Source of the DNA: Hyphomicrobiales bacterium
Lineage (GTDB): Bacteria > Pseudomonadota > Alphaproteobacteria > Rhizobiales > TMED25
NCBI GenBank assembly: GCA_029245795.1
Contig: JAQWOP010000003.1
Location: 101,235-165,234 of the forward strand
Length of the DNA: 64,000 nucleotides
Direction of reading: 5' to 3'
Made by a program: the position numbers and the translations under genes. Under the pieces are notes generated by a model. It saw nothing but the letters and a program-made list of their open reading frames with translations. It had not been told where the DNA came from and ran no database searches. Positions within the stretch are counted from its first letter, which is position 1. Each line of letters opens with the position of its first letter. Of this stretch, positions 1 through 64,000 are shown one piece after another.

Positions 1-1760
1 ATTACAGCCCAGGAGTTTATTAATTCGATTTCTTCATCAACTTTTATCTCCGCCACAAGAGCACAATAAGCACCAATATTTTTGTATCTTGAGAAGGCAA
101 TACCTTTATAGGTATCTGGGTTGTTAGATCCCCAGTTCGATATTTCCCCGACTTGTTCAAGGACAGCTATTACTCTTTCATCTTTTAAATTACTTAGTCT
201 GAATTCAAGTGGATCTTTGCCTTGAGATAGAGCTATATCATCCATTAATGTTTCAATTGCATAAACGTTAACAAAAGCTCCAAGGCCTCTCATAGCAGAA
301 GTGCGCCAGGGAAGATCATAAACCACTTGTTTTCTGACTCTTATATTTGGGATGTCATAGAGTGGCACAGAATTTCTATCAGCTGCCCCACCTTTATTCA
401 AAGGCGTATCTATCGGATTTGGTGGTGTAATTGGAGAAGAAATATGCTCAGCTGCCAATAGATACTCGCCATTTTTCCCAGCAGGTCTTTTTACATGAGG
501 AGGACTCTTTACAAGAACATCAAATGAATTGATTTCTCCTTTACTACCTATTTTTGCATCTATCTTCGTAACCATTCCAGGAGCGAGAGGAGATGATGAT
601 AATTCATCCTCTCTTGACCAAACAACTCGAACGTGATGTCCTATTAATTCTTTTGCTATCAAGACGGCATCAAGCACAACATCATCAGCTCCATTATGTC
701 CATAACATCCAGAACCGTGGTAATGCTGTACATCAATATCATCCTCAGGTTTTTTAAAAATTGCTGACAAAGTTCTTTTCATTGGGAATGGAGCCTGACT
801 ATGGGTGTATACAGATAATTTCTTATCTCCCCAGTGGGCAATTGAACAGCATGGTCCAATTGATGCGTGACAAAGAAAATTACGAGATGCTTCAGTTGAT
901 ATATTTGTACCTTCTGCGGTTTCAATATTACCTTTTTCAAGGCTTAAAGTCATGGGCGCATCAGTATTTCTTATATATTCAATAGGATCTGTGATCGCAG
1001 TCTTGACTTGAGTCCAATGACATTGTTTATTGACTTTATTGACAAGCTGCACTGCATCTTCTTCATTTTTAGAAACAACAGCTACAAAGGATCCATCAAC
1101 AATTAATTTTTTAATATTTGGTAGAGAATTAATTTTCTCTTTATCAATACTTATTAATCTTGATGATGCTGAAGGTGGGCGAATAACCCGAGCATGCAGC
1201 ATTTGGTCAAACTCTAAATCATGTATAAATTTATGTTTTCCAAGAATTTTATCATGAAGATCAATCCTTTTTAGTGATTTTCCCATAAGTCTTTTTTGTT
1301 CTTTTGTCTTTGGCTTCATATACTTCTCGACGCTTTTATCTAATTTTACATCTTTTGCTAGTGACCAATAGGAGAGTTTAGTTGAGGAACCATTTAAAAA
1401 AAATTCACCATCTTTGATCTCAATATTATTAATATCTGATTGAAGCAACTCAGCAGCCTTTTCAAGCATAAGCATTCTTGCAGCTGACGCTGCTTTCCTC
1501 AGAGATACACCTTCCGTTTGCATAGATTGTGAACCGGATGTACAACCTCCATCTAGGCAATCTCGAGTATCGCCAGCAGAAAGTTCAATTCTTTCCGGAT
1601 TTATATCTAGCTCTTCAGCAGCAATTTGCATGAAGGCTGTATTTATACCTTGACCTATTTCGACTTTCCCAGACACCATTCTAACTGTTCCATTCTCTCT
1701 AAATGAAAACCAGTTTTCTATTTTTGGAGCTGAATCAAATGAATTTGGAAACATATTCAT
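1..1760 (-). CDS. Molybdopterin-dependent oxidoreductase large (beta) subunit, IorB / aldehyde-oxidase family; the C-terminus runs off the window start
   Basis: Absent from the ORF track because there is no stop inside the window. My own minus-strand translation from the ATG at 1760 gives MNMFPNSFDSAPKIENWFSFRENGTVRMVSGKVEIGQGINTAFMQIA..., and near the window edge ...YKGIAFSRYKNIGAYCALVAEIKVDEEIELINSWAV. It starts 1 nt after the stop of the 2Fe-2S subunit gene, the usual small-then-large subunit arrangement. Confidence 0.8.
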   Translation of the reverse strand, partial: MNMFPNSFDSAPKIENWFSFRENGTVRMVSGKVEIGQGINTAFMQIAAEELDINPERIELSAGDTRDCLDGGCTSGSQSMQTEGVSLRKAASAARMLMLEKAAELLQSDINNIEIKDGEFFLNGSSTKLSYWSLAKDVKLDKSVEKYMKPKTKEQKRLMGKSLKRIDLHDKILGKHKFIHDLEFDQMLHARVIRPPSASSRLISIDKEKINSLPNIKKLIVDGSFVAVVSKNEEDAVQLVNKVNKQCHWTQVKTAITDPIEYIRNTDAPMTLSLEKGNIETAEGTNISTEASRNFLCHASIGPCCSIAHWGDKKLSVYTHSQAPFPMKRTLSAIFKKPEDDIDVQHYHGSGCYGHNGADDVVLDAVLIAKELIGHHVRVVWSREDELSSSPLAPGMVTKIDAKIGSKGEINSFDVLVKSPPHVKRPAGKNGEYLLAAEHISSPITPPNPIDTPLNKGGAADRNSVPLYDIPNIRVRKQVVYDLPWRTSAMRGLGAFVNVYAIETLMDDIALSQGKDPLEFRLSNLKDERVIAVLEQVGEISNWGSNNPDTYKGIAFSRYKNIGAYCALVAEIKVDEEIELINSWAV

Positions 1761-1761
1761 C

Positions 1762-2226
1762 TTATGACAATTTTCCTAAATAGTTTTCGACAGCTTTTAG
1801 TATTCTTGTTTGTGAACCACATCGACATAAATTCCTATCTAATTCATTCGCTATATCATTTACTGTTTTGCTTGGGTCTTTATCAATAAGTCCTTTGACA
1901 CGCATTGTTATTCCACTCAAGCAATACCCACATTGTCCAGCCTGTTCATTAATTAATTCTTCTTGCAACGGGTGAACACCATTTTTGGATAACCCTTCAA
2001 TAGTTTCAATTTCTTTATCTGCTGCAGCCCATATAGGAGTATCACAAGAAAATATAGGCAACCCATCCATGATAACAGTACAAGCTCCACAAATGCCATC
2101 GCCACAGCCAAACTTAGTCCCTTTAAGCTTAAGGTGATTTCTCAAAATATATAGTAGTGGTGTATTTTCATCTGCTTCGACATTTTGGTCAATACCATTT
2201 ACATTTATTTTGTACTTATTTGTCAA
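1762..2226 (-). CDS. (2Fe-2S)-binding small subunit of a xanthine-dehydrogenase-family oxidoreductase (IorA-like)
   Basis: 154 aa. Carries the cysteine motifs GCGDGICGACTV, CGYCLSG and CRCG typical of the two [2Fe-2S] domains. Sits directly upstream of the molybdopterin subunit. Confidence 0.9.
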   Translation of the reverse strand: MTNKYKINVNGIDQNVEADENTPLLYILRNHLKLKGTKFGCGDGICGACTVIMDGLPIFSCDTPIWAAADKEIETIEGLSKNGVHPLQEELINEQAGQCGYCLSGITMRVKGLIDKDPSKTVNDIANELDRNLCRCGSQTRILKAVENYLGKLS

Positions 2227-2358
2227 TTTTTTTAACCTTTATTAATTAAAGATATATTTTTTTTTTCTAAATGATAATTATATTTTACAATATATACAAT
2301 TATAATAATTAACTTTATAAAATATTGTATGTTTTATAAATAATTTAGGGTCTGTCAA

Positions 2359-3228
2359 ATGAAAGATATAGCGTATGTAAATGGAAATTTTCTTGATATA
2401 AATGACGCAAAAGTATCTGTCAAAGATAGGGGGCTTCTTTTTGGGGATGGTGTCTATGAGGTCGCCGGTGTAATTGAAGGTGTTTTAATTGATAACTGGG
2501 CTCATTTAAGAAGATTAGAGAGATCACTGGATTACATAAGTCTAGAGTTGCCGATAGATTTAAAAACATTATCAGAAGTTCAAAAAGAGCTCATATTTCG
2601 TAACAATATGAAAGAGGGAACCCTTTATTTGCATGTTACTCGGGGAGAAAGTCAACAAAGAGAATTTGAATTTCCAAAGGACGTTGCTCCAAGTATTGTT
2701 ATGTTTGTTCAGCATAAAAAAATACTTCATATTAGTCAGGATAAGCTTAGGGCAAAAGTGATGACACTTCCTGACCTAAGATGGAAGAGGCGAGACATCA
2801 AATCAATTGCATTATTAGCTCAGGTTCTTGCAAAACAAACAGCTCATGAGAATGGCTGTGATGAAGTTTGGATGTATGAAGATAATTTCATTACTGAGGG
2901 TGGGTCAAGTAATGCTTTTATTATACAAAAAAATAAATTGATAAGCAGAAAAACTAATGAAACAATTTTATCCGGAATTACCAGGCAAGCTGTTTTAAAA
3001 CTTGTTGAACAAGAATCTTTGTTATTTGAAGAAAGGCCATTTAGTATAGAAGAGGCTTACCAAGCATCTGAAGCATTTTATACGAGCGCATCTGTATTTG
3101 TTATGCCAGTAATATCCATAGATGAGAAAATTATCGGTGACGGAAATCCCGGACCATTAACTATAAAATTGAGAAACCTATATGAAAATTTTGCAAAAAG
3201 TTTTATAAATCAAGAAAACAACGAGTAG
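2359..3228 (+). CDS. Class IV aminotransferase (D-amino-acid / branched-chain type)
   Basis: 289 aa. Motifs RGLLFGDGVYEV, DIKSIALLAQVLAKQ and EGGSSNAF fit fold-type IV PLP enzymes. Confidence 0.85.
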   Translation: MKDIAYVNGNFLDINDAKVSVKDRGLLFGDGVYEVAGVIEGVLIDNWAHLRRLERSLDYISLELPIDLKTLSEVQKELIFRNNMKEGTLYLHVTRGESQQREFEFPKDVAPSIVMFVQHKKILHISQDKLRAKVMTLPDLRWKRRDIKSIALLAQVLAKQTAHENGCDEVWMYEDNFITEGGSSNAFIIQKNKLISRKTNETILSGITRQAVLKLVEQESLLFEERPFSIEEAYQASEAFYTSASVFVMPVISIDEKIIGDGNPGPLTIKLRNLYENFAKSFINQENNE

Positions 3229-3234
3229 GAAGCT

Positions 3235-4308
3235 ATGAAATTCAGTAATATAAAGGAAGCAATTTCTGCAATAAATCAAGGTGAGATGGTGGTTGTTGTG
3301 GATGACGATGACAGAGAAAATGAAGGTGATTTAATTATGGCTGCTTCGATGGCAACCCCAGAGAAGACAGGTTTTATCATTCGATATACAAGTGGTATTC
3401 TTTGCGTCTCAGTTACGCAAGAGATTGCAAAGCGCCTTCATCTTGATCCAATGGTGTCCGATAATGATGCACCGCTAGGAACTGCGTTTACAATTTCAGT
3501 TGATCTTAAGGATGGATTGACTACAGGTATTTCAGCCAGTGAGAGAGCAAATACAATCAGAGCTATGGCAAACACACAGACAAAACCTAGTGATTTTGTT
3601 AGGCCAGGGCATGTATTTCCTCTTATCGCAAGGGAAGGTGGGGTATTGATGAGGTCTGGTCACACGGAGGCTGCTAGTGATTTAGCTAAATTAGCTAGTT
3701 TAGAGCCAGTTGGTTTGCTTTCCGAACTAATGAATGATGATGGTACAGTCAAAAGAGGAGATCAAGTTTTTGATTTTGCTAATGCTAATAATTTAAAGAT
3801 TATTTCAGTAGCGGATATTATTCAATATAGAGAAGAACGCGAACAACTTGTAAGAAAAATAAGTGAACAGCAGATTGATCTCTCTTTTGGAAAAGCAAAA
3901 ATTATAACTTATAATACTTTATTTGATGACATTGAACATATTGCTTTAATATATGGGGACATATCATCGGGTGAAAATATTCCAACACGTATCCACAAAG
4001 GTAATATTATAAAAGATGTTTTCTTAGAAAATAATTTAATACATGCATCATTAAATCACCTAAAGGATAGAGGTATGGGTATTATATTATATTTGCGTGA
4101 GGGCGCTATCGGAGTCCAAATAGAAAATAAAAAATCTGGACGTGAAAATTTAAGAGATGAACAATGGAGAGATATAGGACTGGGAGCGCAGATAATAAGA
4201 GATTTGAATATATCTTCAATTGAACTATTATCGTCAACCACTAGTCACTTTGTTGGTCTTTCGGGGTTTGGGATTGAAATTAAATCTCGTTCACCAATAA
4301 AAAGTTAA
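3235..4308 (+). CDS. ribB: 3,4-dihydroxy-2-butanone-4-phosphate synthase fused to a degenerate GTP-cyclohydrolase-II-like domain (RibBX type)
   Basis: 357 aa. N-terminal DHBP synthase signature MVVVVDDDDRENEGDLIMAA...GHTEAA. The C-terminal ~150 aa resemble RibA but contain no cysteine at all. Confidence 0.85.
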   Translation: MKFSNIKEAISAINQGEMVVVVDDDDRENEGDLIMAASMATPEKTGFIIRYTSGILCVSVTQEIAKRLHLDPMVSDNDAPLGTAFTISVDLKDGLTTGISASERANTIRAMANTQTKPSDFVRPGHVFPLIAREGGVLMRSGHTEAASDLAKLASLEPVGLLSELMNDDGTVKRGDQVFDFANANNLKIISVADIIQYREEREQLVRKISEQQIDLSFGKAKIITYNTLFDDIEHIALIYGDISSGENIPTRIHKGNIIKDVFLENNLIHASLNHLKDRGMGIILYLREGAIGVQIENKKSGRENLRDEQWRDIGLGAQIIRDLNISSIELLSSTTSHFVGLSGFGIEIKSRSPIKS

Positions 4309-4331
4309 TAAATAAAAATATAGAGTTTCTG

Positions 4332-5003
4332 ATGACGAGAGACCCAAATTTAAAAGTAAGAGTAAAATCAGCAAAAGGCAGAAAAATATCATCCACAAGA
4401 TGGTTAGAGAGACAATTAAATGACCCATATGTTCATGAGGCTAATAGACTTGGGTATAGATCAAGGGCAGCTTTTAAAATACAAGAAATTAATGAGAAGT
4501 ATAATATATTTAAAGAAGGCCAGTGTGTATTAGATTTAGGAGCCGCTCCTGGAGGATGGAGTCAAATTGCAGCTCAATATGTTAATGAAAATTCTCAAAG
4601 TGGACAGGTCTTGGCTGTTGATATTCTTCCAATTGATTCTCTATCTGGTGTAACTTCTCTACAATTAGATGTTTATGATGAGAATATTATTCAAATCTTA
4701 AAAGATAACTTAAAGAAGCCCAAAGCTGATATAGTCTTATCTGATATGGCTCCATCAACAACAGGTCATAAGTCTACTGATCATTTGAGAATAATATCAT
4801 TGCTAGAGAACGCTCTAGATATAGCTGAGGAAATTCTTGAAGAGGGCGGTGTTTTTGTTGGTAAAGTCTTTAGAGGTGGTACGGAAAGTGATATTCTTAA
4901 TAGGATGAAAAAAAACTTTGAAAAGGTAAGACATGTAAAACCAAAATCAAGTAGATCAAATTCTTCTGAACTGTATGTGCTTGGTTTAAATTATAGAAAA
5001 TAA
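4332..5003 (+). CDS. rlmE: 23S rRNA 2'-O-ribose (U2552) methyltransferase RlmE/FtsJ
   Basis: 223 aa. Motifs YRSRAAFKIQEINEKY, DLGAAPGGWSQ and LSDMAP. Confidence 0.9.
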   Translation: MTRDPNLKVRVKSAKGRKISSTRWLERQLNDPYVHEANRLGYRSRAAFKIQEINEKYNIFKEGQCVLDLGAAPGGWSQIAAQYVNENSQSGQVLAVDILPIDSLSGVTSLQLDVYDENIIQILKDNLKKPKADIVLSDMAPSTTGHKSTDHLRIISLLENALDIAEEILEEGGVFVGKVFRGGTESDILNRMKKNFEKVRHVKPKSSRSNSSELYVLGLNYRK

Positions 5004-5075
5004 TAGTATTATTAACTTTTATCTTTTCATGTCATTAAATGGGTGTTAAATATAGTATTTGGTTACTCAGGTTAA

Positions 5076-7825
<2,750 letters not shown>

Positions 7826-7841
7826 TACTGTAAAGAGAAAA

Positions 7842-9395
7842 ATGAATAACAAAAAAGAAATAATTTTAATTGTAGATTTTGGTAGCCAATTGACTCAGCT
7901 AATTGCGCGAAGGGTGAGAGAGTGGGGCGTATATTCAGAGATACAGCCATTTAATAAAATATCCCAAGATATTAATAAATTAGAAATCCGCGGTATAATT
8001 TTCTCAGGCGGTCCACATAGTGTTATCGGAGTTGATGCGCCTTCAGCACCAAAATGGTTATTTGAGCTTAATGTGCCCATTCTCGGGATATGTTATGGAC
8101 AGCAAACGATAGTAAATCAACTTGGCGGTGAAGTCATTAATACAGGTAAAAGAGAGTATGGGAAATCAAACCTGACAATAATTGATGAATCACCACTTTT
8201 TAAAAATATATGGGAAAAAGGCAATGACTATCAAGTTTGGATGAGCCATGGAGACTCTGTCAATAAACTGCCAAATGATTTTAGAATAATAGCAAAAACA
8301 GAAAATGCTCCATATGCAGCTATTAGTAGTGAGTCAAAAAAATATTACGGTCTTCAATTTCATCCAGAGGTATACCATACAATAAATGGGAATGTTATTA
8401 TAAAAAATTTCTTAGATATATGTGGTGTTAGTTATGATTGGACCATGTCTAGTTTTTTTGAAGTACAAAAATCTCAAATTCAAACAAAAGTTAAAGATGG
8501 TAAGGTGATTTGTGGATTATCTGGAGGCGTCGATTCATCTGTTGTTGCTGTTTTATTACATAAGATTATAGGTCAACAATTAACGTGTATATATATTGAT
8601 AATGGATTGATGAGAAAGAATGAATCCGAGCAGGTAGTGAGCTTATTTAAAAAACATTATAATATTCCTCTTGTACATGTAGATGCATCAGAAATTTTCC
8701 TTAAAAAATTATCTAACATCTCTGACCCTGAGCAAAAAAGAAAAATTATAGGAGCCGTTTTTATTGATGTTTTTGAAGAAGAGGCATCCAAAATTGGTAA
8801 TGTAGATTTTTTAGCACAAGGGACGCTCTATCCTGATGTTATAGAAAGTGTAAGTTTTACGGGTGGGCCTTCGGTAACGATTAAGAGCCATCATAATGTA
8901 GGAGGGTTGCCTGAAAAAATGAACCTAAAGTTAGTTGAGCCCTTGAGGCAACTTTTCAAAGATGAGGTTAGATTGCTGGGCAAAGAACTTGGTCTTCCAG
9001 AATCTTTTATTTCTAGACATCCATTTCCAGGTCCTGGTCTAGCAATTCGCTGTCCTGGTGAAATAACAATGGAGAAATTAGAAATATTGAGAAATGCTGA
9101 TGAGATCTATATTGATGAGATAAAGAAAGCAGGCCTTTATAACGATATATGGCAGGCCTTTGCAGTTTTATTGCCAACCAGAACCGTTGGTGTTATGGGT
9201 GATGCAAGGACATACGAATATGTCTGTGCCCTAAGAGCAGTCACTTCTGTGGATGGTATGACAGCAGATATTTATCATTTTAAAACCGAGTTTTTGGCTT
9301 ATTTATCAAATAGGATAATTAACTCTGTAAAAGGTATTAACCGAGTTGTTTATGATGTTACCTCCAAGCCACCAGGGACAATTGAGTGGGAATAA
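7842..9395 (+). CDS. guaA: GMP synthase (glutamine-hydrolysing)
   Basis: Has a GATase domain ([12 protein letters not shown]), the ATP-PPase P-loop SGGVDSS, and the conserved C-terminus PPGTIEWE. The track ORF starts at TTG 7818. The ATG at 7842 lies 16 nt after the rsmB-like stop and is the more plausible start. Confidence 0.97.
9381..9395. repeat. Direct repeat copy 1 (last 15 nt of guaA, ATTGAGTGGGAATAA)
   Basis: Exact 15-mer identity with 10049..10063. Confidence 0.9.
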
Positions 9396-9413
9396 AAGTT
9401 TTATTTCAATGGC

Positions 9414-9442
9414 TTGTAAAAAGTTATTAAAGTAACTATATT
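9414..9442 (+). promoter_or_regulatory. Sigma70-like promoter candidate for the DUF1772 cassette
   Basis: TTGTAA, then a 17-nt spacer, then TATATT. It is followed by AAGGA (9451..9455) and the ATG at 9465. Confidence 0.4.
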
Positions 9443-9464
9443 GGAATTGCAAGGATAAATTAAA

Positions 9465-9959
9465 ATGGACATGTTGGATATCTCGTTAATCTTATCTATC
9501 CTATCTTGTAGTTTAGTCGGTGGGTTCATTTTTACATATGCAATTGTTGTTATGCCAGGCTTATCAAACCTTAATGATAGAGACTTTCTAAGAGCATTTC
9601 AGGTGACAGACGCCGTAATACAGAACAATCAACCGCTCTTCATGTTTACTTGGATAGGCTCTATTTTGTCTGTGTTAGCTACAATATTAGTTTCATTGGT
9701 AAGTATTGGGTTTGCAGAGGGTTGGTTAATAGCTTTAGTTGCTTTTGTTTATTTATTAGGTGTGCAAGGCATAACAGTGGCAATCCATATCCCCCTAAAT
9801 AACCATATTCAGAGTATTAAAATTGAAAATCTGAATGATGAGGCATTAGCTGATGAACGCTTAAAATTTGAAACAAAATGGAATTTCTTTAATTATATTC
9901 GAACAAGTATCGCCATTTCTGTTAGCGTGTTACTGCTTATAATTTTAACAATGCGATAA
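9465..9959 (+). CDS. Small 4-TM membrane protein, DUF1772 (anthrone-oxygenase-like) family candidate
   Basis: 164 aa with four hydrophobic segments. The motif MPGLSNLNDRDFLRAFQ resembles DUF1772 proteins. The family call is from memory only. Confidence 0.55.
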   Translation: MDMLDISLILSILSCSLVGGFIFTYAIVVMPGLSNLNDRDFLRAFQVTDAVIQNNQPLFMFTWIGSILSVLATILVSLVSIGFAEGWLIALVAFVYLLGVQGITVAIHIPLNNHIQSIKIENLNDEALADERLKFETKWNFFNYIRTSIAISVSVLLLIILTMR

Positions 9960-9985
9960 ATTAAACTTTCTGATAAATTAAAAAC

Positions 9986-10007
9986 TTACAAAGTAGTTAC
10001 AAAGTAT
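9986..10007. repeat. Tandem 11-nt repeat TTACAAAGTA(G/T) x2
   Basis: Read directly: TTACAAAGTA at 9986..9995 and TTACAAAGTA at 9997..10006. Confidence 0.8.
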
Positions 10008-10042
10008 TTTTAAATACCTGTATTTAAATAATAAATTAGGCT

Positions 10043-10063
10043 AGAACGATTGAGTGGGAATAA
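10043..10063 (+). repeat. guaA 3'-end remnant / direct repeat copy 2 (AGA ACG ATT GAG TGG GAA TAA = RTIEWE-stop)
   Basis: 18 of 21 nt are identical to guaA 9375..9395, and the last 15 nt are exact. It is in frame, preceded by a TAG at 10037..10039, and has no start codon. Confidence 0.85.
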
Positions 10064-10098
10064 TACAATAAAATCAATTATTAAAAAAGGATATAGAA

Positions 10099-11310
10099 GT
10101 GTCGGCACTCATAAAAAACGCACTTAATATAGCAGATCTTCGAGAGTTAGCTCGCAAGCGTCTGACGAAAGCACTTTTTGATTTTTGCGATAAGGGTAGT
10201 GAAGATCAGGTTAACATGCGTGCCAACCGGACAGCGCTCGACAACATCAAGCTAATGCCCCGCATGTTAAGGGATGTCTCAGGTCGGGATCCCGGAATCA
10301 CCTTATTTGGTAAAGAACATTCGCTGCCACTGATGATCGGGCCCACGGGCCCCGCTGGTTTTGTCTGGTACCGCGGGGAGACAGAGCTTGCCAAGGCGGC
10401 AGCAAAGGCAAATATTCCCTTCACGGTCGCCAGTACCTCCAACACACCTATGGAAGATATATATCAAAACGGTGGTGGCACCCAGTGGTATCAGCTTTAT
10501 GTTTGGCAGGACATCGAGGCTTCCTTAGTGACCGCCAAAAGAGCTCTAGATGCAGGATACGAGGCCCTCGTACTGACAGTTGACTCACCGGTCTACAACA
10601 ATCGGGAAATCGACACCCGGAACGGTCTTAAGTTTCCCCCCACCATCAGTGCCCGTACGGCCCTGGATGCTATGCTTCATCCCCGGTGGCTCTATGGTAC
10701 GCTAGCCAAATACTATCTTGCAGAGGGCCAGTTGCCAGCATTTTCAAATATTCATATTCCTGACCAGCAAAAGGCCAACGCCAAGAGCTATATGTCCGCC
10801 TCGACTACGGGCTTCCTGAACCGTAACGATACTCTGGACTGGGACTTCGTGAAACGGCTGAGAGATCTATGGCCCAAAAAACTCCTGATCAAATGTGTAC
10901 TACACCCTGAGGACGCGGCTGCGGCTGTGGCATGTGGGGTAGACGGTGTTTTTGTCTCTAATCATGCAGGCAATGTGAACGATTGCGCCATTACGGCATG
11001 GGACGCTCTACCTGCCATTTCAGATGCCGTCGGTGGGAAGCTCACCATCATCGCTGATACTGGCGTGCGACGCGGAAGTGATGTTCTAAAGGGGCTAGCC
11101 CTCGGCGCGGATGTTGTCGCAGTTGGCCGGGCAACACTCTATGGCGTGGCTGCCGCAGGCGAAGCAGGCGCCACTCGGGCGCTGGATATCTTGGAGGCGG
11201 AAATTCGCCGAACCATGGCGGTCATGGGTGTTAACCGTATTTCAGATATCACCCGAGACCATATTAGATTACCGACAGACTTACCTGTGTCTGGCAAAAG
11301 TCCACTTTAG
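10099..11310 (+). CDS. FMN-dependent alpha-hydroxy-acid dehydrogenase family protein (LldD / mandelate-dehydrogenase-like), compositionally foreign
   Basis: 403 aa with a GTG start, preceded by AAGGA. Family motifs WYQLYVW, TVDSPV..REIDTRNG, SNHAGNVND, ADTGVRRGSDVLKGLALGA and GRATLYG. GC is far above the flanks by eye, and codons such as CTG, GCC and CGG are used freely. Confidence 0.85.
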   Translation: MSALIKNALNIADLRELARKRLTKALFDFCDKGSEDQVNMRANRTALDNIKLMPRMLRDVSGRDPGITLFGKEHSLPLMIGPTGPAGFVWYRGETELAKAAAKANIPFTVASTSNTPMEDIYQNGGGTQWYQLYVWQDIEASLVTAKRALDAGYEALVLTVDSPVYNNREIDTRNGLKFPPTISARTALDAMLHPRWLYGTLAKYYLAEGQLPAFSNIHIPDQQKANAKSYMSASTTGFLNRNDTLDWDFVKRLRDLWPKKLLIKCVLHPEDAAAAVACGVDGVFVSNHAGNVNDCAITAWDALPAISDAVGGKLTIIADTGVRRGSDVLKGLALGADVVAVGRATLYGVAAAGEAGATRALDILEAEIRRTMAVMGVNRISDITRDHIRLPTDLPVSGKSPL

Positions 11311-11340
11311 AATTATTCGGCTTAATAAGTTTATTATGTA

Positions 11341-13125
11341 ATGCAAAAAACTGAAATACAGGCAGCTTGGAAGACAACGAAACGTGTATCTCCATTTATT
11401 TGGCCAGTTGGTGATAACGAGCTTCGTGCGCGTGTGGTGCTTGCCTTACTTGCATTAATTGGATCAAAAATAATTGCAATACTTGGTCCAATTTTGCAGG
11501 CATGGGCTGTAGATGATCTTGCCGGAAGTAATATCTCAGACTTTATTTTAGGAGCTATTGGGTTAACTGTTGCCTATGGTTTTGCAAGAATAATGACGAG
11601 TGGATTTCAACAGCTGCGTGATGCACTATTTGCCAAAGTCGCCCAGCGTGCATTACGTAGGTTAGCTCTTCAGACATTTCAGCATATTCACAAACTATCT
11701 ATGCGCTTCCATATAAATCGTAAAACAGGTGGATTGAGTCGAATCATCGAGAGAGGTGTTAAAGGAGTGGAGTTCCTTCTTCGTTATCTTGTTTTTTCAA
11801 CTGGCCCTCTTGCACTTGAGTTGATATTTATTAGTGCTGCAATTTTTTGGAAACTCCAAGATTGGCGTTATATCGCTATAATTTTTATCACTATTCTTGT
11901 CTATGTTTGGTTTACCTTTTCTGTTACAGAATGGCGAGTTAAATTACGTCGTAAGATGAATGAAGAAGATACAGACGCTAACCAAAAGGCTGTAGATAGT
12001 CTATTAAACTTTGAAACAGTAAAATATTTTAATGCAGAAGAAAGAGAAGCCTTACGCTACGATAAAGCAATGGCGGGCTATGAGGCAGCTGCACTTAAAA
12101 CTAGTTATTCTCTAGCTTTTCTTAACATTGGGCAAGCTGTTTTAGTTACCGCAGGTTTAGTTGGAGTTATGTTGTTAGCAGCGCTCGGTGTTCAGTCAGG
12201 TCAACTCACAGTTGGAGATTTTGTACTTGTAAATGCCTACATGATTCAAATTACAATACCATTAAATTTTTTAGGAACAGTCTATAGAGAAATAAGACAA
12301 GCGCTAGTGGATATGCGGCAAATGTTTGATTTGCTAGAAGAACCATCAGAAATCATTGATAAAGATGGAGCGAAAGTTCTTTCCGTATCCGATGGCTTAA
12401 TCTTATTTAGGGATGTACGATTTGCATATGAACCCGAGCGACCAATTTTACATGAGATAAATATTGATGTGAAAGTAGGAGAAAAAGTTGCAATCGTGGG
12501 GCCATCAGGGTCTGGGAAATCAACTATAGGAAGGCTTCTTTTTCGCTTTTATGATGTTAACGGAGGCGCGATATATATAGATGGACAAGACGTTAGGGAT
12601 GTAACACAAAAAAGCCTGCATCAGGCAATTGGGGTTGTGCCTCAGGATACGGTACTTTTTAACGATACAATATTTTATAATATAGCATATGGCTATGAAA
12701 ACGCTTCACAACCAGAAGTGATTCAAGCCGCTAAAGATGCGCAGATTCATGATTTTATAATGTCACTTCCCGCAGGGTATGACTCTCTAGTTGGAGAACG
12801 CGGTCTAAAGTTGTCTGGTGGTGAAAAGCAGCGAGTCGGTATTGCGCGTACTCTTTTAAAAAATCCACCTATTTTAATTCTTGATGAAGCAACAAGTGCT
12901 CTTGACAGTGAAACAGAACACGAAATTCAAGAAGCTCTTGAACTCGCTGGAGAAGGTCGTGCTGTGATAATAATTGCCCATCGATTATCAACAGTTTCCA
13001 ACGCTGATCGGATTGTTTTCCTTGAAAATGGACGGATAGTTGAAATGGGTAATCATGAACAGCTCATTAGAACGAAAGGGCGTTACAGTAGTTTGTGGTC
13101 TCTACAAAAGTCTGAACAAGTTTAA
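11341..13125 (+). CDS. ABC exporter, fused permease/ATPase, Atm1/HMT1-like
   Basis: 594 aa. Six-TM N-terminal half, Walker A GPSGSGKST, signature LSGGEKQR, Walker B ILILDEATSALD. Confidence 0.85.
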   Translation: MQKTEIQAAWKTTKRVSPFIWPVGDNELRARVVLALLALIGSKIIAILGPILQAWAVDDLAGSNISDFILGAIGLTVAYGFARIMTSGFQQLRDALFAKVAQRALRRLALQTFQHIHKLSMRFHINRKTGGLSRIIERGVKGVEFLLRYLVFSTGPLALELIFISAAIFWKLQDWRYIAIIFITILVYVWFTFSVTEWRVKLRRKMNEEDTDANQKAVDSLLNFETVKYFNAEEREALRYDKAMAGYEAAALKTSYSLAFLNIGQAVLVTAGLVGVMLLAALGVQSGQLTVGDFVLVNAYMIQITIPLNFLGTVYREIRQALVDMRQMFDLLEEPSEIIDKDGAKVLSVSDGLILFRDVRFAYEPERPILHEINIDVKVGEKVAIVGPSGSGKSTIGRLLFRFYDVNGGAIYIDGQDVRDVTQKSLHQAIGVVPQDTVLFNDTIFYNIAYGYENASQPEVIQAAKDAQIHDFIMSLPAGYDSLVGERGLKLSGGEKQRVGIARTLLKNPPILILDEATSALDSETEHEIQEALELAGEGRAVIIIAHRLSTVSNADRIVFLENGRIVEMGNHEQLIRTKGRYSSLWSLQKSEQV

Positions 13126-13217
13126 TGGAGTATTGTTTTCGGTTATAATTTTTTATTTTCCTACTTAAATTTTTTGTTCTACAGTGGTATAAATATTTTT
13201 TAGTAATAGTTACAAAT

Positions 13218-13424
13218 ATGAATGATAATATAAAAAAATTAGAGGAAATAACCTCATTTCTTCAAAATGAAGTATCGCAGATGAGTGATGTAATTTATAA
13301 TCAACAAAAAGATATTATCAATCTTAAAAGTGAAATTTCTAAGTTAAAAAAAGTAATTCTTGAGTTGGAAGATAACTTAGATTTAAACCTTAGCGATGGT
13401 AATCAAAAGCCTCCCCATTATTAG
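13218..13424 (+). CDS. SlyX-like coiled-coil protein
   Basis: 68 aa with a heptad-rich sequence. Its size and pattern resemble SlyX. A weak call. Confidence 0.5.
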   Translation: MNDNIKKLEEITSFLQNEVSQMSDVIYNQQKDIINLKSEISKLKKVILELEDNLDLNLSDGNQKPPHY

Positions 13425-13437
13425 TATTTAGGCAATC

Positions 13438-14619
13438 ATGAATCAAAAGTATGATGTTGTTATAGTAGGTGCTGGAGCTGCTGGTCTTATGAGTGCAATT
13501 GAGGCCGGGAAAAGAGGGAGGTCGGTACTTTTATTGGATCATTCAAAAAAAATTGGTGAAAAGATTAGAATATCTGGAGGTGGAAGATGCAACTTCACTA
13601 ACCTTTATACAAATCCAAGTAAATTTATTTCTCAAAATCCAAATTTTATGATTTCAGCATTAAATCAATACACTCAATATGATTTTATAGAATTAATAAA
13701 GAAATATGAAATTAAATTTCATGAAAAAAAACTTGGACAGCTCTTTTGCGATGAGAGTGCTCAGCAAATAATAGATATGCTTCTCTTGGAATGCAAAAAA
13801 TCAGAAGTAACTCTCAAAAAAGAAACTCATGTTTTGGACATTAGTAAAAAAGATGATTCATATATCACAAATATTGGCAAAGAAGTAATTTTATCTAATT
13901 CTTTAATTATAGCTTCAGGGGGGCTATCTATTCCGAAAATGGGGGCAACAAAGTTCGGTTATGATATAGCAAAAAAATTTGATATGAAAGTTGTTGAGAC
14001 CTTGCCAGCATTAGTACCTTTAACTTTTAGTGATAAATTACTTCTAAAATGCAAAGAACTTACAGGATTATCTTTGGACTCCATTATTTCATTAAATAAA
14101 AATTCTTTTGAAGAAGGGATGCTATTTACTCACAGAGGTTTAAGTGGCCCATCAATTCTTCAAATTTCATCTTACTGGAGATTGGGAAATGATATTAAAA
14201 TAAACCTATCACCGCATTTTGATATTTATCAATTCCTAATGAATAAAAAAGAAACAAATCCAAAACAAGATATTACTAAACTGATAGCAGAAGTGATCCC
14301 AAAGAGACTTTCAACTAGTATTTGCAGAGATAATTGTATTGGAGGGAATGTATCTGAGCTATCAAACAAATTATTACAAAAGCTAAGTAATTCGATTAAT
14401 AATTGGAGTGTTACGCCAACTGGATCTGAAGGATATAGAACTGCTGAAGTTACACTTGGAGGTATTGATACGAATGAACTTTCTTCTAAAACTATGATGT
14501 CAAAAAAGCATAATGGTTTATACTTTGTTGGCGAAGTGGTGGATGTTACAGGTCATCTTGGCGGCTATAACTTCCAGTGGGCTTGGTCATCAGGTTATGT
14601 TGCAGGAAAAAATGCCTAG
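13438..14619 (+). CDS. HI0933/BaiN-family NAD(P)/FAD-dependent oxidoreductase
   Basis: 393 aa. Motifs VVIVGAGAAGLM, ISGGGRCNFTN, and the C-terminal GEVVDVTGHLGGYNFQWAWSSG. Confidence 0.85.
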   Translation: MNQKYDVVIVGAGAAGLMSAIEAGKRGRSVLLLDHSKKIGEKIRISGGGRCNFTNLYTNPSKFISQNPNFMISALNQYTQYDFIELIKKYEIKFHEKKLGQLFCDESAQQIIDMLLLECKKSEVTLKKETHVLDISKKDDSYITNIGKEVILSNSLIIASGGLSIPKMGATKFGYDIAKKFDMKVVETLPALVPLTFSDKLLLKCKELTGLSLDSIISLNKNSFEEGMLFTHRGLSGPSILQISSYWRLGNDIKINLSPHFDIYQFLMNKKETNPKQDITKLIAEVIPKRLSTSICRDNCIGGNVSELSNKLLQKLSNSINNWSVTPTGSEGYRTAEVTLGGIDTNELSSKTMMSKKHNGLYFVGEVVDVTGHLGGYNFQWAWSSGYVAGKNA

Positions 14620-14706
14620 ATTATTAATTGCGAGTGGAAATATAAATAATTATTTTAATTTAGGTGTGTGTATATTATAATTACTATAAATTGGAAAAAG
14701 TAATTA

Positions 14707-14931
14707 ATGGCAAAAAAAAAAATTAAAAAACCTGTTAAAGGAACCCTTCCAGATAATATAGATCGAGCATGTCCACTGCCAGAATTACTAGATACTCTTT
14801 TAGACTATTACCGAAGTAAGCGTATTGATGAGGCTGTGGCTGCCTATAGCCAAGCGATAGCGTTGAAGCCTGACTATGCTGAAGCTCAAAACAACCTGGG
14901 TATCACGCTTCAGATGATGAAGAAGCCTTAA
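14707..14931 (+). pseudogene. Truncated single-TPR ORF, likely a remnant of a larger TPR protein
   Basis: 74 aa. One TPR-like unit (AYSQAIALKPDYAEAQNNLGITL) is cut short by a stop. GC is elevated relative to the flanks by eye. Confidence 0.4.
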
Positions 14932-14970
14932 GTATAAGAATATGAGTCATCATAGAAAAGCACTTATGTT

Positions 14971-15714
14971 ATGATAATTGAATTTACCGATTTACTAATA
15001 GGTTTTACTCTTTTCTTTGGGGCTATCTTATATACATCAGTCGGCCATGCGGGTGCATCTGTCTATATTGCAATTATGTCAATATTTGGCGTTCCTGTAG
15101 CAACGATTAAACCCACAGCACTATCACTTAATATCCTTGTTTCATCTTTCACTAGTTTTCAATTTATTAGGGCAAAATTCTATGATTTTAAACTTATAGT
15201 ACCATTGGTAATTGGAGCAATTCCTTGTTCCTTTATTGGTGGGTATATCAATTTACCAGGAGAAATTTATAAACCAATCATAGGATTGATGCTTCTATAT
15301 TCATCATATCGATTTATAATAGTGAAAAAGCAAGAAGAGAAAAAACCAAGAGAATATAAATATATTTATGCCGTATTAACAGGTTGTATTATTGGTTTTT
15401 TAGCAGGTCTTACTGGAACTGGTGGAGGAATATTCTTATCTCCTTTAATTCTATTTGCTGGATGGACAACAACAAAAGGAGCTAGTGGTACAGCAGCTAT
15501 TTTTATTTTTTTTAATTCATTATTTGGGTTATTAGGAAATATTTCTTCAATCAATAGCCTGCCAGCTATTCTACCCCTATATGCTGGCTTTACACTTTTG
15601 GGCGCACTAATTGGAACAAAAATTGGGATTCATTATTTTCAGCACACAGCTATAAAGAGAACATTAGGTATCGTTCTACTTATTGCTAGTTTTAAGCTAA
15701 TTTTCAATTTATAA
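14971..15714 (+). CDS. TauE/SafE (DUF81) family anion exporter
   Basis: 247 aa, polytopic. The repeated halves with glycine-rich TMs (GLTGTGGGIFLSPL) are typical of the family. Confidence 0.8.
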   Translation: MIIEFTDLLIGFTLFFGAILYTSVGHAGASVYIAIMSIFGVPVATIKPTALSLNILVSSFTSFQFIRAKFYDFKLIVPLVIGAIPCSFIGGYINLPGEIYKPIIGLMLLYSSYRFIIVKKQEEKKPREYKYIYAVLTGCIIGFLAGLTGTGGGIFLSPLILFAGWTTTKGASGTAAIFIFFNSLFGLLGNISSINSLPAILPLYAGFTLLGALIGTKIGIHYFQHTAIKRTLGIVLLIASFKLIFNL

Positions 15715-15798
15715 GTAATTATTACAATTCTTATTGTCAGGTATGAGATAATTTAAAAAAATATTAATCTATTATTTTATTACATTCGTTTACAAAGT

Positions 15799-16362
15799 AT
15801 GAAATTAATTACTCAAATAGTCCTTTTTATCACTCTAATTTTTAGTGGAGGCATTGCAATGGCATATGAAGAGCCAAACTATGAAGTAGTTCACGAAACC
15901 AATCTTTATGAGATAAGACATTACAAGCAAAGAGTTGTTGTGCAAACAAAGAGCTATAGTGAGAATAATGGCTTCAGGAAGCTTTTTAACTATATATCTG
16001 GATCAAACCAGGAGTCTTTAAAGATATCAATGACAACACCTGTTACAGAAACGAAAAATGATGATGAGAGTGTGATGCATTTTTATTTGCCATCAAATTT
16101 TAATCAATCAAATACGCCCATTCCCTCTGATGATAATGTGCAAATTTCTATTATGAAAGAGGAATATCTAGCTGTAATCAAATATTCAGGTAGATCTACT
16201 GATAGTAATTTTTATACACACTTAGATATTTTGAAGAAAGAATTAATAAATGATGAAATTGAACTAATTGGTTATCCCATAAAGGCAACCTACAATGGCC
16301 CATTCACTCCATACTTTCTAAGAAGAAATGAAGCTATGCATCCTGTAAAATGGGGCAATTAA
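15799..16362 (+). CDS. SOUL heme-binding family protein, secreted
   Basis: 187 aa. N-terminal signal-like segment, then YEEPNYEVV...YEIRHY and the C-terminal ATYNGPFTP...RRNE characteristic of SOUL/HBP. Confidence 0.75.
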   Translation: MKLITQIVLFITLIFSGGIAMAYEEPNYEVVHETNLYEIRHYKQRVVVQTKSYSENNGFRKLFNYISGSNQESLKISMTTPVTETKNDDESVMHFYLPSNFNQSNTPIPSDDNVQISIMKEEYLAVIKYSGRSTDSNFYTHLDILKKELINDEIELIGYPIKATYNGPFTPYFLRRNEAMHPVKWGN

Positions 16363-16409
16363 AAAAAATTAAATTATTTTTATACTAAAATAATATAGTA
16401 TTTTATTTC

Positions 16410-16598
16410 ATGAATGATATAGAACGTAATCCAAGCAAAAATCCGTGTCTCTTTTGTAATTCAAAATTAGGGATTATATATGTTCAATCACACTATCAGT
16501 GCTTAAACTGCAAGCAAGTAATAGATCCATGTTGTGGTGGTGAGATTTGTGATGATTTTTCGGCAGAAATAAATGCTATTAACAAATATGAGAAATAG
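16410..16598 (+). CDS. Small cysteine-rich zinc-ribbon protein
   Basis: 62 aa. Two CxxC pairs (CLFC, CLNC) plus CCGGEIC. Confidence 0.45.
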   Translation: MNDIERNPSKNPCLFCNSKLGIIYVQSHYQCLNCKQVIDPCCGGEICDDFSAEINAINKYEK

Positions 16599-17316
16599 TG
16601 AATTTAACAAAACTATACAAGATCTTTTGAAAAGTGAGTATAGAAGAGTCCAATCCTTTAAAGATTATGATGGTTCAAAATTATGGCTAAAATCAATAGA
16701 AAAGTATAGCTTAAAACATATTTTGAAAGGTGATCCAAAGAAGGCTATCTTAAGGGAAATAAAGGCAGAATATGCTTTAAAGAGAATTGGTTTCCCATCC
16801 TCAGGAATAGTTTATCATAATCAAAAATATATAGTATTCAAAGATGCAGGAGGGACATTAGAAGATATATTCAGAGAAAAAAAATTCTCTTTAAAAATAA
16901 GAAAAGAAATTTTTCAAAAAGCGGGGGAGCTTTTTGGAATTCTTCATTCAAATAAATATGCACATGGTGGCTTAGCTCTTAGAGATATATGTTGGGATGG
17001 AAAGAATGTAACTTTTCTTGATTTTGAGAAATTTAGGGATACTCAATTTAATTATAAAAAGTTATCAATTGATTTCTATTTTTTTATTCACAGCTGGTTT
17101 AAATTATCCTCAGAATCTGGTCCAGAGCTTTTGGCATTTGTAGACAAGTATAAGAATTGTATTGATAAAATATTATGGCAAGAAGTTATTGGCTTGCCAA
17201 GAAGATATAATAAATTGAAAAATATAACTATAATTATAAATTCAAATAACAAAGATATAATTGCTTTTCAAAGAGCAATTACTTTCCTGAAGACTTTGAA
17301 TGAAGATAATAAATAA
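16573..17316 (+). CDS. Kdo-kinase / InaA-like protein-kinase-fold protein with a non-canonical catalytic loop
   Basis: 247 aa. HSNKYAHGGLALRDICW...VTFLDFEKF aligns by eye with the H-x-D-L-x-x-x-N ... DFD/DFG segments of KdkA/InaA-type kinases. There is an alternative ATG at 16588. Confidence 0.5.
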   Translation: MLLTNMRNSEFNKTIQDLLKSEYRRVQSFKDYDGSKLWLKSIEKYSLKHILKGDPKKAILREIKAEYALKRIGFPSSGIVYHNQKYIVFKDAGGTLEDIFREKKFSLKIRKEIFQKAGELFGILHSNKYAHGGLALRDICWDGKNVTFLDFEKFRDTQFNYKKLSIDFYFFIHSWFKLSSESGPELLAFVDKYKNCIDKILWQEVIGLPRRYNKLKNITIIINSNNKDIIAFQRAITFLKTLNEDNK

Positions 17317-17407
17317 TAAAACAAATTTTCATAATTATTTATATATTTGCTTAATCTTTCTATATATATTATTTTTCTAATCATAATGAAAATTTATAGG
17401 ATGTTTT

Positions 17408-19258
17408 ATGAAAAACTCAAAAATAGTGCTGATAGATAGAAATCCCGGTAGAAATTCACAGACTTATGGAATAGCGCGTGCGCTTAATACAGATGTTGAT
17501 CTTATTCATCAACCATCAGTGGGTGTCCTAGGGAATAAGGGTGATTCACAATGCTACGTGGGGGTTAGTGAAAAAGTTGCTATTATTCATGAACAATTAA
17601 GAGCAAGAATTGGAAAGGAAGAGAACAAACTTTCTATGCGTCTTGTTCAACCAGAATTTACTATTGCAACATCTGATGGTATTAGGAATGGTACAAAAGA
17701 AATGAGATATTCACTAATAGGACGTGAGGTGACTAACGAATCTGTATGTGAACACCTTAGTGCTTCAGGTATAGAGGGTACAATAGCTGTTGTCGCTTGT
17801 GATAAGCCGCCAGTAGGGACCTTGGCAGCCATATTAGAGCATAATAGACCTGCTATCATTATGTCAGATGGATCAATTCGACCTGGAGTTGACAGCATAA
17901 CAGGAGAGACAATTGATATAATTTCAAGTTATCAGATAGCTGGGAGTGAGGACGAAAATTTAAAAAAGAGAATCGCACTTGAGGCTTGTCCTGGGTATGG
18001 AAGTTGCGGCGGAATTTTCACTTATAATACAATGCAAACATTTATTGCTGTTATTGGTATGCAGCCTCTTCATATGGTATCACCGGCATCTCAAGATGAT
18101 AGAAGAAAAAATCAGTTTCCTAATGAACTAATCGACTATTTGTCAAAATTAATTCAGAATAGTATAACCCCCAGAGATATTGTTAACCGTGACTCTATCA
18201 GAAATGGTCTTATCGTTGCGATGTCAATAGGTGGATCTACCAATATTATGCTGCATGCTCCTGAACTTGCTAGAGCAGCTGGTTATAGTGATTTTTATAA
18301 TGATATAATGAGCCAGGAAGAGTTTAACTATTTATCTCAAAATGTTGTCCCAGTCGTTGTTAATGCTCGGCCATTTGGTAAGTATTCAATGGTAGATATT
18401 GATAAAAAAGGTGGTGTGCAAGTTATTGTAAGAGATTTGATGGATGCAGGGTTATTGGTCGGCAATGCAATGACATGTACATCTGAAACTCTGCAGCAAC
18501 AAATAGATAGATTAAATCCTCCATTGCCAGATGGAGATGTGATCTATTCTGTAGAAAAACCTTTCAAAAAGACAGGGGGATTGAGGTTATTAGGTGGAAA
18601 TTTATCTTCTGATCACTCAGCTATACTTAAGCTTGCGGGTGTAGAAGGAGGTCTGGATAATAATATATTTAAAGGTAAAGCCAAGACCTTTAATGGGGAA
18701 CAAAGTCTCTTAGATACATTAGAAAGTAATCCAGATTCTTTTCAAGATAGAGATATGATTGTTGTCAGGTATGAAGGGCCAGTTGGTGGGCCAGGAATGC
18801 CAGAGATGCTTGACTCCACATCAAGAATAACTGCATTATGTCGACAAAAGAGTATTGTTATTGCTCTTATGACAGATGGAAGATTTTCAGGTGGATCGGT
18901 AGGTTTGGTTATAGGTCATGTAGGTCCAGAGGCTGCTCTTGGAGGTGCTATAGCTCTAATTAAAGACGGAGATTCAATTATTGTAGATTTGAATAATAAT
19001 ACATTAATTTGTGTAGAGCTCGATCAGGAAGAGATTTATCAGACCAGAAAAGAACTATGGAAGAAAGAAGTTAATTCAAATCATGGCTATCATCCTGCTA
19101 TGGGTAAAATTGACACTAGGTTATTGAATAACATGAGATCAAATGCAGTATCAGCTGTTTACGGATCAGGTATGCATCCAAACCGTAATTTATGGATAAG
19201 TAATCCAAGATTGGCTGAAGTTTCTGATTTTGTTCCAAAAAATAAATATAGGAAATAA
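17408..19258 (+). CDS. IlvD/Edd-family dehydratase (dihydroxy-acid or sugar-acid dehydratase)
   Basis: 616 aa. Motifs ACDKPPVG, PGYGSCGGIFTYNTMQ and MTDGRFSGGSVGLVIGHVGPEAALGG. The N-terminal region is divergent, so the substrate is left open. Confidence 0.85.
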   Translation: MKNSKIVLIDRNPGRNSQTYGIARALNTDVDLIHQPSVGVLGNKGDSQCYVGVSEKVAIIHEQLRARIGKEENKLSMRLVQPEFTIATSDGIRNGTKEMRYSLIGREVTNESVCEHLSASGIEGTIAVVACDKPPVGTLAAILEHNRPAIIMSDGSIRPGVDSITGETIDIISSYQIAGSEDENLKKRIALEACPGYGSCGGIFTYNTMQTFIAVIGMQPLHMVSPASQDDRRKNQFPNELIDYLSKLIQNSITPRDIVNRDSIRNGLIVAMSIGGSTNIMLHAPELARAAGYSDFYNDIMSQEEFNYLSQNVVPVVVNARPFGKYSMVDIDKKGGVQVIVRDLMDAGLLVGNAMTCTSETLQQQIDRLNPPLPDGDVIYSVEKPFKKTGGLRLLGGNLSSDHSAILKLAGVEGGLDNNIFKGKAKTFNGEQSLLDTLESNPDSFQDRDMIVVRYEGPVGGPGMPEMLDSTSRITALCRQKSIVIALMTDGRFSGGSVGLVIGHVGPEAALGGAIALIKDGDSIIVDLNNNTLICVELDQEEIYQTRKELWKKEVNSNHGYHPAMGKIDTRLLNNMRSNAVSAVYGSGMHPNRNLWISNPRLAEVSDFVPKNKYRK

Positions 19259-19326
19259 AAATTAATAATTTACTTTATAAAAATATAATAAGTCATTGTA
19301 AAAAAATAATATATTACAATAACAAA

Positions 19327-19593
19327 ATGAGATATTTTGCTTTTTCCTTAATATTTTTTATGAATATATCTCCAGTAAATGCAGAATTGTATTCAAAAGA
19401 AGCAGCTCAAGTTTTTCTAACAGAATATTGTATAACTCTTGTAGATGAAATTGAAAAGTCATATCAAAAACAAAAGGAAGCAGTAGAGCGAAATAGAACT
19501 AGTGATTTCAACAAACTTGGTCGTTGGATATATGGTATCTCTGAAGTATTTGCAAATCTTGATTGTTCTAATCAAATTAATAAACATGAATAA
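19327..19593 (+). CDS. Small secreted hypothetical protein
   Basis: 88 aa. Signal peptide ending VNA-E, and two Cys. Its stop overlaps the photolyase ATG (ATGAATAA). Confidence 0.4.
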   Translation: MRYFAFSLIFFMNISPVNAELYSKEAAQVFLTEYCITLVDEIEKSYQKQKEAVERNRTSDFNKLGRWIYGISEVFANLDCSNQINKHE

Positions 19594-21028
19594 CAATAAT
19601 ACTAATTTTTCAATTTGCTGGCTTAGGCAAGATCTTCGTCTGACAGATAATCCAGCACTTTCAAAAGCTATAGAGCAAGGAAACGTTCTAGTTGTTTATA
19701 TTTATGATGATGTGAATTGTGATAAATATTCAATGATGGGTGAGGCTAGTAAGTGGTGGTTGCACCATTCACTAAAATCTTTAAATATTAGTATGGGAAA
19801 TAATCTATCAATCTTCAGAGGTGACCCTCAGTCTATATTAGGGGAGCTTTGTGAAGAACATAAAGTTGATAATATATTCTGGAATAGATGTTACGAACCT
19901 TGGAGAATTAATAGAGATATAAATATCAAAAAACATTTTCAAGAATATGGATTGAATGTTGAAACCTTTAATTCCTCTTTGCTTTGGGAACCATGGGAAG
20001 TCCATAAGGAAGACAAAACTCCATATCTTGTGTTTACTCCATTTTATAAAAGAGGTTGTATGAATGCTTCCCCTCCAAGATACCCTTTAACTAGACCTGA
20101 TATTGGAAGAGTAAAAAAATCCAATCAATCATTAAATATAGAGGAACTCAAACTATTACCAAAGGTAAAGTGGTATGAGAATTTTAAAAATATTTGGGGT
20201 GTTGGAGAAAATTCTGCACAGGAAAGGTTGCAGTCTTTCATATCAGATGGTCTTAGCAATTATAAAGAGGGTCGAAATTTTCCATCAAAAATAAACTGTT
20301 CCCGTCTATCTCCACATCTTCATTTTGGTGAAATATCACCTAATCAAATTTGGTATGAGATAGACCGTATTAATGACTCCGAATATCCAGAGAAAGATTT
20401 ATACCACTTTAAAAGTGAAATTGGCTGGAGAGAATTCTCATATAATCTTTTATACTTCAATCAACAACTTCCAAAACAAAATTTATATAAGAAGTTTGAT
20501 AATTTTCCATGGAAGTTAGAAAAAAATCATTTGGTAAGTTGGCAAAAAGGTACAACAGGGTACCCAATTGTCGACGCCGGGATGAGAGAGCTATGGCAAA
20601 CTGGATATATGCATAATAGACTTAGGATGGTTGTCGGATCTTTTCTAGTTAAGAATTTGCTTATACATTGGAATCATGGTGAAAGGTGGTTCTGGGATTG
20701 CTTGTTGGATGCGGATATGGCTAGTAATAGTGCTAGTTGGCAATGGGTGGCAGGATCAGGTGCTGACGCAGCTCCATATTTTAGAATATTTAATCCAATA
20801 ATGCAGGGACAGAAGTTTGATCCCGATGGCTTTTATACAAAAAAATATGTTCCTGAATTGAAGAATATGCCTATTAAATATTTGTTTAATCCATGGGAGG
20901 CACCAGAAGAAGTTTTAAGTGAAGCTGGAGTTATTCTTGGTGATAATTATCCTCATCCCATAGTGGATATGCAAGAGTCAAGAGACTTAGCCTTAATGGC
21001 ATTTGATAAAATTAGGATCAAGTCATAA
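19586..21028 (+). CDS. phrB: Deoxyribodipyrimidine photolyase
   Basis: Motifs WLRQDLRLTDNPAL, TGYPIVDAGMRELW.TGYMHNRLRM and DADMASNSASWQWVAGSGADAAPYFRIFNP. The start is set at the internal ATG 19586, because the 28 upstream codons of the track ORF look non-native. Confidence 0.9.
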   Translation: MNNNNTNFSICWLRQDLRLTDNPALSKAIEQGNVLVVYIYDDVNCDKYSMMGEASKWWLHHSLKSLNISMGNNLSIFRGDPQSILGELCEEHKVDNIFWNRCYEPWRINRDINIKKHFQEYGLNVETFNSSLLWEPWEVHKEDKTPYLVFTPFYKRGCMNASPPRYPLTRPDIGRVKKSNQSLNIEELKLLPKVKWYENFKNIWGVGENSAQERLQSFISDGLSNYKEGRNFPSKINCSRLSPHLHFGEISPNQIWYEIDRINDSEYPEKDLYHFKSEIGWREFSYNLLYFNQQLPKQNLYKKFDNFPWKLEKNHLVSWQKGTTGYPIVDAGMRELWQTGYMHNRLRMVVGSFLVKNLLIHWNHGERWFWDCLLDADMASNSASWQWVAGSGADAAPYFRIFNPIMQGQKFDPDGFYTKKYVPELKNMPIKYLFNPWEAPEEVLSEAGVILGDNYPHPIVDMQESRDLALMAFDKIRIKS

Positions 21029-21029
21029 A

Positions 21030-21926
21030 TTAAAATTCGAAGCTATACTCCTTGAGTTTTATTTCTAGTTCGTTTGCTTTGCTATCTGATAGTCTCTCAA
21101 GAGGTGGACGTATATTGTTCCATCTGGGATCATTATATTTTTTAGCAAGCATAGCCTTTTGTGCAGGAATAGCAGAATAATCCTGAAATAAGTATCTTAC
21201 TTCTCTTACACTTTTATGCAGATCTTCGGCTTCTTCCCAATTATTTCGATGACATAGTTCAATTACTTTCCCAATATTTGTTGGATTAATATTAGCTGTA
21301 GCTGAAATACATCCTGGTCCACCAAGTTTTATTGCATCTATTACTGGCAGTTCTGCACCTGGATAAACAATTAAATCATTTATTTTTAGTAATTCTAATG
21401 TGTTTTCCCAAACACCTGAGCTATCTTTTATTCCTGCTATGATATCTGGGAATACAGATTTAAGTCTTTGTACTAAATTTATAGATAATCCTATACCAGA
21501 AACTTGAGGGATATGATAAAGATATATTTTAAGCTCAGGAAGATTAATTTCTTGGATAAGCCTTTTATAATATTCAAAAAGCCCTTCATCAGAGACATCT
21601 TTAAAGTAGAAAGCTGGGAGTGTCATAACTCCAAGACAACCTGATTTTATTGCATGACGGGATAATTCTACAGTATCAGGGAAATTGCATAAACCTGTAC
21701 CTGGAATTAATTTATCTGCTGGTATGCCAGATTTTATAAGCCCATCTAATGCATTCATTCTCTCATTATTACTAACTGACAAGGCCTCACCAGTTGTTCC
21801 AAAAGGTGCTAACCCTGAGCAACCATCAGACAAAAGATCTTTTGCTAATTTATTATACATATCTTGATTAAGCATGAGATTATCATCGTATGGACTCAAA
21901 ATTGGTGCAATCAGTCCTTTTATCAT
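21030..21926 (-). CDS. Dihydrodipicolinate-synthase-family (class I aldolase) protein
   Basis: 298 aa. Has GTTGEALS and the Schiff-base lysine context AGIKDSSG. Not necessarily the true DapA. Confidence 0.8.
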   Translation of the reverse strand: MIKGLIAPILSPYDDNLMLNQDMYNKLAKDLLSDGCSGLAPFGTTGEALSVSNNERMNALDGLIKSGIPADKLIPGTGLCNFPDTVELSRHAIKSGCLGVMTLPAFYFKDVSDEGLFEYYKRLIQEINLPELKIYLYHIPQVSGIGLSINLVQRLKSVFPDIIAGIKDSSGVWENTLELLKINDLIVYPGAELPVIDAIKLGGPGCISATANINPTNIGKVIELCHRNNWEEAEDLHKSVREVRYLFQDYSAIPAQKAMLAKKYNDPRWNNIRPPLERLSDSKANELEIKLKEYSFEF

Positions 21927-22056
21927 TATCTTTTCCCTTATTTTATGTATAAATAATTATATCTAATTTATTAGTTAAGCTATCATAATAAACGACAAAG
22001 TAAAAATTGAATTTAATCAAATTATATTAACTTATTTTGATAAGGTTAAGAAGCAT

Positions 22057-22974
22057 ATGAAACCCAATAATGATAAAATAACACCAAAGCATTTGTACAT
22101 GAATAGACGTAAGATATTAAAAATAGGTCTGTTCCTTAGCTCTATGATTGCATTAAATAAGATCTCTTTAATACAAGCGAATGAGATTTTTGATAGGAAA
22201 ATCAATACTTTTGAAGAAATCACTAATTATAATAATTTTTATGAATTTGGTGTTGATAAAACTGATCCTGCAAAATATGCTCATAAACTTAACACTTCTC
22301 CTTGGACAGTTGAAATAGCTGGTATGGTCGAAAATCCAGGAATTTATTCCTTTGATGAAATTTATAATGAAATGGATATTGAGGAACGGATTTATAGCTT
22401 AAGGTGTGTTGAGGGCTGGTCGATGTTGATTCCATGGAACGGTTTCCAGTTATCAAATTTACTAAATAAGGTTGGTGTAAAAGATGGAGCTAAGTACGTG
22501 GGATTTGAGACTTTATTCAGGCCTGAGGAGATGCACATGCAAAAGACTAAAGTACTTCAGTGGCCATATAGTGAAGGTTTGAGAATAGATGAAGCTATGC
22601 ATCCCTTAACTTTAATGGCAACGGGTGTTTATGGCAATCCTTTGCCTAAACAAAATGGAGCACCTATAAGACTGATTGTTCCATGGAAATACGGATTCAA
22701 ATCCATAAAATCAATAGCAAAAATCACTATACAGAAAACGGAACCTAACTCTTCATGGAATATACAGAATCAAAAAGAATATGGTTTTTATTCAAACGTA
22801 AATCCGAATGTCCACCACCCAAGATGGTCGCAAGCAAGTGAGAGATATATAGGTGGAGAAGGCGAGGGGTTTTTGGGAAATCTTTTTACAAAAAGATATG
22901 ATACAAAGATTTTTAATGGGTATAAGGAAGTTGCATCTTTATATGACGGAATGGATCTTGCTAAATATTATTAA
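22057..22974 (+). CDS. msrP: Protein-methionine-sulfoxide reductase catalytic subunit MsrP (YedY)
   Basis: 305 aa. Tat-like signal NRRKILKIG. Motifs RCVEGWS and NGAPIRLIVPWKYGFKSIK. Confidence 0.9.
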   Translation: MKPNNDKITPKHLYMNRRKILKIGLFLSSMIALNKISLIQANEIFDRKINTFEEITNYNNFYEFGVDKTDPAKYAHKLNTSPWTVEIAGMVENPGIYSFDEIYNEMDIEERIYSLRCVEGWSMLIPWNGFQLSNLLNKVGVKDGAKYVGFETLFRPEEMHMQKTKVLQWPYSEGLRIDEAMHPLTLMATGVYGNPLPKQNGAPIRLIVPWKYGFKSIKSIAKITIQKTEPNSSWNIQNQKEYGFYSNVNPNVHHPRWSQASERYIGGEGEGFLGNLFTKRYDTKIFNGYKEVASLYDGMDLAKYY

Positions 22975-23021
22975 ATTTAAAAAAAATAAGAATTATTAGT
23001 ATTTTCATAGGTATTTGAAGA

Positions 23022-23645
23022 GTGTTAGAAATCAATAAAATTCACATCTTTATTAGCAATAAAATAAGAAAAGTCAAACTTAGATATCTATATTTATTTC
23101 TAACTTTACCTGCTATTTTACTAATAGTTGAATTACTATTCGGAAAATTGGGTGTTGACCCAATGAGGGAGATTGAAAAAGAGCTTGGTGAAACTGCATT
23201 AAAGCTATTGATAGTTACACTATCACTGTCCCCAATATCCAAGCTTACATCAATAAATTTTATAAGATTTCGTCGTTCTATTGGTTTGATGAGTTTTTTT
23301 TATATTTGTCTTCATTTTCTAACTTGGTTAATACTTGATATGCAGCTCAGATGGGATGAGGTAATTATTTCAATTACAAAAAAACCATTTATTTTGCTAG
23401 GTATGATAAGTTTTATATTACTTATTCCATTGGCAATCACGTCTAATAATTATTTTATGATGAAACTTGGTAATGCTTGGTCAAAATTACATCGCATAGT
23501 TTATCTTGCTATTTTTTTTGCTGGTATACATTTTTTAATGATGGCAAAAACAATAGAATTAAATGCAGTTATATATTTTTTAATTATTCTTTTATTATTA
23601 AGTTTAAGGTTAGTGAAATTAAAAAAAATTAGAGGGTTAAAATAA
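23022..23645 (+). CDS. msrQ: MsrQ (YedZ) heme-binding membrane subunit
   Basis: 207 aa with a GTG start and multiple TMs with conserved His (CLHFLTW, GIHFL). Sits directly after msrP. Confidence 0.8.
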   Translation: MLEINKIHIFISNKIRKVKLRYLYLFLTLPAILLIVELLFGKLGVDPMREIEKELGETALKLLIVTLSLSPISKLTSINFIRFRRSIGLMSFFYICLHFLTWLILDMQLRWDEVIISITKKPFILLGMISFILLIPLAITSNNYFMMKLGNAWSKLHRIVYLAIFFAGIHFLMMAKTIELNAVIYFLIILLLLSLRLVKLKKIRGLK

Positions 23646-24256
23646 TGTTAAGTCCTATACTTACAGGTTTTATGCTTTGTTTCTCTTTAAACTGTGTTGT
23701 AGGAGCTCAAAACACATATTTATTTCGTCAAGGCATGAGGAATGAGTATGTTTATACCCTAGCAATTTTTTGTATTTTATCAGATCTCTTATTGATAACT
23801 ATTGGTGTATATGGCATGTCATTAATAGTTAATCAGTTTTATATAGACGTTTTTTTGTTACTCTCCGCAGCTTGTTTATTTGTATATGGTTTTATTAGAA
23901 TAAAAAATATAGTTGGATTGTCATATAACTTAAATGAAAAAGTTTATATGCAAAAAAATCTAAGAAAAAGTATGTTGACAATGATTGCATTCACTTTATT
24001 GAATCCACATGTTTATCTGGACACTATTATTTTAATTGGGAGTGCTTCTTTGCAATATAATGATAATGAAAAATTATATTATATACTTGGTGCAACTTTT
24101 GCTAGTGTGATATTTTTTTATGGTGTTGCTGCTATATCAAAGCTCTTTTCATCTTTCTCAAAGAATATTATCTTATTAAAAATCATTGATTTTATTATGG
24201 GAATTATTCTATTCATAATTGCTATTATGATGTTGAAGGCTTCAAGTTTCATATAA
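23645..24256 (+). CDS. LysE/ArgO-family amino-acid exporter
   Basis: 203 aa, six-TM pattern, with the N-terminal GAQNTYLFRQG motif typical of ArgO/LysE. Confidence 0.8.
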   Translation: MLSPILTGFMLCFSLNCVVGAQNTYLFRQGMRNEYVYTLAIFCILSDLLLITIGVYGMSLIVNQFYIDVFLLLSAACLFVYGFIRIKNIVGLSYNLNEKVYMQKNLRKSMLTMIAFTLLNPHVYLDTIILIGSASLQYNDNEKLYYILGATFASVIFFYGVAAISKLFSSFSKNIILLKIIDFIMGIILFIIAIMMLKASSFI

Positions 24257-24317
24257 CTAACACATTTGGTATAAATTGTTTTGATGTAATTCCATATCTA
24301 TTATAAAATACAATAAT

Positions 24318-25472
24318 ATGTTTAAAAGATTAGAAAATTGTTATAATACAAATGATTTTAGGTCATTAGCAAAACAAAACCTTCCATCTCCAATATTTCA
24401 CTATATTGATGGAGCTGCTGATGATGAAAAAACTTATTATCATAATACGCATTCATTCGATAAATGTGATCTTGTTCCAAATGTTTTAAATCCAGTAAAG
24501 AATATTGATATCTCTGTTGAAATACTTGGTAAAAAAATTGATTTACCGATATTCCTATCACCAACTGCACTTCAAAGGTTATTTCATTACGATGGCGAAA
24601 GAGCTGTGGGAGAGGCTGCTGAAGAATTTAATACTTATTTTGGGATATCATCACTTGCTACAGTTGGAATTGAGGAAATAGGAAAGAAATTCAATTGTCC
24701 AAAAATGTTCCAATTGTATGTGCACAAAGATAAATCATTGAATAATGATATGTTACAAAAATGTATAGAATATAACTTTGATTCTTTGGCTATTACTGTT
24801 GACACAATTGTTGGGGGTAATAGAGAAAGAGATCTGAGGACAGGGTTTACTTCTCCCCCAAGACTTACAATGTCAAGCCTGCTTAGTTTTGCTTTATCAC
24901 CAAGATGGAGTATGAATTATCTAGCTAGAGAAAAATTTTCATTACCACAACTAGACTCACATCTAAGCGAAGGGACTAAAATAGCAATGTCAGTTGGAGA
25001 TTATTTTACTAAAATGTTGGATCAGGAGCTAAGCTGGAAAAAAATAGAAGATATTAAGAAAAATTGGTCAAAACCGTTGTGTCTTAAGGGTATTATGTCG
25101 GTTGATGATGCCAAGAAAGCAATTGATGTAGGTGCAAGTGCAATAATGATTTCAAATCACGGAGGAAGACAGTTGGATGGATCAAGATCTCCATTTGATC
25201 AACTTGAGGAAATAGTAGATGCGGTATCCGGTCAAATTGAAATTATTTGTGATGGTGGGATAAGAAGAGGAACTCATGTGTTAAAGGCACTTTCACTGGG
25301 TGCAAACGCATGCTCAGGTGGAAGATTTTATCTTTACTCACTTGCAGGAGCTGGATCTTCTGGTGTAAAAAGAGCGTTACGAATGATGAATGATGAGATA
25401 GTTCGTGATATGAAACTAATGGGATGCAATTCAATTTCAGAATTAAGTAAAAAAAATATAAGATACAAATGA
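24318..25472 (+). CDS. lldD: FMN-dependent alpha-hydroxy-acid dehydrogenase (L-lactate dehydrogenase-like), native composition
   Basis: 384 aa. Canonical motifs FQLYVHKD, TVDTIVGGNRERD, SNHGGRQLDG, CDGGIRRGTHVLKALSLGA. Confidence 0.88.
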   Translation: MFKRLENCYNTNDFRSLAKQNLPSPIFHYIDGAADDEKTYYHNTHSFDKCDLVPNVLNPVKNIDISVEILGKKIDLPIFLSPTALQRLFHYDGERAVGEAAEEFNTYFGISSLATVGIEEIGKKFNCPKMFQLYVHKDKSLNNDMLQKCIEYNFDSLAITVDTIVGGNRERDLRTGFTSPPRLTMSSLLSFALSPRWSMNYLAREKFSLPQLDSHLSEGTKIAMSVGDYFTKMLDQELSWKKIEDIKKNWSKPLCLKGIMSVDDAKKAIDVGASAIMISNHGGRQLDGSRSPFDQLEEIVDAVSGQIEIICDGGIRRGTHVLKALSLGANACSGGRFYLYSLAGAGSSGVKRALRMMNDEIVRDMKLMGCNSISELSKKNIRYK

Positions 25473-25482
25473 GGCTATAAAT

Positions 25483-26397
25483 ATGAATAAAAATATTGTT
25501 GCTTCTTTTTATAAGTTTTCACCTTGGGATAGTTATTCGGAGTATAAAGATGGGCTATCTGATGTTTGTGAAAGAGAAAATATACTCGGAACAATATTAA
25601 TTGCAAAAGAAGGTATAAATGGAACTGTATCTGGAGAAAAGGAGTCTATTAAAAATTTAATAGATTATATTTCTTCAATTGAGCAGTTCAAGGATTTGGT
25701 GCCTAAATTCTCCCTTGCCTATGGTCGGACATTTAGAAAAATGAGAGTTCGACTAAAGAAAGAGATAGTCTCAATGGGTGTATCAGAAGTTATACCCCAT
25801 CACATTACAGGAAATGCTTTAAGCTCTGCTGAGTGGGATAAATTATTGGAGGAGGATGACGTTGTCGTTGTGGATACCAGGAATAAATATGAGCATTCTA
25901 TTGGTTCTTTTGAAGGCGCCACATTTCCAAATACTGACTCATTTAGAGAATTTCCTAATTGGGCTGACAAACATCTGGGAAAAAATAAAGATAAAAAAAT
26001 AGCTATGTATTGTACGGGAGGAATTAGATGTGAGAAAGCGTCATCATATCTCCTAAACAAAGGTTTCAAGAATGTATATCAACTAGATGGAGGGATATTA
26101 AAGTATCTTGAAGATAGAGTTGAGAAGGATAGTAAATGGGAAGGTGAATGTTTTGTTTTCGATTATCGAGTATCACTTGAACATAAACTTGAAAAAGGTT
26201 CACATGATATGTGTCATGCATGTAGGATGCCAATATCAGAATCTGATAAAGAAAGTGAATATTTTACTCAGGACATATCATGCCCTCATTGTTATAACAA
26301 TCAAAATGAAAAAAGTATTAAAAGATTCAAGGAACGCAGACTACAAATGAATCTTCAAAAAGAGAGAAATAAAGTTGAGCAAAGAAAGATTCCCTAG
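25483..26397 (+). CDS. trhO: Rhodanese-domain tRNA U34 hydroxylase TrhO (YceA/UPF0176)
   Basis: 304 aa. Has the N-terminal ASFYKF motif, the rhodanese loop YCTGGIRCEKA, and a C-terminal Cys cluster. Confidence 0.85.
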   Translation: MNKNIVASFYKFSPWDSYSEYKDGLSDVCERENILGTILIAKEGINGTVSGEKESIKNLIDYISSIEQFKDLVPKFSLAYGRTFRKMRVRLKKEIVSMGVSEVIPHHITGNALSSAEWDKLLEEDDVVVVDTRNKYEHSIGSFEGATFPNTDSFREFPNWADKHLGKNKDKKIAMYCTGGIRCEKASSYLLNKGFKNVYQLDGGILKYLEDRVEKDSKWEGECFVFDYRVSLEHKLEKGSHDMCHACRMPISESDKESEYFTQDISCPHCYNNQNEKSIKRFKERRLQMNLQKERNKVEQRKIP

Positions 26398-27043
26398 AGA
26401 TCTTATTTTATATTCCTTTAGAAGATGTCCATATGCAATGCGGACAAGATTAGCAATTTATTATTCAAAAAATTCTTGTGAAATCAGAGAGATATCACTG
26501 AAAAATAAACCATCAGAATTTATTGCATTATCTCCAAAAGCTACAGTTCCTGTTCTCCAAATTGGAAATGAACTTGTCATTGAGGAAAGTATGGAAATTA
26601 TTAAATGGTTTTTGTCTAAAAATGATCCTTTTCAACTTATGTTGCCTTATGAAAAAGAAAATGTAGATGAAGTCATTTCTCTAATTGATAAAGAATTCAA
26701 ATATCATTTAGATAGGTATAAATATTCAACAAGATATGATCCATCAAAAAAATATGAACATCGACTTGAGGCAATTAAAAAACTTGAATATATTGAAAAT
26801 AAGATTTCAAATACGGGGTATATCTTTGGGAATCAAATATCTATATATGAAGTTTGTATTTTACCATTTATAAGGCAGTTTAGAATAGCTGATATAAAAT
26901 GGTTTGATGAAGAATTTCAATGTGTTAAATTAAAGAAGATTCTTTATGATTTTATTGAATCACAGGCATTTAAAGTCACTATGAAAAAATATAACGAATG
27001 GGATTCAAAAAAGGATAATGTTCAATATTTTCCTACAATATAA
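26375..27043 (+). CDS. Glutathione S-transferase-like / glutaredoxin-2-like protein
   Basis: 222 aa with a TTG start overlapping trhO by 23 nt. Thioredoxin-like N-terminal domain with RRCPYAMRTR and ATVPVL. Confidence 0.7.
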   Translation: MSKERFPRDLILYSFRRCPYAMRTRLAIYYSKNSCEIREISLKNKPSEFIALSPKATVPVLQIGNELVIEESMEIIKWFLSKNDPFQLMLPYEKENVDEVISLIDKEFKYHLDRYKYSTRYDPSKKYEHRLEAIKKLEYIENKISNTGYIFGNQISIYEVCILPFIRQFRIADIKWFDEEFQCVKLKKILYDFIESQAFKVTMKKYNEWDSKKDNVQYFPTI

Positions 27044-27115
27044 TTAATTTTGATTGGAAAATTAGTAAAAACTAGATATAAATGACTCACTTAACATCTG
27101 AGGAAGAATAAAAAA

Positions 27116-27760
27116 ATGTCAAATTTGTTTAATGAAATAGACGAAGATCTTCGACAGGAAAAACTAAAAGGTATATGGAGTAAATATAGAAATAGTATTT
27201 TTTCCTCAATTATAATAGTTGCATTAATTCTAATTTCTTCCGAGTCATATAAATATTTAACAAATTCAAAAATAGAAAAATCCGGTGTTATTTTTTCCCA
27301 AATAATTGAGAATATTCTTCAAGATAATACAGAAGACGCTGCAATTAATATAAATAATCTTTTAAATGATGGGACAAAAGAATATAGAAATTATGCTATG
27401 ATTATGAAGGCTGATCTTTTGATTTCTGAGAATAACCTTATTAGTGCTGAGGCACTCTATAATGAGATTATTGATTCTACAAAGGGTCTTTTAAGAGATT
27501 TGGCAAAACTGAAATTAGCATATATTAAAGTAGATGATTCTTCTTATGCAGAAATTGAGTTAATGCTTTCCCAACTTCTGGTTGAGGATAATATATTATA
27601 CTTGTTTGCAAAAGAAGTTCTTGCTCTCAGTGCTTATAAAGAAGGTCTCTATGATCAGGGCATTAATCACGCCGAAGAGATTATGAAAAATGAAAGAACT
27701 ACTACTGGGATGTTCGATAGGGCTAATATGATGCTGAAAGTTTTTAACTCGAAGATATAA
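27116..27760 (+). CDS. YfgM-like membrane-anchored TPR protein
   Basis: 214 aa with an N-terminal TM and a helical repeat region. It occupies the conserved position upstream of bamB-der. Confidence 0.6.
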   Translation: MSNLFNEIDEDLRQEKLKGIWSKYRNSIFSSIIIVALILISSESYKYLTNSKIEKSGVIFSQIIENILQDNTEDAAININNLLNDGTKEYRNYAMIMKADLLISENNLISAEALYNEIIDSTKGLLRDLAKLKLAYIKVDDSSYAEIELMLSQLLVEDNILYLFAKEVLALSAYKEGLYDQGINHAEEIMKNERTTTGMFDRANMMLKVFNSKI

Positions 27761-27775
27761 ACCTGAAATAAGATA

Positions 27776-29098
27776 GTGCTTACTAAATATAAATTAATCT
27801 TAAATATTTTTCTTTTTTTCTTTTTAAGTACTCAATTACTATCTTGTGAAAATTTTATAAAAGGTAAGGAATATTTACTTCCTGGAGAGCGTCAAAAAGT
27901 TTTGTTGGGCAATACACAATTTATAGATTCTAATAAAAATCAAAATCTAAATATATCTCCCTCGATAAAGAATAAGCGATGGAATTCATCAGGTGGCGGA
28001 GGAGTAAATAATAGCGGAAATTTAATATATACTGAGATGTATAGCAAAGATTGGGAAGCGGAAGTTGGTATTGGAAGTGGAGTTCAAAATTATTTATTAA
28101 TTGATCCTATATTAATCGGTGGCTATGTATATACTGTAGACTCTTCAAATAATATATCTGCAATTGAGGCCTCAAGTGGTAGCATCCTATGGAAAAAAGG
28201 TTTCTATCCTGCTTCAGAAGATCCTAAAGAAGGATTTGGAGGAGGGCTTGTTGCTGAATCTGGTATAATATTTTTTGCTAACGGCTTTGGAGAAATCTAT
28301 GCAATAGACCCTTTTAATGGAAGTGTGATATGGAAGATAGATATTGGTTTGCCAATTAGGTCAGCACCAATTGCTGATACTAAATTAGTATATGTTCTTA
28401 GTGTTGATAATACTATCCATGCTTTTGATATTATCTCTAGTGAGAAAACTTGGGAGTATGAATGGTTCTCTGAAACAGCTGGCTTTATTCAAACTAGTGA
28501 TATGGCTATATATAAGAATTTTCTTGTTGTCCCATATAGATCTGGTGAAGTTTTTGTTTTTGAAGCATATAATGGAAGAAGATTATGGGCTGACACAGTT
28601 AATAGAAAAAATATAACAAACTCTCTATCTCAAATAAAAGATATACTTGCGAATCCTATCTTACATAATGAAATACTTGTTACTATGGGTTTTCAAGGGC
28701 GAATTATTGCTAATAATATTAATAATGGTTTTCGTCTTTGGGAATTGCCAATATCTGGAGATATAACTCCAGTAGCTGTTGATGATTTTCTATTTGTTTT
28801 ATCTCAAGATAAGATCTTATATGCAATAAATATAAATACTGGAGAAATATTATGGTCTTCAGATATTTCTAAAAAGTACGATTTAGATTCTGAGGATCGA
28901 TTCATAAGTAATCTTTTGCTTAATAATGTTTTGCATATATTTACATCTATTGGTGATATTATTAAAATTGATGCTATAGATGGATCTTTAATTGAAGTTT
29001 TAAATAACCAATTAGAAGATTTGTCAATTCCACCCATTGTTGTTAATAAGAAATTATATGTTATATCTAATAATGGTAATCTAATATCTTATAGATGA
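27776..29098 (+). CDS. bamB: Outer-membrane assembly lipoprotein BamB (PQQ-like beta-propeller)
   Basis: 440 aa with a GTG start, the lipobox LLSC, and repeated propeller blades (IWK.., LW..). Confidence 0.8.
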   Translation: MLTKYKLILNIFLFFFLSTQLLSCENFIKGKEYLLPGERQKVLLGNTQFIDSNKNQNLNISPSIKNKRWNSSGGGGVNNSGNLIYTEMYSKDWEAEVGIGSGVQNYLLIDPILIGGYVYTVDSSNNISAIEASSGSILWKKGFYPASEDPKEGFGGGLVAESGIIFFANGFGEIYAIDPFNGSVIWKIDIGLPIRSAPIADTKLVYVLSVDNTIHAFDIISSEKTWEYEWFSETAGFIQTSDMAIYKNFLVVPYRSGEVFVFEAYNGRRLWADTVNRKNITNSLSQIKDILANPILHNEILVTMGFQGRIIANNINNGFRLWELPISGDITPVAVDDFLFVLSQDKILYAININTGEILWSSDISKKYDLDSEDRFISNLLLNNVLHIFTSIGDIIKIDAIDGSLIEVLNNQLEDLSIPPIVVNKKLYVISNNGNLISYR

Positions 29099-29108
29099 AT
29101 AAAAAACT

Positions 29109-30437
29109 ATGACTCCAAGAATTGTTCTAGCTGGAAGGCCTAATGTAGGTAAATCGACCTTATTTAATAGGCTGTATGGTAAGAAAAAAGCATTAGTCTC
29201 AGATATCTCTGGCTTAACAAGGGATTTTAGAGAAGAATTGATCCACTATAATGGATTGGAATTTCTTTTAATAGATACTGCTGGAGTATATGAAGCAAAG
29301 GCAGATGAATTATCACGATCTGTTGAGTCTAATGCGCTTAAAGTTATAACATCATCTGACCTTTGTTTATTAGTTGTTGATGGAAGAATTGGTATCACAT
29401 CAAAAGATATAGAGTTTTCAACTTATCTTAGAAAATCAGGCATAAATACAATAACAATTGTAAATAAAAGCGAAAGCGGTATTGCCCGAAAAAATATATT
29501 TGAATTTTATGAGTTAGGTTTTGGAGAACCAATTCCAATTTCTGCTGAACATAATATTGGTATTCTTGATTTAATCGAAAAAATAAAAGAATATGTGCCA
29601 AAATCAGTCAGTATAGAAAATCAAATTGATGAAATAATGAAGTTAGCAATTATTGGAAAGCCTAATGTCGGTAAATCAACTTTATTAAATTCTCTATTTG
29701 GTGAAAAAAGAATGTTAACTGGTGATTATGCCGGAACTACTAGAGATTCTATTGAAATTAATTGGGAATGGAATGGACAAAAAATAACACTTATCGATAC
29801 AGCAGGTCTTCGCAGGAAGAGTAGGGTTAATCAATTAGTTGAAAAATTAACTTACGCAGATTCAATTAAAACGATAAAATTTGCAGATGTTATTATATTG
29901 CTTATTGATGCGGTAAATTTTATTGATAAACAAGATATGAGATTAGCTGATTATGTTATTTCTGAAGGAAGGGCTTTGCTTATTGTGATAAATAAATTTG
30001 ACCTTATAAAAGATAAAAGAGAGTTCAATCGCAGATTAAATAATATGATCTCAACAAATCTACCACAACTAAATGGAGATAATGTATTGAAGATTTCATC
30101 TATAAATCGATCTGGTATCAAGAAGATGATGAATAGAGTGGTGGAGTTACAAGGTGAATGGACACAAAGAATATCAACTGCAAAACTTAATAGTTGGTTG
30201 CGTGAGATCATACATAAACATCAACCACCGGCAAAATCAGGACGTAGAATTAAATTAAGATATATCACTCAGGCATCTGTTAAACCTCCAACTTTTGTTA
30301 TTTTTTCATCTTATCCAGAGGCATTACCAAACTCATATAAAAAGTATTTGATAAATGAATTGAGAGGTTCATTCGATTATTCTACAACACCTATTCGATT
30401 GTACTTTAGGAAGGGAGATAATCCGTATAGTAAATAA
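29109..30437 (+). CDS. der: Ribosome-associated GTPase Der/EngA
   Basis: 442 aa. Two G domains (GRPNVGKST, GKPNVGKST, DTAG x2) and a KH-like C-terminus. Confidence 0.95.
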   Translation: MTPRIVLAGRPNVGKSTLFNRLYGKKKALVSDISGLTRDFREELIHYNGLEFLLIDTAGVYEAKADELSRSVESNALKVITSSDLCLLVVDGRIGITSKDIEFSTYLRKSGINTITIVNKSESGIARKNIFEFYELGFGEPIPISAEHNIGILDLIEKIKEYVPKSVSIENQIDEIMKLAIIGKPNVGKSTLLNSLFGEKRMLTGDYAGTTRDSIEINWEWNGQKITLIDTAGLRRKSRVNQLVEKLTYADSIKTIKFADVIILLIDAVNFIDKQDMRLADYVISEGRALLIVINKFDLIKDKREFNRRLNNMISTNLPQLNGDNVLKISSINRSGIKKMMNRVVELQGEWTQRISTAKLNSWLREIIHKHQPPAKSGRRIKLRYITQASVKPPTFVIFSSYPEALPNSYKKYLINELRGSFDYSTTPIRLYFRKGDNPYSK

Positions 30438-30442
30438 TTAGT

Positions 30443-31171
30443 TTACTTGTTTGGATGTTTCCATTTTTCAAATGAAATCAGCTCACCACTTGAATATTTT
30501 TCATTGAAGATTATATCAACAAAAAAATCCGATAATTCATTTGGTTGAGTAAGTGTAGATTTGTTTTCTCCAGGATAGGCTTTTTCCCTTAGCTTTGTAT
30601 TAACTTTACCAGGGTCTATCAAATTTACTTTAATTTTTATATTTTCTACTTCAGAAGCATATGAATACGCAATCTTTTCTAGTGCAGCTTTAGTTGCTGA
30701 ATATAACCCCCAAAAAGGTTTTTTTTCATTTATGATATTTGAAGTCATAAAAAAAATTTGGGGTGTTTCCGATTTTTTAATTAAATATTCAAATACTTTT
30801 AAGATTATAATATTAGAAGTTAAATTTATTGAAAATGTGTTATTCCATTCATATTCATCTATATGAGTTACCGGACCTAATGATCCTAAAGTTGCAGCAT
30901 TTAAGATTAAAGCATCTAATTTATCTAATCTTTCTCCTAGTTTTTCTGCAAGTTCACTTATAAATTGATAATTCTTTAGGTCTATCGGGACAAGTGTAGC
31001 ACTATTACCATATAAACTTAGAGCTTTATCTAAATCCTCTAGTGCAGATTGTGACTGACCCAATGCAATAATATTTGCATTATTCTTTCCATAGGAAAGG
31101 GCAATTTGTTTACCAATACCATTTGATGCACCTGTAATTAGTATATTTTTATTCTTTAATTTCTTTTCCAA
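30443..31171 (-). CDS. SDR-family oxidoreductase
   Basis: 242 aa. Has TGASNGIG and YSATKAAL. It follows purF, as is common in alphaproteobacteria. Confidence 0.85.
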   Translation of the reverse strand: MEKKLKNKNILITGASNGIGKQIALSYGKNNANIIALGQSQSALEDLDKALSLYGNSATLVPIDLKNYQFISELAEKLGERLDKLDALILNAATLGSLGPVTHIDEYEWNNTFSINLTSNIIILKVFEYLIKKSETPQIFFMTSNIINEKKPFWGLYSATKAALEKIAYSYASEVENIKIKVNLIDPGKVNTKLREKAYPGENKSTLTQPNELSDFFVDIIFNEKYSSGELISFEKWKHPNK

Positions 31172-31178
31172 TTGTCAA

Positions 31179-32636
31179 TTATTCCTCAAGAAGTGAAAGT
31201 TGCTGAGTATGGTCGGGGATCTGCTCTAGATCACTTAATTTAGTTGGATAATCACCTGTAAAACAATGGTCTGTGAATTGTGGGTTTTGATCGTCTCTTT
31301 TCTCATAACCAAGTGCTCTATAAAGTCCAGCAATGGAAAGGAATTTAAGTGAAGTACACCCAATATACTTACACATCTCATCAATTGTATGCGTTGCTGC
31401 AAGAAGGCTATTTTTTTCTGGGGTATCTATTCCGTAATAGTCACTATATTTGATAGGGGGGCATGCAACTCTTAGGTGTACTTCTCTAGCTCCTGATTCA
31501 AATAACATCTTAACTATTTTGATAGCAGTCGTTCCCCTTACAAGACTATCATCCAAAAGCAATACACTTTTATTTTTTACGACTTGAGTATTAGCTGAAT
31601 GTTTTAATCTTACCCCAAATTGTCTAATATTTTGAGTCGGTTCAATAAAAGTTCTTCCAACATAATGGTTTCTTATTAATCCATAGTCAAAATTTACATT
31701 TGATTCTTCTGAGTAACCTAATGCAGCAGGAACGCCAGAATCTGGAACAGGAACAACTACATCTGGAAGGATAGTATCTTCTTTTGAAAGTTCTCTTCCA
31801 AGTTCTTTTCTTATGTTATATACATTCTTTCCACCAATGATACTGTGCGGCATTGAAAAATAAACATATTCAAAAATACATGGTCTGGGTCTAACCTTTG
31901 GAAACGGATAGTAACTTTCTAATCCATCATCGGTTATTACAATAATTTCGCCATTTTCTACTTCTCTTATGAATTCGGCACCTATTATATCCAAAGCACA
32001 TGTCTCAGAGGCTAAAATGAATGATTCATCAAGTTTTCCTAGAACCAAGGGTCTTATGCCAAGTGGATCTCTTGCACCAATCAACTTCTTATTTGTTAAA
32101 GCAATTAACGAATAAGCTCCTTCTAAATGACCCAGAGCATCTATAAATTTATCAATAAAACTTGTTTTATTGCTTTTCGCAACAAGGTGCAAAATAACTT
32201 CTGTATCTGATGTGGATTGGAATATAGCACCATCTGAAACTAACTTGTCATGTAGTAAAAGAGCATTTGTTAAATTTCCATTGTGACCTATTGCAAAACC
32301 ACCTGTTTCAAGGTCGGCAAACAAAGGTTGTACATTCCTTATTACTGTCTCTCCTCTTGTGGAGTATCTAACATGACCAATTGCAGCAATTCCAGATAGT
32401 TTCTTCATCAATGGTTTATTTGTAAAGTTATCTCCAACTAGTCCTAATCTTCTTTCTGATTGAAATTTATTACCATCATATGAAACTATTCCAACGGCTT
32501 CTTGTCCTCTATGTTGCAATGCATGAAGACCTAACGTTGTAAGCTCAGCTGAATCACCATGCCCAAATACTCCAAAAACTCCACATTCTTCTCTTAGTCT
32601 ATCGTCTTGAATTTTCTCCCCCATTTTAGTTTCCAT
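31179..32636 (-). CDS. purF: Amidophosphoribosyltransferase
   Basis: 485 aa. Ntn Cys (ECGVFGV), the PRTase motif LLLDDSLVRGTT, and C-terminal Cys ligands. Confidence 0.97.
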   Translation of the reverse strand: METKMGEKIQDDRLREECGVFGVFGHGDSAELTTLGLHALQHRGQEAVGIVSYDGNKFQSERRLGLVGDNFTNKPLMKKLSGIAAIGHVRYSTRGETVIRNVQPLFADLETGGFAIGHNGNLTNALLLHDKLVSDGAIFQSTSDTEVILHLVAKSNKTSFIDKFIDALGHLEGAYSLIALTNKKLIGARDPLGIRPLVLGKLDESFILASETCALDIIGAEFIREVENGEIIVITDDGLESYYPFPKVRPRPCIFEYVYFSMPHSIIGGKNVYNIRKELGRELSKEDTILPDVVVPVPDSGVPAALGYSEESNVNFDYGLIRNHYVGRTFIEPTQNIRQFGVRLKHSANTQVVKNKSVLLLDDSLVRGTTAIKIVKMLFESGAREVHLRVACPPIKYSDYYGIDTPEKNSLLAATHTIDEMCKYIGCTSLKFLSIAGLYRALGYEKRDDQNPQFTDHCFTGDYPTKLSDLEQIPDHTQQLSLLEE

Positions 32637-33198
32637 TTGGAACTTCTATTTGATTTAAATCAGTATTTTCTTCTATTCTATCAAAATTAATTTTTTCTAT
32701 TAATTGGCTTGGATTTTCAGGAAGATAGGAATAAATTCTATCCTTTGATGACAATAGATGATCATAAAATATTGATTTTTCAAGCCACCTTGGTTGATCT
32801 TTATCAAATAACCATGTTAAAGCTAAAAATAAAAGCATAATCATCAAATAGCCCCTAAAGAAGCCAAAACAAATTCCAAATATACGGTCAAGTATCCCAA
32901 TATTACTTTTTAATACAAGTTTAGATATTTTGGATGAAATAAAAGCACTTACAATTAGTATTACAATAAAAGTTACGCCGACAAGGATTGAATAAGCTAA
33001 CCAGTCGGGTTGGAGGAGTCCTTCTACCAAATCTCGACTTTGATCATTTGTGTAGGCAACAAATGATGCTAATGTTGCAAAAGCCCATGATAGTATTGAG
33101 AGAGTTTCTCTCGTAAAACCACGAAGCATAGCAAAAAAAGACGAAAGGAATACTAATAGTAATAATATTGTATCAAAAAATGAAATTGAACTTGCCAC
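32626..33198 (-). CDS. cvpA: CvpA-family membrane protein
   Basis: 190 aa, four TMs, immediately upstream of purF. Confidence 0.85.
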   Translation of the reverse strand: MASSISFFDTILLLLVFLSSFFAMLRGFTRETLSILSWAFATLASFVAYTNDQSRDLVEGLLQPDWLAYSILVGVTFIVILIVSAFISSKISKLVLKSNIGILDRIFGICFGFFRGYLMIMLLFLALTWLFDKDQPRWLEKSIFYDHLLSSKDRIYSYLPENPSQLIEKINFDRIEENTDLNQIEVPNGN

Positions 33199-33214
33199 TT
33201 GATCTCCAGTTTAA

Positions 33215-33979
33215 TTAGTCATTTATATTTATCTTAATTGGTCCTACAGACTTACCCTTAATAAATTGTTCTAAATATTCATTATTGGATTTATCAATTT
33301 CTGAAGCTTTTCCTGACCAGATAACTTCACCTTTATATAGCATGGATATATTGTTAGCTATCTTTCTTGCGCTTTCCATATCATGTGTAATTGTTATGGC
33401 TGTTGCTCCAACTTCTGCAATTACTTCGTTAATTAAATTATTTATTATATCTGCCATTATTGGGTCAAGTCCAGTTGTTGGTTCATCAAAAAAAAGCAAC
33501 TCTGGATCTCTTGCAATTGCCCTAGCCAAAGCAACTCTTTTCTGCATGCCACCTGATAGTTCTGATGGGTATAGGTAAATAACAGAAGGGTCAAGACCAA
33601 CTTTCTTTAATTTATCTACAGCAAGGTCTTTTAACTCATCATTTTTCAAAGATCTTGATTTATCTAGGCCAAAAGTTATATTCTCCCATACTGCTAAACT
33701 ATCAAATAATGCGGCTCCTTGAAATAGCATACCAATCTTATCATAAAAGTTTATTTCCTCACGGCTTTGCTTATTTAATAGGTGATCATCATAATAAATT
33801 TCTCCACTATCTGGTTCTATTAATCCAAGTATAGATTTGATTAAAACTGATTTTCCTGTACCTGAGCCACCAATTATTACCATCGAAGTATTTTTTTTTA
33901 TATTCAAATTTAAGCCATTAAGGACATTCTTATTTCCAAATGATTTAGAGAGTTGTTTTATTTTTATAATATCATTCAT
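33215..33979 (-). CDS. mlaF: Phospholipid/ABC transport ATPase MlaF
   Basis: Walker A GGSGTGKS, signature LSGGMQKR, Walker B LLFFDEPTTGLD. The ATG at 33979 is preferred over the TTG at 34003. Confidence 0.9.
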   Translation of the reverse strand: MNDIIKIKQLSKSFGNKNVLNGLNLNIKKNTSMVIIGGSGTGKSVLIKSILGLIEPDSGEIYYDDHLLNKQSREEINFYDKIGMLFQGAALFDSLAVWENITFGLDKSRSLKNDELKDLAVDKLKKVGLDPSVIYLYPSELSGGMQKRVALARAIARDPELLFFDEPTTGLDPIMADIINNLINEVIAEVGATAITITHDMESARKIANNISMLYKGEVIWSGKASEIDKSNNEYLEQFIKGKSVGPIKININD

Positions 33980-33986
33980 ATAAATA

Positions 33987-34775
33987 CTAACTTGTGAATA
34001 CAACTGAAGTTAAGACGTAATTAGCCGCAAGAATAAGAATGGAGGCTGAGACTACTGCTTGTGTTGTTGATTTGCCAACACCTTGTGCACCTCCGGTCGA
34101 GTTATATCCATGATAACAACCCATAAATGCAACAATAAAACCAAACACAGCAGCTTTTATAAGTCCAGAGGCAACATCTTTGAATTCTAAAATATCCATG
34201 GTATTTTTTATATAACTTTGCTCAATGAATCCTAAACTTTTTGTACCCACAATAAATCCCCCCATAATTCCAATTATATCTGCAATGATAACCAAAACTG
34301 GAAGGGTAAGTAGGGCTGCTAGAACTCTTGGGACAACAAGATATTTCATTGGGTTTGTAGATAATGTTACTAAAGCATCAATTTGTTCTGTTACCCTCAT
34401 AGTTGCAATTTCAGCTGAAATAGAGGCAGAAACTCTTCCTGCTAGCATTAAACCTGCAATTACAGGACCTAATTCTCTTGTGATACCAAGTGCTACTATC
34501 GAGGCAACTATATTCTCTGCGTTAAATCTAGATCCACCAACATATATCTGTAATGCTAAAACACCCCCTGTAAAAAATGCTGTTAATCCAATAACAGGAA
34601 GTGAATTATATCCAATCTTTATTATTTGATTTAATAGTGATTTTAGATAAATAGGAGGAGTAAAGAGGCAAATAATAAAATCATAAAAGAATATAGATAT
34701 ATTTCCTATTTCTTTTGTAATGGAAAGAACATAATTTCCTATTGTAATAGGAATGATATTCAATAACTTAAGCAT
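33987..34775 (-). CDS. mlaE: MlaE-family ABC permease
   Basis: 262 aa. Motifs RELGPVIAGLMLAGR and MRVTEQIDAL are diagnostic. Confidence 0.9.
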   Translation of the reverse strand: MLKLLNIIPITIGNYVLSITKEIGNISIFFYDFIICLFTPPIYLKSLLNQIIKIGYNSLPVIGLTAFFTGGVLALQIYVGGSRFNAENIVASIVALGITRELGPVIAGLMLAGRVSASISAEIATMRVTEQIDALVTLSTNPMKYLVVPRVLAALLTLPVLVIIADIIGIMGGFIVGTKSLGFIEQSYIKNTMDILEFKDVASGLIKAAVFGFIVAFMGCYHGYNSTGGAQGVGKSTTQAVVSASILILAANYVLTSVVFTS

Positions 34776-35889
34776 ATTTATAAATCTTCCTAATTCTACT
34801 ATTTAAGCGTGTAAGGATTTCATAACTTATTGTATCAGCATTTTCTGATAAGTTATCAATATTTTGATTTGATCCAATAATTTCTATAAAATTACCTCTA
34901 TTGATTGTATTGTATGGAATATCAGATATATCTATTGCAACTATATCCATTGAGACCCTTCCTAAAATAGGAGTGGGCTGCCCCTCATAATAGAATTGAC
35001 CGCCCATTTCATCATTGGAAGAGCTTAATGATCTTGGGATACCGTCTGCATATCCAATTGATACTAAAGCAATTGCTTTGTCATGAGTTGCTTTATAAAT
35101 AGCTCCATAACCAATTGTTGCACCTTTTTTTATTTTTTTTATTTGGATAATAGGTGCGTATAATTTTACAACAGGTTTTACTTGTAATTTACTCTGAAGA
35201 TTCTCATAGCCTCCATATAAGCTAATACCAGGTCTTACCATATCAAGATGAAAGCTTTTATTTCTTATTAATGCTGCAGAATTTGCGATACTACTTTTTG
35301 GATTATTAAATATTTTACAAATTTGGAGGAATTGATCAAGCTGATTTTCAGGCATTTCTGATAGTTTTTCTTCTGCAGAGGCTATATGCGACATAATAAG
35401 AGAAATATTTAGTTTATATTCACTTATTTTAGAAGCTAAGGTAATATCAAATCCAAGTCTTGAGAAGCCAGTATCAAAATGAATTGCTATTGGGTATATA
35501 TTTTGTTTATCAAAAACTCTATATTCATCCAATTCTTCTAATGAGCCTATTACAGGAGTCAAATTATACTTTTTATAATACTCAATTGAATGTGGCATAA
35601 GTCCATTTAATATATAGATAGTAATGTCTGGAGAGGTTAAATTTTCTCGTAAACGTATACCTTCGTCTAAATCAGAAACAAAGAAAGATCGACATCCAGC
35701 ATCATAAATTGTTTTAGATACAGCTTCTAGGCCTAACCCATAAGCATTCGCTTTAATTGTTGCTGCGCATAATGAAGGTTTCACATATTCAGAAATAGAG
35801 TTATAATTATCCGCTAGCGCACATAAGTCTATTTCAAGAAAAGCTGAGCAATCTATTTCTCTCATAGTTCTATTGTCTTTAGGCATCAT
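34768..35889 (-). CDS. alr: Alanine racemase
   Basis: 373 aa. PLP lysine context ATIKANAYGLG and a C-terminal beta domain. Confidence 0.9.
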   Translation of the reverse strand: MMPKDNRTMREIDCSAFLEIDLCALADNYNSISEYVKPSLCAATIKANAYGLGLEAVSKTIYDAGCRSFFVSDLDEGIRLRENLTSPDITIYILNGLMPHSIEYYKKYNLTPVIGSLEELDEYRVFDKQNIYPIAIHFDTGFSRLGFDITLASKISEYKLNISLIMSHIASAEEKLSEMPENQLDQFLQICKIFNNPKSSIANSAALIRNKSFHLDMVRPGISLYGGYENLQSKLQVKPVVKLYAPIIQIKKIKKGATIGYGAIYKATHDKAIALVSIGYADGIPRSLSSSNDEMGGQFYYEGQPTPILGRVSMDIVAIDISDIPYNTINRGNFIEIIGSNQNIDNLSENADTISYEILTRLNSRIRKIYKYA

Positions 35890-35911
35890 AATTTTAAATA
35901 ATAAAGATTAT

Positions 35912-37405
35912 TTACTCAAAACGTTCTGGTAGTTTTTCATCAGCAGTATAATCACTAAACCTTGTAAGTGAACCATCAAAGTGCATTTTTACAGTATTTG
36001 TTGGTCCATGACGATTCTTACCAAGTATTACCTCAGCAAGTTGATGGACATCTGTCATATTTTCTTGCCATTGAAGATGTTCTTCAGTCCCGACCTTTGG
36101 TTCTTTTCTTTGTAGGTAATATTCTTCCCTGTATATAAACATTACAATATCAGCATCTTGTTCAATTGAGCCTGATTCTCTGAGATCGGAAAGTTGAGGT
36201 TTCTTATCATCTCTATTTTCAACTTGTCTTGAAAGCTGAGATAACGCAATTATTGGAATATTCAATTCTTTTGCGAGGGCTTTTAATGATTGTGTAATCT
36301 CTGATAATTCTTGAACTCTATTATCATTATAGCGTCTGTTTGAAGAGGTAAGAAGTTGCAAATAATCAATAATTAATAGTCCAAGATTATTCTGTCTTTT
36401 TAGCTTACGAGCTCTAGCAACTAACTGAGAAATACTTATACCACCGGTTTCATCTATATATAGAGGTATATCTTGTAATTTTCTCGCTACTTCTATTAAT
36501 TTTTCATATTCATGTTTATTTATTTTTCCTCTTCTTATCTTTTCAGATTGAACCTCAGTTTGTTCTGAAATAATTCTTGTTGCTAACTGTGAGGAGGACA
36601 TCTCCAGAGAGAAAAAACCAACAACTGCACCATCAATCGACTTTTTATTATTTCCCTCACTATCTTCTGTTTGATATTTACTTGCAATGTGGAAGGCTAT
36701 ATTAGTAGCGAAAGCTGTCTTGCCCATAGAGGGTCTTCCTGCAACAATAAGTAAGTCTGATGATTGAAGGCCTCCTAGAAGCTCATCAAGATCTCTAAAG
36801 CCTGATGCTAGACCAGATGTATTGCCATCTTTATTGTATGCACTTGCTGCTGTATCAATTGCTTCAGTCAATGCTGTAGAAAATTCTTTAAAATCACTTC
36901 CATATTTTTCACTTTCTGCAAGTCCGTATAGTTCTTGTTCAATATATTCAACATGATCAAATGGAGATATCTCAGCAGGAGGAGAATATGAAACATTAAC
37001 AATTTCATTTCCAATGTTAATCAGATTTCGCCATGTGAATAAGTGGTAAATTATTCGGCCATATTCCTCGATATTGATGATGGAGGTATTTTCAGCAGCT
37101 AATCTAACTAGATATTTGCTTCCCTCTAGATCATTAAATCTTTCATCTTGGTCAATGAGATTTTTTAGTGTTATTGGAGAAGCAAGCTTATTTGATAGTA
37201 TTAATTTTGAAATTAACTCAAAAATAATCGTATGAACATTTTCATAGAAATGTTCTGGCTTTAAAAAAACAGAAATTTTATCATATAAGTCATTATTGAT
37301 TAATAAAGCTCCAAGCAATTGTTGTTCAGCTTCAATATTATGAGGCATCTGTTTATAATCAATAGCTTCTGAACTTTTTGATATATTTTGGATATTTAAG
37401 GCCAT
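35912..37405 (-). CDS. dnaB: Replicative DNA helicase DnaB
   Basis: 497 aa. Motifs PHNIEAEQQLLGALL, GRPSMGKTAF, IDYLQLL and SGSIEQDAD. Confidence 0.97.
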   Translation of the reverse strand: MALNIQNISKSSEAIDYKQMPHNIEAEQQLLGALLINNDLYDKISVFLKPEHFYENVHTIIFELISKLILSNKLASPITLKNLIDQDERFNDLEGSKYLVRLAAENTSIINIEEYGRIIYHLFTWRNLINIGNEIVNVSYSPPAEISPFDHVEYIEQELYGLAESEKYGSDFKEFSTALTEAIDTAASAYNKDGNTSGLASGFRDLDELLGGLQSSDLLIVAGRPSMGKTAFATNIAFHIASKYQTEDSEGNNKKSIDGAVVGFFSLEMSSSQLATRIISEQTEVQSEKIRRGKINKHEYEKLIEVARKLQDIPLYIDETGGISISQLVARARKLKRQNNLGLLIIDYLQLLTSSNRRYNDNRVQELSEITQSLKALAKELNIPIIALSQLSRQVENRDDKKPQLSDLRESGSIEQDADIVMFIYREEYYLQRKEPKVGTEEHLQWQENMTDVHQLAEVILGKNRHGPTNTVKMHFDGSLTRFSDYTADEKLPERFE

Positions 37406-37544
37406 ATTAAGTAACTTATAATTTCACACCTATCAATATATTAAATATAAACAATAGCTCCCTCAACTTTTTTTATTTATACAACATAATCCACATTTTA
37501 TGCTTATGGATGAAATATAAAATAAAAATAACTTGACTAATATT

Positions 37545-38198
37545 TTATTTTTCTTCTGTTTTGACTATCTCTTCTTCTTTTTTTTCATCTAATATTTCTT
37601 CACTCTTGTTCTCCGATGCCAAAACTTGATCTGCTTCTTTTTCTATATTAACATCTGTTCCTTCTTCAAACACATCAACAACACTCTCTTCTTCGGAAAC
37701 TTCTACTAATACACTATCCAATAGTCCTTTTTCTTGTAGTTCTGCTTCTTCAGATGTTCTCGCAATATTAAGTTTGATAATCACTGAAACTTCTGGATGG
37801 AGATCTATTCTGACATTGATAATACCCAATGATTTTATGGGTTCAATAAGTGAAACCTGATTTCTTGTTATCGAGGCAAGTCCATTTTCAGATAGGATAT
37901 TTGCTATATCTCTTGTTGTAACAGATCCAAATAACTGTCCATTTTCACCTGCTTGACGAATAACAATAAAAGTTTTTTCATCTATGCCTTCAGATAATTT
38001 GGAGGCATTAGCCATGTCTTTGTCATTTTTCTTTCTGATTTCAACAGCTTTTGACTCAAAATATTTAAGATTTTCATCTGTTGCTCTTAGAGCTTTTTCT
38101 GCTGGTAGTAGAAAATTTCTAGCATAGCCAGTCTTGACATTAACAATATCTCCTAATTGTCCAAGCTTTTCAATTTTCTCAAGTAATATAATTTTCAT
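37545..38198 (-). CDS. rplI: 50S ribosomal protein L9 with a long acidic C-terminal tail
   Basis: 217 aa. MKIILLEKIEKLGQLGDIVNVKTGYARNFL is canonical. About 70 extra Glu/Asp/Lys-rich residues sit at the C-terminus. Confidence 0.95.
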   Translation of the reverse strand: MKIILLEKIEKLGQLGDIVNVKTGYARNFLLPAEKALRATDENLKYFESKAVEIRKKNDKDMANASKLSEGIDEKTFIVIRQAGENGQLFGSVTTRDIANILSENGLASITRNQVSLIEPIKSLGIINVRIDLHPEVSVIIKLNIARTSEEAELQEKGLLDSVLVEVSEEESVVDVFEEGTDVNIEKEADQVLASENKSEEILDEKKEEEIVKTEEK

Positions 38199-38200
38199 TT

Positions 38201-39145
38201 TTATCTCCTTTTTTTAATTATATCTCTGACGTTTTTTTTATAGTTCAATATACCAAGAATTGTTATTGGGATTATAAATGGTACAAAAACTAATATGAGG
38301 GTGTATATAGATGTAAGTAATAGAGGTCTAAGCCGTATATTTTTTGATACATTATGTATAATAGAAAGCCCACCGATTGAGTATCCTACTAATATTGCAA
38401 AGGTAATTGAGATGGATATTATTTTAAATATACCATCTGAGAAATAAGATAATATGAGGAATATTAGTAGGAAGTATATATAGTCTTTTGGTAAGTTTAT
38501 CTGATCAAAATTAGACCAAGGTCTTTTTAAATACCCTAATATCTTTGCAAATTTTAGGCTTATCCATAAGTTGCATACAAAAATTAATACCCAAAAAATA
38601 ATAAATAACACGGGTAAACTAGCTGATAATAGTTCAATTGTATTTAATTGTATTGTTTGTTGAATGTCAGGCCTTATCTCATATATATTCGAGTAAATTG
38701 CATTTATGGAATTTTGATAATCACTAATATTAGTTCCCAAGAAAAATATACCTATAATAGCCAAACATATTGATATGATTAAGATTTTTGAGATAACAAG
38801 TGAAAGTGGATACCATAAAATATCTTCGTTTTCTGACTCTGATTTTTTATTTAAGCCAATTAAATAACAAAAATATACTGAGGGCAGAGCAAAAATTAAA
38901 GCATAAGCTTGAGCAAGGCTTAGTGCTGAGAAAGATATGATAGCAGAAGAAATGATAGCGATTAGGAGAGCTATTTTCCAACCATGCATGAGTCCAATAA
39001 CATACAACGGCAATGGACATAGATAAAATATAACAAACAATAGTCCAGCACTACCTGATAATGGATACAGGAAAAAAAGACACTGAGATAATGTCGCTAT
39101 TAAAATTTGGGTATATTGTGATTTTATCATGTTGCTGTCCCGCAA
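38201..39145 (-). CDS. Polytopic membrane protein (DUF2232-like) between rpsR and rplI
   Basis: 314 aa, highly hydrophobic. Its position matches the conserved alphaproteobacterial slot. Confidence 0.6.
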   Translation of the reverse strand: MRDSNMIKSQYTQILIATLSQCLFFLYPLSGSAGLLFVIFYLCPLPLYVIGLMHGWKIALLIAIISSAIISFSALSLAQAYALIFALPSVYFCYLIGLNKKSESENEDILWYPLSLVISKILIISICLAIIGIFFLGTNISDYQNSINAIYSNIYEIRPDIQQTIQLNTIELLSASLPVLFIIFWVLIFVCNLWISLKFAKILGYLKRPWSNFDQINLPKDYIYFLLIFLILSYFSDGIFKIISISITFAILVGYSIGGLSIIHNVSKNIRLRPLLLTSIYTLILVFVPFIIPITILGILNYKKNVRDIIKKRR

Positions 39146-39185
39146 AATTGCGGTTAGAGCTTAATTTGCCCAACCAATTAGAATA

Positions 39186-39428
39186 TTATCTTAGTAAATA
39201 AGGAAGTAATCCTAGGAATCTTGCTCTCTTTATTGCTATTGATAACTCTCTTTGTTTTTTTGCAGAAACAGATGTAATTCGACTAGGTATCATCTTGCCT
39301 CTTTCAGATATGTATTTTTGTAGTAACCTTACATTTTTATAATCAATAGGGGGTGAATCAGGTTCGGATAAAGGACAATTCCGTGAATTTCTAAAATAAG
39401 GTTTCTTTGTTGTTTGTGGAACTAACAT
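39186..39428 (-). CDS. rpsR: 30S ribosomal protein S18
   Basis: 80 aa. Motifs [25 protein letters not shown] and [14 protein letters not shown]. Confidence 0.95.
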
Positions 39429-39440
39429 TATACAATCCTA

Positions 39441-39782
39441 TTAATCGTTTGAGTCATGATTTCTACCTTCCATCATGATTGATGGTTTATCTTCGAATTT
39501 GTCAACTTTGAGAGTCAAATGCCGAAGAATATTTTCATTGAGACTAATTTGTCTTTCAACTTCAGTTAATATTTCAGATGAGGCATCTATATTCATAAGA
39601 GTATAATGCGCTTTTCTATTTTTTTTAATTTTATAAGAGAGTTGGCGAAGACCCCAATACTCTATTCTATCTACTTTTCCGCCTTCTTTCTTAATCAACT
39701 CTTCTATCGTTTTAGTTATTGCATCAACTTGTTGAGTTGTTATATCTTGACGAGCCAAATAAACATGTTCATATAATGGCAT
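39441..39782 (-). CDS. rpsF: 30S ribosomal protein S6
   Basis: 113 aa. Motifs MPLYEHVYLARQD and WGLRQLSYKIKK. Confidence 0.95.
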   Translation of the reverse strand: MPLYEHVYLARQDITTQQVDAITKTIEELIKKEGGKVDRIEYWGLRQLSYKIKKNRKAHYTLMNIDASSEILTEVERQISLNENILRHLTLKVDKFEDKPSIMMEGRNHDSND

Positions 39783-39962
39783 AATTAGTAAATCCTATTT
39801 TTCTAATATTCATAAATCTTAATATGAGTTGTTATCTATGTATAATCACATAATATATCATTGATAACTTAAATCATATTTTGCTTTAAATATATTTTAA
39901 TACAAAATAATAGTAAATTACTATAATGAAGTAAAAAATATTGCAACAAAAAAGGTATATTT

Positions 39963-40907
39963 GTGTCAAATTTATTAGTTTTTCCGGGACAAGGAAGTCA
40001 ATTTATTGGTATGGGAGAAGATTTTGCTAAAAATTTTAAAGTATCTAAAAATGTATTTGAAGAGGTAAATGAATCACTCTCATTAAATCTAAGTAAAATA
40101 ATGTGGGAGGGCGAGATAGATGAGTTAACGCGAACAGAAAATGCACAACCTGCATTAATGTCTGTTAGTGTGGCAATATTGAGAGCTATCGAGAGTGAAG
40201 TCGGGATAGATTATGAAAAAGTTTTATTCATGGCAGGTCATTCATTGGGAGAGTATTCAGCTCTTGTCGCTGCAAATTCATTTAAATTAGATGTTGCAGC
40301 TAGATTGCTAAAAATTAGGGGACAGGCGATGCAAAGAGCTGTACCGGAAGGTCAGGGTGCTATGGCTGCACTTATTGGTGTAAATATAGAGCAAGCTGAA
40401 AACCTTACTAGTGAAGTTAATTTGATGCTTCCAAATTTAATATGTGATGTTGCAAACGATAATGCTCCTGGGCAGGTTGTTATTAGTGGTAGTGCTTCAG
40501 CAGTTAATAAAGCAATTGAATTAGCGCCAAGTTTTGGAGCCAGGAAAGCCTTAAAGCTTCCAGTTAGCGCTCCATTTCATTGCTCCTTAATGACACAAGC
40601 TGCGGATGAAATGAGAGATGCCTTAATTGATGCTAAAATACAAGATCCAATTACACCAATTATTTCTAATGTAACAGCAACAAGTGAAGTTTCAAAAGAT
40701 AGGATAATTAAATTATTAATTGAACAAGTTACAGGCAGAGTTAGATGGGCAGAAACTATTAGGTATGCTAAAGAAAATAATGTAGAAAAAATATATGAAA
40801 TAGGCGCAGGAAAAATATTGACAGGTTTGGTTAAAAGAATCGATGAAACATTAAATTCTATTGCCATTGATGATCCAAATCAAATAGATAAATTCCAACT
40901 AGATTAA
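39963..40907 (+). CDS. fabD: Malonyl-CoA:ACP transacylase
   Basis: 314 aa with a GTG start. Motifs FPGQGSQ, GHSLGEYSAL, and SAPFHCSLM. Confidence 0.95.
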   Translation: MSNLLVFPGQGSQFIGMGEDFAKNFKVSKNVFEEVNESLSLNLSKIMWEGEIDELTRTENAQPALMSVSVAILRAIESEVGIDYEKVLFMAGHSLGEYSALVAANSFKLDVAARLLKIRGQAMQRAVPEGQGAMAALIGVNIEQAENLTSEVNLMLPNLICDVANDNAPGQVVISGSASAVNKAIELAPSFGARKALKLPVSAPFHCSLMTQAADEMRDALIDAKIQDPITPIISNVTATSEVSKDRIIKLLIEQVTGRVRWAETIRYAKENNVEKIYEIGAGKILTGLVKRIDETLNSIAIDDPNQIDKFQLD

Positions 40908-40928
40908 ATATAATAAGGAAGATAAATA

Positions 40929-41666
40929 ATGACATTATTAGAGGGTAAGACGGTTTTACTTACTGGTTCAACAGGAAGTTTGGGCAGTGCTATTGCAAGG
41001 ACATTGTCATCTGCTGGTGCAAGAATTGCTCTAACTGGTACAAATAATGAAAAATTAAATAATTTATTAATGGAGCTTGGATCAAGTCATTCTGCTCACT
41101 CTTGTGATTTATCAAAATTTGAGGAAATTGATAAACTCTCCGATACCGTTATTGAAGAGTTTGGATCCATCGATATTTTGATAAATAATGCGGGTGTTAA
41201 GAAGGATGATTTATTAATTAGAATGAAAGATGATGACTGGTTTAACGTAATAAATATCAATTTAAATTCTGTTTATAAATTAACAAAAAATATTTCAAAG
41301 CATATGTTTAAAAAACGAAGTGGTAAAATTATATCTATTTCTTCTGTCGTCGGTTTTTCTGGAAATCCTGGTCAGACGAATTATGTATCCTCCAAGGCTG
41401 CATTAGTAGGTTTTACGAAATCTTTAGCAATGGAGGTTGCAACCAGAGGGATAAATGTAAATTGCATAGCGCCCGGAATGATTGATTCAGAAATGATAGA
41501 TTCGTTAAATGAAAAACAAAAAGAAAATATATTAAGCAGAATACCAATGGCAAAATTAGGTAGTCCTGAAGATATTGCAAACGCATGTTTGTTTCTTGGA
41601 AGTGACATGTCTAACTATATTACTGGGCAGACGATTCATGTTAATGGCGGAATGGCTATGTTATGA
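40929..41666 (+). CDS. fabG: 3-oxoacyl-ACP reductase
   Basis: 245 aa. Motifs TGSTGSLG, NNAG, YVSSKAAL and GQTIHVNGGM. Confidence 0.95.
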   Translation: MTLLEGKTVLLTGSTGSLGSAIARTLSSAGARIALTGTNNEKLNNLLMELGSSHSAHSCDLSKFEEIDKLSDTVIEEFGSIDILINNAGVKKDDLLIRMKDDDWFNVININLNSVYKLTKNISKHMFKKRSGKIISISSVVGFSGNPGQTNYVSSKAALVGFTKSLAMEVATRGINVNCIAPGMIDSEMIDSLNEKQKENILSRIPMAKLGSPEDIANACLFLGSDMSNYITGQTIHVNGGMAML

Positions 41667-41771
41667 AGTGTATATTTCAATGGAAAGTTAAACTTTTTAA
41701 TTGTAGTTAAATATTTATAAATATATTAATTGTTTAATAGATATAGAATAAATAACAAATAGGGGTAAAAA

Positions 41772-42008
41772 ATGAGCGATATTGCTGAACGTGTAAAAAA
41801 AATAGTAGTTGGACATCTCGGTATTGAAGCAGACAAAGCTGATGAGAAAGCTAGTTTTATTGATGATCTAGGGGCGGATAGTTTAGATACTGTTGAGCTT
41901 GTTATGGCTTTCGAGGAAGAATTTAATTGTGAAATCCCAGATGATGCTGCAGAAACTATTCGAACTGTTGGTGATGCGATTTCATTCCTCGAAAAACAAC
42001 AATCATAA
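41772..42008 (+). CDS. acpP: Acyl carrier protein
   Basis: 78 aa with the [19 protein letters not shown] motif. Confidence 0.97.
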
Positions 42009-42017
42009 TTCATCATT

Positions 42018-43274
42018 ATGAGACGTATTGTTGTTACTGGACTTGGTTTGGTAACTCCTCTTGGGGTAGGAACTGATTATGTTTGGAGTAAATTAATTCA
42101 AGGCGAATCAGGTATTGGTCTAATTTCTTCATTTGATACATCAGATTTGCCAGTTAGAATAGCAGGGCAAATACCTCGTGGGAATAGCGAGGGTCAATAC
42201 AATCCCGATGATTGGATGGATCCAAAAGAACAAAGAAAAGTAGATGATTTTATAACATATGCAGTTTGTGCCTCAGATCAGGCAATAAAAGACTCTGGTT
42301 GGTTAGCTGACACTTATGAAAAACAAATACGGTCTGGAGTTGTAATTGGTTCAGGTATTGGTGGTCTTCAGGGTATTGAAGAAGCATCAATTACTCTAAA
42401 AGAGAGGGGACCAAGAAGAATTTCTCCCTTCTTTATCCCCGGAAGATTAATCAACCTAGCTTCTGGGCACGTTTCAATTAAAAATAAATTCAAAGGACCT
42501 AACCATGCCGTTGTAACAGCCTGTTCAACCGGTTCTCATGCCATCGGTGATGCCGCTCGTTTAATTGCGTATGGTGATGCTGATATAATGGTTGCTGGTG
42601 GAACTGAGTCTCCTTTATGTAGGCTTTCAATTGCAGGTTTTGCAGCATGTAGAGCTCTTGCCTCTAAATTCAATGATTCTCCAACAAGCGCATCAAGACC
42701 TTTTGATGATGATAGAGATGGTTTTGTGATGGGTGAAGGCGCTGGATCTGTTGTCCTTGAAGAGTATGAGCATGCTATTAAAAGAGGTGCAAAGATATAT
42801 GCTGAATTAAAGGGGTATGGTTTATCAGGTGATGCATTTCATATAACATCTCCATCTTCAGATGGTGATGGGGGATATAGATGTATGAAAGCAGCAATTA
42901 AGAATTCAGGAATGGATATTTCTGAAATAGACTATATTAATGCTCATGGTACTTCAACACCAGCAGGGGATGAAATCGAAATAAAAGCAGTAGAAAAGTT
43001 GTTTGGGCCACATTCAAAAAATCTAATGATGTCTTCAACAAAGTCATCAATTGGTCACCTACTGGGTGCCGCAGGAGCTGTGGAGGCAATATTTTCAATA
43101 ATGGCTATTAATAATGGAGAAATACCAGCTACTCTTAATTTAAAAAATAAGTGTACAGATACAGACATAAATCTTGTACCATTGACTAGAATTAGAAAAG
43201 ATATAACAAGCGCTTTAAGCAATTCATTTGGTTTTGGTGGTACAAATGCAACTTTAATTTTTTCTAAAATTTAA
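42018..43274 (+). CDS. fabF: 3-oxoacyl-ACP synthase II
   Basis: 418 aa. Motifs VTACSTGSHAIG, NAHGTSTP and GHLLGAAG. Confidence 0.97.
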   Translation: MRRIVVTGLGLVTPLGVGTDYVWSKLIQGESGIGLISSFDTSDLPVRIAGQIPRGNSEGQYNPDDWMDPKEQRKVDDFITYAVCASDQAIKDSGWLADTYEKQIRSGVVIGSGIGGLQGIEEASITLKERGPRRISPFFIPGRLINLASGHVSIKNKFKGPNHAVVTACSTGSHAIGDAARLIAYGDADIMVAGGTESPLCRLSIAGFAACRALASKFNDSPTSASRPFDDDRDGFVMGEGAGSVVLEEYEHAIKRGAKIYAELKGYGLSGDAFHITSPSSDGDGGYRCMKAAIKNSGMDISEIDYINAHGTSTPAGDEIEIKAVEKLFGPHSKNLMMSSTKSSIGHLLGAAGAVEAIFSIMAINNGEIPATLNLKNKCTDTDINLVPLTRIRKDITSALSNSFGFGGTNATLIFSKI

Positions 43275-43283
43275 AAGAATAAT

Positions 43284-43955
43284 TTGCACATGAATAATCA
43301 ATTAATACGTCGAAAAGGACTACTGTTAATTATTTCTTCTCCCTCTGGTGCTGGAAAAACAACATTAACAAGAAAATTAATTTCAGATTTAGAAGATACT
43401 GTTTTGTCTATATCCGTAACTACTAGACAAAAAAGAAGTAATGAAAAAGATGGATTGCATTATTACTTCATTAATGAAGATGCCTTTAAAGAAATGATAA
43501 AACAAGATAATTTACTGGAGTATGCAAATGTATTTGGGTATAATTATGGTACCCCAAAAGATAGGGTGACAGAGGCAATCCAATCAGGAAAGGATGTAGT
43601 CTTTGATATTGATTGGCAAGGAGCAAGTCAACTTAGAAAAAGTTTTAATGATAATATTGTTTCAATATTCATCCTGCCACCATCAGCTACTGAATTAATG
43701 AGTAGACTTATAAAAAGAGATCAGGACTCATTTGATACAATTAAAAATAGATTAAATGCTGCGTATGATGAGATAAAGCATTGGGATGAATATGATTATG
43801 TAATAATAAATGATAAAATTACCGAATCATACGAAGAATTAAAAGCAATAATATTATCCGAACGTGTAAAAATAACAAATTCTAATAAATCTAAGATTGA
43901 AACCCATGTTAACACCTTGTTGCATGACTTATCAGATAGATTAAGTAGTAGTTAA
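43284..43955 (+). CDS. gmk: Guanylate kinase
   Basis: 223 aa. Has SSPSGAGKTT and the TTRQKRSNEKDGLHYYF motif. Confidence 0.93.
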   Translation: MHMNNQLIRRKGLLLIISSPSGAGKTTLTRKLISDLEDTVLSISVTTRQKRSNEKDGLHYYFINEDAFKEMIKQDNLLEYANVFGYNYGTPKDRVTEAIQSGKDVVFDIDWQGASQLRKSFNDNIVSIFILPPSATELMSRLIKRDQDSFDTIKNRLNAAYDEIKHWDEYDYVIINDKITESYEELKAIILSERVKITNSNKSKIETHVNTLLHDLSDRLSSS

Positions 43956-44791
43956 TTTTTTTCGTAAAGATAGGCCAGGTTGATATAGTCTTCTACTGAT
44001 AAGTCTTCGGGTCTTAAATCTGGGTTTATGTTATATTTTTTTATAAGATTTTCTTCTGAAATTATCTTTTTAAGTGAACTTTTTATTTTTTTTCTTCTCT
44101 GTCCAAAAGCTAATCTAGTTATTTCCTCAAGTATTGCGATATTAGGTTTGGTGTACCTATTTAAATAATTAAAAGTCACTACAGATGAGTCAATTTTTGG
44201 TGGGGGATAGAAAACGGAAGGATTCAAATCAAAAGATGACTCACAATGATACATATATTGAGAAATTATAGATAATCTCCCGTACATTTTCGTGTGATGT
44301 TTTGCAACTATCCTATCAGCAACTTCCTTTTGAAACATTAACGTCATTTTATCAAATTTAGGGTTCTTAAATTGGGATATAAGTAATTTTGTCAATATTT
44401 TAGTAGCAATGTTATAGGGTAAATTAGATATTATTCGAATTCTTTCTTCTTCTAAAGAACCGAAATCATAATTTAGAGCATCTACATTTTGAATCTCAAT
44501 TCTTTTATTATGAATATCTTTTAACTTTTTTAATATTGGAATAAATTGTTTATCTTTTTCAATTAATAAAATCTTTTTAGCACCAAGTTCTATAAGTGAT
44601 TCCGATAAACCACCAAGTCCTGGGCCAATTTCTACCACCATGTCACACTGATCAGGTTCAATTAATGATGCGATCTTATTAAAAATATTTTTATCGAATA
44701 TAAAATTCTGGCCAAATCTTTTACTTGGTCTAATATTATAATCTTCTAAAATTTTCTTATAATGAGATATCTTAGGAGTTCTTATTTGCAC
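43952..44791 (-). CDS. rsmA: 16S rRNA (adenine1518/1519-N6)-dimethyltransferase RsmA/KsgA
   Basis: 279 aa. Motifs KRFGQNFI, EIGPGLGGLS and SNLPYNI. Confidence 0.93.
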   Translation of the reverse strand: MQIRTPKISHYKKILEDYNIRPSKRFGQNFIFDKNIFNKIASLIEPDQCDMVVEIGPGLGGLSESLIELGAKKILLIEKDKQFIPILKKLKDIHNKRIEIQNVDALNYDFGSLEEERIRIISNLPYNIATKILTKLLISQFKNPKFDKMTLMFQKEVADRIVAKHHTKMYGRLSIISQYMYHCESSFDLNPSVFYPPPKIDSSVVTFNYLNRYTKPNIAILEEITRLAFGQRRKKIKSSLKKIISEENLIKKYNINPDLRPEDLSVEDYINLAYLYEKN

Positions 44792-45797
44792 TATTTGACA
44801 CCATTAACTTTGCAGTAATTATTGATTGAATAAGACTTTGTGGATCAGCTCTCCCTGTTCCCACTATTTCATAAGCTGTTCCATGGTCAGGAGATGTCCT
44901 GATAATGTTGAGTCCAAGAGTAACATTGACAGCAGAAAAAGGAGATATTGTTTTAATTGGGATAAGAGCTTGATCATGATACATACAAATTGAAACATCA
45001 AAATTCTGCAATTTTTCTTTATTAAATAGACTATCTGCTGGTAAGGGTCCGAGTATTCGGATAGATTTTTTTTTCAACTCCATAATTGCCGGCTCTATTA
45101 TTTCAATTTCTTCCATACCAATCAGTCCTCCATCACCAGCGTGCGGATTAAGTCCAGTCACTACAATTCTTGGATTTGAAATATTAAAATATCTTTTAAG
45201 ATCCCTATTCACAATGTTTATAGTATTTACGATTAAGTCTTTAGATATTATTTTTGATATTTTATCTACGGGGATATGTCTTGTTAAAGGAACTACCTTT
45301 AGTACATCACTTGTTAAAAGCATAACTGGGATTTTTCCTTGGTCTAAAAATGATAATAATTCGGTCTGCCCACTATATTTTTTACCGAGGTAATTAAGAG
45401 ATTTTTTGTTAACGGGATTGGTCACAATTGCTGATATTTTATTTTTTAATAACTTTTGATAAGCAATTAAGATTGATTCAACTATAGATTCATCATTTTT
45501 TTTATCAAATTTCCCAGGTTCTTCTTTAATGATGGGTATGTCATATACTGGCAAAGCTCCATCTAAATTATTTATAAATGGAATATCTATATCAGTTATT
45601 TTTTTTGTTTCTAACTTAAGATTTAGCAATTTTGCCCTTCGATGGAGCAGTTCTTCATTACCAAAATAAATAAATTTAGGAATTTTTGATTCCTTTCTTT
45701 TATTCCAGGAAAGGATAGTAATATCTGCTGAAATACCAGCAGGATCGCCCATTGTTATTCCAATTGGCAAATCTTGATTATCGATTTTTAAATTCAA
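44772..45797 (-). CDS. pdxA: 4-hydroxythreonine-4-phosphate dehydrogenase
   Basis: 341 aa. Motifs GDPAGI, GLNPHAG, MYHDQ and TSPDHGTA. Confidence 0.93.
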   Translation of the reverse strand: MNLKIDNQDLPIGITMGDPAGISADITILSWNKRKESKIPKFIYFGNEELLHRRAKLLNLKLETKKITDIDIPFINNLDGALPVYDIPIIKEEPGKFDKKNDESIVESILIAYQKLLKNKISAIVTNPVNKKSLNYLGKKYSGQTELLSFLDQGKIPVMLLTSDVLKVVPLTRHIPVDKISKIISKDLIVNTINIVNRDLKRYFNISNPRIVVTGLNPHAGDGGLIGMEEIEIIEPAIMELKKKSIRILGPLPADSLFNKEKLQNFDVSICMYHDQALIPIKTISPFSAVNVTLGLNIIRTSPDHGTAYEIVGTGRADPQSLIQSIITAKLMVSNSANKNS

Positions 45798-46689
45798 TTG
45801 AAGAATCCTGTTTTATGTCACGCAATATTTTTACTGAGTAAAGATTAAGTTGTTCTGATACTAGAATATTCTCTATTGCATTATTTGCTAATGATTGTTT
45901 TGGTGTGCAGTTAATATAAAGTTTTATTTGTTTCTTGCTTGCTTGAGGAGGTAAAAGAAAATTGTTTAAGTTAAAAAGTATTAAGCTTTTTAAAGGTTCT
46001 TCAATTTCAGAAATCGATATATCTATTTTATCTTTTATAACTATATTAGGTACTTCTTTATATAAAAAAAGGTTTTGAGAGCAGCTTTGAAAATTATCTT
46101 CAATATTCTTGAGCGTGAATAGCGATTCTTTTGGTTCTAAACCTTCGATATTTATAGTTAAAATTTGGATATGGAATAACTCTTTTGAAAGAATATTATC
46201 TCTATATTGATTGATGTCCTCCAAAGTTACATTTGCTAATCTTCTATATTTTCTTCTTATATAATCATTCCATTGAAGATAAGATCTTCGCTGGTTAATT
46301 ATAGTAATTGGATCTATATCAGTTCCTTCTAATTCTTGAGATAATCCCTCATAGCTAATTCCTTGCGCTTTTAATGAGATATCTAGGCTTGAAATAACTT
46401 CATTATCTGTATAGTCAGATATTCCATATTCCCTTGCTTTATCGAGCATTAATGCTTCGTCAACTAGCTGTTTGAGGGCTTCTTTTGGGAGAGTATCTTT
46501 TTGTGCATCAGGGTTTCTGAACTCCAAATATAAAGAACGATCTTTAACATCAGATAAAGTTATAGGTATGCCGTCTACTAGAACTATTACTTTTGAAATT
46601 ATTTCAGATTTTACTGAGTTATTTGTAAGAAGGATTAGAGATAATATAAAAATTATAATCTGATACTTATAGTTAGATTCATTATTCAT
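45778..46689 (-). CDS. SurA-like periplasmic chaperone (SurA N-terminal domain; no clear parvulin domain)
   Basis: 303 aa with a signal peptide. SurA_N-like VLVDGIPITLSDV...LKQLVDEALMLDKAREYGI. Sits in the conserved lptD-surA-pdxA position. Confidence 0.65.
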   Translation of the reverse strand: MNNESNYKYQIIIFILSLILLTNNSVKSEIISKVIVLVDGIPITLSDVKDRSLYLEFRNPDAQKDTLPKEALKQLVDEALMLDKAREYGISDYTDNEVISSLDISLKAQGISYEGLSQELEGTDIDPITIINQRRSYLQWNDYIRRKYRRLANVTLEDINQYRDNILSKELFHIQILTINIEGLEPKESLFTLKNIEDNFQSCSQNLFLYKEVPNIVIKDKIDISISEIEEPLKSLILFNLNNFLLPPQASKKQIKLYINCTPKQSLANNAIENILVSEQLNLYSVKILRDIKQDSSIEFKNR

Positions 46690-46699
46690 TGCTTCGATT

Positions 46700-48880
46700 T
46701 TACTGGCTTGACGCTGTTTTTAACTCAAAGTTTAATAATATAGACTTATCTTTCTTTATATCTCTATCTGTAAATAAGTTTTCTCTATAAATAATATCAA
46801 AAGATAAACATTCATCATCAAATCTAAGCCCAACTTGGTTATTTACAAAATTACTTGATTCTAAATTATAAACACCTTTTGAAATCATAGACCAATCTTT
46901 TGTAAGCCCAAGTTCAAGAAAGCCAGATATCTCTTCTAAATCCACATCGTTATCAGCATCGCCATCATCATTTAGCCAATTTGCATCAGCCTTTATTTCT
47001 GTGTAATTTAAACCAATATTTAAACTATCTCTATGCATGAAGTTCATATTTAGCTCATTAAATTGGTTTTTCTTAAATGACCCATCAAATCTTGTTTTAT
47101 AGTCTACTAAAAGAGTTTTATTAAGATCATAGGATAAGGAGCTTACAATATCTGAGTGATAATTATTAGTTCCTGAATATTTCTTTCCACTAAATGTATT
47201 ATCCCCGTCAATATGGAAAGACTTTCCAAGTGAGGCTTTAAAAAGTCCTCCAACATTATCTTGTAAATTATAATTTAAACCAAGAGACATTTTATTCCCA
47301 GAGTCAATCTTATCATGTCCATAAGAACGATTTGACTCAAATAAATTTAAGGAATTAAAGTTTAAAGTTTGTGAGTCTTCATTTAATAAATTGCTATCCT
47401 TATCTTCTTTCCCAATATATGAAATGCCTAATTTAGGTTCAATTATTTGCTTTCCGATAGAGCTATTTTTAAAAAAGGGCCAGGATGTTTTTATCGTTGC
47501 TTCAGGTGTAAATCTTGAGTGATTAGTAAATTCATTGTCAGATTCATCATAAGTACTAAAATAATCACCTTTCAAACTAATATATGGCTCAAAAATTATA
47601 CCATTATTCATAATTTTTCTATCTTCCCATGATATTTCAGTTGTCAGTCTGGTTTGATCGTCACCGCTGTTTCTATGTAAACTAGATATTTGTGTATCTA
47701 AATTTAATTCATTTAAAAGTGGCAGATTGCTAATTTTGTATTCATAATCAAACTGAGGTAGTAATTTGGCTTGGCGAGTTTCAGTTTCACTTAGAAGGTT
47801 ATGGTAACTTATTGCCTGAAGGTTGAAATAATTTTGGTTATTTATCCCGGTTAAAAAAAGATTTGAATTATACTTTGTTCTATCATCTAAACCATATTTT
47901 CTCATGTAAGTATCATCACTTGCAAAAGTTGCATTCCAACCCCAATTAATATTATCACTTAAAGGTAAGAGTGCATTAGTTTTTAGACCAGCTCTAAACC
48001 GTTCATTTCCTGGTGCAATATCTGTTGGGTTTGCTTGGTAAATAAAGCTTGGATTAAAAGTTAGCAAACCACCATCATTATTTATCTTTCTGTATTCTAT
48101 ATCGAATAAGGGGCCTTGTTTAGATGTTATGAAGGGTGTCACTGTTAGATCGCTTATTTCATCTAATACATATAAGTATGGTATTTTAACTGAGTGGCCG
48201 TAGAAATTTGAGAATGAATAAGTTGGAACTAAGTAACCTGATTGACGTTTGACTGATAAATCAGGGTAACTAAAATAAGGAAGTTTTAGGATAGTCTTAT
48301 CCAGCAACTTAAACTTTATATTCTTAAAAACCACTTTTTTATTTAGTTCATCATGTGTGACGGTATCTGCTTCAAATTCCCATGTATAGGGGCATTCTTG
48401 ACCATCTTTTATTCCATTGCAAAAGCTATAGCCTGCATTTGTAAATACATTTTTGTTTCCAAAATCAACTTCACCACTTTTAGCTCTTATTTTTGTTCCA
48501 TCAGCAAGGATTATTTTTGCACTTTCTATAAACCCCTGCTTTAATTCATTGGAAAGTACAATTCTATCAGCATTTATTTTAATTTTATCTTCTTCAGTCA
48601 TTGTCACATTACCAATGGCAATAACCTGATCGTTATCTTGGATGTAAGTTATCTTATTTGCTTCGACAATATAGGATTTATAGAACAATTTTGCATTACC
48701 CTGCGCCGTGATGTCATTACCATTATCATCATAAGATAAATTATCTGCTTCAAAATAAATGGATGGATATGTTCCACCATCATTTACTTCTTGAGCTTGT
48801 AAATTTTTGTTAATAGAAAGAGAAAACAAAAAAATTGTCACTAAAATTAATAAGTTATTTTTATTTATTATATTCAACAT
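46700..48880 (-). CDS. lptD: LPS-assembly outer-membrane protein LptD
   Basis: 726 aa. Signal peptide, an OstA-like N-terminal domain, and a large beta-barrel region. Synteny after lptF-lptG. Confidence 0.9.
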   Translation of the reverse strand: MLNIINKNNLLILVTIFLFSLSINKNLQAQEVNDGGTYPSIYFEADNLSYDDNGNDITAQGNAKLFYKSYIVEANKITYIQDNDQVIAIGNVTMTEEDKIKINADRIVLSNELKQGFIESAKIILADGTKIRAKSGEVDFGNKNVFTNAGYSFCNGIKDGQECPYTWEFEADTVTHDELNKKVVFKNIKFKLLDKTILKLPYFSYPDLSVKRQSGYLVPTYSFSNFYGHSVKIPYLYVLDEISDLTVTPFITSKQGPLFDIEYRKINNDGGLLTFNPSFIYQANPTDIAPGNERFRAGLKTNALLPLSDNINWGWNATFASDDTYMRKYGLDDRTKYNSNLFLTGINNQNYFNLQAISYHNLLSETETRQAKLLPQFDYEYKISNLPLLNELNLDTQISSLHRNSGDDQTRLTTEISWEDRKIMNNGIIFEPYISLKGDYFSTYDESDNEFTNHSRFTPEATIKTSWPFFKNSSIGKQIIEPKLGISYIGKEDKDSNLLNEDSQTLNFNSLNLFESNRSYGHDKIDSGNKMSLGLNYNLQDNVGGLFKASLGKSFHIDGDNTFSGKKYSGTNNYHSDIVSSLSYDLNKTLLVDYKTRFDGSFKKNQFNELNMNFMHRDSLNIGLNYTEIKADANWLNDDGDADNDVDLEEISGFLELGLTKDWSMISKGVYNLESSNFVNNQVGLRFDDECLSFDIIYRENLFTDRDIKKDKSILLNFELKTASSQ

Positions 48881-49968
48881 TAACCGTCTTCTTGATTAAT
48901 CAAAACTTTTATACTAACTAAAATTATGGCTATTATATGCCACCAAGCTCCTAATATTGGGTTAAATATTTGATTTTCAGATAATATAAAAGACACATAG
49001 TTAGTGGTAAATATCAAAAACCCAACAATAACACCCAATAATACCATAAAGATAATATGCTTTATACGAAATAATTTAACGGAAAAACATGCAGCAACCA
49101 ATACCATTGAACATAGTAGAGCAGGGAACGCAATTAAAAAATTAAGATTCACAGTGTGTTTTACTGGATTGATCCCATTTTGAGTTAACTTCTCAATTGT
49201 ATTCATAATCATCCATATGGATTGATCACTATACTTTAAGACATCCTCTAAAATAATAAGCTCATTTGTTTGGGTTTGAATTATATAACTTTCATAATAG
49301 TTTTGTTTTCTTTGGGAATTTGCAACCCATGCTTTTTCTAATACCCAAGAATTATTTTCAAATTTTGCATAAGCACTATCAACCCTTTCAATAATATTAT
49401 ATTCAGGATCATATTGAATAAAAGTAGAATTTAGGAGAGTTAAATGTTGAGGTAAGACTTTTTTTGAATATATAATGAGAGGTCCAAAAGAATTAGTTTG
49501 AGCAGACCAAAAATCATCTTCTTCTTTGGTTAATAATAAATCTAGCTTTTCATCTGTAACACTCTGTTCTAGATTGATATATTTATTCTTTAAGCCTATA
49601 CCCAAGGGATTTAGAAAGGAAATTGTAAGTATACCCATTATCAAAGATGTAATGAGGCAGGGTATTAATATTTGCCATATAGATAGTCCTGCTGCTTTTG
49701 CAATTATTAGTTCGCTATGTTTTGATAAGCGATGAAAGAATAACATCGTTCCAAAAAAAATTATTAATGGCAGGAATTCTTCAAAAGTGCTTGGCAACTT
49801 AAATAATGATAGTTTAATTATTGTCATAAAATTAGAGTTTTGAACATTTTCCAATTCTTTTGAAATTTCGGCAATATCTATCAAAAATATTAATAGTATG
49901 AATGCTAGTAATATAAGAAAGATCGAAGATAAAAATTGAGATGTAAAATATTTATTATAAATTTGCAT
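48880..49968 (-). CDS. lptG: LPS export permease LptG
   Basis: 362 aa with YjgP/YjgQ topology (3 TM, a periplasmic domain, then 3 TM). Second of the pair. Confidence 0.85.
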   Translation of the reverse strand: MQIYNKYFTSQFLSSIFLILLAFILLIFLIDIAEISKELENVQNSNFMTIIKLSLFKLPSTFEEFLPLIIFFGTMLFFHRLSKHSELIIAKAAGLSIWQILIPCLITSLIMGILTISFLNPLGIGLKNKYINLEQSVTDEKLDLLLTKEEDDFWSAQTNSFGPLIIYSKKVLPQHLTLLNSTFIQYDPEYNIIERVDSAYAKFENNSWVLEKAWVANSQRKQNYYESYIIQTQTNELIILEDVLKYSDQSIWMIMNTIEKLTQNGINPVKHTVNLNFLIAFPALLCSMVLVAACFSVKLFRIKHIIFMVLLGVIVGFLIFTTNYVSFILSENQIFNPILGAWWHIIAIILVSIKVLINQEDG

Positions 49969-51073
49969 TTTTAGTTTTTATCTCTTTTTGTGTGATGAAA
50001 AAAATATATAGCAAGTAGCTGATGATTATAGATAAAGGAATTGTGTAGTGAATAAAATATAGTTCAAAATTCCTTATTTTTGAAGATAAAGATATTCCCA
50101 TTATTTTTATTGAAAAAGATATTCCAGCCACATATATGATATATCGTGATTTTAATAGCCTAGAATTCAAATCTTTTTGAAGAAAGAATAATGCAATAAA
50201 AACAAACGATATTGCATATAATGGATTTGATAATCTAATATGAGCTTCGTTTTTAAATTGTATATTACGTTCTATCTCCTCACTAGAAGTGTTTGGAGGA
50301 TTCAATAATTCTTCCAGTGATTTTTCTGAGGGTTTAAAATATACATTTTGAGCGGTAGTAATTACATTTGATAAGTTAATATTATAGTTCTCAAAGCTAA
50401 TTATATCTATTTCTTTATCTACTCCTTGTTTATTGGAATTAAAAATCTGGCCATCAATCATTTCAAGAATAATCTGATCATATAAGCTATACAATTTCGC
50501 TTGTCTCGATGTGTATGTGACCATATTTTTATCATTAGATGTATCATTAATAATAACACCAATAAAATCTCCATCTGCATTCCTATCAGCTATAAATATT
50601 GTGTAATGCTCATCAGGAGTTATAAATTCATTTTCTTGAAAAGAACTACTTATGATATCTGATTTAATATTTGTTAGTTTTCCCCTAAAATTTTGCATAC
50701 TCCATGGTGTGATATAAATACTAAATATATAGATTAGTAGAGTTATAAGAATGGATATTTTAAGGAATGGTATAGTTTTTTGATAAGGTGAAACTCCGGA
50801 AGAATTCAATATGACTAACTCAGAATCTCTTATCATTCTATCCAGTACTATTACGCAGGCAATTAGTAGCGAAGATGGCGCCATTAAAGTTAAAAGCCAA
50901 GGATAAAGTAGTGATGTTAGAGACAAAAAATCAATAATTGAACGATCTTTTTCTATGATCAACGGGATATATCTTAAAGTTTGAGATATCCAAGCGAGTG
51001 AAGTCATTATAGTTATAATAACTATAAATATTACGAGAATATTTTGAAATATATATTTGTTAATGTTTCGCAT
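49955..51073 (-). CDS. lptF: LPS export permease LptF
   Basis: 372 aa of the YjgP/YjgQ family. Divergent from pepA, as in other alphaproteobacteria. Confidence 0.85.
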   Translation of the reverse strand: MRNINKYIFQNILVIFIVIITIMTSLAWISQTLRYIPLIIEKDRSIIDFLSLTSLLYPWLLTLMAPSSLLIACVIVLDRMIRDSELVILNSSGVSPYQKTIPFLKISILITLLIYIFSIYITPWSMQNFRGKLTNIKSDIISSSFQENEFITPDEHYTIFIADRNADGDFIGVIINDTSNDKNMVTYTSRQAKLYSLYDQIILEMIDGQIFNSNKQGVDKEIDIISFENYNINLSNVITTAQNVYFKPSEKSLEELLNPPNTSSEEIERNIQFKNEAHIRLSNPLYAISFVFIALFFLQKDLNSRLLKSRYIIYVAGISFSIKIMGISLSSKIRNFELYFIHYTIPLSIIISYLLYIFFITQKEIKTKNANL

Positions 51074-51178
51074 TAAATTAATTAGCTATTGAAATGCAAA
51101 TTTAATAATTTCATTTATAACAATATTTAACTAAAATAAATAGTATTAATAAAAATAAGATAATAAAAAGGTTTATTT

Positions 51179-52657
51179 ATGAAAATCTCATTCGTTAATT
51201 TTGGTATAGAAGTCAATGGTTCTATCGTCGTTTTTTTTACTGAAGAAAATGGTTTATTGATTACAGAAAAATCTGAAAATGATAAAAATATTTCTAAATT
51301 ATTTCAGGCAAATAGGAAACACTCAAAAGAAAAAACATTACAGGGAGATATATTAGACATAATTAGTCCCCATGGAAATGAGTATAAACGGATAATATTT
51401 TTTAAATTAAAAAATATTACTAAATTAGATGAGAATGAATGGATAAATATTGGAGGCCAGATACATGGTTATTTAACTCAAAATAATATCCAAGATGTAT
51501 CTATTAGATTAGAAACAACTATAAAAAATATAGAATTGACATCAATTCCTTCGAAAATTGCTTTCGGTATGGGATTAAGGGCCTATTCTTTCAGTAAATA
51601 TAAATCAGATAATAAAAAGAAGAATAAAGCCAATATTAAATTCTTAACAAATCATCATGTTACTGCGGAGAATCTTTACAAGAGTTATCTAACTCTTTTA
51701 AACGGAGTTAATCTTACAAGGGATTTGGTAAATGAGCCATCAAATATTTTAACCCCAAAAGAATTTGTAACTAGAATTAAAGAAATAGAAAATTCGCATT
51801 TAAGGATCAAAGTTTTACCTCAAAAAAAATTAGAGCAGATGGGAATGGAAGCCTTCTTATGTGTTTCAAAAGGTAGTAGAAATGAACCTTATGTTGCCAT
51901 AATGGAATACCTTCCAAATAAGAATCAGAAACCAATAGTATTTTTGGGAAAGGGAGTAACTTTTGATTCTGGCGGTATATCAATTAAACCTGCAGGTGGG
52001 ATGGATGAGATGAAAGGTGATATGGCCGGTGCAGCTAGTGTTGTAGGCTTGATGAAGGTTTTGTCAGAAAGGGAAGCAAAAGTAAATGTTGTTGGAGTTG
52101 TTGGCTTAGTTGAGAATATGACAGACGGTAACGCGGTAAGGCCAGGTGATGTCATAAAATCAATGTCTGGGAAAACAATTGAGGTTTTAAATACAGATGC
52201 AGAAGGGCGTCTAGTCCTAGCAGATATTGCAACTTATGCTATAAAAAATTATGATCCGCAATCAATTATAGATCTCGCCACTCTAACAGGAGCTATATTA
52301 GTTGCTTTAGGGCAAGAAATGGCTGGTGTATTTTCTAATAATGATGAGCTTGCCCAAAATTTAATAACTTCTGGAGAAAAAACGGGGGAATTATTATGGC
52401 GTATGCCTATTGGGAAGAGTTATAGAAAGATGATTGACTCTAAAGTTGCTGATATAAAAAATATTGGAGGCCGGTATGCTGGGGCAACTACAGCAGCTGA
52501 ATTTATACATTGTTTCACGAATGATGTTCCATGGGCGCATTTAGATATTGCAGGCACCTCAATATCCAGTCTTAAAAATGATATTAATACAAGTTGGGCG
52601 TCAGGTTTTGGTGTTAGGCTATTAAATAAATATTTGGAAGAATTTATTGAAAAATAA
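51179..52657 (+). CDS. pepA: Leucyl aminopeptidase (M17)
   Basis: 492 aa. Motifs GKGVTFDSGGISIKP, NTDAEGRLVLAD and DIAGT. Confidence 0.95.
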   Translation: MKISFVNFGIEVNGSIVVFFTEENGLLITEKSENDKNISKLFQANRKHSKEKTLQGDILDIISPHGNEYKRIIFFKLKNITKLDENEWINIGGQIHGYLTQNNIQDVSIRLETTIKNIELTSIPSKIAFGMGLRAYSFSKYKSDNKKKNKANIKFLTNHHVTAENLYKSYLTLLNGVNLTRDLVNEPSNILTPKEFVTRIKEIENSHLRIKVLPQKKLEQMGMEAFLCVSKGSRNEPYVAIMEYLPNKNQKPIVFLGKGVTFDSGGISIKPAGGMDEMKGDMAGAASVVGLMKVLSEREAKVNVVGVVGLVENMTDGNAVRPGDVIKSMSGKTIEVLNTDAEGRLVLADIATYAIKNYDPQSIIDLATLTGAILVALGQEMAGVFSNNDELAQNLITSGEKTGELLWRMPIGKSYRKMIDSKVADIKNIGGRYAGATTAAEFIHCFTNDVPWAHLDIAGTSISSLKNDINTSWASGFGVRLLNKYLEEFIEK

Positions 52658-52737
52658 ACACTATTCATAATTGTAAATTTAACTATTTCAGTATATGTAT
52701 CTATTATTATTTTAAATTTTAAAGAAAGCTATGGACA

Positions 52738-53160
52738 ATGACACAAGAAAGAACTCTATCAATAATTAAACCCGACGCTACTCGCAGAGATTTAATTGGA
52801 AAAATTATCACAAAGTTTGAAGATGGTGGTTTAAAGATTGTCGCACAAAAGAAGATTCAGTTAACTCAGAAAATGGCTGAAGATTTCTATGTTGTTCATA
52901 AAGAAAGACCATTTTACAGCGATCTTGTCAACTTTATGATGTCAGGTCCAGTTGTTGTCCAAGTTTTAGATGGCGAGAATGCGGTTGCAAGAAATCGTGA
53001 AATTATGGGCGCAACAAATCCTTCAGAGGCTGCAGATGGCACAATAAGAAAAGAATTTGCTGAGAGCCTTGAAGCAAACTCTGTTCATGGTTCAGATAGC
53101 CTTGATAATGCCAAAATTGAGATAGAATTCTTTTTTGATAAAAGCGAAATTGTTGGTTAG
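52738..53160 (+). CDS. ndk: Nucleoside diphosphate kinase
   Basis: 140 aa. Motifs [11 protein letters not shown] and NSVHGSDS. Confidence 0.97.
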
Positions 53161-53243
53161 AGCTATAAACTTTTTTGAATGAGGTTTTGTAAATTTATAT
53201 TTTATGATATAATTTTCTTGTTGTTTTGATTATATAATTTTTA

Positions 53244-53663
53244 ATGGAGACCATAATGGTGGAGAGTTTTAATGGATATTTATACCTAATAATATTCCTA
53301 GTTATATTAGTAATGAATAGTTTTTATGGCATTAATTGTTTATTTAGGACAGAAAAATTTCTTGAAAAATATGCTACGAGCATAGAGGCTGCTTTCTTTT
53401 GCAGATTCGCAGGATCGATGATCAGCGCTGTAGTTCTAATGCAGCTATATATCTTATTTAGAGGGACTGAAGCGACATGGGCATTCTTTAATTTTATGTT
53501 TGTTACTATGACAATAATTGCTTCAGCTTCATTTTATGGTTTTGAAGTTGATAAACTTGGTCTCACAGATAAAGCATCTAGGGAGGGTTATATATCCACA
53601 GGCCTATTAGCTATCCTATGGGGCATTCTTTGTTTTGGTCTAGCAGATAAAATTTATATTTAA
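53244..53663 (+). CDS. Hypothetical 4-TM membrane protein
   Basis: 139 aa with four hydrophobic segments. No family recognised. Confidence 0.4.
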   Translation: METIMVESFNGYLYLIIFLVILVMNSFYGINCLFRTEKFLEKYATSIEAAFFCRFAGSMISAVVLMQLYILFRGTEATWAFFNFMFVTMTIIASASFYGFEVDKLGLTDKASREGYISTGLLAILWGILCFGLADKIYI

Positions 53664-53735
53664 ATACCTGATATTAAAGTATCTTTGTCATTCGTATATT
53701 AACTGATATATTAATCACATATAATAATAATTGGA

Positions 53736-54392
53736 GTGAATTCTATGAGAAAACAAAGGATAAGTTATGTTGATCCAAATGAAGTTTCTGATGAAAGAAT
53801 GAAGAAAGAATTTGAAAGATGTCGAGATAGAGGCACTCCGCGACCTGAGAGCCAAGCTATAAGAGCTCATGCTCCTGCAACATTTTGGTCTTTTGCAGAT
53901 ACATGGCAAACTGTATTTCATGAGGGTGTTTGTGATCATACAATTAAAGAATTATGCAGAGTTTATGTATCTCATTCTGTAAAATGTGAGTTTTGTGGCA
54001 ATCAAAGATCTATTCAATCCAGACAAAAAGGTCTTGTGGAAGATGATTATTTTGATCTGCTAAATTTTGAAAAATCCATTAGATATAATGAAAGACAAAA
54101 AGCAGCACTCCGATATACGGAGGCTATTATATGGGATCTTGAAACAAATGATGCTTTATGGGAAAACTTATACAAACATTACGAAGATGCTCAAATTGTG
54201 GAACTAGGTTATTTTGTGGCCATTACTATGGGCCAGCAACGCTGGCTTAAAACTCTAAATATTGATCATCATAAGGTTCTTGTTGGAACTGATGCATCTA
54301 TGATGCCAGGGGCTGAAACACCATCAGCTTGGGAAGATCATCAAAATTCACCTGAGTATTGGGCAAAGAAATCTCATCCAAATCTTAAGTAA
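53736..54392 (+). CDS. Carboxymuconolactone decarboxylase / AhpD-like family protein
   Basis: 218 aa. A CxxC (CEFC) sits in a helical context typical of the AhpD-like core. Confidence 0.7.
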   Translation: MNSMRKQRISYVDPNEVSDERMKKEFERCRDRGTPRPESQAIRAHAPATFWSFADTWQTVFHEGVCDHTIKELCRVYVSHSVKCEFCGNQRSIQSRQKGLVEDDYFDLLNFEKSIRYNERQKAALRYTEAIIWDLETNDALWENLYKHYEDAQIVELGYFVAITMGQQRWLKTLNIDHHKVLVGTDASMMPGAETPSAWEDHQNSPEYWAKKSHPNLK

Positions 54393-54428
54393 TGGAAGTA
54401 TTTTCTTTTGCTTAGAGTATAAATTTTA

Positions 54429-55034
54429 TTGATGTTAACTTTTGAATTATTTATCGCCTTTAGCGTATTTGCCTTTGTGTCTTCCATCACACCAGGGCCA
54501 AATAATATTATGTTAATGGCATCAGGGACAAATTTTGGTTTCAAAAAGACAATTCCCCACCTGCTGGGGGTTAACCTTGGTTTTGGATTTTTATTATTTT
54601 GTGTTGGTATTGGGTTGATGCAGATTTTTGATCTATTTCCCATAATGCATAATGTATTCAAAATATTTTGTAGTATTTACCTTATATACTTGGCTTACAG
54701 AATTGCAACTTCAGCATCCCAAACCAAAAATTCACAAAATAAGGTAAGGCCATTTTCTTTTATTCAGGCGGTACTATTCCAATGGATTAATCCCAAAGGT
54801 TGGTCTATGGCTTTAACAGCAATATCGGTGTATTCTACTACAAGTTCTTTTATAGGTGTGCTTATTATCACATCTGCTTATACTATAATAAATTTGCCTT
54901 GTATTTGTTTTTGGACAATGCTGGGTGAGCAATTTAGTCGATTTATGACCAGTAATTTACGATTGAAAACTTTCAATTATGTTATGGCATTTTTACTAAT
55001 TCTTACTTTGGTCCAGATTTTTGTTATGTCTTGA
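54429..55034 (+). CDS. LysE/RhtB-family translocator
   Basis: 201 aa. Has the N-terminal ITPGPNN motif and a six-TM pattern. Confidence 0.8.
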   Translation: MMLTFELFIAFSVFAFVSSITPGPNNIMLMASGTNFGFKKTIPHLLGVNLGFGFLLFCVGIGLMQIFDLFPIMHNVFKIFCSIYLIYLAYRIATSASQTKNSQNKVRPFSFIQAVLFQWINPKGWSMALTAISVYSTTSSFIGVLIITSAYTIINLPCICFWTMLGEQFSRFMTSNLRLKTFNYVMAFLLILTLVQIFVMS

Positions 55035-55085
55035 AGTTCCGACTAGGGAAGATCCTAGATTCTAGACTTCATGATTAACAGCTAT

Positions 55086-55114
55086 TTGCCCAAAAGTTAG
55101 CTAGCTGATATAAT
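55086..55114 (+). promoter_or_regulatory. Sigma70-like promoter candidate (TTGCCC-17-TATAAT), 7 nt before the ATG at 55122
   Basis: Read directly. There is no room for a Shine-Dalgarno leader. Confidence 0.4.
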
Positions 55115-55121
55115 ATTATTT

Positions 55122-55418
55122 ATGTTTTTAATATTTATGGCAATCATGGTTCCAATTTGTTGGGGCTTTTATATATATGTTAAAAAAATAGGCTCACCAA
55201 TTATAGATTGGCTTCAGGAAAAAGAACGTTGGTGGGATGTCGAAGATTTGGATCAGAATCAGTATGATAATCTATCCTTTTTAAATCAGTTAGGCCATAC
55301 TGGCAAAGCACTGATTGGTTTGGCGATTTATTTATCGTTTATCTTTTTTTCAGTAATGATTTTTGTTGTACCAGTTGGTATCTTGTTTCTCACCTTAAGA
55401 CGTTTTCTTGTCTTATAG
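55122..55418 (+). CDS. Hypothetical small membrane protein
   Basis: 98 aa. N-terminal TM, an acidic Trp-rich loop (ERWWDVEDLDQNQYD), and two C-terminal TMs. Confidence 0.4.
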   Translation: MFLIFMAIMVPICWGFYIYVKKIGSPIIDWLQEKERWWDVEDLDQNQYDNLSFLNQLGHTGKALIGLAIYLSFIFFSVMIFVVPVGILFLTLRRFLVL

Positions 55419-55435
55419 CTGATACATCTCACATA

Positions 55436-55464
55436 TTGCCCAATAGTTATAGAACTGTTATATG
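55436..55464 (+). promoter_or_regulatory. Second copy of the promoter-like module (TTGCCC-17-TATATG)
   Basis: It shares TTGCCCAA-AGTTA with 55086..55099. The ATG at 55471 lies 6 nt after the -10-like hexamer. Confidence 0.35.
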
Positions 55465-55470
55465 TTTTTT

Positions 55471-55596
55471 ATGAATAAGTTAATACTGAACTTTTTGGGA
55501 CGAATGGGGATATATATCCTACTATACTGCTTTCTCGCAGGATTATGTTATTTATTGCTTGTTGTAATATCTAAGTTATTGGGTTGGCTCTTTTAG
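55471..55596 (+). CDS. Unannotated small hydrophobic ORF (41 aa, or 44 aa from the ATG at 55462)
   Basis: My own translation gives (MFF)MNKLILNFLGRMGIYILLYCFLAGLCYLLLVVISKLLGWLF-stop. It is below the ORF-track size cut-off. Confidence 0.25.
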   Translation: MNKLILNFLGRMGIYILLYCFLAGLCYLLLVVISKLLGWLF

Positions 55597-55603
55597 CTAT
55601 TAA

Positions 55604-56266
55604 TTATATTTCTCGGCTAGCTAGAGATAATAATTCAATAGGTTTATAGATTTTTTGATCAGTTTTATTCTTTGCAATATTTATCATAGCCTCTGCAACT
55701 ATTTTAGCTAAAATAGGCCTATATTGGCGCATCCCACCAATCAGTAGTGGGTTTAACAGCTTAAATGCTTTTTTATAACGTTGCTCATCTTTTCGAGGTG
55801 AAAAGCGATCTCCAAGTAGAAGCGAAGGTCGAACTATTGCGAGGTTTGAAAATTGCATATCCATTAAATTATTTTCAACGTTTCCCTTATTCTTAAGATA
55901 TAGGCTGAAGCTTTTATGATTGGCGCCCATAGTTGATACATATAGGAAAGAATTAATAGAATTTTTCTTTGCAAAATTTGCAATGTCCATTGGTATAGTA
56001 AATTCAATTCTAGTAAATTCTGCTCTATCAGGTGTAATTTTTCCTGTAGTTCCAATGGAAAAGAAACAATCATCACCTGAAATAGCGTCGGAGTAAGTTG
56101 AAATATCCAAGAAGTTAGTTGTGATTAATTCCACTTTCTTATTATTTATTTGTAAAGGTTTACGCGCAAATACTTTGATATGATCGTAATATTGATCTGC
56201 TAAAAGCTGATCTAATATATGACTGCCAACCAAACCTGATGCACCAAATAATAATGCGGTTTTCAT
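55604..56266 (-). CDS. NAD(P)H-binding atypical SDR (HTATIP2-like)
   Basis: 220 aa. Has the GASGLVGSH Rossmann motif and no classical YxxxK. Confidence 0.7.
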   Translation of the reverse strand: MKTALLFGASGLVGSHILDQLLADQYYDHIKVFARKPLQINNKKVELITTNFLDISTYSDAISGDDCFFSIGTTGKITPDRAEFTRIEFTIPMDIANFAKKNSINSFLYVSTMGANHKSFSLYLKNKGNVENNLMDMQFSNLAIVRPSLLLGDRFSPRKDEQRYKKAFKLLNPLLIGGMRQYRPILAKIVAEAMINIAKNKTDQKIYKPIELLSLASREI

Positions 56267-56269
56267 ATT

Positions 56270-56875
56270 CTAATTCTCTAATACTATATTATCTTTTATG
56301 ATTAATTTACCACTAGCTATTTTTTGAAGACTTTCTGGAAATATTCTATGCTCAAGCTTTAATACTTTTGCTGCTAAGGTATCTTCATCATCATCTTTTT
56401 CAATGTGAACCGACTCCTGCATTATAATAGGACCAGAGTCGAGCTCAGCCCTAACAATATGGGTAGTGCAACCAGTTACACGAGCCCCATCCTCAAGGGC
56501 TCTTCTATGGGTGTTAAGACCTTTATAGGATGGAAGTAGGGAAGGGTGAATATTTATAATCTTATTCATCCATTCGTCTACAAATTTTTTCGTTAGTATT
56601 TTCATATATCCCGCAGTGCAGATTATATCAATTTGAACTTGCAATAATATATTAGATATATGGTCATCAAATTCTTGATCAGAATTGAAATTCTTTCTAA
56701 TGACTGTTTTAGTATCTATGCCATAACTATTGGCAACTTGAAGACCAAGAGCTGAATCTTTATTGGAGATAACAAGTTCAATTGTAGCAGGGTAGTTGTG
56801 GTCTTGGGCAGCTCTTATAAGGGCCTCCATGTTGGAACCCCTACCTGATATTAGAATGGCAACTCTTTTCTTCAT
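56270..56875 (-). CDS. purN: Phosphoribosylglycinamide formyltransferase
   Basis: 201 aa. Motifs ISGRGSN, NIHPSLLP and the HIV..ELDSGPII segment. Confidence 0.95.
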   Translation of the reverse strand: MKKRVAILISGRGSNMEALIRAAQDHNYPATIELVISNKDSALGLQVANSYGIDTKTVIRKNFNSDQEFDDHISNILLQVQIDIICTAGYMKILTKKFVDEWMNKIINIHPSLLPSYKGLNTHRRALEDGARVTGCTTHIVRAELDSGPIIMQESVHIEKDDDEDTLAAKVLKLEHRIFPESLQKIASGKLIIKDNIVLEN

Positions 56876-57933
56876 TACAAATCTAATTGACCTTTGTATA
56901 GGACGTCTAAATTATTATAATTTTTAATTATTGTACCTATTTTAACTGCAGGAATTTCTAGTTTATTTAATATTTGATCTGTTTCATTAATTAAATTCTT
57001 ATCAATCACTAAGACAAGGCCAATTCCACAATTAAATGTTTTCATCAATTCATTATCGTCAAGTCCACTATATTTTTTGACCCATCGGTAAACTTTCATA
57101 GAGGGGTAAGCACTGAGGTTAATATCTGCAGCGACTTTTGGATTTAATACTCTTGGCAGATTTTCAGTTAACCCACCGCCAGTTATATGTGCAATAGCCT
57201 TAATTGAATTTATTGCATTTCTTATATTTTTGAGATCTGAGTGATATATTTTGGTCGGTCTAATTAAAAGATCTAATAATTCTTCATCTTCTAATACATT
57301 AGAAGAAACATTAATATTATTTTCTGATATAATTTTATGAATTAAAGAATAGCCATTGGAATGAATACCACTTGATGGTAAGCCAATAATTTGGTCTCCT
57401 ATATCAACTGCTTTGGGAAGTAATTCATCTCTCTCTACAAGTCCTACACAAAAACCAGCAAGATCATAGTGCTTTGGTTTGTAGAAACCTGGTAATTCTG
57501 CTGTTTCACCCCCTACCAGAGCGCAGCCAGCTAGCTTACATCCATCTGTTATCCCTTTTATAACTTCTTTTGCTAATAAAGTATCTAATTTGCTTGTAGC
57601 AAAATAATCCAGAAAAAACATCGGGTCACCACCTTGAGCGAGAATATCATTGACGCACATTGCAACAAGATCGATTCCTATCGTATTATGTTTATTGTAA
57701 TCGAAGGCGAATTTTAGCTTAGTTCCAACACCATCCGTTGCCGAAATTATTAATGGATCTTTGTAATTCACTTTACCTAAGTCAAAAATAGAACCAAATC
57801 CACCTAAATTTGCTTCGGCTCCGGGTCTTTTTGTTGAGGAGACCATTTCTGATATTTCTTGGACTAATTTATTTCCTTCATCAATATTTACTCCACTTGA
57901 CTTATAGGTAATTTTTTTATTTTTATTGGTCAT
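56875..57933 (-). CDS. purM: Phosphoribosylformylglycinamidine cyclo-ligase
   Basis: 352 aa. Motifs DGVGTKL, DLVAMCVNDI and AHITGGG. Confidence 0.97.
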   Translation of the reverse strand: MTNKNKKITYKSSGVNIDEGNKLVQEISEMVSSTKRPGAEANLGGFGSIFDLGKVNYKDPLIISATDGVGTKLKFAFDYNKHNTIGIDLVAMCVNDILAQGGDPMFFLDYFATSKLDTLLAKEVIKGITDGCKLAGCALVGGETAELPGFYKPKHYDLAGFCVGLVERDELLPKAVDIGDQIIGLPSSGIHSNGYSLIHKIISENNINVSSNVLEDEELLDLLIRPTKIYHSDLKNIRNAINSIKAIAHITGGGLTENLPRVLNPKVAADINLSAYPSMKVYRWVKKYSGLDDNELMKTFNCGIGLVLVIDKNLINETDQILNKLEIPAVKIGTIIKNYNNLDVLYKGQLDL

Positions 57934-58069
57934 AATAAAAGGATGATTTAAATGAAAAAAGTAGGTCTTTTAAATTTTGTACAATCAATTTCATATTTAT
58001 AATATATTACATTTGTACTAATAGTAATAGGGTAGTTTGTTTATTTAATTTATATAATGGATTTAAAAC

Positions 58070-58729
58070 GTGGAAAAGCAATTATTTTTTGACATTGAAG
58101 AGCAGCCATCATTTGATTTGCAAGATTTTATTGTCTCATCATCTAATCAGATTGCTTATGATTATATACAGAAATGGCCAGAATGGTCCGGTAATCTTAT
58201 ATTTTTAGTCGGTGAGAGCGGTGTTGGTAAGACGCACCTCGCGAATATCTGGTTAAAGAAGGCAAATGGTATAAAGTTAGATGAAAAAAATATAGATTCT
58301 GATTATATTAAGATGAATCAAAATATTTTAATAGAAGATTTTGATAATATAAAATATGATTTAACTAGCCTATTTCATATTATAAATGCAATTAAAGAGA
58401 AAAATGGATATATCATTTTTACTTGTAGAGAGAAGCCTGCTAATTTAGATATTGCTCTTCCAGATTTGTCCTCCAGATTAAGGTCTGCGACACCCATTTT
58501 CATAGATAAGCCTGATGATTCACTATTAGAAGCAATTATAATAAAATTATTTTCAGATAAGAAAATTATAATAGATTCACGTGTAACATCATACATTATT
58601 CAAAGAGTAAATAGATCTGTATCTGAAATTATTAGGCTAATCAATAATATTAATTATAAATCTATGGAAGAAAAGAGAGGTGTTACTATACCCCTAGTAA
58701 ATAAAGTTTTCAAAGAAATGGATATTTAA
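58070..58729 (+). CDS. hdaA: DnaA-related regulatory protein HdaA
   Basis: 219 aa with a GTG start. Walker A GESGVGKTHL. The size and the position next to purM-purN match alphaproteobacterial hdaA. Confidence 0.75.
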   Translation: MEKQLFFDIEEQPSFDLQDFIVSSSNQIAYDYIQKWPEWSGNLIFLVGESGVGKTHLANIWLKKANGIKLDEKNIDSDYIKMNQNILIEDFDNIKYDLTSLFHIINAIKEKNGYIIFTCREKPANLDIALPDLSSRLRSATPIFIDKPDDSLLEAIIIKLFSDKKIIIDSRVTSYIIQRVNRSVSEIIRLINNINYKSMEEKRGVTIPLVNKVFKEMDI

Positions 58730-58745
58730 TTATAGGTTTTTTGAA

Positions 58746-60875
58746 ATGTTAAAAAAAATAAAATCAGAAATAATGATTAATAACAAATCAGAAAAAAGAT
58801 TTTTTAATAGAGAAATATCTTGGTTAAAATTTAATGACAGGGTCTTAGCTTTGGCATCAGATGATAGTTTGCCTCTATATGAGAGACTCAATTTTCTATC
58901 AATTTCGGCATCAAATTTAGATGAGTTCTTAAATGTAAGATTTGCAGGTCTTATAGGACAATACAAATCTGGGGTTACAGAAAAGAGTAACGATGGTCTT
59001 ATGCCCTCTGATCAAGTGAATTTTACTAACAGTGAAATTAGTTCTCTCATAGATAAACAATATAATATTTGGAGTAATATAAGAAACCTTCTATTTAAAG
59101 CCAATGTAAAAATTTTTAATAAAGAAGAAATAGATGAATCACAAAAAGAGATAATCTACTCATATTTTATTAAGAATATTTTTCCTGTTTTAACTCCAAT
59201 AGCAATTGATCCAGCTCACCCTTTTCCATTCATTCCAAATCTTGGTTTGACAATGGCTTTTACGCTAATGACAAGAGACCTTCGAAAAAAAGATGAAAAT
59301 CTACAAGTGATACTTCCGATACCATCATCATTAGATAGATTTATAAAGATTGAATTAAATAAAGTTGAAGCAAAATTGATTCCAATTGAGGAAGTGATAG
59401 AATTATTTGTTGATGAATTATTCCCAGATACAAAAATAGTTGATATCACCAAATTTAGAATTTTAAGGGATACAGAAATTGAAATTCAAGAAGAATCAGA
59501 AGATCTTGTTATGTTTTATGAGGAAGCTCTAAAAAGAAGAAAACGGGGTGAAGTTATTTACGTTGAGATTGAAAACAACACTTCTGATATGCTTGTAGAT
59601 TTTATAATGAGAGAAATGGATGTTGGGTCAGAATATATAAAGGAAATTGATGGTATATTGGGTCTGGAAAGTATTAAAGAACTTAAGTTATTGGACGAAA
59701 ATAATCATAGTTATCCATTATTTTTACCAAGGTTTCCAGAGAGAATTCGCGATCATAACGGAGATTGCTTTGCTGCCATTAAACAAAAAGATATTATTGT
59801 TCACCATCCATATGAGTCATTTGATGTTGTAGTTCAGTTTTTGTCACAAGCTGCAAAAGATCCTGATGTAATATCAATTAAACAAACATTATATAGAACT
59901 AGCGCAAACTCTCCTATAGTAAGGGCACTCATCGACGCTGCTGAGTCAGGTAAGTCTGTGACTGCAATTATAGAATTAAAAGCAAGATTTGATGAAGAAG
60001 CTAATATAAATTTTGCTAGGGATATGGAGCGGGCTGGAGTTCACGTTATTTTTGGTTTTCTGGAATTAAAAACTCACGCAAAAGCAACTCTTATAGTCAG
60101 AAAAGAAAATAAAACTTTATTCTCATATGTCCATTTAGGTACTGGAAACTATCATCCAATTAATGCGAGAATTTATACTGATTTGTCATTTTTTACAGCA
60201 GATCAAGGTTTTGCCAAGGATATAAATCAGTTATTTAATTATGTAACTGGTTATGCAAAGCCAAAAAAATTCTCAAATATATCCATGTCACCGATTGATC
60301 TTCATAAAACAATTATAGATGAAATAAATAGAGAGATTTCAAACTCAAAGTCCGGTCTTCCTGCTCATATATGGCTTAAAATGAATGCACTAATTGACTC
60401 AAATATAATCGATTTACTTTATGATGCTAGCTGTGCAGGAGTTAAAATAGTTTTAATTGTTAGAGGAATATGTTGTCTTAGGCCAGGTGTAGAAGGCTTA
60501 TCCGAAAATATTATTGTAAAAAGTATAGTAGGTAGATATTTAGAGCATTCACGAATTTACTGCTTTGGTAATAAGAAAGAGTTACCTTCAGATCAGGCCA
60601 ATATTTATATTTCATCTGCTGATCTTATGCCAAGAAATCTATATCGTAGAGTAGAATTTATGGCTCCAATAAAAAATAAAACTGTTCATAGACAAATAAT
60701 CCATCAAATAATGTTAGCAAACATAAAAGACACACAAAATTCATGGACCTTACTAAATGACGGTAATAGCCTAAGCAATAAATCAAAAATTGTAGAGGAG
60801 CAATTTGATGCGCATCAGTACTTTATGACAAACCCAAGTTTGTCTGGACGCGGTAAAACTGTCCAAGAATTATAA
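58746..60875 (+). CDS. ppk: Polyphosphate kinase 1
   Basis: 709 aa. Motifs FFNREISWLKFNDRVL, the HPYESF segment and two PLD-like HxK regions (THAK; LEHSR). Confidence 0.95.
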   Translation: MLKKIKSEIMINNKSEKRFFNREISWLKFNDRVLALASDDSLPLYERLNFLSISASNLDEFLNVRFAGLIGQYKSGVTEKSNDGLMPSDQVNFTNSEISSLIDKQYNIWSNIRNLLFKANVKIFNKEEIDESQKEIIYSYFIKNIFPVLTPIAIDPAHPFPFIPNLGLTMAFTLMTRDLRKKDENLQVILPIPSSLDRFIKIELNKVEAKLIPIEEVIELFVDELFPDTKIVDITKFRILRDTEIEIQEESEDLVMFYEEALKRRKRGEVIYVEIENNTSDMLVDFIMREMDVGSEYIKEIDGILGLESIKELKLLDENNHSYPLFLPRFPERIRDHNGDCFAAIKQKDIIVHHPYESFDVVVQFLSQAAKDPDVISIKQTLYRTSANSPIVRALIDAAESGKSVTAIIELKARFDEEANINFARDMERAGVHVIFGFLELKTHAKATLIVRKENKTLFSYVHLGTGNYHPINARIYTDLSFFTADQGFAKDINQLFNYVTGYAKPKKFSNISMSPIDLHKTIIDEINREISNSKSGLPAHIWLKMNALIDSNIIDLLYDASCAGVKIVLIVRGICCLRPGVEGLSENIIVKSIVGRYLEHSRIYCFGNKKELPSDQANIYISSADLMPRNLYRRVEFMAPIKNKTVHRQIIHQIMLANIKDTQNSWTLLNDGNSLSNKSKIVEEQFDAHQYFMTNPSLSGRGKTVQEL

Positions 60876-60877
60876 TA

Positions 60878-61978
60878 TTACTTATTGGCAAAATGATCTG
60901 TAATATTGCAAGCTAATTCCCCAAACAAATTATATCTCCAACCAGATAGTATTTTGATATCCTTATGCTCTTTTCTAACTAGCCTTTTGAGGTCGCTTTG
61001 ATTAGCAATAAGATGTGAACAAATTTGATTTTTTTCTGATATTAATCTTAATTGGTTATTCAATTCACGAAGTACTAATTTTTGACTTTTTGAAAGTTTT
61101 GGTTTGAATAATCTATTTAAATCATTGTTTTGAAATGGATTTTCTTCTAAAATTTCTAGAATCTTGGTAAGATATGCATCTTCAACTGAATATTTTTTTT
61201 TACCAATAATAGTATTTAAATCTTTTTTATCCTTAGGTCTTTGTTCAATAATTTTAGCAATATCAGAATCTGTAATTATTCTCTTTCTTGGGATATTGTT
61301 TAGGATGGCAATATTTTCACGAAATTCTCTAAAACTATCTACCAAATCCTGATTAGTAAATTTTTTTTCAAGCAGTTCTCTCCTAGATTTAGGGTGCTCT
61401 TTATCCATTACAGGTGGAGGACGAGATAAATTACTCATTTCTTCATATAACCAACTTTCTTTTTCAGTTGAATTTAGTTTTGTATTAAGATGGTCGTGGA
61501 TGTCTATTAAATATCTTACATCATTAATTGCATATTCACATTTTCTTGAATTCAAAGGTCTTTCTGACCAATCCGAATACTGGAGATCTTTATCAAGCTC
61601 TATATCCAATATTTCTTTAACAAGTTGGGCATAAGAGATAGAATCGGTAAAACCACAAAACATTGCTGCCATTTGGGTATCAAATATTGGTGTTGGAATT
61701 TTACCAGACAAATAAAAGATTGCTTCGATATCTTGTTTGCAAGAATGGATTAATTTCACTATTTTTTTATCTTGAAGTACATCCCATAATTTATCAAGGG
61801 TTAAGTTCGATTTTATATCAACTATAAATTCTTCATTTTTAGTAGCAATTTGGATAAGACAAAGATCTGGCCAATACGTGCGCTCTCTTACAAATTCAGT
61901 GTCTATACCTAATATAGTTTCTGATCTGATATTTAAGATAAAATTATCTAGTTTATTTTGACTATCTATTATTTGCAT
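60878..61978 (-). CDS. rnd: Ribonuclease D
   Basis: DEDD exonuclease motifs (IDTEF, HSCKQDIE, YAINDV) and HRDC-like C-terminal repeats. The ATG at 61978 is preferred over the TTG at 62008. Confidence 0.9.
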   Translation of the reverse strand: MQIIDSQNKLDNFILNIRSETILGIDTEFVRERTYWPDLCLIQIATKNEEFIVDIKSNLTLDKLWDVLQDKKIVKLIHSCKQDIEAIFYLSGKIPTPIFDTQMAAMFCGFTDSISYAQLVKEILDIELDKDLQYSDWSERPLNSRKCEYAINDVRYLIDIHDHLNTKLNSTEKESWLYEEMSNLSRPPPVMDKEHPKSRRELLEKKFTNQDLVDSFREFRENIAILNNIPRKRIITDSDIAKIIEQRPKDKKDLNTIIGKKKYSVEDAYLTKILEILEENPFQNNDLNRLFKPKLSKSQKLVLRELNNQLRLISEKNQICSHLIANQSDLKRLVRKEHKDIKILSGWRYNLFGELACNITDHFANK

Positions 61979-62077
61979 TTTGATTAATTTAATTGTAACA
62001 CTTATCAAATAAAGGTATATATCTACTACATTTAATGCACTTTTTTATATTTTTTCTAATAGAAAGCGAAATTTATT

Positions 62078-63883
62078 ATGCATCACTATAGAACACATAA
62101 ATGTGATGAACTGAGATCTAGCCATATTGGACAAGAGGTCAGAATATCAGGATGGGTTCATAGAATCCGTGATCACGGGGGATTACTTTTTATTGATTTA
62201 AGAGACCATTACGGTATAACACAATGTGTTGTTGAACCTGGATCTGAAACATTTTCTATAGCTGAAACTATACGATCCGAATGGGTGGTTTGTCTAACTG
62301 GATCTGTCAAGGCTAGAATTGATGAAACAATTAACGTAGATAAATCTATATCTTCTTTGCCAACGGGTGAAATTGAATTATTTATAAAAGAAATAGAAAT
62401 TTTATCAAAAGCTGATGAATTACCATTACCTATTTTTGGGGAACCCGATTATCCTGAGGATATAAGATTGAAATATCGTTTCCTTGATCTTAGAAGGCAA
62501 ACAATACACAATAATATTGTACTTAGATCAAAGATAATTCAATCTATCAGAACAAGAATGCTTGAGGAGAACTTTAATGAATATCAAACTCCAATTTTAA
62601 CAGCCTCGAGCCCTGAAGGGGCGAGAGATTTCTTGGTTCCATCAAGATTGCATCCTGGTAAATTTTATGCTTTACCGCAGGCGCCTCAGCAATTCAAACA
62701 GCTAATAATGATTGCAGGTTTTGATCGGTATTTCCAAATAGCACCATGTTTCAGAGATGAAGATGCCAGGGCAGATAGATCTCCTGGAGAATTTTATCAA
62801 TTAGATGTCGAAATGAGTTTTGTAACTCAAGAGGATGTTTTTAATGCTATAGAACCTGTTTTAATAGGAGTTTTTCAAGAGTTTGCAAAAGATATGGAAG
62901 TTAATACTATTATTCCAAAAATTCCCTACATGGAGTCAATAAAGAAATATGGATCAGATAAACCAGATCTTAGAATACCTATTGAAATGTCAAATGTAAG
63001 TCACATTTTTGAAAAGTCTGGCTTTAAGATTTTTGCTGATATTCTTGAAAAATCAAATGATAAAAGAAAATGGTATGAAAAATCAGAAGTTTGGGCTATT
63101 CCTGCACCTGGTGGCGGGAGTAGAGCTTTCTGTGATCGGATGAACTCATGGGCACAAGGAGAAGGTCAACCAGGACTTGGCTATATCTTTTTCAAAGATG
63201 GCGGGGGGATGGGTCCTGTTGCTAAAAACATTGGTGATGAAAGAGTTCAGAGTTTAAAAAGTGAACTTAACCTTAGGGATAATGATGCTGTTTTCTTCGT
63301 ATGTGGTGTTCCATCAAGATTTTATGATTTCGCAGGAAGAGCAAGAAATAAAGTTGGTGAGCAATTGGAATTAATTGATGATAAACAGTATAAATTTTGT
63401 TGGATTATAGATTATCCAATGTTTGAAATTGATGATGAGACTAAAGGATATAAGTTCTCACATAATCCTTTCTCCATGCCTCAAGGAGGATTGGAGGCTC
63501 TTCAAACAAAAAATCCACTTGATATATTAGCCTACCAATATGATATTGTTTGTAATGGTATAGAGCTTTCCTCTGGAGCCATTCGTAACCATGTGCCAGA
63601 AATTATGGAGAAGGCATTTCAAATAGCAGGTTATGATAAGTCAATTTTAGAAGAGAAATTTTCTGGTATGTATAATGCATTAAAGTATGGAGCGCCGCCC
63701 CATGGTGGTATAGCTCCTGGAATTGATAGAATTGTAATGCTACTTGCAAATGAAGATAATTTGAGAGAAGTAACTATGTTCCCAATGAATCAACAGGCAG
63801 AAGACTTATTGATGGGAGCTCCTTCGAATGTAACAACAATGCAGTTGAAAGATTTATCGATAAGATCAATTGAAAAAAAATAA
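62078..63883 (+). CDS. aspS: Aspartate--tRNA ligase
   Basis: 601 aa. OB anticodon domain ([19 protein letters not shown]), class II motifs ([24 protein letters not shown]) and the bacterial insertion domain. Confidence 0.97.
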
Positions 63884-64000
63884 TCAAAAAATCCCAATTA
63901 TAATAGGTCATGCAATTATTTCTGGAAATTGTTGTATTGCTGATGACAAAGGTAATATGCCAGAGTCCCTTATATCAGAAAAAGACTGGGAACTCTTTCA
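63870..64000 (+). CDS. Partial ORF, tentatively a dihydrofolate-reductase-like fold; continues past the window end
   Basis: My own translation from the TTG at 63870, which overlaps the aspS stop: (M)[42 protein letters not shown]. The pattern loosely resembles DHFR-family N-termini. Both the start and the family are uncertain. Confidence 0.3.

Follow-up and report, generated by a model that had tools for sequence, protein, structure and literature searches.

Genome-streamlined ocean bacteria, to our knowledge, largely lack plasmids, transposons and integrons, and it is still debated by which routes genes enter and leave their genomes. Recombinase-less modules moved by Xer recombinases are known, and CIMEs are thought to arise through deletion in integrative elements. 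A described system that acts at the 3′ end of guaA, the gene for GMP synthase, is the island GIsul2. This island enters the guaA 3′ end at GAGTGGGA, its core recombination motif. In recA− cells the GIsul2 integrase also acts in trans on the CR2-sul2 unit, which has no integrase of its own, and mobilizes it (PMC9376610). The original prediction for the locus described here had pointed to GIsul2 as a guaA 3′-end integrator, and that citation is correct. The literature on tycheposons, marine satellites and ‘Pelagibacter, resolved’ does not mention guaA-anchored cassettes.

The DNA analyzed here is a 64,000-nt stretch (the window) from a Hyphomicrobiales bacterium. Positions 9396–10063 probably (roughly 80%) represent a small integrative cassette, inserted site-specifically at the end of guaA, with the recombinase supplied in trans. 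Judging from sequence comparisons, the guaA end is a small gene-collecting dock, occupied by recombinase-less cassettes with differing cargo in several unrelated marine bacteria. The locus would offer a concrete route of gene gain and loss: tiny recombinase-less cassettes docking where an essential gene ends in an invariant sequence.

A duplicated guaA terminus and its empty counterpart

The guaA gene ends GGG ACA ATT GAG TGG GAA TAA (9375–9395), and a second copy of this end, AGA ACG ATT GAG TGG GAA TAA, lies at 10043–10063. The two 21-mers match at 18 of 21 nt, with the last 15 exact, and the predicted duplication is real. The second copy was also correctly described as in frame and without a start codon, with a TAG upstream (two codons away, at 10037–10039). 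Its distance, given as 654 bp downstream, was approximate only: 653 bp separate the 15-mers and 647 bp the 21-mers, and the cores are spaced 668 bp start to start. Both 15-mers contain GAGTGGGA. A search of both strands of the window finds exactly two copies of ATTGAGTGGGAATAA; allowing up to three mismatches adds one more match, on the minus strand at 47181, which is unrelated. None of 100 dinucleotide-preserving shuffles of the window had an exact copy, and the composition-based chance expectation is ~3e-4 copies for both strands, in agreement with an earlier estimate of the order of 1e-4. The possibility that the 15-mer is a generic dispersed repeat can be set aside, as it is not dispersed in the window. 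The identity of the left core with the second copy reaches the “AC” at 9378–9379. An extension of the repeat into the codons for R and T had been proposed; this is weak evidence by itself, and of these letters the “AC” before the core alone recurs.

The GuaA protein of the window is 100% identical to a 517-aa database protein (P0001), and the most likely start of guaA is the ATG that gives this same length, rather than the TTG at 7818 chosen in the open reading frame list (Table 1). Exact look-ups of the TTG-start GuaA and of the DUF1772 protein encoded downstream returned no match, and guaA scans of genome and metagenome contigs found relatives of ≤65% identity only, without close synteny. 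The genes upstream of the cassette are rsmB and guaA. Sequence of the CAATAAAATCAAT type, related to the spacer on the other side of the cassette, lies 3′ of guaA in L166, L168, L083 and L327/L332 and in the AT-rich contigs L179, L200 and L211.

Conspecific contigs provide the empty site. In eight contigs of the window species, guaA leads through one core and the same 35-nt spacer to the FMN-dependent dehydrogenase gene (FMN_dh), with no cassette. Their GuaA proteins are 99–100% identical to that of the window, and guaA is 99.4–99.7% identical in nucleotides where DNA was compared. Six of the eight were read as DNA (L161–L165 and L324) and two as gene tables; with five further places counted but not displayed, the ratio of empty to occupied sites is 13:1. 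In alignment, L161–L165 consist of the left flank of the window, one core and its right flank, and L324 has a 35-nt gap from guaA to FMN_dh with a single core. Because conspecific contigs run guaA–one core–FMN_dh, the window carries a precise 668-bp insertion, and because 1 of 14 conspecific contigs carries the cassette, the insertion is recent. Insertion in the window and excision in the other strains are one reaction, and its direction cannot be read from the sequence. The original prediction had called for sites that pass from guaA directly to the sequence right of 10063, and for an arrangement that is not fixed in all relatives; such sites exist, and the arrangement is polymorphic. An intact guaA is kept after insertion: the occupied site has the TIEWE-stop end of the gene at 9395, and empty sites have the same end. 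The FMN_dh gene is GC-rich (53%) and can be ruled out as part of the same event, as every empty-site contig has it directly after guaA and the sister species carries an orthologue.

The two cores of the window are identical, and the proof from hybrid cores comes from this sister species. In contigs that share an identical GuaA protein (P0255), the empty site L332 reads ATCGAGTGGGAATGA-TAT..., and the occupied sites (L327–L330 and L335) have attL ATCGAGTGGGAATAA-TAC... and attR ATTGAGTGGGAATGA-TAT.... These cores are reciprocal hybrids, ATC..TGA when empty versus ATC..TAA plus ATT..TGA when occupied. Reciprocal hybrids of this kind place the crossover, as read from the junctions, inside GAGTGGGAAT and between two different partner sites, and they exclude a target-site duplication.

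Cassette content and the 3′ att-like module

The cassette has one open reading frame and no pseudogene debris. The cargo belongs to the Anthrone_oxy family, formerly DUF1772, and hydropathy indicates four hydrophobic segments. It has 3378 homologues at E ≤ 1e-5; the 120 listed are 82%–95% identical, nearly all from marine metagenomes. The original prediction was right that one small membrane-protein gene and a Shine-Dalgarno sequence lie between the core copies; the promoter-like element that it added, TTGTAA-17-TATATT, does not score above chance by the scan's own control. The leader, with AAGGATAAAATAAAATG, is kept in the cassette copies of L168, L178 and L314 and may act as a promoter.

Table 1. 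Features of the guaA locus, in window coordinates
Feature	Position	Strand	Basis or remark
guaA, glutamine-hydrolysing GMP synthase, the target gene	7842..9395	+	Pfam GATase + GMP_synt_C
Left core (attL), ATTGAGTGGGAATAA, last four codons and stop of guaA	9381..9395	+	contains GAGTGGGA
Inserted cassette, 653 bp of unique sequence	9396..10048	+	missing from conspecific contigs
Cassette 5′ leader: promoter-like TTGTAA-17-TATATT (9414–9442) and AAGGA Shine-Dalgarno (9451–9455)	9414..9455	+	scan, conservation
Cargo gene, 164-aa DUF1772/Anthrone_oxy membrane protein	9465..9959	+	Pfam PF08592, E = 3.9e-12
Cassette 3′ att-like module, candidate P arm, 89 bp	9960..10048	+	common to cassettes with other cargo (alignments)
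Tandem 11-bp direct repeat, ACTTACAAAGT / AGTTACAAAGT	9984..10005	+	65 nt before right core
Short palindrome within the 3′ module, TTTAAATAC-CT-GTATTTAAA	10009..10028	+	direct reading
Right core (attR), ATTGAGTGGGAATAA, preceded by cassette-derived AGAACG	10049..10063	+	direct reading
Ancestral guaA-downstream spacer (TACAATAAAATCAAT...), B′ side of the target site	10064..10098	+	equals the 35 nt after guaA in empty-site contigs
FMN-dependent dehydrogenase gene, right neighbour	10099..11310	+	Pfam PF01070, E = 1e-120

The 3′ module is the conserved part of the unit. Together with the core it may be summarized, 5′ to 3′, as the 11-bp element twice, N40–45 and ATYGARTGGGAATRA, and its geometry is fixed behind unrelated cargos. 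The tandem 11-bp repeat is found at −63 to −69 from the core behind GNAT, DUF6552, TatD-like, small-ORF and DUF1772 cargo; in L311 a different 11-mer, CTACTTATGCA, occurs twice at the equivalent place. Leaving aside contigs that were retrieved through the 11-bp motif, 3.35 Mb of retrieved DNA contains no further copy of it, and nhmmer matches for the module are confined to the window, L083 and L168–L177. The tandem repeats are likely candidates for arm-type binding sites of a recombinase or an accessory protein. The palindrome is kept in L168 with paired one-base changes, and the module as a single strand folds no better than shuffles (z = 0.76). Across core and spacer there is a flanking inverted symmetry, ATTGA ... 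TCAAT, ~25 nt apart, on both sides.

Spread of the cassettes and origin of the insertion

Close relatives of the cassette sit beside distant relatives of guaA. The L314 and L178 copies are each 92% identical in nucleotides to that of the window, with GuaA at 60% and 60.5% amino acid identity, respectively, and in L314 the cassette has 30.5% GC in a genome of 49%–51% GC. The L168 copy is 85% identical (GuaA 62%). In the sister species (the L327 group), GuaA is 80% identical and the cassette only 76%. Homology between the window cassette and those of L314 and L168 ends at the cores, and the window cassette is ≤92% identical to every other copy, which makes it a distinct variant. From these comparisons, the cassette has spread horizontally, incongruently with guaA. 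A guaA dock had been proposed for a streamlined, AT-rich lineage; it occurs there and is not confined to it, since a genome of 50% GC has the cassette fixed as well.

In other lineages, between one and three small cassettes lie 3′ of guaA, with a core copy closing each. Units span 0.25–1.7 kb, and one-gene units of 250–950 bp share the module geometry. For example, L178 has a DUF6552 gene, then a 46-aa ORF, then DUF1772; L311 has a gene for a 213-aa membrane protein, then DUF1772; L306 has small ORFs, then DUF1772; and L326 has DUF1772, then a gene for a TatD-like protein. L096 has a GNAT gene between cores that are non-identical hybrids, and L083 has a 381-nt unit after guaA. The alternative cargo between the same cores that the original prediction suggested looking for is found in these GNAT, DUF6552, 213-aa, TatD-like and small-ORF units. 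In L326 the duplicated segment runs ~185 nt past the core, so homologous or unequal recombination also shapes the arrays; ARAGORN finds no tRNA gene in this unit, in which a tRNA-like 3′ fragment is seen by eye only. The right core is missing from L314 and decayed in L306. As a background set, 160 unrelated guaA loci from the contig scans were searched, each for the 15-mer at the end of its own guaA. A downstream, same-strand repeat of it occurs in 5 loci, an upstream one in 1 and one on the opposite strand in 1. Of those five, L094 and L095 are one short non-coding case, and L157 is ruled out as a cassette because its duplicate is a tandem guaA paralogue.

Where might the recombinase come from? 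None was found among the recombinase-sized ORFs scanned in the window (about half of the ORFs from 19 to 64 kb) or in the gene tables of the first ~17.5 kb, and Pfam integrase families are absent from the gene tables of ~50 related contigs, covering 5–8 kb on each side. Neither a free cassette nor a circle with an attP junction was seen. IMG/VR and GenBank phages yielded no match to the 3′ module, to the extended attB or to the DUF1772 gene: scans of viral collections with the arm motif, module B, the extended attB and the DUF1772 protein gave five irrelevant matches or none, and blastn of the cassette against GenBank phages gave no match. The guaA core itself is used by integrating elements, as had been claimed. 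Indeed, prophage genes abut it in the AT-rich marine contigs L179, L200, L211 and L214, and many ~40-kb IMG/VR proviruses end there.

These observations are consistent with the following mechanism. The cassette consists of a leader, one DUF1772 gene, the 89-bp att-like module and one ~15–18-bp mimic of the guaA terminus. A circular form would have entered the chromosome when its core recombined, conservatively and site-specifically, with the last codons of guaA, which have the same sequence. Crossover inside GAGTGGGAAT would rebuild guaA at the left junction (attL) and leave a second core at the right junction (attR); the expected circle junction is ..GGCTAGAACG-ATTGAGTGGGAATAA-AAGTTTTATTTC.. 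or, in longer form, ..AAATTAGGCTAGAACG-ATTGAGTGGGAATAA-AAGTTTTATTTCAATGG... As the cassette encodes no recombinase, one has to be supplied in trans, most likely a tyrosine integrase from an element with its attB at the guaA 3′ end, such as a temperate phage, a satellite or a GIsul2-like island. The 11-bp repeats, 65 nt from the core, would probably be the arm-type sites for that integrase. Repeated insertion at the same core would build short cassette arrays, a guaA-anchored additive island in several marine alphaproteobacterial lineages. Travel from cell to cell might occur by co-integration into the att site of a phage or island, for example, as in CIME accretion-mobilization.

Other origins have to be weighed against insertion by a recombinase in trans. 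The cassette could be the decayed stump of a larger island or prophage at guaA that lost its integrase and other genes and is no longer mobile. Large prophages do integrate at the guaA core, an origin by deletion is proposed for CIMEs, and right cores have decayed in L314 and L306. We nevertheless regard this as unlikely. Had each decayed independently, the window, L168, L178 and L314 would not all have kept one 653-bp unit that starts and stops at the same points, nor would one-gene units of 250–950 bp with the same module geometry be left; the insertion is recent, being present in 1 of 14 conspecific contigs, and the cassette is free of pseudogene debris. The original prediction had left the choice between a decayed island and a minimal cassette mobilized in trans; the latter is favored, with the same unit and boundaries in at least five lineages and one module behind unrelated cargos. 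The same kind of cassette might instead be moved by a host Xer-like housekeeping recombinase, as in IMEX and the pdif modules of Acinetobacter. This would fit with the failure to find a linked recombinase and with the ATTGA ... TCAAT symmetry, which is expected of a two-arm core site. It is a quite improbable reading, however, as no XerD arm is recognizable by comparison with the dif consensus, a dedicated integrase family is proven to act on GAGTGGGA, the core of the guaA terminus, and tandem arm-type repeats are typical of heterobivalent integrases rather than Xer.

An account without any site-specific system would make the cassette ancestral and have the other strains lose it by RecA-dependent or slippage deletion between fortuitous 15-bp repeats. 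Deletion between direct repeats as short as 15 bp does occur, the 13:1 ratio alone gives no direction, and the longer duplication in L326 indicates that homology-driven events occur at guaA arrays. What makes this very unlikely is the need for a chance copy of the guaA terminus exactly at the boundary (~3e-4), together with the finding that guaA-end copies bound the same unit in at least five lineages with guaA only 60%–64% identical. Moreover, a 50%-GC genome carries the cassette at 92% identity, its module is common to different cargos, and hybrid cores require two distinct partner sites. Flanking direct repeats are also left by transposition, and the sequence probably comes from a metagenome or a single-cell assembly. 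A transposon-like element might thus have inserted and duplicated a 15-bp target site, or two genomes might have been joined at the shared 15-mer in an assembly chimera. Neither is credible to any real degree. The cassette has no terminal inverted repeats and no transposase, and the non-identical hybrid cores of L327/L332 and L096 are incompatible with target-site duplication. A chimera is at odds with a repeat of 15 nt, shorter than assembler k-mers, with the sequence divergence of the window cassette from all other copies, and with occupied sites in independent single-cell assemblies and long contigs.

Site-specific docking of a small cassette has several implications. The cassettes are polymorphic within a population and shared between 31%-GC and 50%-GC alphaproteobacteria. 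Assemblies of these taxa break exactly at guaA, and cassette docking accounts for this as well. The locus offers a defined att site, a candidate protein-binding repeat and a clear assay of empty versus occupied sites. If the recombinase is found, it may allow site-specific integration to be engineered in marine bacteria that resist genetic manipulation.

Relation to known integrating elements

What does the locus most resemble? As with GIsul2, integration takes place at the guaA 3′ end and restores the gene, and GAGTGGGA lies inside the crossover interval inferred for the cassette. The proposed excision and integration of an integrase-less, att-bounded unit in trans by an island integrase parallels GIsul2 and CR2-sul2, and tandem insertions recreate perfect cores, as they do for GIsul2. 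Insertion within the last codons of guaA, GAGTGGGA repeats, an empty attB and hybrid attL and attR are all found; an adjacent, element-encoded tyrosine integrase is not, among the window ORFs scanned and within 5–8 kb in the related contigs. GIsul2 also differs in being a gammaproteobacterial 15-kb island with int, alpA and replication/transfer genes, whereas the cassettes are 0.25–1.7 kb, carry one gene and reside in marine Alphaproteobacteria. SaPIbov1-type islands and guaA prophages likewise have their attB at the conserved IEWE-stop end of the GMP synthase gene, and the att core of SaPIbov1 is the reverse complement of ATCGAGTGGGAATAATTA. In contrast to the cassettes, these are 15–40-kb elements with integrase, replication and packaging genes.

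The tRNA-anchored additive islands at tRNA-Lys in ‘Ca. Methylopumilus’ (PMC10872708) and the islands and tycheposons of Prochlorococcus, with their partial-tRNA repeats (bioRxiv 10.1101/2020.12.28.424599), have the last ~20 nt of the anchor repeated between units. These units go down to ~330 bp, their content varies among strains of streamlined plankton, and newcomers push older units outward. The guaA locus likewise has copies of the anchor's 3′ end between units and content that varies among close strains. It differs in that the anchor is a protein-coding gene and the island lacks a tyrosine recombinase, in the sharing of one cassette across orders and GC contents, and in a conserved att module of fixed geometry. 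A tycheposon or PICI-like satellite does not fit, as there is one cargo gene only and the window has no tRNA gene. Nor does a transposon or IS, given the absence of inverted ends and of a transposase and the hybrid flanking cores in L327 and L096.

Like the CIMEs of Streptococcus ICEs, the cassettes are att-flanked, have no genes for recombination or transfer, and pile up in tandem at a single attB at the 3′ end of a conserved gene. CIMEs depend on the integrase of a cognate element, and prophages at the guaA core are seen in other AT-rich contigs. CIMEs are deletion derivatives of ICEs, several kb long, whereas the cassette has no sign of a larger parent or of island-gene remnants, and one module behind many one-gene cargos is closer to a cassette system. 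Indeed, the units resemble integron cassettes in being small, mostly one-gene and recombinase-less, in ending in a recombination site, in having one orientation, and in the occurrence of the same cassette at different array positions with different neighbours. They differ in that the guaA sites are direct copies of a gene terminus and the cassettes appear to carry their own leader/promoter. An attC hairpin is ruled out by the fold score of the module, the conserved feature being a tandem direct repeat, and in place of an intI-attI-Pc platform the array has rsmB and guaA upstream, with no integrase in any gene table. Co-oriented arrays of small cassettes in variable order, a trait of integrons, are found in L178, L306, L311 and L326. 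We tentatively suggest, as a possibility we would not yet favor, that the guaA end in marine Alphaproteobacteria is the dock of an undescribed integron-like capture system, in which recombinase-less, mostly one-gene cassettes are exchanged across orders and GC contents by a dedicated, unlinked recombinase. The att module of such a system would comprise the tandem 11-bp arm repeat, a ~42-nt spacer and the guaA-terminus core, possibly with specificity variants such as TTACAAAG versus ACTTATGCA.

A repeated guaA end and its genomic setting

The original prediction described a duplication of the guaA 3' end that is in frame, behind a TAG and startless, and direct reading of the sequence confirms it. 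The gene ends GGG ACA ATT GAG TGG GAA TAA (9375-9395), and a second copy, AGA ACG ATT GAG TGG GAA TAA, stands at 10043-10063 without a start codon and with an in-frame TAG at 10037-10039. The shared exact 15-mer, ATTGAGTGGGAATAA (the core), has only two sites in the whole window, 9381 and 10049, and is not a dispersed repeat; the two lie 668 bp apart from start to start, with 653 bp intervening. Chance had been judged an improbable source. Indeed, composition gives an expectation of 3e-4 copies, and none of 100 dinucleotide-preserving shuffles of the window contained one. The copies bracket one small membrane-protein gene, as anticipated, with four hydrophobic segments in its product and an AAGGA ribosome-binding site 5' of the ORF. 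A promoter-like hexamer pair 5' of this ORF was not above chance in a promoter scan.

The window comes from an uncultured marine alphaproteobacterium of ~31% GC, in which it forms a housekeeping region. Named GuaA relatives at 80% identity belong to MAGs from marine samples, those of Tara among them, that carry the label 'Rhodobiaceae bacterium' or 'Alphaproteobacteria bacterium'. The guaA ORF can be read from a TTG at 7818, overlapping the rsmB end; database proteins begin at the ATG at 7842 (517 aa). Directly right of the second core is an FMN-dependent dehydrogenase gene (10099-11310) with 53% GC and GC3 of 0.53, against 31-39% and 0.21-0.26 in its neighbours, which suggests that it was acquired horizontally at an earlier time. 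Its orthologue in a sister species (L327) is 89% identical (aa) and has only 44% GC; an AT-rich paralogue in the window (24318-25472, 384 aa) is 31% identical to the GC-rich copy. At 14627-14645, directly after the stop of an HI0933-like gene, ATTGCGAGTGGAAATATAA resembles the core once two small indels are permitted. An ungapped core search with up to 3 mismatches missed it, and it may represent a former core that has decayed, or chance. An 83%-identical relative (Tara, L166/L167) has TauE and SOUL genes directly after guaA and lacks FMN_dh, an ATM1-like ABC transporter, SlyX, the HI0933-like flavoprotein and a small TPR protein (window 10064-14970 vs L166 9612-9653). Thus, the guaA downstream region varies at a larger scale too, with no clean core repeats at these boundaries between the window and L166. 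No Pfam family matches two further ORFs, 16573-17316 (247 aa) and 45778-46689 (303 aa), at E <= 1e-5.

Empty and occupied guaA sites

A protein search identified 13 other contigs encoding proteins 99-100% identical to the window GuaA (P0001-P0003). Eight of the 13 were viewed, L161-L165 and L324 as DNA and two (512 kb and 275 kb) as gene tables. In the contigs read as DNA, guaA is 99.4-99.7% and the dehydrogenase gene 98.6-99.7% identical to those of the window; all belong to one species. In every contig viewed, the dehydrogenase gene follows guaA after 35 nt, with no DUF1772 gene between them. Empty sites, with guaA followed by the sequence right of 10063, had been named as something to look for: L161-L165 consist of the window left flank, a single core and the window right flank, base for base, and L324 likewise has a single core and a 35-nt gap. 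The window is thus the sole carrier of the 668-bp unit among 14 conspecific contigs (8 of the 13 others viewed). The unit (the cassette) is therefore a precise insertion.

The sister species, whose guaA is ~80% identical, shares with the window the order molybdopterin dehydrogenase gene, ribBA, ftsJ, guaB, rsmB and guaA. All its contigs encode an identical GuaA (P0255), and both empty and occupied sites are present (Table). At the left junction, attL, the chromosomal base is kept at the left mismatch (C/T); at the right junction, attR, chromosomal bases are kept at the mismatches on that side, A/G within the stop codon and C/T beyond it. Two distinct partners have therefore exchanged strands somewhere within GAGTGGGAAT, the pattern left when two differing sites cross over reciprocally. 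A target-site duplication would leave two identical copies and is excluded by the differing junction cores. The crossover interval includes GAGTGGGA, which experiments have defined as the core recombination motif of GIsul2, a genomic island that integrates in the guaA 3' end (PMC9376610). In the sister-species cassette the incoming site also mimics ~20 nt 3' of the stop codon, which probably accounts for a CAATAAAATCAAT-like motif that native guaA ends and the 5' ends of some cassettes share 3' of the core. In this clade, metagenome contigs L325 (end 2898 of 2911), L331, L333 and L334 break off only a few bases from the guaA stop, which is the assembler behaviour expected at a polymorphic junction.

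Features of the window and guaA loci compared with it
Feature or locus	Position or contig	Strand	Host GC	GuaA identity to window (aa)	Cassette identity to window (nt)	Content
Cargo ORF	9465-9959	+				Sole ORF between core copies; 164 aa; Pfam PF08592 (Anthrone_oxy, formerly DUF1772), E = 3.9e-12
Tandem 11-bp repeat	9984-10005	+				Window copy of module repeat
lipA-MTTB-guaA	L314-L323		~50%	60%	92% over 668 nt	
MAG labelled Paracoccaceae	L178		~41%	60.5%	92%	guaA-core, DUF6552 gene, core (1 mismatch), 46-aa ORF, core (3 mismatches), DUF1772
ftsJ-guaB-guaA	L168-L177		~36%	62%	85%	
Sister species	L326-L330, L335		~38%	80%	76%, ORF only	
Sister species, empty site (attB)	L332					..GGCACA ATCGAGTGGGAATGA TATAATAAAAACAATAG..
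Sister species, attL	L327-L330, L335					ATCGAGTGGGAATAA TACAATAAAAACAATAA..
Sister species, attR	L327-L330, L335					..GTGTACT ATTGAGTGGGAATGA TATAATAAAAACAATAG..
Array	L326					Second unit after DUF1772 cassette: TatD-like 357-aa ORF
Array	L310/L311					guaA-core, 213-aa membrane protein, GTTGAATGGGAATAA, DUF1772
Array	L306					Small ORFs, exact core, DUF1772
Other cargo	L096					27% GC; GNAT acetyltransferase flanked by ATAGAGTGGGAATGA and ATTGAGTGGGAATGA
Other cargo	L083					30% GC, 468-kb contig; 381-nt unit

Spread of the cassette and its 3' module

A search with the DUF1772 protein gave 3378 homologues at E <= 1e-5; among the 120 matches listed, identity is 82-95% and nearly all are from marine metagenomes. 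Many lie on contigs of 550-700 bp, about cassette-sized, as expected for a unit occurring in many contexts, and the gene stands just after guaA wherever context could be seen. The order of cassette similarity is opposite to that of guaA similarity. In L314 the cassette has 30.5% GC, guaA 51.4% and the downstream DNA 49.3%. Homology between the window and L168 starts at the left core and stops at the right core. The flanks are only ~66% identical, so homologous recombination cannot explain the targeting. Taken together, the comparisons show a cassette that passes from one lineage to another. Its right core is missing in the 50%-GC lineage, where the module runs directly into GC-rich host DNA (L314 6560-6600); all ten contigs listed for that lineage carry the cassette, so it looks locked in place there.

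The ~90 nt 5' of the closing core are related behind unrelated cargos, in one variant in the window, L168, L083 and L314 and in another in L096, L327 and L326. The constant feature of this module is a tandem 11-bp direct repeat, (A/G)(C/G)TTACAAAG(T/C) twice, which begins 63-69 nt 5' of the core; at this position L311 has two copies of another 11-mer, CTACTTATGCA. In the 3.35 Mb compared, besides three contigs retrieved by motif search, the 11-bp motif is confined to modules and always on the guaA strand. Heterobivalent tyrosine integrases have arm-type sites that are tandem repeats at a fixed distance from the core, as in lambda-type attP, making the 11-bp repeats candidate arm-type sites.

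Alternative cargo between cores was another thing to look for, and DUF6552, GNAT, 213-aa membrane protein and TatD-like genes and small ORFs were found there. In L168, guaA's own core and the cassette-opening core are 41 nt apart. As background, 160 unrelated guaA loci were searched for their own terminal 15-mer with <=2 mismatches. Five loci have it again downstream on the same strand, against one upstream and one on the other strand; a tandem guaA paralogue accounts for one of these five, and L094/L095 represent one short non-coding case. The extra 1.7-kb unit in L326 (9210-11080) duplicates module, core and ~185 nt of downstream sequence and contains a tRNA-like 3' fragment, GGCCCCGGAGGAGGGATTCGAACCCCC, in minus-strand sense, at which ARAGORN calls no tRNA. 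This may be the vestige of a further attachment site, or unequal recombination may have left it.

A transposon is rejected, as there are no inverted ends and no transposase and the cores are hybrid. An integron cassette would need an attC and an intI platform, and neither is present; indeed, the module gave no hairpin in a fold test and so is not attC-like. Joint acquisition with the adjacent GC-rich dehydrogenase gene is rejected because every empty site has that gene, as does the sister species (89% aa). An assembly chimera is very unlikely, since the variant in the window is a distinct one and independent assemblies contain occupied sites.

Source of the recombinase and known systems

No integrase was found in the window (gene tables for the first 17.5 kb; 27 ORFs against Pfam; about half of the ORFs between 19 and 64 kb covered), nor any tRNA gene, nor were integrase families found in the gene tables of ~50 related contigs. 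Elements integrating at the same core, which the original prediction suggested searching for, do exist. Many ~40-kb IMG/VR proviruses end at the guaA core, and in L179 (core 66-80), L200, L211 and L214 (IMG/VR, 28-31% GC) tail and lysis genes directly follow it. The abutting tailed-prophage genes include amidase, GH108-like, baseplate and tape measure genes, the part lying on these contigs lacking the integrase end. Temperate phages thus use the guaA attB in such AT-rich bacteria. GIsul2 supplies a precedent: in recA- cells its integrase acts on CR2-sul2, a unit with no integrase, in both excision and integration, and tandem insertions at a guaA island recreate perfect cores (PMC9376610). With no linked recombinase, with elements using the core and with the CR2-sul2 precedent, supply in trans by a guaA-targeting element is the most economical model. 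More speculatively, cell-to-cell transfer could occur if the cassette co-integrates at the att site of that element, on the pattern of accretion-mobilisation in CIMEs (cis-mobilisable att-flanked elements).

guaA as attB, cis-mobilisable att-flanked elements and additive islands are already known. In additive islands the anchor gene 3' end recurs, units at tRNA-Lys in Methylopumilus being as small as 330 bp (PMC10872708), and Prochlorococcus islands have partial-tRNA repeats (bioRxiv 10.1101/2020.12.28.424599). Whereas those systems involve tRNA anchors or repeats, the anchor here is guaA, and a protein-coding anchor gene seems to be new in marine Alphaproteobacteria. Minimal units of one gene apiece, a common fixed-geometry module behind many cargos and the spread of a single cassette over hosts of 31% to 50% GC likewise seem to be new.
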